This document shows, piece by piece, positions 1 to 32,000 of a stretch of 32,000 nucleotides of DNA. The translations under genes were made by a program, and so were the position numbers. Under the pieces are notes generated by a model. The model had not been told where the DNA came from. It saw only the letters and a program-made list of their open reading frames with translations, and did not search any database. Each line of letters begins with the position of its first letter. Positions within the stretch are counted from its first letter, which is position 1. This stretch comes from Acidovorax sp. FHTAMBA (GTDB lineage Bacteria; Pseudomonadota; Gammaproteobacteria; Burkholderiales; Burkholderiaceae_C): the NCBI RefSeq assembly GCF_038958875.1, contig NZ_CP152407.1, forward strand, positions 1,890,489 to 1,922,488. The letters are read 5' to 3'.

Positions 1-888
1 GCCTTGCGCCAGGACCTTGCCGCTGCGGTCGAGCAGGTGGACGAGCAGATGTCGCCCTGGAAACCGGACAGCGACCTCATGCGCCTGAACCGCGCGCCCG
101 TGGACGCCTGGGTCGACCTGCCCGCTGAAATACTGGAGGTACTCGACTGTGCGCTCGATGTCCAGCTACTGAGCGGGGGTGCTTTCGATCCGTGCGTGGG
201 GGCGCTGGTCGATGCCTGGGGGTTCGGCGCGGTGCGCGACGCACCCGATGCGGATGCAATCCGGGCCGCACGCCAACCCACACCGCGAACTGGGCATGGG
301 GGCCTGGAGCTGGACAGGCCCGCAGGCCGCGCCCGAAAGCGTTTGCCCTTACAACTCGACTTGTGCGGCATTGCCAAGGGCTACGCGGTGGACCGCATGG
401 CCAATGTGCTGCAACGGCACGGAGCGCGGCACGCGCTGGCCGCGCTGGATGGTGAGCTGCGCGCCGTGGGCAGCCAGGCGAGCGGCTCGCCCTGGTCTGT
501 GGCGCTCGAACGGCCCGAGGCAGGGCGCCGCGCGGTGCATGGGGTCATCGAGCTGGAGGATCTGGCTGTGGCCACCTCGGGCGACTACAGGCGCTATCTG
601 GAAGTGGGTGGTGCGCGCCTTGCGCACACCATGGACCCGCGCCGGTGCGCACCCGTGAACAACGCCGTGGCATCGGTCACCGTGCTGGCGCGCACCTGCA
701 TGCACGCGGACGCCTGGGCCACAGCATTGCTGGTGGCAGGCCCCGACGAAGGTCTGGCCATGGCACAGCGCATGGGGATGGATGTGCTGTTCCTGTTGCG
801 CCGTGCTGAGGGTTTGGTCAATGTGGGGCTGGGTCGTTTTGGCAGATCCGGTGGCGCTATACCGCAGGGGCATCCCGTCTCCGGATAG
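1..888 (+). CDS. apbE: FAD:protein FMN transferase (ApbE family), 5' end cut by window edge
   Basis: ORF 4..888, stop TAG 886-888. The translation has ApbE-type blocks (MSPWKPDSDLMRLN, LCGIAKGYAVDRM, VATSGDYRRY, HTMDPR). The listed first codon is a TTG at nt 4 and no signal or lipobox N-terminus is present, so the gene most likely begins upstream of the window. Confidence 0.85.
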   Translation, partial: ALRQDLAAAVEQVDEQMSPWKPDSDLMRLNRAPVDAWVDLPAEILEVLDCALDVQLLSGGAFDPCVGALVDAWGFGAVRDAPDADAIRAARQPTPRTGHGGLELDRPAGRARKRLPLQLDLCGIAKGYAVDRMANVLQRHGARHALAALDGELRAVGSQASGSPWSVALERPEAGRRAVHGVIELEDLAVATSGDYRRYLEVGGARLAHTMDPRRCAPVNNAVASVTVLARTCMHADAWATALLVAGPDEGLAMAQRMGMDVLFLLRRAEGLVNVGLGRFGRSGGAIPQGHPVSG

Positions 889-1125
889 CCGTGCTTCGTG
901 CCCCCTTCTGTCATCGAGGGTGGCAGCGAAGCAGGCGGGGTGCCCACATAGTCCTGGGCGTTCAGGTAGAACAGGTCCTGCTCGGGGTCGTCCCACAGCT
1001 CGCCCGATTTGCCCACCACGCGGCCGTGCGCTGCGCCGGAGGGGCATCGCTGGAGCAGGCGGGCCGGTTCATCGCCGCTCAGCAGCGCACTGTGCAGATT
1101 AAAGCGGTACGCACATAGCCTGTGC

Positions 1126-2007
1126 TCAGCCCTCGCGCGCCAACCCCTCCGCCAGCGCCTCAAACACCACCCTGATCCGCCGCGAGGTGCGCAGCTCTCG
1201 GTGCGATACCAGCCAGACCGGAAAGCGAACCGCAGGCACGTCATCCAGCACGCGGACGATGCCAGGGGTGTCGCGGGCGATCTCGTCCATCATGGCGCCG
1301 ATGCCCATGCCCTGGCGCACCAGCGCCCAGTGGGCCACTGTGTGCTCGCAGTAGCAGCTGAAGTTCTGCTCGCTCACCGGCAGCCCGTGCTGGCGCAGGT
1401 ACTGCAGGTATTGGCCGTTGCGGTCGGTGCCCACAAACGGCAGTCCGGCTGCATCCTCTGCGCTGCGCGGGTGGCCGTGGGTTTGCACCCAGGCTTCCGA
1501 TGCGTAAAAGCTGGCCTGGGCTTCACGCACCAGGCGGGCGATCAGGTCAGGCTGCTCGGGCTTGACGTGGCGGACGGCGATGTCGGCCTCGCGCCGCAGC
1601 AGGTCGCTCAGCGCGTTGGAGGAGATCACCTCTACCGCAATCCCCGGCTCCTGCGCGCGCAGGCGCTGCACGATGGGTGGCAACAGGCAGGCGGCCACGG
1701 CGTCGGTGGCCGACACCGACACCACCCCCCCCACCGCCTGCGAGCGGCCGCTGGCAGCCAGGCCCAGGGCCTCTGCGGCGGCGCCCATGGCGCGGGCGTG
1801 TTCCAGCAGGTCGAGCCCGGTGGGCGTGAGCACCATGGCCTTGCCCACGCGCTCGAACAGCGTCACCCCCATCTGCTGCTCGATGGCGGCGACCTGCCGG
1901 CTCAACGTGGGCTGGGTCAGGCCCAGCTTGCGCGCTGCAGCCGACAGGGTGCCGGTCTGGGCGGTTTGCAGGAAGGCTTTTAGCTGGTTCCAGTCGAGGT
2001 TATCCAT
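1126..2007 (-). CDS. LysR-family transcriptional regulator
   Basis: ORF 1126..2007 (293 aa). The N-terminal wHTH MDNLDWNQLKAFLQTAQTGTLSAAARKLGLTQPTLSRQVAAIEQQMGVTLFER is the LysR signature. Length is typical. It is divergent from the methyltransferase gene at 2127. Confidence 0.9.
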   Translation of the reverse strand: MDNLDWNQLKAFLQTAQTGTLSAAARKLGLTQPTLSRQVAAIEQQMGVTLFERVGKAMVLTPTGLDLLEHARAMGAAAEALGLAASGRSQAVGGVVSVSATDAVAACLLPPIVQRLRAQEPGIAVEVISSNALSDLLRREADIAVRHVKPEQPDLIARLVREAQASFYASEAWVQTHGHPRSAEDAAGLPFVGTDRNGQYLQYLRQHGLPVSEQNFSCYCEHTVAHWALVRQGMGIGAMMDEIARDTPGIVRVLDDVPAVRFPVWLVSHRELRTSRRIRVVFEALAEGLAREG

Positions 2008-2056
2008 GCATTTGTGTATATGTTTTGTGCAATTTACCGCAATATCCTGCGCTTCA

Positions 2057-2071
2057 ATGCATGGATAGCAT
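2057..2071. promoter_or_regulatory. Candidate LysR-type T-N11-A box (ATGCATGGATAGCAT) in the divergent LysR/methyltransferase spacer
   Basis: Inverted arms ATGC/GCAT separated by 7 nt give a T-N11-A layout, inside the 119-nt AT-rich spacer 2008-2126. This is a pattern match only. Confidence 0.25.
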
Positions 2072-2126
2072 CCGGGTGCAGGTCATCGCTGTTTTGCAGT
2101 CCGTACTCCACATTGTCTGAACCCCT

Positions 2127-2804
2127 ATGTCATCTCCCGCCATCGCCCCGGTCTCTGACGCACTTGCTGCGGCCTCCAAGGCGCGGTTCTGGGACCGCAT
2201 CGCGCGCAAGTACGCAGCCGACCCCATTGCCGACATGGAGGGATATGAGGCCACGTTGCAGCGCGTGCAGGGGCTGCTCGCTCCCCAGCAGGATGTGCTG
2301 GAGATCGGCTGCGGCACGGGCAGCACGGCGCTGCGACTGGCGCCTTTCACGCGCAGCATGCTGGCCACCGATGTGTCGGCCGGGATGATCGCCATCGCCC
2401 GCGAACGGCTCGCAAACCAGCCGTCGCCCCAGCTGCGCTTTGCCGTGGCCGATGCCGAAGCCCCGGTGTTCGGGTGCGGCGTATTCGATGCGGTGCTGGC
2501 CTTCAACCTGTTGCACCTCGCCACCGACCTGGACGCTGCGTTGCAGCAGGCGGTGGCGGCCCTGCGACCAGGGGGCCTGCTGATTTCCAAAACCCCCTGC
2601 CTGGCCGAGATGAACCCGCTGATTCCCTACCTGGCCGTGCCGTTGATGCGCGCTATTGGCAAAGCCCCGACGGTGCTGTGCTTTGACGAGCACCGGCTGA
2701 CATCGGCCATGGCGCAGCAGGGCCTGCACATTGTCTGCACCGAGCGGCATGGCAGGCGGGGCAAGGACATTCGCGCCTTTGTCGTAGCCCGCAAGCCGGG
2801 CTGA
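2127..2804 (+). CDS. Class I SAM-dependent methyltransferase
   Basis: ORF 2127..2804 (225 aa), ATG at 2127. SAM-binding motif I is VLEIGCGTGSTAL, and downstream blocks AVLAFNLLHL and LRPGGLLI fit the Methyltransf_11/25-type fold. Confidence 0.85.
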   Translation: MSSPAIAPVSDALAAASKARFWDRIARKYAADPIADMEGYEATLQRVQGLLAPQQDVLEIGCGTGSTALRLAPFTRSMLATDVSAGMIAIARERLANQPSPQLRFAVADAEAPVFGCGVFDAVLAFNLLHLATDLDAALQQAVAALRPGGLLISKTPCLAEMNPLIPYLAVPLMRAIGKAPTVLCFDEHRLTSAMAQQGLHIVCTERHGRRGKDIRAFVVARKPG

Positions 2805-2870
2805 TTTCCCCACCCCCCCGCCGATGCGTATGCGGCCCTTTCATGGGCCGCGGGGCATCGCTCGGCCTGT

Positions 2871-2893
2871 CGCATCTGCGTATGCGTTTTTTT
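2871..2893 (+). terminator. Candidate intrinsic terminator after the methyltransferase gene
   Basis: CGCAT (2871-2875) / ATGCG (2882-2886) form a 5-bp stem with a 6-nt loop, followed directly by T7 (2887-2893). A second hairpin GCGGCCC(2832-2838)/GGGCCGC(2845-2851) lies just upstream. The stem is short, hence moderate confidence. Confidence 0.45.
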
Positions 2894-2918
2894 CTACCGT
2901 CAACCCAAGGAAACTGCC

Positions 2919-3491
2919 ATGTCTTTCCCCTTCCGCCTCTCCCGGTTCGTCCGTTTCTCCAGTCCGCTGCGCCCGGGCATGGCGCTCATCGCCATCACCA
3001 CGCTGGCCTTGGGCGCCTGTGGTGGTGGAGGCGGTGATTCCGACCCCCCGGATGACGGCGGCGGCAAAGAGCCGCCTTCGGCGTCCATCAACGTGCTGGA
3101 AGGCGACTGGGTGCAGAAAGGGTGTGTCAAGGCGGGCGCGCAGTCGTTCAAGAAGATCCTGCGTGCGCGCATCACGGCCCCAAACACGCTCGACTATTAC
3201 GAAGGGGTGCTGACGTTTGGCGGAAATGAATGTGCAGGCCCGTCGCAAGTGGCCGGGCCGACCAAGCTCGGAGTGGTGACCTTTGCCCGCTCGGAGGCCA
3301 ACCAGGCGCTGGCGGCGCACTGGGGCGAGCTGCGCACCGTCACTGGCACCCGCTTTGGCGCCATCTGGACGCTGCGCCCCACCAACCTGCTGTGCCTGCT
3401 GGGCGACGGGATTCCCACCAGCCAGCCATCGCTTTCATCGGTGGCGCCCAGTCTGGCCACCATCCCGGCAGACAACTGCTTCACCCGATGA
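2919..3491 (+). CDS. Hypothetical lipoprotein
   Basis: ORF 2919..3491 (190 aa). The N-terminus MSFPFRLSRFVRFSSPLRPGMALIAITTLALGAC has a lipobox (LGA-C) followed by a Gly/Asp/Pro-rich linker. No family recognised. Confidence 0.7.
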   Translation: MSFPFRLSRFVRFSSPLRPGMALIAITTLALGACGGGGGDSDPPDDGGGKEPPSASINVLEGDWVQKGCVKAGAQSFKKILRARITAPNTLDYYEGVLTFGGNECAGPSQVAGPTKLGVVTFARSEANQALAAHWGELRTVTGTRFGAIWTLRPTNLLCLLGDGIPTSQPSLSSVAPSLATIPADNCFTR

Positions 3492-3523
3492 AAAACGCCC
3501 CACCCTTCGGAGCAAACCACGCC

Positions 3524-3946
3524 ATGCCTTTCATGAAAACTTCAATGCCCGCCCGGCTCGCCGCCATCATCACCACGGTGCTGATCGTCACCGGATGTGC
3601 GTCCACCCTCGACCAGGAGGGCCTGGAGCAGCGCACCGCGCAGGCCATCGGCCGGACCACCGGCCAGTTCACCATCACCGACCGCCAGGAGGAAACCGGC
3701 GGCCGCATCAACTACACCGCCACCACCCGCGACGGCGCAAGCTACCGGTGCTATCTGTACGGCGCCACCGGCTTTCAGAAAGCCATGAGCTTTGGGCAAA
3801 CACCCCATTCCGACGCCATCTGCACCGCCATGGTGGGCAGGCCGGGCAACGGTGGCGCCCAGGCCCCGGCAGCAGCCGCCCAACCGCAGGGGCGAGGTGC
3901 AGCCAAGGAATGCAATGCTCTGCTGCGCACGGCAGGCCGCTGCTAA
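3524..3946 (+). CDS. Hypothetical small lipoprotein
   Basis: In-frame ATG at 3524 (alternative 3533) inside track ORF 3230..3946. MPFMKTSMPARLAAIITTVLIVTGCAST gives a signal peptide plus lipobox (VTG-C). The upstream part of the track ORF overlaps the previous gene and looks non-coding. Confidence 0.65.
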   Translation: MPFMKTSMPARLAAIITTVLIVTGCASTLDQEGLEQRTAQAIGRTTGQFTITDRQEETGGRINYTATTRDGASYRCYLYGATGFQKAMSFGQTPHSDAICTAMVGRPGNGGAQAPAAAAQPQGRGAAKECNALLRTAGRC

Positions 3947-3954
3947 GAGCGTCT

Positions 3955-4050
3955 AACAAAACTCTTCTGGCGTCGTTGCTGTGTCTTGTCGTACTGCTCG
4001 TACTGCCTGCGACACAGCGCCTAGCCAGAACCGCTTCACTGAGTTTTGTT
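3955..4050. repeat. Nested imperfect palindrome (long hairpin) with a tandem 9-mer in the loop
   Basis: Three nested inverted pairs: AACAAAACTC(3955-3964)/GAGTTTTGTT(4041-4050), TTCTGGC(3965-3971)/GCCAGAA(4024-4030) and GCTGTGTC(3978-3985)/GACACAGC(4011-4018). The apical region contains TCGTACTGC twice in tandem (3989-4006). Confidence 0.8.
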
Positions 4051-4120
4051 CGCCACTCTAAATGGCACCGCGCTGCTCTGGCCTGCGGGCCATGAACCTG
4101 TATGCAAAGGACTTGAGACC

Positions 4121-4996
4121 ATGAACCGATGGCACTGGGCCAGCCTGCTGCTGGCAGTCTGCGTGAGCGGTTGCGCAAGCTTGCCCGGCGCCACCACCGA
4201 CACGGTGGACGGGCGCACGGTCGAATACGTGCAGGCGGGGCAGGACGCACCCGTGGTGGTGTTCGAGAACGGCCTGGGCGCCACACTCGACTGGTGGGCC
4301 AAGGTCTGGCCCGACACCGTGGCAGAAACCCGCGCTCCGGCCTACAACCGTGTGGGCTATGGCCGCAGCGATGCATCCCCCCAGCCGCGTGATGGGGCGC
4401 AGGTGGTGCACGAGCTGCGGGCCTTGCTCAGGGCCCGCCAGCTACCGCCGCCCTATGTGCTGGTCGGCCACTCGCTGGGCGGCCTGTACATGCAGCTGTA
4501 CGCGCGCCAACACCCAGCAGAGGTCGCGGCGCTGGTGCTGGTGGATTCCACGCACCCTGACCAGGTCAAAGGCGCTGGCAACCCAGACCATTGGCCGGCT
4601 TGGTTGAAGGTGGTGTTCCAAGCCACGACCTCTGACACGGCCAAACAAGAGCTTGCCGCGATGGATGCGACGGGCGAGCAGGTTTCGCACCTGCCGGTGG
4701 ACCCGTCGATCCCCGTATGGGTGCTGAGCGCATTGCGCGCCACGGGGGCGCCATCGGCATTGGCGGAAGATGCCGAGCGCAAGCGGGCAGCCATTGCACA
4801 GCTGTACCCAGGCTCCACCCAGGTGTGGGTGGACAGCGGGCACGGCATCCCCCTGGAGAAGCCCGAGGCGGTGGCCAGTGCGATTCGCGCCGCACTGCAG
4901 GCGGCCCGGGTACCACGCGCTGCAGCGCGACACTACGGGCACGTGCAACTCGCTCCTGCCCCGGAGCGCGCAGGGGGCAGCGCGGCCGCGCAGTGA
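4121..4996 (+). CDS. Alpha/beta-fold hydrolase, lipoprotein
   Basis: In-frame ATG at 4121 within ORF 4046..4996. MNRWHWASLLLAVCVSGCASL is a signal peptide plus lipobox. The nucleophile elbow is VGHSLGG, and the distal SGHGIPLEKPE block is typical of the catalytic His region. Confidence 0.85.
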   Translation: MNRWHWASLLLAVCVSGCASLPGATTDTVDGRTVEYVQAGQDAPVVVFENGLGATLDWWAKVWPDTVAETRAPAYNRVGYGRSDASPQPRDGAQVVHELRALLRARQLPPPYVLVGHSLGGLYMQLYARQHPAEVAALVLVDSTHPDQVKGAGNPDHWPAWLKVVFQATTSDTAKQELAAMDATGEQVSHLPVDPSIPVWVLSALRATGAPSALAEDAERKRAAIAQLYPGSTQVWVDSGHGIPLEKPEAVASAIRAALQAARVPRAAARHYGHVQLAPAPERAGGSAAAQ

Positions 4997-5066
4997 GGTG
5001 CACGGTGGGGTGGCTGGATAACAGCTGCGTGTACGCGCGCCACGCAAACTGGTGGCCAAGCAGTTT

Positions 5067-5111
5067 GCTATCAATAAAATAGCTAACAGCGCTGGCAGAC
5101 GTGCGCAAAGC
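5067..5111 (-). repeat. REP-like intergenic repeat, degenerate copy D
   Basis: GCTATCAATAAAATAGCTAACAGCGCTGGCAGACGTGCGCAAAGC shares the AAATAGCT-N3/4-AGCGC...GCGC core with copies at 12126, 18294 and 20598. It sits in a low-GC pocket between two hydrolase genes. Confidence 0.5.
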
Positions 5112-5296
5112 ACTGATTTGACTCCAAGGCCTGCGCGTGTTGGCCCTGACAGAAGGCCGCGTGCCCCAAGGCGGTCCACCAGCTTTTACTGGCATCAGCC
5201 CGTGTCAGGTTGCGCGCGTCGCTGCAAGTGGTGGAGGCCACTCCCATGGCAATTTCATCGTGGCGTGCCAACCAGACCCCGTGCCAGAATGAACCG

Positions 5297-6181
5297 ATGA
5301 GCACCGCCACCACGTCCTCCTTCCAGTCCACCGCCGACGGCACCCGCATCACCACCTACACCTGGGCCGAAACCCCGGGCAAGCCCGCAGGCGTCGTGCA
5401 AATCGCCCACGGCCTTGCCGAGCATGGCGAGCGCTACGACCGCTTTGCGCGCGCCCTGAACGCTGCAGGCTTCATCGTCCACGCGGTGGACCATCGCGGC
5501 CACGGGCGCACGGCCGGTGGCAAGCTGGGCGACTTTGGCAGCGCTGGCTTCGGCGGCCTCATTGCCGACGTGGCCCAGTTCGGCGCGCAGCTGCGTGCGC
5601 AGCACGCCGGCCTGCCGCTCTTTCTGTTCGGCCACTCCATGGGCTCGTTCGCAGCGCAGGCGGCCATCCTGGACCATTCATCCACCTGGTCCGGCGTCAT
5701 CCTGTCAGGCTCCACCGCCCTCGACCTTTTTGCCGCTGCCATGGCCAACGCGCCTGCCGATGCGCCCGCTGGGCTCGCGGCTTTCAACGCAGGCTTTGAA
5801 CACCGCACCGGCTACGAATGGCTGTCGCGCGACGCCGCAGAGGTAGACGCCTACGTGGCCGACCCGTGGTGCGGCTGGGACGTGCTTGAGGACGTGATCC
5901 CCTCGCTCTTCGCCCCCGCGCCCCGGCTGGCCGACCCCGCGCAACTCGCGCGCATCCGCAGCGACCTGCCCATCCTCATCGCATCCGGCGACGCAGACCC
6001 GCTGGCCGCAGGCGGGGTGTTGTTGGAGCAACTGGGGCAGCGGTATCGCGATGCCGGTGTGGCCGATGTGGCGGTCAAGCTGTACCCGGCCGCGCGGCAT
6101 GAGATCTTGAATGAGACGAATCGGGATGAGGTGACGGGGGATGTTGCGGCGTGGCTGCGGGCGCATACGGGTCTGGCTTAG
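5297..6181 (+). CDS. Alpha/beta hydrolase (lysophospholipase / monoacylglycerol-lipase-like)
   Basis: In-frame ATG at 5297 within ORF 5210..6181. Blocks HGLAEHGERYDRFA, VDHRGHGRT and GHSMGS (nucleophile elbow), plus a C-terminal YPAARHEILNE, fit the Hydrolase_4/lysophospholipase family. Confidence 0.85.
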   Translation: MSTATTSSFQSTADGTRITTYTWAETPGKPAGVVQIAHGLAEHGERYDRFARALNAAGFIVHAVDHRGHGRTAGGKLGDFGSAGFGGLIADVAQFGAQLRAQHAGLPLFLFGHSMGSFAAQAAILDHSSTWSGVILSGSTALDLFAAAMANAPADAPAGLAAFNAGFEHRTGYEWLSRDAAEVDAYVADPWCGWDVLEDVIPSLFAPAPRLADPAQLARIRSDLPILIASGDADPLAAGGVLLEQLGQRYRDAGVADVAVKLYPAARHEILNETNRDEVTGDVAAWLRAHTGLA

Positions 6182-6554
6182 TCGGTACCCGATCCCTGTG
6201 AAATAGGCAGGTTTTGGGCAAGTAACCAGGGGGTAATGGCTGGCTGCTCCCGGCCCAAAGCAGAAGATCACGTTTGCATCTTGAGCCGCCGGTAAGTAGC
6301 GGCGGGCTGCCGTTCGCGGCCTAACCGTCACCTCAGGATGGGAGGATAGTGCGGCCTCGATACTGTTTGAACCGGAAACGATGTACGTCGTACGAGTTCG
6401 GCGGGCGGCGGAGCAAACCGAGGCAACTTATCTATTAAAGATCGTGATGGCGTACAACACTCGGTAGACGCCATCGATTCACAGCTTCGCAAGATCGAAG
6501 GGCAGAGCCTTGGGTATAAAGTGGCTCGTTTCTTCGATCTTTTGGGGCGGTGAT

Positions 6555-7619
6555 TTATGCGACCTGCAGTGCCGGATAGTCTGTATAGCCCTTGGCGCCA
6601 CCTGTGTAGAACGTGTTGGAGTCAGGCGCGTTCAGCGGTGCCTTGGCTCTGATGCGTGCGGCCAGGTCCGGATTAGCCAGGAAGGCGGTGCCAAAGGCCA
6701 CAGCGTCAAGCTTACCTTCGGCAATGGCTGCCTCTGCCTCATCAGCGCTGTAACCCATATTGCCCACCAACACACCCTTGAACTTTTCACGCGCTACGGG
6801 CATGACATCGGCCTTCTGCACGCCGAAGAAATCGGCGCGCATCACGTGCAGGTAGGCCAGCTTGAAGGCATTGAGCCTATCGGCCAGGAAGCCGATGAGG
6901 GCCAGGGGGTCGCTGTCCTTCATGCTGTTGAAGCTGTTGAGGGGCGACAGGCGCAGGCCCACACGTTCGGAACCGATCGCCTGGGTCACGGCAGTGAGTA
7001 CCTCGAACAGCAAACGTGCACGGTTTTCCAGCGACCCGCCGTAGGCATCGGTACGCTGGTTGGGCGTGTCGCGCAGAAACTGGTCAATCAGGTAGCCGTT
7101 GGCGCCGTGTACTTCAACACCATCAAAGCCGGCTGCAATGGCGTTGCGTGCGCCTTGAGCAAATGCAGCCACGATGCCGGGAATCTCTTCGACGGTCAGG
7201 GGGTGGGGCACCGCGTGCGGCACCTTGCCTTGGGGCGTGTGGATCTCACCCTCAATGGCGGTGGCGCTGCTGGAGACAATGGGGGCGCCATCGGCAGCGC
7301 CAGGGTAGGCTGCGCGGCCAGCGTGCCAGATCTGCATGAAGATGCGTCCGCCCTTGGCGTGCACCGCGTCGGTCACCTGTCTCCAGGCTGCAATCTGCGC
7401 GTCGTTGTAGATGCCAGGCTCATTGACGAAGGCTGATGTACCGGGCGCCACCATAGTGCATTCGGAAATCAGCAGGCCACCGGTGGCACGCTGGCTGTAG
7501 TACTCGGCCATCAGCGCGTTGGGCATGTGGCCAGCGTCGGCACGGGCGCGTGTCAGTGGTGCCAGAAGGATGCGGTTGGGCAGAGTGACAGAACCTACTT
7601 GAAGTGGATTGAATAGCAT
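6555..7619 (-). CDS. nemA: Old Yellow Enzyme family alkene reductase (N-ethylmaleimide reductase-like)
   Basis: ORF 6555..7619 (354 aa). It looks colinear with E. coli NemA as I remember it: PLxVG..TLPNRI.LAPLTR, MAEYYSQRA, QIWHAGR, GFDGVEVHGANGYLIDQFL, RTDAYGGSLENRARL, DAVAFG..FLANPDL, YTDYP. Confidence 0.9.
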   Translation of the reverse strand: MLFNPLQVGSVTLPNRILLAPLTRARADAGHMPNALMAEYYSQRATGGLLISECTMVAPGTSAFVNEPGIYNDAQIAAWRQVTDAVHAKGGRIFMQIWHAGRAAYPGAADGAPIVSSSATAIEGEIHTPQGKVPHAVPHPLTVEEIPGIVAAFAQGARNAIAAGFDGVEVHGANGYLIDQFLRDTPNQRTDAYGGSLENRARLLFEVLTAVTQAIGSERVGLRLSPLNSFNSMKDSDPLALIGFLADRLNAFKLAYLHVMRADFFGVQKADVMPVAREKFKGVLVGNMGYSADEAEAAIAEGKLDAVAFGTAFLANPDLAARIRAKAPLNAPDSNTFYTGGAKGYTDYPALQVA

Positions 7620-7835
7620 GCGAATGAAAATCCAGGTTACTGGTTACTGAACGGAAGGCAGTGGTAAAGGTAACAGTTTCCCAATACTCAGACATTCGAA
7701 AGGTCACTGAAGACGGCTTTGGCACGGCTGGTGCTTTTGCACCCAACGCACGATGTAGTGGACACGGGTTGGGAAGGATTTGCTACCGACAGTTTCGCGG
7801 CGGTCTGCAGCCGTACATGCACCAAACGCCTTTGG

Positions 7836-8798
7836 TCATCCACCGCGTCGCAACTCCCTGACCCCCCGGCCCAGCTTGCGGCGCAACAGGGTCCGCAGCG
7901 TCACCCCATCCGAGTACCCGACCTGTGCGGCGACCTGGTCGACGCTGGCGTTGCCTGTGCGCAAGAGATGGACGGCATGCTCGACGCGCAAGTCCTGGAA
8001 ATACGACAGTGGTGTCTTGCCCAAAACGCTTTGCAGCCGCCGCGCCAAGGTGCGCTCGCTTGTGCCCGCGGCGCTGGCCGCCTCGGCCAGCGAGAAACCT
8101 TGCGCGAGCCGACGTCTGGCCCAGCACTCGAAGCGCTCTACCATCGGGTCGGCATGCGCAAGGTGGTCGGGAATCACGAACTCGGCTTGCGAACTGCGTG
8201 TCTCGACCAGCAGATAGCGTGCCACCAGGGCCGCCAGCGCCGGACTGCGCCCTCGGATGATGCGCAAGGCCAAGTCGACGTGGGCCAAAGCGGCACCCGC
8301 GGTGGTGAAGCGTGTCGAGTTCACGATCATGCGTGACTCGTCCAGCGTGACGCTCGGATAGCGCTGCCGAAACATCGGCCCCAGCCACCATGACGTCGTC
8401 GCACGATGCCCATCAAGCAGACCACTCTCTGCAAGCAAGAAACTACCGGAGCAAGCGGCACCAAGGTGCGCGCCAGCGGTGGACCACTGCTGTAGAGCCG
8501 CGACCGCATCGGGCACATCGGGGCGTGTGAGCCGAGCCGAGAGCGTGTCAGGCATCTTGTCGCCAAAAGCGGGCACGAGCACGACGTCTGGTTCGGGCAC
8601 ACCACGCGCAGTGACCACGGGCACCGTCAAGCCTTGCGCTGTTCGGATGCGACGCCGCACACCCACCAGCGTGAGCTCTATGCGAGAGGGGGCCTGTGGC
8701 AGCGAGCCCGCCATCGCATTGGCCAAGCCCACTGTGTCAGTGAGCGCCGCAAGCCCCAGATCAAACACGCCATCACAAATAAGGAGGTGGAGTTTCAT
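7836..8798 (-). CDS. GlxA-family (DJ-1/PfpI domain + AraC HTH) transcriptional regulator
   Basis: ORF 7836..8849. I prefer the internal ATG at 8798 (MKLHLLICDGVFDLGLAAL), a typical DJ-1-type N-terminus. The C-terminal AraC HTH includes SLAEAASAAGTSERTLARR and VAAQVGYSDGVTL. The alternative start at 8849 is not excluded. Confidence 0.85.
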   Translation of the reverse strand: MKLHLLICDGVFDLGLAALTDTVGLANAMAGSLPQAPSRIELTLVGVRRRIRTAQGLTVPVVTARGVPEPDVVLVPAFGDKMPDTLSARLTRPDVPDAVAALQQWSTAGAHLGAACSGSFLLAESGLLDGHRATTSWWLGPMFRQRYPSVTLDESRMIVNSTRFTTAGAALAHVDLALRIIRGRSPALAALVARYLLVETRSSQAEFVIPDHLAHADPMVERFECWARRRLAQGFSLAEAASAAGTSERTLARRLQSVLGKTPLSYFQDLRVEHAVHLLRTGNASVDQVAAQVGYSDGVTLRTLLRRKLGRGVRELRRGG

Positions 8799-8915
8799 GG
8801 CAACAATGATACCAATGTTGTCATTATTGCCACTGGAGATGTCTGTCATGAGAACTTAGACTGCAGTCTCGTCGATCCCTTCAACCACTTTTCCATTTAC
8901 CCAAAGGAATACAGC

Positions 8916-9218
8916 ATGACCAAGCTCGCCCTGTTTGTTCGCCTCGAAGCTAAACCCGGCCAGGAGGCTGCGCTTGCCGAGTTCCTGGCCAGCGCACTGC
9001 CGCTCGCCAACGCCGAGTCCGGCACCACTGCCTGGTTCGCATTGAAGTTTGGCCCTTCGACCTTCGGTGTGTTCGATGCCTTCGCCGATGAGGCAGGTCG
9101 CCAGGCACATCTGAACGGCCAGATCGCCGCGGCCTTGATGGCCAACGCCGCGACTTTGCTCAGTTCTCCGCCCAACATCGAGAAGGTAGAACTGCTTGCA
9201 GCCAAACTGCCTGCATGA
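8916..9218 (+). CDS. Small ABM-domain (antibiotic biosynthesis monooxygenase-like) protein
   Basis: ATG at 8916 is preceded by AAGGAA (8905-8910), within track ORF 8634..9218. The 100-aa product MTKLALFVRLEAKPGQEAALAEFL...WFALKFGPSTFGVFDAF fits the ferredoxin-like ABM pattern. It is divergent from the GlxA-type regulator. Confidence 0.75.
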   Translation: MTKLALFVRLEAKPGQEAALAEFLASALPLANAESGTTAWFALKFGPSTFGVFDAFADEAGRQAHLNGQIAAALMANAATLLSSPPNIEKVELLAAKLPA

Positions 9219-9557
9219 CAACCCGGCCTTGACCCCATCAGGTCACGCTGCAGGATGGGCGTCACACGGCCCTGCGCGGCGCTGCCCCTCGATTGGCCGG
9301 TGGGGATCAAGGCATGTGCCCAGGCTGCTCGTGGCGAATGACTCAGCCCGGCGTTCATAGCCGCTAACAAAACCATGGCACCGTCAAACACCTGATCGGC
9401 GTTTGACGCTGCATGGGGCGAAACAAGAACAATGACGTCAGCGCCGCGCTGTTCAAAAAAATCGCACCGCCGTTGCCGGTAGTCACACCCTCGGCCCAGG
9501 GCGGTCGACCGCGGGTGCCGGACCCCAGCGCTTTTGGTCTTCGGCGCACTGAGCGAG

Positions 9558-12086
9558 CTAGCGCCCCCGAACGGCGCGCCCCCTCCGCGCGCCCCCCGCC
9601 ACCTGACAAGCCCTCCGATACCCCCGCAGCGTCACTTCCGCCCGCTGCATCACTGTGTCCTCCACCGTGGCCGCACCTCCGGCCAGCTCATCAGCCTGCG
9701 CCTGCAGCAGCTCAGCTGGGCTCATGCCCGAAGCCTCGCCCGTCAGCAACGCAATCCCCTCGCTCACATGCCCCATGGTGTAGACATGGAACAGCCCGCG
9801 CTCCACCGCGTCCAGCACGCTGCGGTCCAGCATCAGGTGGCGCTGGTTGCGGGCGGGGATCAGCACGCCCTGCGTGCCGTCCAGCCCCGCCGCTACGCAG
9901 GCCTGGAACCAGCCTTCGATCTTTTCGTTGATGCCGCCCACGGGCAGCACCTCGCCGTGCTGGTTGAGTGCGCCGGTCACGGCAATGCCTTGGCGCAGGG
10001 GCAGGCCTGACAGGCTGGACAGCAGCGCGTACAGCTCGGCGCACGAGGCCGAATCGCCTTCCACGCCGCTGTATTCCTGCTCGAACACGATGGACGCATT
10101 GAGCGCCAGCGGCGCCACGTGGCTGAACAGGGCGGTGAGGTAGCTGTGCAATATCAGCACGCCCTTGTCGTGGATGGGGCCGGACATATCGACCTCGCGC
10201 TCGATGTTGAGCAGGCCCTCCTGCCCCGCAAACGTGCGCGCGGTGATGCGCACCGGGAAGCCAAAGCGGTAGTCGCCCAAGTCGATCTGCGTCATGGCGT
10301 TGATCTGGCCCGCCACGGAGCCGTGCAGCGTGATCAGGCGCTCGCCTTCGGCGATCGATTCGTGCAGCTGCTGCTCGGGGTAGTTGTGGCGCAGCCTGCG
10401 GGCCTGCTGGGCGGCCAGCACATCGGGGGGCTCCACCAGGGCACCGCCGCGCGCCCGGCACAGTGCGGCGCTTTCGATGACCAGCGCCTCGGTGTGGGCA
10501 AACAGTGCGCTCTGGCGGCGCTGGTCGTCGGCTTCGCGGTGGGTCTGCTCCAGCAGCAGGGCCACGGCGCTGGCCGAGAAATGCGGCAGGCCACGCTTTT
10601 GGCAGCTGCGGGCCACAAAGATGGCGGTGGCCTGCTGCGTGGCGGGCGTGGCCACAAAGTGCTCCACAAAGTCCACCTTCACGCGAAAGCGCCGGGCGGC
10701 GTCGGGGTCGGCCTCCTGCAGGGCGTAGTACTCGTCCACCGAGCCGATCAGCACGATCTTCACATCCACATCCACGGGCTCGGGCTGCAGTGCCACAGGC
10801 AGGCCTAGGCTGATGCCATGGGCCGCGCCGCCACCGCCGCCGCCTTCCTCGATCTGCAGGCGCCCGCAGCGCAAAAAGCGGCGCAGGCGCTGCCACAGGC
10901 CTTCTTCGGCCGCCACGTCGTGCAGGTGCAGCAGGATGAAACCGCCGTGCGCCTTGAGCAGGCTGCCCGCATGGATGCTGGCGTGGTCGGCCTGCATGGT
11001 GTCGGCGTCCGAGCCGTGTTCGATGCTGCCAAACAGCGATCGCACGGTGGGGTTGTCTTCCACCACCACAGGGGCGCCGCTGCGGCCGGCGTTGTCCACC
11101 GCCAGGTTCACGTGGCAGCGGGCGAGCAGGTCATCGAGCGCGTCCTTGCGGTCGTCTTCGGCGTCGGTGTTCTGGTCGGCATCGCCGGGCTCGAACAGGT
11201 CGATGTGCTCCAGCACCGAGCGCTCCACCTGGTCCAGCCACTGGGTGAGTTTGACGGCGTCCTTGATCTGCTTGCGCAGGCCCTGGCGGATGCCCTGCAG
11301 GGCGTGCTCCACCAGCGGCTTGATGGCGTTGCGGCGCAGGGCGGCCAGGGCGTCGTCGCGTGCGCGCTCCAGCGGGCGGGTGGTTTCCAGAAACCGTGCA
11401 ATCTCGGTGCGCAGCGCCTGCTCGGCCAGGTCGATCTCGGCGCGGCGCTCGCGCGGCAGGGCGCGGGCTTCGGCCTCGGTCAGCGGCTGGCCCTTGGGGC
11501 CGTTAAGGGTGAACACCATGTGCCCCGCCTCGCGGCTCAGGCGGAACTGGCGCGCTTCGGCAAATGTGTCCAGCACAGCAAAGGCTTCACTCTCGTGCGC
11601 CTGCCAGGTTTTCTCGATGCGCCCGGCCTCGGCCCGGAAGTCGGGGCTGCTCAGGCGTTTGGGGATGTCGGCCTGGAGGTTTTTGGCCATGTCGGCCATG
11701 CCCTGGCGCAGCTGGCGGCCCTGGCCTGCGGGCAGGCGCAGGGCACGGGGGCGCTCGGGCTGGTCGAAGTTGTGCAGGTAGCACAGGTCGGGTGGCACGG
11801 CGCGTTCGGCGGCTGCCGCCTGCATGGCCTGGCGCAGCAGCGACGCGCGCCCGCTGCCCACTTCGCCCAGCACAAACAGGTGGTAGTCGGGCTGCTGCAG
11901 CCCCAGGCCAAACTGCGCAGCGGCCTGCGCGCGTTCCTGGCCGATCCACGGCAGGGGCAGGTCGTGCAGCTCGGCCGTGCTGGCAAAGCCCAGCGTGGCG
12001 GGGTCAATGGTCAGCCGCAGCTGGTGGGGAGCGAGGGCAGAAACAGACATGGGTGCGGGTCGGTGGGCGGCGGAGGGCAGGGGCAT
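9558..12086 (-). CDS. Lon-like protease (AAA+-like N-region + S16 Lon proteolytic domain)
   Basis: ORF 9558..12086 (842 aa). The C-terminal Lon protease domain has a Ser-Lys dyad context (GVEGDSASCAELYALLS and LPVGGINEKIEGWF). The N-terminal P-loop-like segment is LGEVGSGRASLL. An alternative start at 12050 (MSVSAL) is possible. Confidence 0.85.
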   Translation of the reverse strand: MPLPSAAHRPAPMSVSALAPHQLRLTIDPATLGFASTAELHDLPLPWIGQERAQAAAQFGLGLQQPDYHLFVLGEVGSGRASLLRQAMQAAAAERAVPPDLCYLHNFDQPERPRALRLPAGQGRQLRQGMADMAKNLQADIPKRLSSPDFRAEAGRIEKTWQAHESEAFAVLDTFAEARQFRLSREAGHMVFTLNGPKGQPLTEAEARALPRERRAEIDLAEQALRTEIARFLETTRPLERARDDALAALRRNAIKPLVEHALQGIRQGLRKQIKDAVKLTQWLDQVERSVLEHIDLFEPGDADQNTDAEDDRKDALDDLLARCHVNLAVDNAGRSGAPVVVEDNPTVRSLFGSIEHGSDADTMQADHASIHAGSLLKAHGGFILLHLHDVAAEEGLWQRLRRFLRCGRLQIEEGGGGGGAAHGISLGLPVALQPEPVDVDVKIVLIGSVDEYYALQEADPDAARRFRVKVDFVEHFVATPATQQATAIFVARSCQKRGLPHFSASAVALLLEQTHREADDQRRQSALFAHTEALVIESAALCRARGGALVEPPDVLAAQQARRLRHNYPEQQLHESIAEGERLITLHGSVAGQINAMTQIDLGDYRFGFPVRITARTFAGQEGLLNIEREVDMSGPIHDKGVLILHSYLTALFSHVAPLALNASIVFEQEYSGVEGDSASCAELYALLSSLSGLPLRQGIAVTGALNQHGEVLPVGGINEKIEGWFQACVAAGLDGTQGVLIPARNQRHLMLDRSVLDAVERGLFHVYTMGHVSEGIALLTGEASGMSPAELLQAQADELAGGAATVEDTVMQRAEVTLRGYRRACQVAGGARRGRAVRGR

Positions 12087-12125
12087 CGTACAGATGCCTG
12101 CCTACCCAGAATATGATTAAAACAA

Positions 12126-12170
12126 GGCTCCAGCGCTTACTGGATAAGCGCTAGCAGCTACAAAAATAAT
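12126..12170 (+). repeat. REP-like intergenic repeat, copy A (best hairpin)
   Basis: GGCTCCAGCGCTTACTGGATAAGCGCTAGCAGCTACAAAAATAA. The perfect 8-bp stem is AGCGCTTA(12132-12139)/TAAGCGCT(12145-12152) with a 5-nt loop. It lies in the low-GC spacer between the hemH stop and the Lon-like start. Confidence 0.75.
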
Positions 12171-12179
12171 AGTATTCGT

Positions 12180-13295
12180 TCAGTGTGCCACGGGGCATAC
12201 GCCCTTGGGCGCGCCACCGGCCAACGCATGGCTGCGCGCATCGGCCAGCGCCGCAGCGCCGGGCACCTCGGTGGGCCAGCCTGCCAGGTGCTGCTGCGCC
12301 ACGCGGCTGAGCGCAGTGATCCAGTGGTTGTTGTCGTTCAGGCAGGGGATGTAGTGAAACTCCTGACCGCCCGCGTGCAAAAAGGCCTCGCGCACTTCCA
12401 TGTTGATTTCTTCCAGCGTCTCCAGGCAGTCGCTGGTAAAGCCGGGGCACACCACGTCCACGCGGCGTGTGCCGGCCTTGCCCAGCGCCTCGATGGTGGG
12501 CTGGGTATAGGGCTCCAGCCACTTGGCCTTGCCAAAGCGCGACTGGAAGGTGATGCGGTAGCGCTCCTCGCGCAGGCCCAGGCGCTCGGCCAGCAGGCGG
12601 CCGGTCTTGCGCGATTCGCAGTGATAGGGGTCGCCCAGGTGCAGCGTGCGCTCGGGCACGCCATGAAAGCTCATCACCAGCTGGTCGGGCTGGCCGTGGG
12701 TCTTCCAGTGCGCTTCTATGGTGCGGGCCAGCGCGTCAATGTAGCCGGGCGCGTCGTGGTAGTGGTTGACAAAGCGCAGCTCGGGCACGTTGCGCGTGGC
12801 GGCGGCCCAGGTGTAGACAGCGTCAAACACGCTGGCCGTGGTGGTGGCCGAGTACTGCGGGTACAGCGGCAATATCAGGATGCGCGTGGCGCCCTCGGCC
12901 TTCAGCGCATCGAGCTGGCTGGCGATGGAGGGGTTGCCGTAGCGCATGGCATGGCGCACCAGCACCGCGTGCCCCGCTTCGCCTAGCCAGCCGCGCAGCA
13001 GCGTGGCCTGCCTGGCTGTCCAGTGCGCCAGGGGCGAGCCCTCGGGCGTCCAGATGCTGGCGTATTTGGCGGCCGACTTGGCCGGGCGCGTGCGCAGGAT
13101 GATGCCGTGCAGGATGGGCATCCACAGCAGCTTGGGAATCTCCACCACGCGGTGGTCGCCCAGAAACTGCGCCAGATAGCGGCGCACGGCCGGGGCCGTG
13201 GGTTCGTCGGGCGTGCCCAGGTTGCACAGCAGCACGGCGGTGCGTTCGGCCTGGCCGTGGGTGTAAGGGGGTTCGGGGGAAAAGGGAGAGCGCAT
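12180..13295 (-). CDS. hemH: Ferrochelatase
   Basis: ORF 12180..13295 (371 aa). It shows LLCNLGTPDEPTAPAVRRYLAQFLGDHRVVEIP, ILPLYPQYSATTT, MSFHGVPE and GFTSDCLETLEEI, all classical HemH blocks. Confidence 0.95.
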   Translation of the reverse strand: MRSPFSPEPPYTHGQAERTAVLLCNLGTPDEPTAPAVRRYLAQFLGDHRVVEIPKLLWMPILHGIILRTRPAKSAAKYASIWTPEGSPLAHWTARQATLLRGWLGEAGHAVLVRHAMRYGNPSIASQLDALKAEGATRILILPLYPQYSATTTASVFDAVYTWAAATRNVPELRFVNHYHDAPGYIDALARTIEAHWKTHGQPDQLVMSFHGVPERTLHLGDPYHCESRKTGRLLAERLGLREERYRITFQSRFGKAKWLEPYTQPTIEALGKAGTRRVDVVCPGFTSDCLETLEEINMEVREAFLHAGGQEFHYIPCLNDNNHWITALSRVAQQHLAGWPTEVPGAAALADARSHALAGGAPKGVCPVAH

Positions 13296-13354
13296 GGCCC
13301 CATTGTGGCAAATGCCCCGGGCCCCGGGCGGGCGTGGAGTATTCTCGCCAGACC

Positions 13355-14104
13355 ATGCCCGACACTCCCTTCCCCGGTTCGGCCGGCTCCGCCGGGGCCG
13401 ACGCCGCCTCCCTGCTGGACCTCTCCCGCATCCGCGCCATCTCCATCGATCTGGACGACACGCTGTGGCCCATCTGGCCCACCATTGCGCGCGCCGAGGC
13501 GGTGCTGCTGGAGTGGCTCACGCACCATGCGCCGGCCACTGCGGCGCTGTTTTCCAACACCGAGGCGCTGCGCGCCATCCGCAACCAGATGGTGACCTTG
13601 CGCCCCGACCTTAAGGCCGACCTGAGCGCGCTGCGGCGCGAGTCGATCCGGCTGGCCCTGACCCAGGCCGGCGATGAACCCGAGCTGGCCGAGCCGGCGT
13701 TTGACCTCTTCTTTGCCGAACGCCAGCGCGTGGAGCTGTTTGACGACGCCCACGACACGCTGGCCTTTCTGTCGGCGCGCTACCCGGTGGTGGCCGTCTC
13801 CAATGGCAACGCCGACGTGCACCGCATTGGCATCGGCCACTACTTTCGCCACAGCATCAGCGCGTCGGACTTTGGCGTGGCCAAGCCGGACCCGCGCATC
13901 TTTCACGCCGCCGCCACCGCCGTTCGGGTGGCACCGCATGAGGTGCTGCATGTGGGCGACGACGCCACGCTGGATGCCCAGGGCGCGCTCAACGCGGGCA
14001 TGCAGGCCGTGTGGATCAACACCGCCAGCCACCCCTGGCCGCATGGGCAGCCGCCCCACGCCACGGTGCCCAGCCTCACGGCGCTGTGCCGGCTGCTGGC
14101 CTGA
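13355..14104 (+). CDS. HAD-superfamily hydrolase
   Basis: Track ORF 13334..14104 starts at a GTG; I prefer the ATG at 13355. HAD motif I is ISIDLDDTLW, motif II VVAVSNG, and motif III/IV KPDPRIF...HVGDD. Confidence 0.8.
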   Translation: MPDTPFPGSAGSAGADAASLLDLSRIRAISIDLDDTLWPIWPTIARAEAVLLEWLTHHAPATAALFSNTEALRAIRNQMVTLRPDLKADLSALRRESIRLALTQAGDEPELAEPAFDLFFAERQRVELFDDAHDTLAFLSARYPVVAVSNGNADVHRIGIGHYFRHSISASDFGVAKPDPRIFHAAATAVRVAPHEVLHVGDDATLDAQGALNAGMQAVWINTASHPWPHGQPPHATVPSLTALCRLLA

Positions 14105-14200
14105 GGTACTTCTTGCCCCAGATCAATTCCTGACTGCGCAGCGGTTGATGCCGCTGCCCGTTGACGTCACACTCACCCGTCGCCCAGCGACCCTTCCGCC

Positions 14201-15064
14201 ATGCCCCGCAAGCTCCACTTTTTGCCCCCTATTCGCACCATTGGCCTCACGCGGCCCCTGCACTGGCTGGCCCTGGGCTGGCGCGACATGGTGCGTGCAG
14301 GCTGGATCAGCGTGGCCCAGGGCCTGGCGCTGGCACTGTTTGGCGCGGCCATCTTTGCGGTGGCGCACCACCGCTTCTGGCTGCTGGCGGGTGCGCTGTC
14401 GGGCTTTCTGGTGGTGGCGCCGGTGCTGGCCACCAGCCTCTATGCCCTGAGCCGCGCGCTGGAACGCGGTGAGCCCGCCAACCTGGGCGTGGTGCTCAAG
14501 ACCTGGCTCAACTGGCAAAACAGCCATGTCAACAAATGGGGCAACGACTACTGGTGCATGGTGCAGTTCGGCGCGCTGCTGGCGCTGGCCGCCACCGGGT
14601 GGGTGATGACATCGGCGGCGCTCATCACGCTGCTGGCGCAGGCGCCCGTGCTCACGCCGCTCGATTTTCTGCGCCACGTGGTGCTGGCGCGCGAGGGCTG
14701 GCTGTTCGAGATCTGGCTGGGCCTGGGCAGCCTGATGGCGGCGCCCATCTTTGCATCGAGCGTGGTGGCCATGCCGCTGCTGCTGGACCGCCGCGCCACG
14801 CTGCTGCAGGCCGTGCTCACCAGCTGGAAGGCGGTGGTGGTGAACCCGCTGCCCATGGCACTGTGGGCCGCGCTGATCCTGGGCCTGACGTTGCTCGGGC
14901 TGGGCTCGATGCTGCTGGGGCTGGTGGTGGTGATGCCCGTGCTGGGCCATGCCAGCTGGCACGCCTACCGGGATCTGGTCGATGCCTCTGGCATGCCCGA
15001 GCGCGAGCCTGCCAAGGCTGCCAACGTCGCCAATGTCGCTAACGCCAGCGGGGTGGCGCCGTGA
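14201..15064 (+). CDS. DUF2189-like integral membrane protein
   Basis: ORF 14201..15064 (287 aa). It has several hydrophobic helices, and the N-terminal RPLHWLALGWRDM...GW block resembles DUF2189 family members as I remember them. Function unknown. Confidence 0.7.
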   Translation: MPRKLHFLPPIRTIGLTRPLHWLALGWRDMVRAGWISVAQGLALALFGAAIFAVAHHRFWLLAGALSGFLVVAPVLATSLYALSRALERGEPANLGVVLKTWLNWQNSHVNKWGNDYWCMVQFGALLALAATGWVMTSAALITLLAQAPVLTPLDFLRHVVLAREGWLFEIWLGLGSLMAAPIFASSVVAMPLLLDRRATLLQAVLTSWKAVVVNPLPMALWAALILGLTLLGLGSMLLGLVVVMPVLGHASWHAYRDLVDASGMPEREPAKAANVANVANASGVAP

Positions 15065-15273
15065 TCTTTGGATTTACCGAAGCGCAGATATCGGGCTTCT
15101 TTCTCACCTACGGGGTGGGCGCGTTCATCCTGTACATGCTGTTCATCATCGGCCAGCTGGCGTGGGAATCCAAAGCCGGGCGGTTTGGCACCTTTGTGCT
15201 GTTCCTGGGGCTGGGCGTGGGATTCCTCGGCTATGTGGCCAAGATCGTGATCCAGTGGTGGCTGGAGCGGTAG
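15061..15273 (+). CDS. DUF2788-like small membrane protein
   Basis: ORF 15061..15273 (70 aa, GTG start). It has two predicted TM helices (FFLTYGVGAFILYMLFIIG and FGTFVLFLGLGVGFLGYVA). The start overlaps the preceding stop as GTGA (15061-15064). Confidence 0.65.
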   Translation: MIFGFTEAQISGFFLTYGVGAFILYMLFIIGQLAWESKAGRFGTFVLFLGLGVGFLGYVAKIVIQWWLER

Positions 15274-15294
15274 GCGTGAACGGCTCAGCGGGCG

Positions 15295-18051
15295 TCATGC
15301 CCGCGCCATAGCCCGCCAGCGGCGCTGCCCCCACTTTTCCACCTCGGCCACTACAAACACGGCCGCGCCCGCCAGCAGCACACGCCCCCACTCGGCCAGC
15401 GTCAGATCCGTGGAGCCGAACACCTGTTGCAGCCAGGCGGCGTGCACAAACGCCAGCTGCATCGCGGCGCACAGCGCGATGGCGGCCGGCACCTTGAGGT
15501 TGCCCAGCAGCCCTTCGCGGTTGAGCATGCTGTGCAGGATGTGGCGGCTGTTGTACAGGTAGAACATTTCGGCCACCACCACGGTGCTCACTGCCATGGT
15601 GCGCGCCGTTGCAATGGATGCGCCTTGCCCCAGCTCCCACAGGAACAGGCCGAGCGCGGCGCAGGCCATCAGCACGGACACCATCACCACACGCCACACG
15701 AACAGGCCGCTGAGCAAGGGCTCGCCGGGGTTGCGCGGGCTGCGGCGCATCACGTCGTCCTCGGCGGGCTCAAAGGCGAGCGCCAGGCCCAGCGTGCTGG
15801 AGGTGACCAGGTTGATCCACAGCACCTGCACCGCCGTGAGCGGCAGTGCCAGGCCGAACGCAATGGCGCAGAACACCACCAGCGCTTCGCCGCCATTGGT
15901 GGGCAGCGTGAACAGGATGAACTTGCGCACGTTGTCGTAGATGCCGCGCCCCTCGCGCACGGCGCGGCCCAGCGTGGCGAAGTTGTCGTCGGCCAGCACC
16001 ACGGCGGCGGCGTCCTTGGCGGCCTCGGTGCCGTTGTGGCCCATGGCCACGCCCACGTCGGCGCGCTTGAGGGCCGGCGCATCGTTCACGCCGTCGCCGG
16101 TCATGGCCACCACCTCGCCGTGCGCCTGCAGGGCCTGCACCAGGCGCAGCTTGTGCTCGGGGCTGGCGCGGGCAAACACGTCCACATCGCTCACCACCTG
16201 CTGCAGCGCGGTGTCGTCCAGCAGCTCGATCTCGGCGCCCGTGAGGGCGGGCTTGCCGACGCCGATGCCCAGCTGGGCGCCGATGGCGCGGGCGGTTTCG
16301 CCATGGTCGCCGGTGATCATCTTCACCCGGATGCCGGCCGCATGGCATTCGGCCACGGCGGCCATGGCCTCGGGGCGGGGCGGGTCCATGCTGCCCAGCA
16401 GGGCCAGCAGCGTGAAGCCACCCTCGGCGTCTGAAAAATCCAGCGTCTGCTGGCTGGAGGGCACGGTTTTGGTGGCCAGGGCCAGCACCCGCAGCGCGCG
16501 GGCCGCGCAGTCGTTGGCGGCGCGGCGCCAGTGGTCGTGGTCCAGGGGCTCGTCGGTGCCGTCTGCGCGGCGCTGGGCGCTGCACATGTCCAGCACGCGC
16601 TCGGGCGCGCCCTTGACCAGCACCATCGCGTGGCCCGCGTGGTCGTGGTGCAGCGTGGCCATGAAGCGGTGCTCGGACTCGAACGGAATCGCGTCGGTGC
16701 GCGGGTGTTCGGCGCGTTCGCTGGTGGCGTCGAGCCCCGCCTTGAGCGCCAGCGTGAGCAGGGCGCCTTCGGTGGGGTCGCCGGTCAGCGTCCAGCCGGT
16801 GTCGCCATGGGCCAGCGATGCGTCGTTGCACAGCAGCGCGGCCTGGGCCACCGGCAACAGTGCCGGGTGCTCGCCCAGGGGTACGCTCTGCCCGCCCAGG
16901 TGAAAGCCGCCCTCGGGCGCGTAGCCCGTGCCGCTCACCTCGTACACCCGGTCGGCGGTGGCCACGCGCTGCACGGTCATGGCATTGCAGGTCAGCGTGC
17001 CGGTCTTGTCCGAACAGATCACGGTGACCGAGCCCAGCGTTTCCACGGCGGGCAGGTGCCGGATGATGGCGTTGTGCGTGGCCATGCGCCGCACGCCCAG
17101 CGCCAGCGTGATGGTCATGATTGCGGGCAGGCCTTCGGGGATGGCCGATGCGGCCAGCGCCACGGCCATCATGAACATCTCGGCCGGTGCCTGGCCGCGC
17201 CACCACACGCCAATGGCAAACGTGGCCACCACAAACACGCCGATCACCGCTGCCAGCCAGTGGCTGAACCGGGCAATCTGGCGCAGCAGCGGGGTTGTGG
17301 CCGCCTCCACCGTGGCCAGCAGGGCGCTGATGCGGCCCAGCTCGGTGCGGGCCCCCGTGGCCACCACCACGCCCACCACCGTGCCCGATGCGACCAGCGT
17401 GCCCGAATACAGCATCCCGCGCCGGTCGCCCACGGGCGCGTCGGCGGCCACAGCGTCGGGGGTTTTCTCACTCGGCACCGACTCGCCCGTGAGCACGGCC
17501 TCGTCTGCACGCAGGTTGCGGGCGTTGACGATGCGCAGGTCGGCCGGCACCTTGTCGCCCGAAGCCAGCATCACGATGTCGCCCGGCACCAGTTGCTCGG
17601 CCGCCACCATCTGGCGTTCGCCGCCGCGCAGCACCGAGGCCTGCAGCGACAGCATGCGCCGGATGGCATCCAGCGCCGATTCGGCCTTGCCCTCCTGCAG
17701 AAAGCCGATCACCGCGTTGATCACCACGGCCCCCAGCAGCACCCCCGTGTCCAGCCAGTGCCCGAGCGCCGCCGTCACCAGTGCCGACGCAAGCATCACG
17801 TAGATGAGCACGTTGTGGAACTGGTGCAGCAGCCGCAGCCACGCGGGCCGCCCGCGCGTCTGCGGCAGGCGGTTGGGGCCGTGCCGGGCCAGGCGCAGGG
17901 CGGCTTCCTCCACGGTCAGGCCCCGGTCGGCGCTAGCGCCCAGCTGCTGCAGCGCGGCGCTGGCCTCCAGGCTGTGCCAGACGGTGGCGGTGTCGGCCGG
18001 GGCGGCGGGGGGCGGTGTGGCGGGGGAGGGCGGCAGGTTCGTCGGGCTCAT
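15295..18051 (-). CDS. Cation-translocating P-type ATPase (P2-type, Ca2+/Mg2+/Na+-class; ion not assignable)
   Basis: ORF 15295..18051 (918 aa). It shows the phosphorylation motif CSDKTGTLT, TGES, the PEGLPA M4 motif, MITGDH and the hinge MTGDGVNDAPALK. Confidence 0.92.
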   Translation of the reverse strand: MSPTNLPPSPATPPPAAPADTATVWHSLEASAALQQLGASADRGLTVEEAALRLARHGPNRLPQTRGRPAWLRLLHQFHNVLIYVMLASALVTAALGHWLDTGVLLGAVVINAVIGFLQEGKAESALDAIRRMLSLQASVLRGGERQMVAAEQLVPGDIVMLASGDKVPADLRIVNARNLRADEAVLTGESVPSEKTPDAVAADAPVGDRRGMLYSGTLVASGTVVGVVVATGARTELGRISALLATVEAATTPLLRQIARFSHWLAAVIGVFVVATFAIGVWWRGQAPAEMFMMAVALAASAIPEGLPAIMTITLALGVRRMATHNAIIRHLPAVETLGSVTVICSDKTGTLTCNAMTVQRVATADRVYEVSGTGYAPEGGFHLGGQSVPLGEHPALLPVAQAALLCNDASLAHGDTGWTLTGDPTEGALLTLALKAGLDATSERAEHPRTDAIPFESEHRFMATLHHDHAGHAMVLVKGAPERVLDMCSAQRRADGTDEPLDHDHWRRAANDCAARALRVLALATKTVPSSQQTLDFSDAEGGFTLLALLGSMDPPRPEAMAAVAECHAAGIRVKMITGDHGETARAIGAQLGIGVGKPALTGAEIELLDDTALQQVVSDVDVFARASPEHKLRLVQALQAHGEVVAMTGDGVNDAPALKRADVGVAMGHNGTEAAKDAAAVVLADDNFATLGRAVREGRGIYDNVRKFILFTLPTNGGEALVVFCAIAFGLALPLTAVQVLWINLVTSSTLGLALAFEPAEDDVMRRSPRNPGEPLLSGLFVWRVVMVSVLMACAALGLFLWELGQGASIATARTMAVSTVVVAEMFYLYNSRHILHSMLNREGLLGNLKVPAAIALCAAMQLAFVHAAWLQQVFGSTDLTLAEWGRVLLAGAAVFVVAEVEKWGQRRWRAMARA

Positions 18052-18293
18052 GGGTTGCTGGGCGTTCGGCGAAGAAGAACCCGGGGGCAGCGTATACCTG
18101 GCCCGGGCGCGGGGCGGTTTTTCAGTCTAGGGGCGTGGGCCTGTGGGGATTTGATGTGTGTCAAGGCGCGGGGCATTGGCGGGCCTGCGCGGCCAGGCAT
18201 GGGCTGCGATCGAATCCCCAGTGGTGTGACCGTCGGCGAGGGAAATGCCGAGGGGGACAGCCTGTGCATCCCACAGGCAAAATGCTACTGATT

Positions 18294-18337
18294 AAATAGC
18301 TGCTGGCGCTTTATGGATAAGCGCCGGAGGCCAAAAA
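18294..18337 (-). repeat. REP-like intergenic repeat, copy B
   Basis: AAATAGCTGCTGGCGCTTTATGGATAAGCGCCGGAGGCCAAAAA is the reverse orientation of copy A. The stem GGCGCTT(T)AT/ATAAGCGCC has a one-base bulge. It lies immediately 3' of the hpnE stop (18348). Confidence 0.7.
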
Positions 18338-18347
18338 CACTCAAAAA

Positions 18348-19697
18348 TTAGAGTGCGGTTCCCGCGCTGCAAAGCGACGCCACCGCGTGGGCCACGGCCG
18401 TGCCGCTCAGCACCGCGCCCTCCAGCGTGGCGGGGTAGGGGCCTTGCGTGTAGTCGCCGCAGGCCCACAGGCGCGGGGCCAGGGCGCAGGCAGGGCGCTG
18501 CAGGGCGGGGGTGCAGGCGAAGGTGGCGCGCTTTTCCACCACGGTCTGCACGGGCCGCAGCCCGGCCAGGCCCAGCTGGCGGGCGGCCTGGTGCAGCACG
18601 CCCGCTTCGAGCGTGTCGCGCTCGCCATGGGCATCGCTCACCACAAACGCCAGCAGCCCGGCGGGGCCGCCCAGCTGGCCCCGGTCAAACACAAACTGCG
18701 CGGGCTGCCCCGGGCCCGGCCGCAGCGCCAGCATCGGCTGCGGCAACACGGCGGGGGCGCCCGGTGCGGCCTGGGCGTACACCGTGCCGATGGCGGTAAA
18801 GCGCAGCGCCTCGGCCGTGGTGGCCCAGGCGTCGAGGGTGCGCGCTTCGGGCGCGGGCAGGCTGGCCTGGGCGGCGCGGGCCAGGCGCGCCGCTTCGGTG
18901 CTGGAGGTGGCCAGCACCACGGCGTCAAACAGCTCGCCATCCACCCGCCAGCCTTGCGCAGTGCGCGCCAGGGCTTGCACGCGGCGCCCGGTGTGCACGC
19001 GTGCGCCGCGGGCCTGCAACCATTGCGCAGCAGTTTCGGGGAAAAGCGTGCCCAGGTCGGTGCGCGGCAGCAGCAGGTTGGAGCCACCCCGGCCGCTGAA
19101 CAGGCTGTCGCGCAGCACGCGCAAAAACACCTGGCCGCACGCCTCCTGCGAGGGCGTGTTCAGCGCCGATACGCACAGCGGGTCAATGAATTCGGCCATG
19201 AGCCGCGGGGGCAGCTTGACGCACAGCTGCTGCACCGTGGTGTCCGGCGCGCAGCGAAAGCCGCGCACACGCCACAGCGCGGCGGTGCGCAGCAGGGCCA
19301 GCTTGTCACCCGGCGGCCAGCCCCGCGCACGGGCAATGCCCAGCAGCGCATCCCAGGGCGGGGGCAGATCGGGCAGGCGCAGGCCCGTGCCGTCGGGGAA
19401 GACCAGGGCCAGCGGCAGGCGCAGCAGCGCGCTATCCACATCCACGCCCACCTGGCGCATGAGGCGCAGGCTTTCCGCATAGGCACCGATGAGGATGTGC
19501 TGGCCGTTGTCCAGCACCAGCGGTTCGCCCTGCACGCCGTGGCCGCTGAAGGCCCGGGCCCGGCCCCCGGTGGCGCGCGCAGTCTCGAACACCGTGGGCA
19601 TGATGCCGGCCTGCGCCAGGCCCACGGCCGCCGCCATGCCGGCCCAGCCTGCACCGATCACCGCCACGTTCATCGAGGGGACGCCTTGGGTCTGCAC
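18348..19697 (-). CDS. hpnE: Hydroxysqualene dehydroxylase (FAD-dependent amine-oxidase/phytoene-desaturase fold)
   Basis: ORF 18348..19697 (GTG start; alternative ATG at 19673 giving MNVAVIGAGWAGMAAA, the dinucleotide-binding motif). About 440 aa, and it lies 4 nt downstream of the hpnD-type gene. Confidence 0.8.
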   Translation of the reverse strand: MQTQGVPSMNVAVIGAGWAGMAAAVGLAQAGIMPTVFETARATGGRARAFSGHGVQGEPLVLDNGQHILIGAYAESLRLMRQVGVDVDSALLRLPLALVFPDGTGLRLPDLPPPWDALLGIARARGWPPGDKLALLRTAALWRVRGFRCAPDTTVQQLCVKLPPRLMAEFIDPLCVSALNTPSQEACGQVFLRVLRDSLFSGRGGSNLLLPRTDLGTLFPETAAQWLQARGARVHTGRRVQALARTAQGWRVDGELFDAVVLATSSTEAARLARAAQASLPAPEARTLDAWATTAEALRFTAIGTVYAQAAPGAPAVLPQPMLALRPGPGQPAQFVFDRGQLGGPAGLLAFVVSDAHGERDTLEAGVLHQAARQLGLAGLRPVQTVVEKRATFACTPALQRPACALAPRLWACGDYTQGPYPATLEGAVLSGTAVAHAVASLCSAGTAL

Positions 19698-19701
19698 GCC
19701 G

Positions 19702-20559
19702 CTACATCCGGCCCAGCGCCTGAACCTTCCACGCCAGCCAGAACTTGCGCAGCGGCGTGAGGCGGATGCGCTGGTGCAGCACCTGGAAGCTCTCGTGCTC
19801 GATCTCGCGCAGCAGCGTGCGGTAGATGTTGGCCATCATCAGGCCGGGCTTTTGCGCGCGGCGGTCGGCATCCGGCAGCAGGGCAAAGGCCTCGTCGTAC
19901 AGCCGGTGCGCGCGCTCGGCCTGAAACCGCATCAGCGCGGTGAAGCGGTCGGAATACGTGCGCTTCAAAATCTCGTGCGCCTTCACGTCAAACTGCTGCA
20001 GCTCGCTCACCGGCAGGTAAATGCGGCCCAGCATGGCGTCTTCGCCCACGTCGCGGATGATGTTGGTGAGCTGGAACGCCAGGCCCAGCGTGTGGGCGTA
20101 TTCGGTGGTGCGCGGCTCGGTCTGGCCAAAGATGCGCGCCGCCACCTCGCCCACCACACCCGCCACCAGGTGGCAGTAGCCCTTGAGCCCCGCAAAGTCG
20201 AGGTAACGGGTCTGCTCCAGGTCCATGTGGCAGCCGTCAATGACGGCCTGCAGGTGGCGCTGCTCGATACCGAATTCCGCCGTGTGCGGCATCAGCGCCA
20301 GCATCACCGGGTGGGTGGGCTGCCCCGCAAAGGCCTTGGCCACCTCGGCCTGCCACCACGCGAGCTTGGTGCTCGCCACGCCGGGGTCGGTCACTTCATC
20401 CACCACATCGTCCACCTCGCGGCAAAACGCATAAAACGCCGTGATGGCCGCACGGCGCTGCGTGGGCAGAAACAGGAAGGCGTAATAGAAGCTGCTGCCC
20501 GAGGCGGCGGCCTTTTGCTGTACGTACTGCTGCGGTGTCATGGGGCGCGATTGTCCCAT
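19702..20559 (-). CDS. hpnD: Presqualene diphosphate synthase (squalene/phytoene synthase family)
   Basis: ORF 19702..20559 (alternative ATG 20541). QQKAAASGSSFYYAFLFLP and YAFCREVDDVVDE (first Asp-rich motif) match HpnD-type sequences as I remember them. The second Asp-rich region is NIIRDVGED. Confidence 0.85.
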   Translation of the reverse strand: MGQSRPMTPQQYVQQKAAASGSSFYYAFLFLPTQRRAAITAFYAFCREVDDVVDEVTDPGVASTKLAWWQAEVAKAFAGQPTHPVMLALMPHTAEFGIEQRHLQAVIDGCHMDLEQTRYLDFAGLKGYCHLVAGVVGEVAARIFGQTEPRTTEYAHTLGLAFQLTNIIRDVGEDAMLGRIYLPVSELQQFDVKAHEILKRTYSDRFTALMRFQAERAHRLYDEAFALLPDADRRAQKPGLMMANIYRTLLREIEHESFQVLHQRIRLTPLRKFWLAWKVQALGRM

Positions 20560-20597
20560 GGCGCACCGTGGCGGGTGGGGTGGATGGATTTGAAGGG

Positions 20598-20646
20598 TTT
20601 TTGGGCTCTGGCGCTTATGGGGTATGCGCTAATAGCTATTGTTTTG
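20598..20646 (+). repeat. REP-like intergenic repeat, copy C
   Basis: TTTTTGGGCTCTGGCGCTTATGGGGTATGCGCTAATAGCTATTGTTTTG has the same orientation and block order as copy A (GGCYC-GCGCTTA..GCGCT-AGCTA). It lies between the hpnD start and the stop of the core-MetE gene. Confidence 0.65.
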
Positions 20647-20763
20647 GTAGTGCAGCGAGTGCGGACCGCCGGATGTCTGCGTTGCAGCGTCTGCAGTCGT
20701 CTAACGAAAATCGGCGGACGCCCGCTTCCGGCCCCACTACGGTCAGTGAACAAGTTGCATCAA

Positions 20764-21876
20764 TCAGGCTATTGTCAGCCGTTCCCGGGCCAACCTTGTT
20801 CCCTCTGCGAGCGCCTGCAGCTTGCGCCACGCTACATCCCGTCCCATCGGCGCCAGCCCGCAATTCGTGCATGGGAATAGGCGCTCCTTGGGCACGAATT
20901 CCAGCGCCCGACCGATGGTGTCGGCCACCTCCTCTGGGGTTTCCACCACGTCGCTGGCCACATCGATCACGCCCACCATCACGTCCTTGCCGGCCAGCAG
21001 CTTCATGAGATCGGGGGGCACGTGGGAGTGGATGCATTCCAGGCTCACTTGGTCGATGCTGCTTTTAGCCAGCGCAGGGAACACCGTCTCGTACTGGCGC
21101 CATTCCTCGCCCAGCGTGCTTTTCCAGTCGGTGTTGGCCTTGATGCCGTAGCCGTAGCAGATGTGCACTGCCGTCGTGCAGGTGAGGCCTTGTGCTGCAC
21201 GCTCGAGCGCCTTCACACCCCAGTCGGCGGCATCCTTCATGTAGACGTTGAAGGCGGGTTCGTCAAATTGAATGATGTCAACACCGTCGGCCTGCAGCGC
21301 GAGGGCCTCCTGGTTGAGCAGTTCGGCAAACGCGAAAGCCATCTTGACCTTGTCGCCGTAGAAACGGTCCGCCACGGTGTCGACGATGGTCATCGGTCCG
21401 GGCAGGGTGAACTTCAGCTTCTTCCTCGTATGCGCGCGCGCCAGCTGTGCTTCGAAGGCATGCACGCGGCCTTTGAGGCGCAACGCGGAGACGACCTGCG
21501 GCACCATCGCGTCGTAGCGGTTGTCGCGGATGCCCATCTTCACCTTGTGCTCGAAATCGATGCCATCGACCTGTTCGAGGAAGCCGTGCACGAAGTGCTG
21601 CCGCGATTGCTCGCCGTCGCCCACGATGTCCAGACCCGCGTCTTCCTGCGCCTTGATCCACAGCAAGGTGGCGTCGGCCTTCGCTTGGCGCAGTGCATCG
21701 CCTTCGGCCATCCATTGCGGCCAGAGTTTGTTGGTTTCCGCCAGCCAAGCCGGCTTCGGCAGGCTCCCGGCAACAGAGGATTCAAAGAGCTGCGCGACAC
21801 CGTTTGAACGCGGATGGCTCGACGCAGGGAAGACCGAGCTGGAGGGGAGCTGCGTGGCAGGCAAAGAATTCTTCAT
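20764..21876 (-). CDS. mesD: Short 'core-MetE' cobalamin-independent methionine synthase homolog (MesD-type)
   Basis: ORF 20764..21876 (370 aa). It covers only the C-terminal MetE catalytic barrel. The Zn-ligand contexts are conserved relative to E. coli MetE as I remember it: VHICYG (H-x-C), VSLECIHS (Glu) and TNCGLAP (Cys); GVIDVASD parallels GVYDIHSP. It is adjacent to a DUF1852 gene. Confidence 0.85.
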   Translation of the reverse strand: MKNSLPATQLPSSSVFPASSHPRSNGVAQLFESSVAGSLPKPAWLAETNKLWPQWMAEGDALRQAKADATLLWIKAQEDAGLDIVGDGEQSRQHFVHGFLEQVDGIDFEHKVKMGIRDNRYDAMVPQVVSALRLKGRVHAFEAQLARAHTRKKLKFTLPGPMTIVDTVADRFYGDKVKMAFAFAELLNQEALALQADGVDIIQFDEPAFNVYMKDAADWGVKALERAAQGLTCTTAVHICYGYGIKANTDWKSTLGEEWRQYETVFPALAKSSIDQVSLECIHSHVPPDLMKLLAGKDVMVGVIDVASDVVETPEEVADTIGRALEFVPKERLFPCTNCGLAPMGRDVAWRKLQALAEGTRLARERLTIA

Positions 21877-21904
21877 GAATGCGATTTGGATGTTGTTGGA
21901 TTGG

Positions 21905-22888
21905 TCAGTGCGCGAAATCAGCAGCCCATTCCTCGAGAACGTTCTTGTACGGCTTGATGAAATTTTCCTCCGTGAACTTGCCTTGTTTCACTGCCAGCTG
22001 GCCCCGTTCCTCTCGGTCGTAGACGATGCGGGTCAATGAGTAGTCCAAGTTTCTAAGGCTGGGTTGAAAGAAACTTCCTGCTGCGGAATTGGCGTTGTAG
22101 ATCTCGGGCCGATAGATTTTCTGAAACGTCTCCATGGTGCTGATGGTGCCGATGAGCTCGAGGTCGGTGTAGTCCCCCAGCAGATCGCCGACAAAGTAGA
22201 AAGCCAACGGCGCGACGCTGTCTGGCGGCATAAAGAAGCGAACCCGCATACCCATCTTCTCGAAGTACCGGTCGGTCGGGGAAAGCTCGTTCTGCCGGTA
22301 TTCGGCGCCCAGGACAGGATGCCGATTGCCAGACTGGTGGTAGGTCTTGCTGCTTGAGGCGCTGATGCAGATCACCGGCGGTTTGGCGAACCATTTTTTG
22401 TAGGTATCCGAGCCCAGGAAGTGCTTGAAAAGCTTCCCATGCAGGTCGCCGAAATCAGTGGGAGTACCGAACTCGGAGCTGTCGATGTTGTGCGCCGGAA
22501 GCACGACGCTGAAGTCGTAGTCGCGGAGGTAGGACGAAAAATTGTTCCCGGCAATTCCGTCAATGCGTCTGCCGGTTTGCTTGTCAACGATGTTCGGTTT
22601 CAGTATTTCAATCAGCGGGAACACGTCACTGCCGCTCCCGGCGCCCATGTTCATCTCAACGGAGATGATTTCAAGCTCGACGGCATAGCGATCTCCCGTA
22701 GGGTTGTCCCAATGCGCCAAGCTGTTGAAACGGTTGTCGATCATCTTCAGGGTGTTGCGCAAGTTCTCCTGGCGGCTGTTCCCGCGGGCCAGGTTGGCGA
22801 AGTTGGTTGTGATGCGCGTGCTGTCCGACGGCTGGTAGTTTTCATCGAACCGGATGCTCTTGATGCTGAAGGTGAAGTGTTTGCTCAT
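21905..22888 (-). CDS. mesX: DUF1852-family protein (MesX-type partner of MesD)
   Basis: ORF 21905..22888 (327 aa). MSKHFTFSIKSIRFDENYQPSDSTRITTNFANLARG... matches what I recall of DUF1852. It lies 28 nt upstream of the core-MetE gene on the same strand. The family assignment is from memory and needs an HMM check. Confidence 0.75.
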   Translation of the reverse strand: MSKHFTFSIKSIRFDENYQPSDSTRITTNFANLARGNSRQENLRNTLKMIDNRFNSLAHWDNPTGDRYAVELEIISVEMNMGAGSGSDVFPLIEILKPNIVDKQTGRRIDGIAGNNFSSYLRDYDFSVVLPAHNIDSSEFGTPTDFGDLHGKLFKHFLGSDTYKKWFAKPPVICISASSSKTYHQSGNRHPVLGAEYRQNELSPTDRYFEKMGMRVRFFMPPDSVAPLAFYFVGDLLGDYTDLELIGTISTMETFQKIYRPEIYNANSAAGSFFQPSLRNLDYSLTRIVYDREERGQLAVKQGKFTEENFIKPYKNVLEEWAADFAH

Positions 22889-22932
22889 GATGGTCAGGTG
22901 CGCTGGTTTTGATTCGAAGTCCGATGCTTGTG

Positions 22933-23514
22933 TCAGGTCGCAACCACATCCTCAGCGTGGACCGATCGTGCAAGTTTTGCCAACCCGAGAAGGGGCAAAG
23001 CCCGTTGGACTGCGAGCTGGGCTCTCTGGATCAAAGCCACGTTCTGCAGCCGGTAGTCCGAGAAATCTTGGTCGGTCGCGTAAACACCCAACGGCAACGT
23101 GCGCGCTTGAAAAAAGCTGAACAGCGGCCGCAACTGGTGGTCGATCACCAAGGCATGGCGCTCGCTGCCGCCGGTGGCAGCCAGCAAGACCGGCTTGTCG
23201 ATCAGGGCGTCCTGGTGAATGAAGTCGAAGAAGTGCTTGAACAGTCCCGTGTAGGAGCCACGGTAGACCGGTGTGGCCACCACCAGGACGTCAGCTTGCT
23301 CGACCGCGGCAAGTTCGCGCTCCACCACGTCGGGCAACTGGGAGCGCCAGACCGCGCCCGCAAAGTGCGGTGCGAGCTGGCCCAGCTCGACCAAGCGTTG
23401 TTCGCACGGAATTGCGTCGGCGATCAGATCCAGCAGATGCTCCGAAAGGGCCACGGCTTTGGAGGGGCGTTGAAGTCCGCCGGAAACTGCTACTGCGCGA
23501 AGTGGACGTGTCAT
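22933..23514 (-). CDS. NAD(P)H-dependent FMN reductase (SsuE/MsuE-like)
   Basis: In-frame ATG at 23514 within ORF 22933..23556. MTRPLRAVAVSGGLQRPSKA, ADVLVVATPVYRGSYTGLFKHFFD and LAATGGSERHAL are typical of the SsuE/MsuE flavin reductase family. It lies 44 nt upstream of the DUF1852 gene on the same strand. Confidence 0.85.
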   Translation of the reverse strand: MTRPLRAVAVSGGLQRPSKAVALSEHLLDLIADAIPCEQRLVELGQLAPHFAGAVWRSQLPDVVERELAAVEQADVLVVATPVYRGSYTGLFKHFFDFIHQDALIDKPVLLAATGGSERHALVIDHQLRPLFSFFQARTLPLGVYATDQDFSDYRLQNVALIQRAQLAVQRALPLLGLAKLARSVHAEDVVAT

Positions 23515-23605
23515 TTTGGTGTGGCGATCAAGGTTTCTCAAACGTCCGGCAATCACGGAAAGGTTGAATCGTAGAGTTGACGAACCGTGAAGTAAAATGG
23601 TGTTA

Positions 23606-23631
23606 ATTCACGCATCCATGAATCTCACTCA
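23606..23631. promoter_or_regulatory. Candidate MetR/LysR operator
   Basis: ATTCA(23606-23610)-N8-TGAAT(23619-23623) is an inverted repeat overlapping TGAAtctcaCTCA (23619-23631). That second element is one mismatch from the TGAA-N5-TTCA MetR consensus. It sits in the 123-nt divergent spacer, 7-32 nt upstream of the regulator ATG. Confidence 0.35.
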
Positions 23632-23637
23632 TTTGCC

Positions 23638-24555
23638 ATGCTGGAGCGCGCTCATCTTTCCATCGTCCAAGAAGTAGACAAGCAAGGCTCACTTACCGCT
23701 GCCGCAGAGGTGCTGCACCTGACGCAGTCGGCGCTGAGCCACTCGATCCGCAAGCTGGAAGCCCAGATGGGCACCGAAATCTGGCAACGCGAAGGGCGCA
23801 GCCTGCGGCTGACGCAGGCGGGGCAGTACCTGCTGGCGGTGGCCAACCGGGTGCTCCCGCAGCTGGATCTGGCCGAAGAACGCTTGCGCCAGTTTGCGCA
23901 GGGCGAGCGCGGGTCGCTGCGTATCGGCATGGAATGCCACCCCTGCTACCAATGGCTGCTGAAGGTGGTGTCGCCCTACCTGGCGAGCTGGCCCGACGTG
24001 GACGTCGACGTGAAGCAGAAATTCCAGTTCGGCGGCATTGGCGCGCTCTTCGGCTACGAGATAGACCTGCTGGTCACCCCCGACCCGCTCTACAAGCCCG
24101 GTCTGCGCTACGAACCCGTGTTCGACTACGAGCAGGTGCTCGTGGTGCCGCGCGGCCATCGCCTGGCCAACGTGCCTTACGTGAAGCCCGCACAGCTGAC
24201 GCAGGAGGTGCTGGTGACGTACCCGGTTGCCACCGACCGGCTGGACATCTACAACATGTTTCTGATGCCCGCCGGCGTGACGCCCAGGCGCCACAAGTCG
24301 ATCGAAACCACGGACATCATGTTGCAGATGGTCGCGAGCGACCGCGCGGTGGCTGCACTGCCACGCTGGCTGGTCGAGGAGTACGCGCAGAAGATGGACA
24401 TCGTTCCTGTGCGGCTGGGTCCGCGCGGCATCGCCAAGCAGATCTTCCTGGGCGCGCGGGAAGCGGACACCGACATCGACTACCTGAAGTCCTTTGTCGA
24501 GCTCGCACGGCAATCAGGCGGCCTTGTCGACAAGGGGCAGGCCCCGGCCCTGTGA
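23638..24555 (+). CDS. metR: LysR-family regulator, MetR-like
   Basis: ORF 23638..24555 (305 aa). The N-terminal LSIVQEVDKQGSLTAAAEVLHLTQSALSHSIRKLEAQMGTEIWQREGRSLRLTQAG parallels the E. coli MetR HTH (..GSLAAAA..LHQTQSALSHQF..LE..LG). It is divergent from the methionine-synthase operon. Confidence 0.75.
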   Translation: MLERAHLSIVQEVDKQGSLTAAAEVLHLTQSALSHSIRKLEAQMGTEIWQREGRSLRLTQAGQYLLAVANRVLPQLDLAEERLRQFAQGERGSLRIGMECHPCYQWLLKVVSPYLASWPDVDVDVKQKFQFGGIGALFGYEIDLLVTPDPLYKPGLRYEPVFDYEQVLVVPRGHRLANVPYVKPAQLTQEVLVTYPVATDRLDIYNMFLMPAGVTPRRHKSIETTDIMLQMVASDRAVAALPRWLVEEYAQKMDIVPVRLGPRGIAKQIFLGAREADTDIDYLKSFVELARQSGGLVDKGQAPAL

Positions 24556-24595
24556 CACGGCCGTGCCGCCCCGTGACCTTCCACAGGAGGCCGCA

Positions 24596-25456
24596 TCACG
24601 TGTAGCGCTTCTCCAGCGCGTCCCACTCGGGCTTGTTGACCAGGCGTTGGCGCTCGGCAAAGGTCGCAACCAGTCCGCTGGATTCCTGCACTTCCTTCAC
24701 GTCGCGCAGCACGGTCAGTGCCTTCTGCATGCCGGCCACCGCACCCTGTAGCGCGGCATTGGCATACAGCACGATGCCATAGCCCAGTTCACCCAGGTCC
24801 GTGGCATTGAAGATAGGCGTCTTGCCGCCGATCACCATGTTCATTAGTTGCGGCTTGACCAGACGCCGGGGCAGCGCGCGAATCTCATCGGGCGTGGTCA
24901 CGGCCTCAACGAAGAGGATGTCCGCACCGGCCTCGGCGAATTTCTGCGCCCGTTCGACAGCGGCTTCGAACCCGTGCGTGGCGGCCGCGTCGGTGCGAGC
25001 CATGATCAGGAGATCAGGATCTTGGCGCGCATCGACGGCTGCCTTGATCTTGCTGACGGCCTCTTCTGTGGAGATCACTTCCTTGCCCGAGAAATGGCCG
25101 CAGCGCTTCGGCGCCACTTGGTCCTCGAACTGGATGCAGTCGGCGCCGGCACGTTCGAGCGTGCGGACGGTGTGCCGCACGTTCAGTGCATTGCCGAAGC
25201 CGGTGTCGGCATCGACGATCAGCGGCACGCTGACCGCGTCGCGGATGCGCGCTGTGTGATCGGCGATGTCCGATAGGCCCATGAAGCCCTGATCAGGCAT
25301 GCCGAACCACATGTTGGTGACACCGGCGCCGGTGATGTAGATCGCCTTGAATCCCAGGTCTTCGACGACCTTTGCAGACAGCGCGTTGAATGCGCCGGGA
25401 ACGATCAGGCCGCGGCGGGCCTCGACGAGTGACTTGAGCTGCTTGCGGGTGGACAT
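24596..25456 (-). CDS. prpB: 2-methylisocitrate lyase
   Basis: In-frame ATG at 25456 within ORF 24596..25555. It shows MSTRKQLKSLVEARRGLIVPGAFNALSAKVVEDLGFKAIYITGAG, DADTGFG and the catalytic loop QVAPKRCGHFSGKEV. It is 286 aa and sits in prp context. Confidence 0.9.
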   Translation of the reverse strand: MSTRKQLKSLVEARRGLIVPGAFNALSAKVVEDLGFKAIYITGAGVTNMWFGMPDQGFMGLSDIADHTARIRDAVSVPLIVDADTGFGNALNVRHTVRTLERAGADCIQFEDQVAPKRCGHFSGKEVISTEEAVSKIKAAVDARQDPDLLIMARTDAAATHGFEAAVERAQKFAEAGADILFVEAVTTPDEIRALPRRLVKPQLMNMVIGGKTPIFNATDLGELGYGIVLYANAALQGAVAGMQKALTVLRDVKEVQESSGLVATFAERQRLVNKPEWDALEKRYT

Positions 25457-25470
25457 TCGAGTAATTCCGA

Positions 25471-26664
25471 TCAGAAACTGTCGCCGGGAACACGTACCCA
25501 GCCTTCCATCAATACGCGGGCGCTGCGGCTCATCAATGCCTTGGTGACCACCCATTCGCCGTCGACCTTGCTCGCCTCGGCGCCCACGCGAAGCGTTCCC
25601 GAGGGATGGCCGAAGCGCACGGCCTGGCGCTCGCCGCCGCCGGCCGCGAGGTTTACTAGCGTGCCGGGTATGGCGGCAGCTGTGCCGATGGCCACGGCCG
25701 CTGTGCCCATCATGGCGTGGTGCAGCTTGCCCATCGACAGCGCGCGCACCAGTAGGTCGATTTCCGCGGCGGCCACTGCCTTGCCGCTGGACGCCGTGTA
25801 GTCCTTGGGCGGCGAAACGAAGGCCACCTTGGGCGTGTGCTGGCGCCTGCCAGCTTCATCGACGTGATTGATCAAGCCCATCTTCACCGCGCCGTGCGCG
25901 CGGATGGTCTCGAACATGGCCATGGCCTTGGTGTCGCTGTTGATGGCGTCCTGCAGTTCGGTGCCGGTGTAAGCGATGTCGGCGGCGTTGACGAAGATGG
26001 TCGGAATGCCCGCGTTGATCAGCGTGGCGCGCAACGTGCCCACGCCCGGCACGTCGAGGTCTTCGACCACCTTGCCCGTCGGGAACATCGCGCCACCGCC
26101 TTCACCGTCGCCTTCGTCGGCCGGCTCGATGAACTCCAGTGGCACTTCGGCCGCTGGGAATGTCACGCCGTCGAGTTCGAAGGTGCCGGTTTCCTGCACC
26201 TGGCCAGCGGTGATGGGCACGTGCGCGACGATGGTCTTGCTGATGTTGGCCTGCCAGATGCGCACGGTGCACGTGCCGTTTTCCGGAATGCGCGCCGGAT
26301 CGACGAGGCCCTGCGCAATCGCGAACGGCCCGACCGCCGCCGACAGGTTGCCGCAGTTGCCCGACCAGTCGACGAACGCGCTGTCGATGGAGACCTGGCC
26401 GAAGAGGTAGTCGACATCGTGGTCCGGCCGCGTGGAGCGCGACAGGATGACAGCCTTGGATGTGGACGAGGTGGCCGCGCCCATGCCATCGATCTGCTTG
26501 GCGTAGGGATCGGGGCTGCCGATGACGCGCAGCAGCAGCGTGTCGCGCGCGGGACCGGGCTGGCGCGCCGCCGCGGGCAGGTCCTGCAGGCGAAAGAACA
26601 CGCCCTTGCTGGTGCCGCCACGCATGTAGACGGCGGGAATCTTGATCTGGGGAGTGGATGCCAT
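25471..26664 (-). CDS. prpF: 2-methylaconitate cis-trans isomerase (AcnD accessory protein)
   Basis: In-frame ATG at 26664 within the artefactually long ORF 25471..27627. MASTPQIKIPAVYMRGGTSKGVFF is the canonical PrpF N-terminus. It is 397 aa and lies directly downstream of acnD. Confidence 0.9.
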   Translation of the reverse strand: MASTPQIKIPAVYMRGGTSKGVFFRLQDLPAAARQPGPARDTLLLRVIGSPDPYAKQIDGMGAATSSTSKAVILSRSTRPDHDVDYLFGQVSIDSAFVDWSGNCGNLSAAVGPFAIAQGLVDPARIPENGTCTVRIWQANISKTIVAHVPITAGQVQETGTFELDGVTFPAAEVPLEFIEPADEGDGEGGGAMFPTGKVVEDLDVPGVGTLRATLINAGIPTIFVNAADIAYTGTELQDAINSDTKAMAMFETIRAHGAVKMGLINHVDEAGRRQHTPKVAFVSPPKDYTASSGKAVAAAEIDLLVRALSMGKLHHAMMGTAAVAIGTAAAIPGTLVNLAAGGGERQAVRFGHPSGTLRVGAEASKVDGEWVVTKALMSRSARVLMEGWVRVPGDSF

Positions 26665-26687
26665 TGCGATGAGGAGGGTGGTTGTCT

Positions 26688-29327
26688 TCAAGCGGTCGAC
26701 TTGTTGGCGGCCAGGAAGTCTTGCGCAAAACGCTGCAGCACGCCGCCGGCTTCGTAGATCGACACTTCTTCCGCAGTGTCCAGGCGGCAGGTCACCGGCA
26801 CCTGCAAGGTCTCGCCACTGCGGCGGTGAACGACCAACGTCAGGTCGGCGCCCGGCGCGGGTTTGCCGGCGACGTCGAAGGTCTCGGTGCCGTCCAGGAC
26901 CAGGGTGAGGCGCGTGGTACCGGGCTTGAACTCCAGCGGCAGCACGCCCATGCCCAGAAGGTTGGTTCGGTGGATGCGTTCGAAGCCTTCGGCCACCACG
27001 GTTTCCACACCCGCCAGGCGCACGCCTTTGGCAGCCCAGTCGCGAGACGAGCCCTGGCCGTAGTCGGCGCCGGCCACGATGATCAACGGCTGCCTGCGGT
27101 TCAAGTAGGTTTCGATGGCTTCCCACATGCGCACGATTTGCCCCTCGGGTTCGATGCGCGCGAAGGAACCCTTCTTCTGCACGCCGTCGACCACCGCCAT
27201 TTCGTTGACGAGTTGCGGGTTGGCGAAGGTGGCGCGCATGGCCGTCAGGTGATCGCCTCGATGCGTGGCGTAGGAGTTGAAGTCCTCTTCCGGCAGGCCC
27301 ATCTTGTGAAGGTACTCGCCGGCGGCGCTGTCCATGAGGATGGCGTTGGACGGTGAGAGATGGTCCGTCGTGATGTTGTCGGGCAGGATGGCTAGCGGCC
27401 GCATGGCGCGCAGCGTGCGCGGCACGGCCGCCAGTGCTCCCACGCCTTCGCTGTCCCAGTAAGGCGGGCGGCGAATGTAGGTCGACTGCGGCCGCCAGTC
27501 GTACTGCGGACTCACTTTTTCTCCGCTGTCGGCATGAATCGCGAACATGGGTTCGTAGACCTTGCGGAACATCTCGGGCCGCACCGACGCCGCGACGATG
27601 GCGTCGATCTCCGAGTCGCTCGGCCACAGGTCGCGCAAGCGGATTTCCTTGCCGTCAACGACGTCCAGCACGTCGCGCTCGATGTCGAAGCGCATGGTGC
27701 CCGCGATGGCGTAGGCCACCACCAGCGGCGGCGAGGCCAGGAAGGCCTGCTTCGCATAGGGGTGGATGCGGCCGTCGAAGTTGCGGTTGCCAGAGAGCAC
27801 CGCCGTGGCGTAGAGGTCGCGCTCGATGATCTCGTTCTGGATCTTCGGATCCAGCGCGCCGGACATCCCGTTGCAGGTGGTGCACGCGAAGCCTACGATG
27901 CCAAAGCCGAGCTGCTCCAGGTCGTGCAGCAGGTCGGCGTCGCGCAGGTACAGCTCCACCGCCTTGGATCCCGGTGCCAGCGACGACTTGACCCACGGCT
28001 TGCGCTTGAGCCCCAGTCGGTTCGCGTTGCGCGCGAGCAGCGCCGCGGCAATCACGTTGCGGGGGTTCGAGGTGTTGGTGCAGGAGGTGATGGCCGCGAT
28101 GATCACAGCGCCATCGGGCATCAGGCCTGCGGCCTCCTGCTGCCGGACATCGGCCAGGCCCACCGCGATGTTGCGCTCCGCCAGTTGCGATGTCGGCAGC
28201 CGGCGGTGCGGATTGGAAGGGCCGGCCATGCTGCGCACCACGCTCGACAGGTCGAAGCTCAGCACGCGCTCGTAGACCGCCGTCTTCAGCGCATCGCCCC
28301 AGAAGCCGGCCGTTTTCGCATAGGTCTCGACCAACGCGACCTGCGTGTCTTCACGGCCTGTGAGCCGCAGGTAGGTGAGCGTCTGCTCGTCGATGTAGAA
28401 GAGCGCGGCGGTGGCGCCGTACTCTGGACACATGTTGGAGATGGTGGCACGGTCCCCGACCGTCAGGCCCGGCGCGCCTTCGCCGAAGAACTCCAGGTAC
28501 GCACCGACCACTTTTTCCTTGCGCAGGAACTCGGTGAGCGACAGCACGATGTCGGTGGCGGTGATGCCCGGCTGGCGCCGGCCAGTGAGCTCCACGCCGA
28601 TGATGTCGGGTAGCCGCATCCACGAGGCGCGGCCCAGCATCACGTTCTCGGCCTCCAGGCCGCCGACGCCCACCGCGATCACCCCCAGCGCATCGACGTG
28701 GGGCGTATGACTGTCGGTGCCCACGCAGGTGTCGGGGAAGGCCAGGCCGTCCTGCACGTAGACCACCGGCGACATCTTCTCCAGATTGATCTGATGCATG
28801 ATCCCGTTCCCCGCCGGGATCACCTCCATGTTGGCGAAGGCGCGTTTCGTCCACTCGATGAAGTGAAAGCGGTCCTCGTTGCGCCGGTCTTCGATGGCCC
28901 GGTTCTTCTCGAAGGCCTGCGGATCGAACCCGCCGCACTCCACGGCCAGAGAATGGTCGACGATGAGTTGCACCGGCACCACCGGGTTCACCTGCGCCGG
29001 GTCGCCGCCTTCGGCCGCGATGGCGTCGCGCAGGCCGGCCAGGTCCACCAGCGCCGTCTGGCCCAGGATGTCGTGGCACACCACGCGCACGGGAAACCAG
29101 GGAAAGTCGCGATCACGCCGGCGTTCGATGAGTTGCAGCAGGCAGTCGTTCAGGATGGCCGGCTCGCAGCGCCGGACCAGGTTCTCGGCATGCACGCGTG
29201 CGGTATACGGCAGTCGCGCCCAGGCACCGGCCTGCAGCGCGTCGACGGCGGCGCGGGCGTCGATGTAGTCCAGTGCGGTGCCGGACAGCGGTTTGCGAAA
29301 TTCTTCGTGGGGCATGAGCATGTGCAT
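26688..29327 (-). CDS. acnD: Fe/S-dependent 2-methylcitrate dehydratase (aconitase family)
   Basis: In-frame ATG at 29327 (alternatives 29321 and 29315) within ORF 26688..29564. FRKPLSGTALDYIDARAAV...LPYTARVHAENLVRRCEP is the AcnD-type N-terminus. Aconitase Cys-ligand contexts are ITSCTNTSNP and GFACTTCNG. It is 879 aa. Confidence 0.9.
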   Translation of the reverse strand: MHMLMPHEEFRKPLSGTALDYIDARAAVDALQAGAWARLPYTARVHAENLVRRCEPAILNDCLLQLIERRRDRDFPWFPVRVVCHDILGQTALVDLAGLRDAIAAEGGDPAQVNPVVPVQLIVDHSLAVECGGFDPQAFEKNRAIEDRRNEDRFHFIEWTKRAFANMEVIPAGNGIMHQINLEKMSPVVYVQDGLAFPDTCVGTDSHTPHVDALGVIAVGVGGLEAENVMLGRASWMRLPDIIGVELTGRRQPGITATDIVLSLTEFLRKEKVVGAYLEFFGEGAPGLTVGDRATISNMCPEYGATAALFYIDEQTLTYLRLTGREDTQVALVETYAKTAGFWGDALKTAVYERVLSFDLSSVVRSMAGPSNPHRRLPTSQLAERNIAVGLADVRQQEAAGLMPDGAVIIAAITSCTNTSNPRNVIAAALLARNANRLGLKRKPWVKSSLAPGSKAVELYLRDADLLHDLEQLGFGIVGFACTTCNGMSGALDPKIQNEIIERDLYATAVLSGNRNFDGRIHPYAKQAFLASPPLVVAYAIAGTMRFDIERDVLDVVDGKEIRLRDLWPSDSEIDAIVAASVRPEMFRKVYEPMFAIHADSGEKVSPQYDWRPQSTYIRRPPYWDSEGVGALAAVPRTLRAMRPLAILPDNITTDHLSPSNAILMDSAAGEYLHKMGLPEEDFNSYATHRGDHLTAMRATFANPQLVNEMAVVDGVQKKGSFARIEPEGQIVRMWEAIETYLNRRQPLIIVAGADYGQGSSRDWAAKGVRLAGVETVVAEGFERIHRTNLLGMGVLPLEFKPGTTRLTLVLDGTETFDVAGKPAPGADLTLVVHRRSGETLQVPVTCRLDTAEEVSIYEAGGVLQRFAQDFLAANKSTA

Positions 29328-29335
29328 TGGATTGC

Positions 29336-30499
29336 TCAGTGGCGTTCTTCGATCGGCAGGAACTTCAAATCCTCGGGGCCGGTGTAGTTGGCACTGGGGC
29401 GAATGATCTTGTTGTCCACGCGCTGTTCGATCACATGCGCGGCCCAACCGCTGGTGCGCGCGATCACGAACAGCGGTGTGAACATGGCCGTCGGCACGCC
29501 CATCATGTGATAGCTCACCGCGCTGAACCAGTCCAGGTTCGGGAACATCTTCTTGACTTCCCACATGACCGATTCCAGCCGCTCGGCGATGTCGTACATC
29601 TTGGTGGTGCCCGCACCGTCGGACAGGCGCTTTGCCACGCCCTTGATCACCACGTTGCGTGGATCGCTCACCGTATAAACCGGGTGGCCGAAGCCGATCA
29701 CGACCTCCTTCGCCTCGACGCGGCGGCGGATGTCGACCTCGGCCTCGGCCGGGTTGTCATAGCGTTTCTGGATCTCGAAGGCCACCTCGTTCGCACCGCC
29801 ATGCTTGGGGCCGCGCAGTGCACCGATGGCGCCGGCGATCGCCGAGTGCATGTCGCTGCCGGTGCCGGCGATCACACGCGCGGCGAAGGTCGATGCGTTG
29901 AATTCGTGTTCGGCATAGAGGTTCAGCGAGGTGTGCATGGCGCGCTCCCACTCGGCACTGGGCTTCTTGCCGTGCAGCAGATGCAGGAAATGCGCGCCGA
30001 TGGAGTCATCGTCGGTCTCCAGCTCGATGCGCTTGCCCAGCGAAGACCAGTGATACCAATACAGAAGCATGGAGCCCAGTGATGCCATCAACCGATCGGC
30101 AATGTCGCGCGCGCCGGGCGTGCCGTGGTCGTCCTTCTCGGGCAAGGTGCAGCCCAGAGCAGAGACGCCGGTGCGCATCACGTCCATGGGGTGGGCGTTG
30201 GCGGGAATCTGCTCCAGCGCCCGCCTCACGCTGGCCGGCACACCGCGCATGGCCTTCAGCTTGGCCTTGTAGGCGGCGAGTTCGGCGCGCGTCGGCAGCT
30301 TGCCGTGCACCAGCAAGTGGGCGATTTCCTCGAACTCGCAGACCTCGGCGACGTCCAGAATGTCGTACCCACGGTAGTGCAGGTCGTTGCCAGTGCGGCC
30401 CACGGTGCACAGCGCGGTATTGCCGGCGGTGACGCCGGAGAGAGCGACGGACTTCTTGGGTTTGAAGGCAGGTGCAGTGGTTTCGGTCGTGGTGGTCAT
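29336..30499 (-). CDS. prpC: 2-methylcitrate synthase
   Basis: In-frame ATG at 30499 within ORF 29336..30670. It is 387 aa with citrate-synthase blocks: [35 protein letters not shown] and GFGHPVY. Confidence 0.92.
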
Positions 30500-30891
30500 G
30501 CTGTTTCCTTGTCCAGATAAGAGCGATTGATGGGGGCAGGGCGACCGGTGGCATCGACTGCCACCATCTCGAACACGCCCTTGAGGACTTCTTCCGCCGG
30601 GATGCCCGGCTTGTCGGCGATGCCGCTCACACAAACGGTCATCGAGCTGCGGCCGATACGGCTGACCCATCCGCGAAGGGTGAGCTGGTAGCCCACCGCC
30701 ACCGGCGATAGAAAGTCCACGCTGGTCACGCTTGCCATCACGACCTCTTGCTGCGCCAGTCCTCGTGCTGCCAGAAAAGCCGCCTTGGCCATCAACTGCA
30801 GCCCTTGCCCGGCGAACAGCGTGTCGTGGTGATTGGCATGCACCGGCAGCACCAGTTCGCGCAACTCGGCTGTTCCAGTGGGTGTTGTCAT
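30496..30891 (-). CDS. Hotdog-fold acyl-CoA thioesterase (YciA/BFIT-like)
   Basis: In-frame ATG at 30891 within ORF 30496..31368. The 131-aa product has [28 protein letters not shown], which fits the P..N..G.lFGG.lm..mD.aa pattern of acyl-CoA thioester hydrolases. Its stop overlaps the prpC start as ATGA (30496-30499). Confidence 0.7.
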
Positions 30892-30892
30892 G

Positions 30893-30985
30893 CTTCGCAA
30901 TTTACGCAGAAAATGCGCTTCACAAAAGGACTGAAAGGGCGAAGACTTGCGAATCAAATTCAGCAAAATTGCAAATCTTGCGAAG
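30893..30985. promoter_or_regulatory. Cluster of TTGCRAA half-sites, candidate ScfR/MccR operators in the divergent prp spacer
   Basis: The sites are CTTCGCAA (30893-30900, the inverted form of TTGCGAAG), CTTGCGAA (30946-30953), ATTGCAAA (30968-30975) and CTTGCGAAG (30977-30985). They resemble the TTTGCAAA-type motif reported for ScfR/RamB regulators, but the spacing differs from the published X4 arrangement. Confidence 0.4.
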
Positions 30986-31011
30986 ATGAGTGAGCTTGGC
31001 CTGTCAACACG

Positions 31012-32000
31012 ATGAAAAAAACGTTCATGGGGGTACGACTGCGCAAGCTGCGCGCCGAGCGCGGGATGTCCCAAACCGCTATGGCCAATGCGCTCGGGCT
31101 TTCCCCCAGCTACCTGAACCAGTTGGAGCAGAACCAGCGGCCACTCACCGTGGCCGTCTTGTTGAAGATCGACCGAGCGCTTGGGATCAACATCCAGGAG
31201 TTTTCGGAGGACGAGGAAGCGCGTCTGATCGCCGGCATGCGTGAAGCCCTGGCCGATGCGACTGAACCGGTATCGCTTCCAGAACTCAAGGAGGTGGCGT
31301 CGCAGATGCCCGCGTTGGGACGCGCGCTGATTGCCCTGCATCGGCGCAGCCTCGAGGTGCAGGAGCATCTCGAGACGATCGCGGTGCGCATGGGCGACGA
31401 CCGTTCGGACATCACTTCAGCACGGGCTATGCCTTTCGAGGCGGTGCGCGACTTCTTCTTTGCGCATCAGAACCACTTCGAAGAAATCGACCGGAACGCC
31501 GAGGCATTGGCCGCTGAAGCCGGTGTGCGCGGCGCACTCTTGGCCGACTGGCTGGTGCAGCGCCTGCTTCAGCGTCATAAGGTGCGCGTGATTCAGCTGT
31601 CCGACGAATTTGGTGGCAAGCGGCAGTACGACCCCGCGCACCGTACGTTGCGCGTGTCGGCGGCACTTGACCCGGCCCAACAGGTTTTTCAGCTCGCGAC
31701 GCAACTGGCACTCATTGAGCAGGCAGGCGCGATCGACTCTCTCGTCTCTGGCCACGCGTTGCTGCACGATGCGCCTTCCAAAAAGTTGGCACGCGTTGGT
31801 CTGGCCAACTACTTCGCTGGCGCGGTGCTGCTGCCGTACGGACAGTTTCTCGGCGAAGCCGAGCGGCTTCGCTACGACATCGATCTGCTGGGAAAACAGT
31901 TCGCCGTCGGCTTCGAGACGGTCTGCCACCGGCTCAGCACCTTGCAGCGTCCGGGCGCCCCGGGCGTCCCGTTCTTTTTCGTTCGGGTCGACCGAGCCGG
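31012..32000 (+). CDS. Short-chain fatty acyl-CoA regulator family (XRE HTH + DUF2083), MccR-like; 3' end beyond window
   Basis: This ORF is not in the track because it is open at the window edge. I translated frame 1 from the ATG at 31012: [53 protein letters not shown]...[31 protein letters not shown]. There is no stop to nt 32000. The XRE HTH and the [21 protein letters not shown] block are typical of ScfR proteins. It is divergent from the prp operon. Confidence 0.8.
   Translation, partial: [329 protein letters not shown]

Follow-up and report, generated by a model that had tools for sequence, protein, structure and literature searches.

Within the window, that is the whole 32,000-nucleotide stretch of Acidovorax DNA analysed here, the ORF coordinates place four open reading frames between positions 20764 and 24555, as a minus-strand operon facing a divergent regulator of the LysR type (Table 1), and both coordinates and arrangement agree with those of the first-pass annotation of this DNA, whose intergenic gaps of 44 and 28 nt are right for the ORFs as listed. 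Apart from one weak hairpin within mesX, predictions on their own strand give neither a promoter nor a terminator between the three operon genes. The family assignments made at first pass (core MetE, DUF1852, FMN reductase and MetR-like LysR) are all supported in profile-HMM searches of Pfam and NCBIfam, the check it had proposed: the operon products match Meth_synt_2, MesX/DUF1852 and FMN_red, and curated cut-offs are passed by all assignments except that to the enterobacterial MetR equivalog. The locus is an ordinary copy of the MesX/MesD system already described.

Table 1. Genes and predicted regulatory features of the mesXD locus (window positions).
Feature	Position	Strand	Description
mesD	20764..21876	-	370-aa ORF; core methionine synthase without folate domain
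mesX (DUF1852 / PF08908)	21905..22888	-	327 aa; Pfam MesX, full profile length
MsuE-type NAD(P)H-dependent FMN reductase	22933..23514	-	first gene of the operon; TIGR03566, Pfam FMN_red
Predicted sigma-70 promoter of the operon	23568..23596	-	conserved in 31 related intergenic regions
Predicted operator site 2	23588..23610	.	23-bp imperfect palindrome, near-invariant block
Predicted operator site 1	23618..23632	.	ATGA-N7-TCAT; MetR-type box inside
MetR-like LysR-type regulator	23638..24555	+	305 aa; divergent from operon; best NCBIfam match MetR

The MesD ORF matches Meth_synt_2 alone in Pfam (107 bits), the N-terminal domain that binds folate, Meth_synt_1, reaching 16 bits, under its cut-off of 27, in agreement with the initial description of a short MetE homolog devoid of the N-terminal folate-side barrel. 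It scores 583 bits against NCBIfam NF006589 'methionine synthase' (cut-off 392) and 81 bits against TIGR01371 (cut-off 930), and PDB entry 3RPD matches it with an E-value of 1.6e-123. The HICYG, SLEC and NCGL contexts, said at first pass to be retained, do align to the zinc ligands of 3RPD and of Thermotoga maritima MetE, the ligands in MesD being H238 and C240, E280 and C339, respectively; the homocysteine contacts correspond to S38, E89 and D205 in the alignment to 3RPD and 1T7L, and the MesD-specific tyrosine (Tyr226 in 3RPD) to Y243. By its sequence, MesD appears to be a zinc-dependent homocysteine S-methyltransferase in which the catalytic barrel of MetE is kept and the folate-binding half is gone. 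NCBI annotation models would already call a gene of this type "methionine synthase".

The conserved part of MesD amounts to 341 residues. Residues 1-29 of the ORF are not conserved among relatives, all of which start at the codon matching residue 30 (ATG TTT GAA..., with GAAAGGAAT before it). In the window this codon is CTC in place of ATG and the ribosome-binding site is gone; the conserved domain, which runs from codon 30 (21789), therefore lies 115 nt past the mesX stop. The 28-nt gap between mesX and mesD thus holds for the 370-aa ORF but not for the conserved domain, and residues 1-29 are a lineage-specific extension arising from loss of the usual ATG. Relatives fall into two sharply separate MesD clades (53-60% identity between them, 84-99% within each), as against a single MesX clade; the window MesD sits within a discrete Burkholderiales clade, about 56% identical to the clade that has been characterised. 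With the A. pittii ortholog as a stand-in for ACIAD3523, it scores 407 bits at 56% identity; the similarity rule of Price et al. (2021) for MesD, set relative to ACIAD3523, is either 560 bits or more by phmmer, corresponding to about 72% identity, or a BLASTP score of 390 bits or more. On the stand-in score, the protein would fall short of the phmmer figure and narrowly exceed the BLASTP one.

MesX matches PF08908 (DUF1852, now "Putative oxygenase MesX" in Pfam) with 597.6 bits (cut-off 25) over profile positions 1-323 of 323, which bears out the reading of the 327-aa product as DUF1852. Our comparative set comprised 80 related genomic loci from alpha-, beta- and gamma-proteobacteria, and in all 80 mesX lies directly upstream of mesD; MesX is, by this gene order, the invariable partner of MesD. 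Identity among MesX proteins ranges from 66 to 98% across the three proteobacterial classes (71% between the window and Acinetobacter proteins), and even relatives at 33-44% identity still share some 37 invariant positions. Polar and aromatic residues (R, D, E, H, Y, S, T, N) occupy most of these, alongside some hydrophobic ones and some G and P, a pattern typical of an active site. Across the wider family no cysteine and only one histidine are invariant, which leaves MesX with neither an evident covalent methyl carrier nor an evident metal site. Its AF2 model is confident (pLDDT 91.5, pTM 0.90), and Foldseek finds no PDB fold match at E ≤ 0.001 (best E 0.09, TM 0.12-0.16), so that neither a flavoprotein nor another solved fold in the PDB resembles the model; the sequence profile likewise gives no PDB match at E ≤ 10. 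A confident model with no counterpart in the PDB indicates that the fold of MesX is none of those known for oxygenases. The flavin-monooxygenase folds considered, luciferase-like TIM barrel and acyl-CoA-dehydrogenase-like, were ruled out on the same Foldseek result.

The reductase frame reaches back to a GTG at 23556 (207-aa ORF, 22933-23556, minus strand), but the ATG at 23514 is most likely the start, giving 193 aa, since the family models align from there. With 251.4 bits against TIGR03566 MsuE (cut-off 212.5), 95.7 bits against the flavodoxin-like Pfam domain FMN_red and 4C76 'FMN reductase (NADPH)' as best PDB match (8.8e-45), the product is an MsuE-type NAD(P)H:FMN reductase. The usual partners of such reductases are sulfonate monooxygenases; among the window's 24 main ORFs there is no luciferase-like partner of this kind (MsuD/SsuD), and the reductase instead shares its operon with MesX and MesD. 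An MsuE-type gene (PF03358) lies directly upstream of mesXD in 36 of the 80 related loci and a gene of the unrelated HpaC/RutF type (PF01613) directly downstream in 26, the two never occurring together; a Flavodoxin_2-type gene is present in one further locus. This distribution reads as non-orthologous displacement, and that analogous suppliers of FMNH2 were recruited independently suggests a functional need. No other genes are conserved around the mesX-mesD pair in the related loci. In 16-18 of the 80 no reductase is found near mesXD, and such loci are enriched in Enterobacterales, a bias that fits the sufficiency of MesD and MesX in E. coli with no added reductase (PMC7857596). Taken together, the reductase-free loci and the E. 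coli result imply that the linked reductase is dispensable or redundant. Similar operons number in the hundreds.

The best NCBIfam match of the LysR product is MetR PRK15421, at 214.7 bits (the equivalog cut-off of 382 is not reached), the next family following at 109 bits; in the PDB, its effector domain best matches 4AB5/4AB6 (136 bits) and its DNA-binding domain 5FO5 'MetR'. The resemblance to MetR suggested at first pass is therefore upheld by the best family and structure matches, though under the PRK15421 cut-off, and the divergent gene appears to encode a MetR-type LysR regulator. Of the 36 MsuE-type loci, 32 carry a divergent ortholog that is at least 79% identical. The predicted sigma-70 promoter of the operon consists of a -35 element TTTACT (23596-23591), a 17-nt spacer and a -10 element TACGAT (23573-23568), kept as TTTAC(T/G)-17 nt-TAGCAT in the related intergenic regions. 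Overlapping its -35 element is operator site 2, TGAAtTAAcAccaTTTTAcTTCA, with the block GTGAAATAAnACCATTTTACTTCAT nearly invariant across beta- and gamma-proteobacterial loci. Site 1 lies 6 nt upstream of the ATG of the regulator gene, and across 32 sequences the conservation of its ATGA and TCATGGAT is at least 90%. The MetR operator consensus, known from E. coli, is TGAA-N5-TTCA, and the box TGAG-N5-TTCA at 23619-23631 differs from it by one mismatch. In the window alone such boxes are not significant (8 found, 4.4 expected); the pairing of a MetR-type operator with the promoter is preserved in 31 loci and in the window itself. The two candidate operator sites adjoin a conserved promoter.

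Genetic work in Acinetobacter, Sphingomonas and E. coli has shown that MesD needs MesX and O2, is inactive in vivo on its own, and depends neither on MetF nor on B12 (PMC7857596); independence of MetF means that no 5-methyl-THF is required. MesXD does not complement anaerobic E. coli and is confined to aerobes (PMC7857596); the account of Price et al. (2021) given at first pass is accurate. The same authors observed that a flavin reductase is often found near mesXD and predicted flavin use by MesX (PMC7857596). As regards regulation, an A. baylyi metR deletion mutant could be isolated only in methionine-supplemented medium (PMC2290942), and in A. baumannii B12 represses DUF1852 (-8.3 log2) together with the neighbouring flavin reductase (-2.5) (PMC12892962). 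No solution to the chemistry of MesX/MesD was found in the literature searched, to mid-2026.

Compared with MesD/MesX of A. baylyi ADP1 (ACIAD3523/ACIAD3524) and Sphingomonas koreensis (PMC7857596, PMC2290942), the window has the same families in the same order, mesX before mesD, with all zinc and homocysteine residues, a flavin reductase in the cluster and a MetR-type regulator in common. It differs from Acinetobacter in that its MesD belongs to the separate clade at 56% identity and has a relocated start codon, its reductase is MsuE-type and upstream whereas that of Acinetobacter is HpaC/RutF-type and downstream, and its regulator is adjacent and divergent while metR of ADP1 lies elsewhere (PMC2290942). 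With MetE, the 5-methyl-THF-triglutamate:homocysteine methyltransferase, MesD shares the catalytic barrel, the His-x-Cys/Glu/Cys zinc site and the homocysteine-binding Ser/Glu/Asp, and the divergent metR arrangement recalls metE of enterobacteria; unlike MetE, MesD lacks the Meth_synt_1 barrel that positions folate and is independent of 5-methyl-THF (PMC7857596). MesA, MesB and MesC are also core MetE proteins without folate domain, but they belong to strict anaerobes and are proposed to use methyl groups of corrinoid proteins, whereas MesD is aerobic, B12-independent and paired with MesX (PMC7857596). Lastly, MsuE/MsuD, SsuE/SsuD, RutF/RutA and HpaC/HpaB likewise set a small NAD(P)H:FMN reductase gene beside an O2-requiring partner, and the reductases linked to mesXD belong to the MsuE and RutF/HpaC families proper; MesX, the presumed oxygenase, in contrast shows no fold known for an oxygenase component, and its proposed product is a methyl donor instead of a substrate that has been hydroxylated or cleaved.

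We propose that the reductase would use NAD(P)H to release free FMNH2, which MesX would take up together with O2, much as the oxygenase of a two-component flavin monooxygenase does, albeit with an unrelated fold. MesX, presumed to be the oxygen-dependent maker of the methyl donor, would oxidise a common metabolite of central metabolism to an activated donor or would itself become methylated, and the zinc-bound homocysteine thiolate in MesD would then attack the methyl group to yield methionine. The MetR-like protein would activate the three-gene transcript and repress its own gene, its signal probably being homocysteine. We infer flavin use by MesX from gene neighbourhood alone, and MesX/MesD function in Acidovorax is assumed; that the reductase feeds MesX, as the first-pass annotation had it, is nevertheless supported by conserved operon membership, by replacement with an unrelated reductase elsewhere and by the MetR-type operator and promoter. 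The idea is not original, having been predicted earlier by Price et al. (2021). On balance, we think it probable that these genes form an aerobic methionine-synthase module of the MesX/MesD type that is complete in itself and works through this reduced-flavin mechanism.

One may ask whether the flavin serves reduction instead. Flavin-N5 methylene transfer is established chemistry in ThyX and TrmFO, and by that precedent N5 of FMNH2 in MesX could carry a methylene, from 5,10-methylene-THF or formaldehyde, to be reduced to the homocysteine methyl, the O2 need being indirect. A flavin reductase gives reducing power that an oxidase does not obviously need, folate C1 units are still available though MetF is dispensable (PMC7857596), and a divergent MTHFR-like gene adjoins the regulator in 18 related loci. 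That gene, however, is missing from the window and from E. coli, where MesXD works, the MesX fold is unlike ThyX, TrmFO or any folate enzyme by Foldseek, and such a route leaves anaerobic failure in E. coli and restriction to aerobes (PMC7857596) without explanation; we regard it as unlikely.

It is quite unlikely, too, that the reductase is a bystander of sulfur scavenging or general redox metabolism, merely co-located or co-transcribed, with a metal centre, H2O2 or a quinone as the oxidant of MesX. The reductase-less loci and the E. coli result (PMC7857596) would agree with this, yet two or three unrelated reductase families have been recruited at different operon positions in a mutually exclusive way, the gene stands under the same MetR-type promoter as mesXD, B12 co-represses it with DUF1852 in A. 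baumannii (PMC12892962), and the ORFs scanned in the window include no sulfonate monooxygenase partner. A role of MesX as activator, assembly or repair factor for MesD, which would take the methyl group directly from a small molecule, fits the want of any recognised catalytic motif or known fold in MesX, and the inactivity of MesD alone in vivo (PMC7857596) could also reflect a need for activation; extreme conservation over three proteobacterial classes and the invariant, active-site-like positions speak against it, and a chaperone would account neither for the O2 requirement nor for the reductase linkage, making this very unlikely in our view. Most unlikely, we feel, is that MesX is the founding member of a class of reduced-flavin enzymes with a new structure, FMNH2 being both O2 activator and methyl carrier and an N5-methyl reduced flavin, which would be a benzo-pteridine mimic of N5-methyl-tetrahydrofolate, being demethylated by MesD. 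If true, this would explain both the repeated recruitment of unrelated FMN reductases to mesXD and how MesD could drop its folate-binding half.

Returning to the reduced-flavin mechanism favoured here, this locus leaves the general picture of MesX/MesD unchanged, and the comparative results sharpen the experimental question. The displacement of reductases points to FMNH2 as the cofactor to add in vitro, and the three proteins of the Burkholderiales-type operon form a natural set for reconstitution. B12 control follows different routes in different lineages, and MesX/MesD stands as one of the few known routes to the methyl group of methionine without folate, B12 or SAM.

All four reading frames that the first-pass annotation had grouped into a methionine module were found exactly where it placed them, the three operon genes, as delimited there, are indeed separated by 44 nt and 28 nt, and Pfam and NCBIfam profile searches back its assignment of the products to an FMN reductase, a DUF1852 protein, a short core-MetE and a MetR-like LysR regulator (see the table below). 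Only the catalytic half of MetE (Meth_synt_2) is matched by the mesD product, Meth_synt_1 staying under its cut-off; the protein passes the NCBIfam "methionine synthase" model NF006589 with 583 bits (cut-off 392) and fails the full-length MetE model with 81 bits (cut-off 930). PF08908, which the DUF1852 protein matches, is currently named "Putative oxygenase MesX" in Pfam. The nearest solved relative of the reductase is PDB 4C76, an "FMN reductase (NADPH)" (8.8e-45), and its translation likely starts at the ATG at 23514, since the family models align from there. The MetR score of the regulator is twice that of the next family, yet short of the 382 bits set as cut-off for the enterobacterial equivalog; in the PDB, its effector domain is closest to 4AB5/4AB6 and its DNA-binding domain to 5FO5, "MetR". 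We are highly confident in identifying the module as one of the MesX/MesD type, named by Price, Deutschbauer and Arkin in 2021 (PMC7857596). It is a real, correctly read and typical copy of a known, genetically defined system, and its kind is not novel.

Features of the mesXD module and its surroundings (window positions)
Feature	Position	Strand	Remarks
Amine-oxidase-like gene	18348-19697		hopanoid side
Squalene/phytoene synthase	19702-20559		hopanoid-type
mesD, core methionine synthase	20764-21876	-	370 aa; Pfam Meth_synt_2 1.2e-30; NCBIfam NF006589
mesX	21905-22888	-	327 aa; PF08908 end to end, 597.6 bits
MsuE-type FMN reductase	ORF 22933-23556	-	TIGR03566 MsuE equivalog, 251 bits vs cut-off 212.5
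Operon promoter (predicted)	-35 TTTACT 23596-23591; -10 TACGAT 23573-23568	-	17-nt spacer; cross-locus conservation
Operator site 2 (predicted)	23588-23610		23-bp imperfect palindrome
Operator site 1 (predicted)	23618-23632		MetR-type TGAA-N5-TTCA box, one mismatch; 6 nt from regulator ATG
MetR-like LysR-type regulator	23638-24555	+	top NCBIfam family MetR, 214.7 bits
Methylcitrate operon, AcnD/PrpF type	24596-31998		directly past regulator; PrpB-like, PrpF, putative AcnD, PrpC
PrpB-like gene	24596-25555
Putative acnD, long ORF	26688-29564		taken as AcnD
HTH/M78 (ScfR-like) regulator	within 24596-31998		in methylcitrate operon region

The structural assignment of MesD is based on sequence identity to PDB 3RPD, which Price et al. 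(PMC7857596) recognise as a MesD crystal structure from Shewanella and to which the whole conserved length aligns (E 1.6e-123). In this alignment all zinc ligands (H238, C240, E280 and C339) and all homocysteine contacts (S38, E89, D205 and the MesD-specific tyrosine Y243) are kept, so that every residue of the ligand contexts claimed to be intact could be located. As a positive control for Foldseek, MesD was also modelled with AlphaFold2, but the alignment was shallow (at least 85% identity) and the model reached a pLDDT of only 43.4, too poor for use as a query. Genetic work on related systems gives these assignments their context. A. baylyi needs the DUF1852 gene ACIAD3524, which lies beside "metE", to grow as a methionine prototroph (de Berardinis et al. 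2008, PMC2290942), and isolation of the metR deletion mutant needed methionine-supplemented medium (PMC2290942). MesD needs MesX and oxygen and needs neither MetF nor B12 (PMC7857596); in A. baumannii, B12 represses DUF1852 and the adjoining flavin reductase jointly (PMC12892962). MesD-dependent strains are N2O-tolerant (PMC13059711). The later papers that we found only cite the MesD/MesX work, and no biochemical characterisation of MesX was found in the literature searched.

More than 597 MesX loci came out of a survey that took a single genome for each species, and the best 80 of them, spanning alpha-, beta- and gamma-proteobacteria, were analysed. Among these best 80, mesD directly follows mesX on the same strand without exception (80/80), while the accompanying reductase varies. 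An MsuE-type enzyme is encoded directly upstream of mesX at 36 of the 80 loci (Comamonadaceae, Achromobacter, Janthinobacterium, Stenotrophomonas, Xanthomonas), as it is in the window, and a PF01613 flavin reductase unrelated to the MsuE type, with RutF as top NCBIfam match, lies directly downstream of mesD at 26 others (Pseudomonas, Acinetobacter, Burkholderia, Herbaspirillum, Rhizobiales). The two types never occur together (0/80); two further loci have weak PF01613 matches, and Enterobacterales are over-represented among the reductase-free ones. At one locus (L071) a third kind, a Flavodoxin_2/FMN_red protein, is encoded directly upstream of mesX (7049-7834(+)), with no MsuE- or HpaC-type reductase there. 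Because analogous suppliers of FMNH2 appear to have been recruited repeatedly and in mutually exclusive fashion, reduced FMN would be a real input to MesXD, and this displacement pattern is the strongest argument available for it. The proposal that the reductase feeds MesX thus pointed in the right direction, a flavin reductase being either conserved or displaced at most of these loci; as a new idea it did not stand, for it is already a published working hypothesis. While mesX and mesD are sufficient in E. coli (PMC7857596), general flavin reductases are present in that host, which would be why nothing more is needed. Apart from the reductases, the LysR gene and one MTHFR-like gene, no widely conserved partner emerged when every ORF up to 4 kb from mesXD was clustered. 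The MTHFR-like gene is a divergent ORF just past the MetR-like gene in 18 MsuE-type loci (L001 5331-6242(-), L004, L009, L011, L015, L020, L023, L032, L033, L037, L038, L041, L042, L045, L048, L061, L062 and L066); it scores 38 bits with PF02219 and falls far short of the MetF equivalog cut-offs. The window lacks this gene, whose presence is odd next to a system that reportedly works without MetF.

MesX itself belongs to a small and isolated family, with 328 clusters (50% identity level), many of them fragments, at E<=0.001 among 1.8 billion representatives. An alignment with members down to 33-44% identity leaves about 37 positions invariant, such as R25, T28, N29, N32, E94, S118, S119, R122, D123, D125, H150, S176, Y183, Y259, R260, Y264, Y290, D291, R295 and Q302; it contains no invariant cysteine and only one invariant histidine. 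The AlphaFold2 model derived from it is confident (pLDDT 91.5, pTM 0.90). No PDB structure was matched by Foldseek at E<=0.001 (top E 0.09, highest TM-scores about 0.12-0.16), BFVD gave only random-level matches, and phmmer and the family profile gave zero matches to PDB chains even at E<=10. Since the structure, sequence and profile searches all came back empty, MesX as modelled lies outside every solved oxygenase or flavoprotein fold. Its role may be comparable to that of the oxygenase component in two-component flavin monooxygenases, yet it belongs to none of those families. The distant homologs (33-44% identity) sit on contigs too short for informative gene context; one of them, of 40% identity (L082 2290-3333(+), L083), has a PEP carboxylase and a hybrid histidine kinase as neighbours on a contig that lacks mesD. 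Remote members of the family may have a MesD-independent role.

In the most likely mechanism, the MsuE-type enzyme would reduce FMN with electrons from NAD(P)H, and MesX would use FMNH2 and O2 to derive either an activated methyl donor or a methyl-enzyme from a common metabolite; the methyl group would then be taken by the Zn-thiolate of homocysteine on MesD, and the MetR-like protein, probably sensing homocysteine, would turn the operon on. Sequence comparison shows which families the proteins belong to, that the catalytic residues are present, and that the order of the three genes is conserved, as are the operator and promoter. We regard this scheme as a whole as probable, and its FMNH2/O2 step as somewhat better than an even bet. 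A reductive methylene transfer resembling that of ThyX or TrmFO has the appeal that a reductase would deliver its electrons; it leaves the oxygen requirement unexplained, and we consider it unlikely. That the reductase is a mere bystander runs contrary to the displacement pattern and seems a little less likely again, and least probable is a non-catalytic role of MesX in activating MesD, against which its invariant polar and aromatic residues speak.

Among the same best 80 of more than 597 loci, MesD splits into two sharply separate clades. Identity is 84-99% inside the canonical clade, which includes Acinetobacter and to which Shewanella 3RPD also appears to belong, 87-98% inside the Comamonadaceae/Ralstonia clade, to which the window's MesD belongs, and 53-60% between the two, whereas MesX forms one continuum of 66-98%. 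The window and A. pittii proteins share 56% identity (407 bits) for MesD and 71% for MesX. The mesX-mesD spacer measures 29-142 nt (median about 105) in the window's clade versus about 26 nt in the canonical one. Taken together, the bimodal MesD, the continuous MesX and the longer spacer suggest, or are at least compatible with, an old replacement of mesD in the window's clade. Against the operational MesD thresholds of Price et al. (390-bit BLAST, 560-bit phmmer; PMC7857596), the 407 bits to the A. pittii protein mean that this clade would narrowly pass the first rule and fail the second, and it may therefore be under-counted in their proteome survey. The clade is common, being annotated as "methionine synthase" in Delftia, Acidovorax, Variovorax, Ralstonia and others, typically with 341 aa. 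Its usual mesD start in Comamonadaceae/Ralstonia relatives reads GAAAGGAAT-N(6-7)-ATG TTT GAA; the window counterpart is CAAACGGTG...CTC TTT GAA, with CTC at 21787-21789, and upstream of the mesD domain the conserved ribosome-binding site GAAAGGAAT has disappeared. The one canonical start left, an ATG lying 29 codons further upstream, has no obvious Shine-Dalgarno sequence, and the 29 extra N-terminal residues (21790-21876) are conserved in none of the homologs compared. The top MesD match, P0271, was ignored because it is a chimeric assembly that contains an internal duplication. Several long spacers of the Comamonadaceae clade (L002, L004, L005, L008, L019) share a short CGGGCAAA-like motif that is not evident in the window.

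The same MetR-like gene (at least 79% identity) is divergent in 32 of the 36 MsuE-type loci, and the intergenic regions of these 32 carry a near-invariant block composed of ATGA-N7-TCATGGAT, GTGAAATAAnACCATTTTACTTCAT, about 12 variable bases and CTAGCAT. From this layout we infer a LysR activator that would regulate itself at site 1 and activate the operon from the site overlapping the -35 element. The evidence for the MetR box is its conservation across loci, since the window holds 8 TGAA-N5-TTCA matches with one mismatch versus 4.4 expected, which is not significant alone. A consensus scan proposed a different, non-conserved promoter over the reductase start codon, which was discounted. No Rfam family reached its gathering score anywhere in the window, hence no B12 or SAM riboswitch, and control of the module is therefore protein-based. 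In Rhizobiales, the region between the divergent genes of mesXD loci carries a cobalamin riboswitch (118-136 bits), encoded on the same strand as the MetR-like LysR gene. It lies inside the 5' leader of that gene in L029 (7571-7762(-)), L039 (7582-7795(-)) and L069 (7581-7786(-)), the LysR match is 400-940 nt further away in L024, L040 and L047, and L050 (7610-7824(+)) is the only locus where such a riboswitch precedes mesX. In these Rhizobiales, B12 would act through the LysR regulator.

No metH or full-length metE was present among the window ORFs scanned. The module has a G+C content of 0.56-0.61, lower than the flank on the hopanoid side (0.64-0.72); the contrast with the methylcitrate side (about 0.65) is smaller. 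A complete module (LysR, MsuE-type reductase, mesX, mesD) is carried by the 305-kb plasmid pOS401 of Comamonadaceae bacterium OS-4 (L027, AP026971.1); this plasmid copy and the G+C offset from the hopanoid-side flank hint at horizontal mobility. The interest of the locus lies in the unsolved chemistry of the MesX/MesD family, for which the comparison offers concrete handles: FMNH2 as a likely input, a fold without a solved relative, and two clades of MesD.

Follow-up and report, generated by a model that had tools for sequence, protein, structure and literature searches.

The gene at positions 21,905–22,888 of the Acidovorax sp. FHTAMBA DNA that was analyzed (a stretch of 32,000 nucleotides, here called the window) is an ordinary mesX ortholog in its usual genomic setting. 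It occupies the middle of a compact operon on the minus strand, in the order FMN reductase, mesX, mesD. The account of this locus that we consider probable, taken as a whole, has three parts: the gene is a mesX ortholog, its product works by a two-component flavin mechanism, and its AT-richness is compositional. The features concerned are as follows.

20,764–21,876, minus strand: mesD, core methionine synthase of 370 aa, MetE catalytic domain alone (PF01717, NF006589)
21,905–22,888, minus strand: mesX (DUF1852, PF08908), 327 aa from an ATG start (Pfam, conserved columns, AlphaFold2 model)
22,933–23,514, minus strand: MsuE-type NAD(P)H-dependent FMN reductase, at the head of the operon (PF03358, TIGR03566)
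23,588–23,632, no strand: control region between regulator and operon (conserved boxes 1 and 2)
23,638–24,555, plus strand: divergent MetR-like regulator of the LysR family (HTH_1 and LysR_substrate domains)

The mesX product matched PF08908 over profile positions 1–323 of 323 with a score of 597.6 bits (Pfam cut-off 25). This family is the former DUF1852, now carried in Pfam as "MesX, putative oxygenase". No second Pfam family was detected in the protein at E ≤ 10, and NCBIfam contains no model for MesX. The mesD gene begins 28 nt downstream of mesX. PF01717 is the sole Pfam domain of MesD, the folate-binding domain is absent, and NCBIfam NF006589 ("methionine synthase") matched above its threshold (583 bits, cut-off 392); motifs of the Zn-ligand type (VHICYG, SLECI, and PCTNCG) are readable in the translation. 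The FMN reductase was recognized by PF03358 (E = 2.6e-27) and by TIGR03566, FMN_reduc_MsuE (251 bits, cut-off 212.5). Its mechanical open reading frame runs on to a GTG at 23,556, but the ATG at 23,514 is the likely start; homologs begin MTRPLR or MTHPLR. Ten representatives that were long or otherwise odd showed no fusion of MesX to MesD or to a reductase. The possibility that MesX consists of two homologous halves created by internal duplication was rejected, as hhalign comparisons at three splits gave a probability of 0.1%.

MesD and MesX were named in work on A. baylyi and S. koreensis, where both are required for methionine synthesis without B12 (PMC7857596). The mesD/mesX pair complements E. 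coli ΔmetE and ΔmetF, aerobically only; metF is dispensable for methionine synthesis by MesD/MesX, and a flavin reductase often adjoins the two genes (PMC7857596). The requirement for MesX, the requirement for O2, and the independence from MetF and B12 have been shown by others through genetics. Price et al. (2021) predicted that MesX takes methyl groups from central metabolism by means of flavin and O2, and cautioned that the O2 requirement might be indirect, involving, for example, H2O2 or quinones (PMC7857596). Among aerobic bacteria that have the system, MesD/MesX is the sole methionine synthase in 22% (PMC7857596). In A. baumannii the DUF1852 gene is repressed ~300-fold by B12 (PMC12892962), and MesD-dependent strains are N2O-tolerant (PMC13059711). 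No biochemical or structural work on MesX turned up in the literature searched. Judged by orthology to the genetically characterized proteins, the identity of MesX at this locus and its physiological role are very probably as those studies describe.

The window locus has the same full-length Pfam family, the same gene pair, and an adjacent flavin reductase in common with A. baylyi ADP1 (ACIAD3524/ACIAD3523) and S. koreensis. Across 80 proteobacterial genomes MesX is 68–79% identical to the window copy; the Acinetobacter orthologs sampled (L056, L070) lie at ~71%, and the window copy has all of the family-conserved residues. The loci differ in their reductase, which in Acinetobacter is of the HpaC type (PF01613) and encoded downstream of mesD, whereas that of the window is of the MsuE type (PF03358) and encoded upstream. 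They also differ in MesD, the window protein being of a Comamonadaceae subtype that is just 53–58% identical to the MesD of most genomes. Identity to the window MesD was in fact bimodal, with values of 83–96% in 16 loci and 53–58% in the other 64. Where the genus is named, the 16 belong to Comamonadaceae or close Burkholderiales relatives. In the same loci the distribution was unimodal for MesX (68–79%), for the FMN reductase (74–87%), and for the operon-adjacent MetR-like regulator (78–84%), a pattern suggesting that the mesD subtype was exchanged in place.

An earlier note on this DNA, made from the sequence, had described the gene as visibly AT-richer than its surroundings and as atypical in its codon usage. 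The first description was accurate. Composition was referenced to 23 Pfam-supported genes, all from this one window, and mesX is the AT-richest of them, with a GC content of 0.552 versus 0.668 ± 0.035 (z = −3.35). GC1 is 0.505 (z = −4.8) and GC2 is 0.385 (z = −2.0). The claim about codon usage fails, because the codon statistics lie within the window distribution. GC3 is 0.768 (z = −0.95), inside the span of 0.71–0.92 covered by the rest, and a CAI-like index calculated relative to the other genes stands at 0.551 (z = −0.79), seventh of the 23. Karlin's codon distance B is 0.335 and ranks fifth of 23 when sampling noise is allowed for; the AraC-type regulator, FMN reductase, OYE reductase, and ApbE genes have higher values. 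The earlier note had itself named codon statistics within the genomic distribution as the outcome that would refute its claim, and the statistics place mesX inside the 23-gene distribution. The two codon strings quoted as examples are present (att GAA ATA CTG AAA and agc CTT AGA AAC TTG), and the list of supposedly rare codons held in part. CTT (5/24), GGA (3/21), and AGA (2/20) are nominally raised in mesX (uncorrected p = 0.003, 0.04, and 0.02, respectively) and no others are; the synonymous shares of AAT (19% vs 16%), GAT (27% vs 23%), and ATA (5% vs 3%) are the same as in other genes (p > 0.4).

Codon usage more atypical than that of mesX was seen elsewhere in the window, in the genes for an OYE-type flavin oxidoreductase and an AraC/DJ-1-type regulator (6,555–8,849), where GC dips to 0.60–0.62 and GC3 is 0.72–0.73. 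Raw B is 0.478 for the FMN reductase, 0.47 for the AraC gene (the second-largest value), and 0.36 for the OYE gene; the AraC gene has the largest B of the window once sampling noise is corrected.

The AT-richness of mesX is compositional and family-wide, and points neither to a foreign origin nor to any special choice of codons. It arises because the conserved protein is poor in Ala, Gly, Arg, and Pro and rich in Phe, Tyr, Asn, Ile, and Lys. The earlier remark that the protein is rich in N, K, F, Y, and I agrees with its FYMINK content of 32%, compared with 16% in the other window proteins (maximum 23%); Ala accounts for 5.8% versus 14.5%. The family was surveyed in 80 loci from one-per-species genomes whose hosts span 34–68% GC. 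The GC content of mesX was lower than that of its flanks in 77 of the 80 genomes (mean −0.078) and lower than that of mesD in 79, and across these hosts GC1 (~0.51) and GC2 (~0.37) are nearly constant. Regression on flank GC predicts a GC of 0.575 ± 0.043 and a GC3 of 0.813 ± 0.094 for the window gene, as against the observed 0.552 and 0.768; the window value falls within 0.5 SD of the family expectation.

Recent horizontal acquisition from a low-GC donor has in its favor that no gene of the window is lower in GC than mesX, that CTT, GGA, and AGA are nominally raised, and that the operon is plasmid-borne in one Comamonadaceae strain (L027). We nevertheless regard it as extremely unlikely. GC3, the CAI-like index, and Karlin's B are all in the window range, and other genes deviate more. 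The deficit sits in GC1 and GC2, the same GC offset recurs in 77 of 80 genomes, and the window value is no more than 0.5 SD from the family regression. Furthermore, the nearest copies of MesD, the reductase, and the regulator are those of Comamonadaceae, with MesD up to 96% identical.

Conservation was examined in 115 MesX sequences with identities down to 33%. In 54 columns conservation reaches 97% or more; 33 of these are polar or charged, and the window protein carries the consensus residue at all 54. Among the polar or charged positions are R25, T27, T28, N29, N32, R39, N55, E94, N116, S118, S119, R122, D123, D125, H150, S176, Y183, H190, Y197, S203, T205, Y208, Y231, Q256, Y259, R260, E262, Y264, Y290, D291, E294, R295, and Q302; M212 and M252 are conserved too. 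Exactly two histidines are conserved, H150 in all sequences and H190 in 114 of 115, together with six acidic residues: E94, D123, D125 (all but one sequence), E262, D291, and E294. With 54 conserved columns, 33 of them polar or charged, MesX is likely to be an enzyme rather than a scaffold, the pattern resembling that of an active site.

Recognizable cofactor motifs are absent from this conserved set, and no motif for flavin binding or O2 activation could be named. A GxGxxG/A Rossmann fingerprint does not occur in the 327 residues, and the protein has a single Cys (C174), in agreement with the earlier note, which had reported neither a Rossmann motif nor a Cys cluster. In two-component flavin systems the oxygenase half binds FMNH2 from free solution and lacks a Rossmann motif. 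Its absence from MesX is uninformative for that reason. The statement that there is no obvious 2-His-1-carboxylate signature was right about the canonical motif: neither HxD/E...H nor ExxH is found in MesX, and HxD/E...H is not among the conserved features. It needs qualifying, as H150, H190, and the six acidic residues are conserved family-wide. The sole HxD/E tripeptide, H59-W-D61, was considered as a facial-triad motif and ruled out, since H59 is not conserved beyond the close clade (0% in the distant clade).

A single-sequence AlphaFold model of MesX had a pLDDT of 33. When the 115-sequence alignment (33–91% identity) was used as input, the protein was confidently predicted to be a single-domain α/β structure (pLDDT 92, pTM 0.91). 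A Foldseek search of this model against 350,542 PDB chains returned no match at E ≤ 0.001 (best E 0.14, TM 0.08–0.17), and no structural match in the PDB to a cupin, DSBH, or ferritin-like fold. The viral structures of BFVD gave no match either (best E 0.09, TM ≤ 0.21), and neither the MesX sequence nor the family profile matched any PDB chain at E ≤ 10. Structure prediction and fold search thus upheld the view that MesX has no recognizable catalytic fold, by which we mean that it has no solved relative in the PDB and BFVD sets compared.

The gene neighborhood was more informative about chemistry. In all 80 loci mesD lies directly downstream of mesX. An MsuE-type PF03358 reductase gene precedes mesX in 36 of them, as it does in the window; in 27 others an HpaC-type PF01613 reductase, unrelated to the MsuE type, is encoded downstream of mesD. 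The two families were never found in the same locus, and 17 loci have no adjacent reductase of either family. The phylogenetic co-occurrence check proposed in the earlier note therefore gave 80/80 loci for DUF1852 with core-MetE and 63/80 for DUF1852 with a flavin reductase of one family or the other. Two-component flavin monooxygenases need only free reduced flavin, and the reductase is interchangeable. Displacement of one reductase by another fits a freely diffusing reduced flavin, and so does the fact that the system works in E. coli with no reductase of its own. The alternation of reductase families lends support to the published proposal in which MesX, using reduced flavin and O2, provides MesD with methyl groups.

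The likeness of this operon to SsuE/SsuD, MsuE/MsuD, and HpaC/HpaB lies in the encoding of a small NAD(P)H:flavin reductase together with a separate O2-dependent protein. Two-component flavin systems in general also resemble it in having an interchangeable reductase family and in working in a foreign host without their own reductase. MesX is unlike the known oxygenase components in that no luciferase-like TIM barrel, acyl-CoA-dehydrogenase-like fold, or Rossmann fold was detected (Pfam, Foldseek), and both its flavin binding and its reaction are putative.

In the mechanism that we favor, the FMN reductase-mesX-mesD operon would be expressed under the MetR-like regulator, and the reductase would use NAD(P)H to generate free FMNH2. 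MesX would be the oxygenase partner in a two-component flavin system, with a fold that has no solved relative, and would combine FMNH2, O2, and a common central metabolite to give an activated methyl donor that is either released or held by the protein. MesD would then present a zinc-activated homocysteine thiolate that accepts the methyl group to form methionine, with folate and B12 unneeded. What we infer is that MesX uses flavin, that it works as an oxygenase, and what kind of methyl donor it makes; the flavin-oxygenase step itself has, in our judgment, about an even chance of being correct. The suggestion in the earlier note that MesX would be a new type of flavin- or O2-utilizing enzyme is plausible, and is already the hypothesis of Price et al. 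(2021).

The same residues could serve a different chemistry. MesX might be a metal-dependent oxygenase or oxidase, for example a non-heme iron enzyme, with a noncanonical site made up of H150, H190, and conserved carboxylates, in which case the flavin reductase would merely feed electrons to the metal or keep it reduced. The conserved H150 and H190, with E94, D123, D125, E262, D291, and E294, are compatible with such a site, and so is the published O2 dependence (PMC7857596). In addition, the DUF1852 protein is less abundant in metal-starved A. baumannii and was grouped there with metalloproteins, with no metal assigned; this proteomics entry is, however, a bare abundance change (PMC12458113). 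The missing HxD/E...H and ExxH motifs and the lack of a match to a cupin, DSBH, or ferritin-like fold count against a metal site, and two interchangeable reductase families are a hallmark of two-component flavin systems. We consider the metal-dependent alternative unlikely and prefer the flavin mechanism.

Distant homologs of MesX, at 35–46% identity, keep the same conserved residues and form a clade whose genomic setting is quite different. In this orphan clade (L081–L087, L089–L091) no MesD, flavin reductase, or MetR-like gene was found nearby in nine of nine contexts, and no conserved neighbor gene was common to the nine, which are independent. Because these contexts have neither a reductase nor MesD, flavin dependence is not a universal genomic signal of the MesX family. 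Seventeen positions distinguish the MesD-linked and orphan clades. The most striking is residue 174, which is Cys in 99% of the MesD-linked clade and Ala in all 33 distant sequences. The orphan clade without MesD, the clade-specific Cys174, and the conserved, putative MetR-type operator described below are new in this analysis.

Both the residue pattern and the orphan clade bear on whether MesX is catalytic at all. It could instead be a methyl carrier, a scaffold, or an activating chaperone for MesD, with the O2 dependence coming from elsewhere in metabolism. The absence of a cofactor motif and of a known fold would suit such a role, as would the strict position of MesX beside MesD in the canonical clade (80/80 loci), and a Cys174 restricted to MesD-linked proteins suits the side-chain methyl carrier considered in PMC7857596. 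Yet a carrier would need far fewer than the 33 polar or charged positions conserved here, and the distant clade retains these residues where MesD is absent (9/9 contexts), which points to an autonomous activity. The MesD/MesX pair also suffices in E. coli, so the pair itself must create the methyl donor. A noncatalytic MesX is quite improbable in our estimate, lower in standing than the metal enzyme, and we retain the view that MesX is a reduced-flavin enzyme.

A bolder version of the flavin mechanism takes the clade difference into account. MesX would found a structurally new class of enzymes that use reduced flavin and O2 to make an activated methyl group out of central metabolism; the MesD-linked clade would relay that group through Cys174, and the orphan clade would serve another acceptor. 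This version is tentative, and we would give it somewhat less than an even chance. If it is true, there is a third route to the methyl group of methionine, one needing neither folate nor cobalamin, and the oxidative chemistry of the orphan clade (Ala174) is the same but directed to a different acceptor.

Comparison with other methionine synthases places the system more precisely. MetE shares with MesD the C-terminal catalytic domain (PF01717), the logic of zinc and homocysteine binding, and independence from B12. MesD differs from it in missing the folate-binding domain and in needing MesX and O2 instead (PMC7857596). MesA, MesB, and MesC are likewise core MetE domains that depend on a separate protein for the methyl group. 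Their partners are corrinoid proteins of anaerobes, whereas MesX has no corrinoid-binding features, occurs in aerobes, and requires O2 (PMC7857596).

The source of the methyl group used by MesD/MesX has been a standing question since 2021. Bacteria in which this system is the sole methionine synthase include the pathogens Acinetobacter and Stenotrophomonas, and it lets them grow without B12 and, according to recent work, under N2O. New C1 chemistry, and probably a new enzyme fold as well, would come to light once MesX is solved. Because the window copy is a textbook ortholog, it adds no special handle on the methyl source. What the analysis has gained is the closing of the codon-usage lead, the finding that no solved structure resembles the model, a short list of candidate residues, a genomic argument for flavin from reductase displacement, and the identification of the orphan clade. 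The mesX family is a worthwhile biochemical target, the chemistry of which was framed already by Price et al. (2021).

The regulator that adjoins the operon has MetR as its top NCBIfam match, at 215 bits, under the equivalog cut-off of 382. In 31 loci a copy that is 78–84% identical adjoins the gene for the FMN reductase in divergent orientation. The divergent region between regulator and operon is 120 nt long and contains two conserved boxes. Box 1, ATGA-N7-TCAT at 23,618–23,632, is exact in 29 of the 31 loci, which range from Comamonadaceae to Xanthomonadales, its arms being fixed and its spacer variable. Box 2 is TGAA-N15-TTCA at 23,588–23,610; its core, ACCATTTTAC, is near-identical from Comamonadaceae to Xanthomonadales. 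From this conservation we infer a putative operator, formed by boxes 1 and 2, to which the MetR-like regulator would bind. Consensus scans for promoters and terminators gave matches at the level of shuffled controls. No cobalamin riboswitch, tRNA, or other Rfam family scored above threshold anywhere in the window, and a riboswitch was set aside as the source of the B12 repression seen in Acinetobacter.

To the left of the mes operon are hpnD/hpnE and a P-type ATPase gene, and to the right is a methylcitrate-cycle cluster. The hpnD (presqualene diphosphate synthase, 392 bits) and hpnE (hydroxysqualene dehydroxylase, 320 bits) genes, at 18,348–20,559, lie directly downstream of mesD, with no hpnC between them and the operon. 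Open reading frames of 159–238 aa occur on both strands at 2,841–3,946 and 8,897–9,391; they have no Pfam match, and their coding status is putative. The cluster at 24,596–30,670 is of the AcnD/PrpF type and comprises a prpB-like lyase (279 bits, under the equivalog cut-off of 354), prpF, and one gene each of the aconitase and citrate-synthase families. The mechanical open reading frames of prpF and the aconitase gene run much too far at their 5′ ends.

A final observation concerns the wider set of loci. A gene cluster obtained by single linkage was initially taken for queH in 41 loci; direct search left ~14 genuine queH neighbors. The queH gene (PF02677) encodes a B12-independent epoxyqueuosine reductase. 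It is absent from the window and in ~14 of the 80 loci lies within ~3 kb of mesX-mesD, for example at 3,637–4,302 in L002, 5,149–5,799 in L028, and 8,961–9,626 in L029. Together, queH and mesX-mesD look like a small cluster of B12-sparing isozymes.
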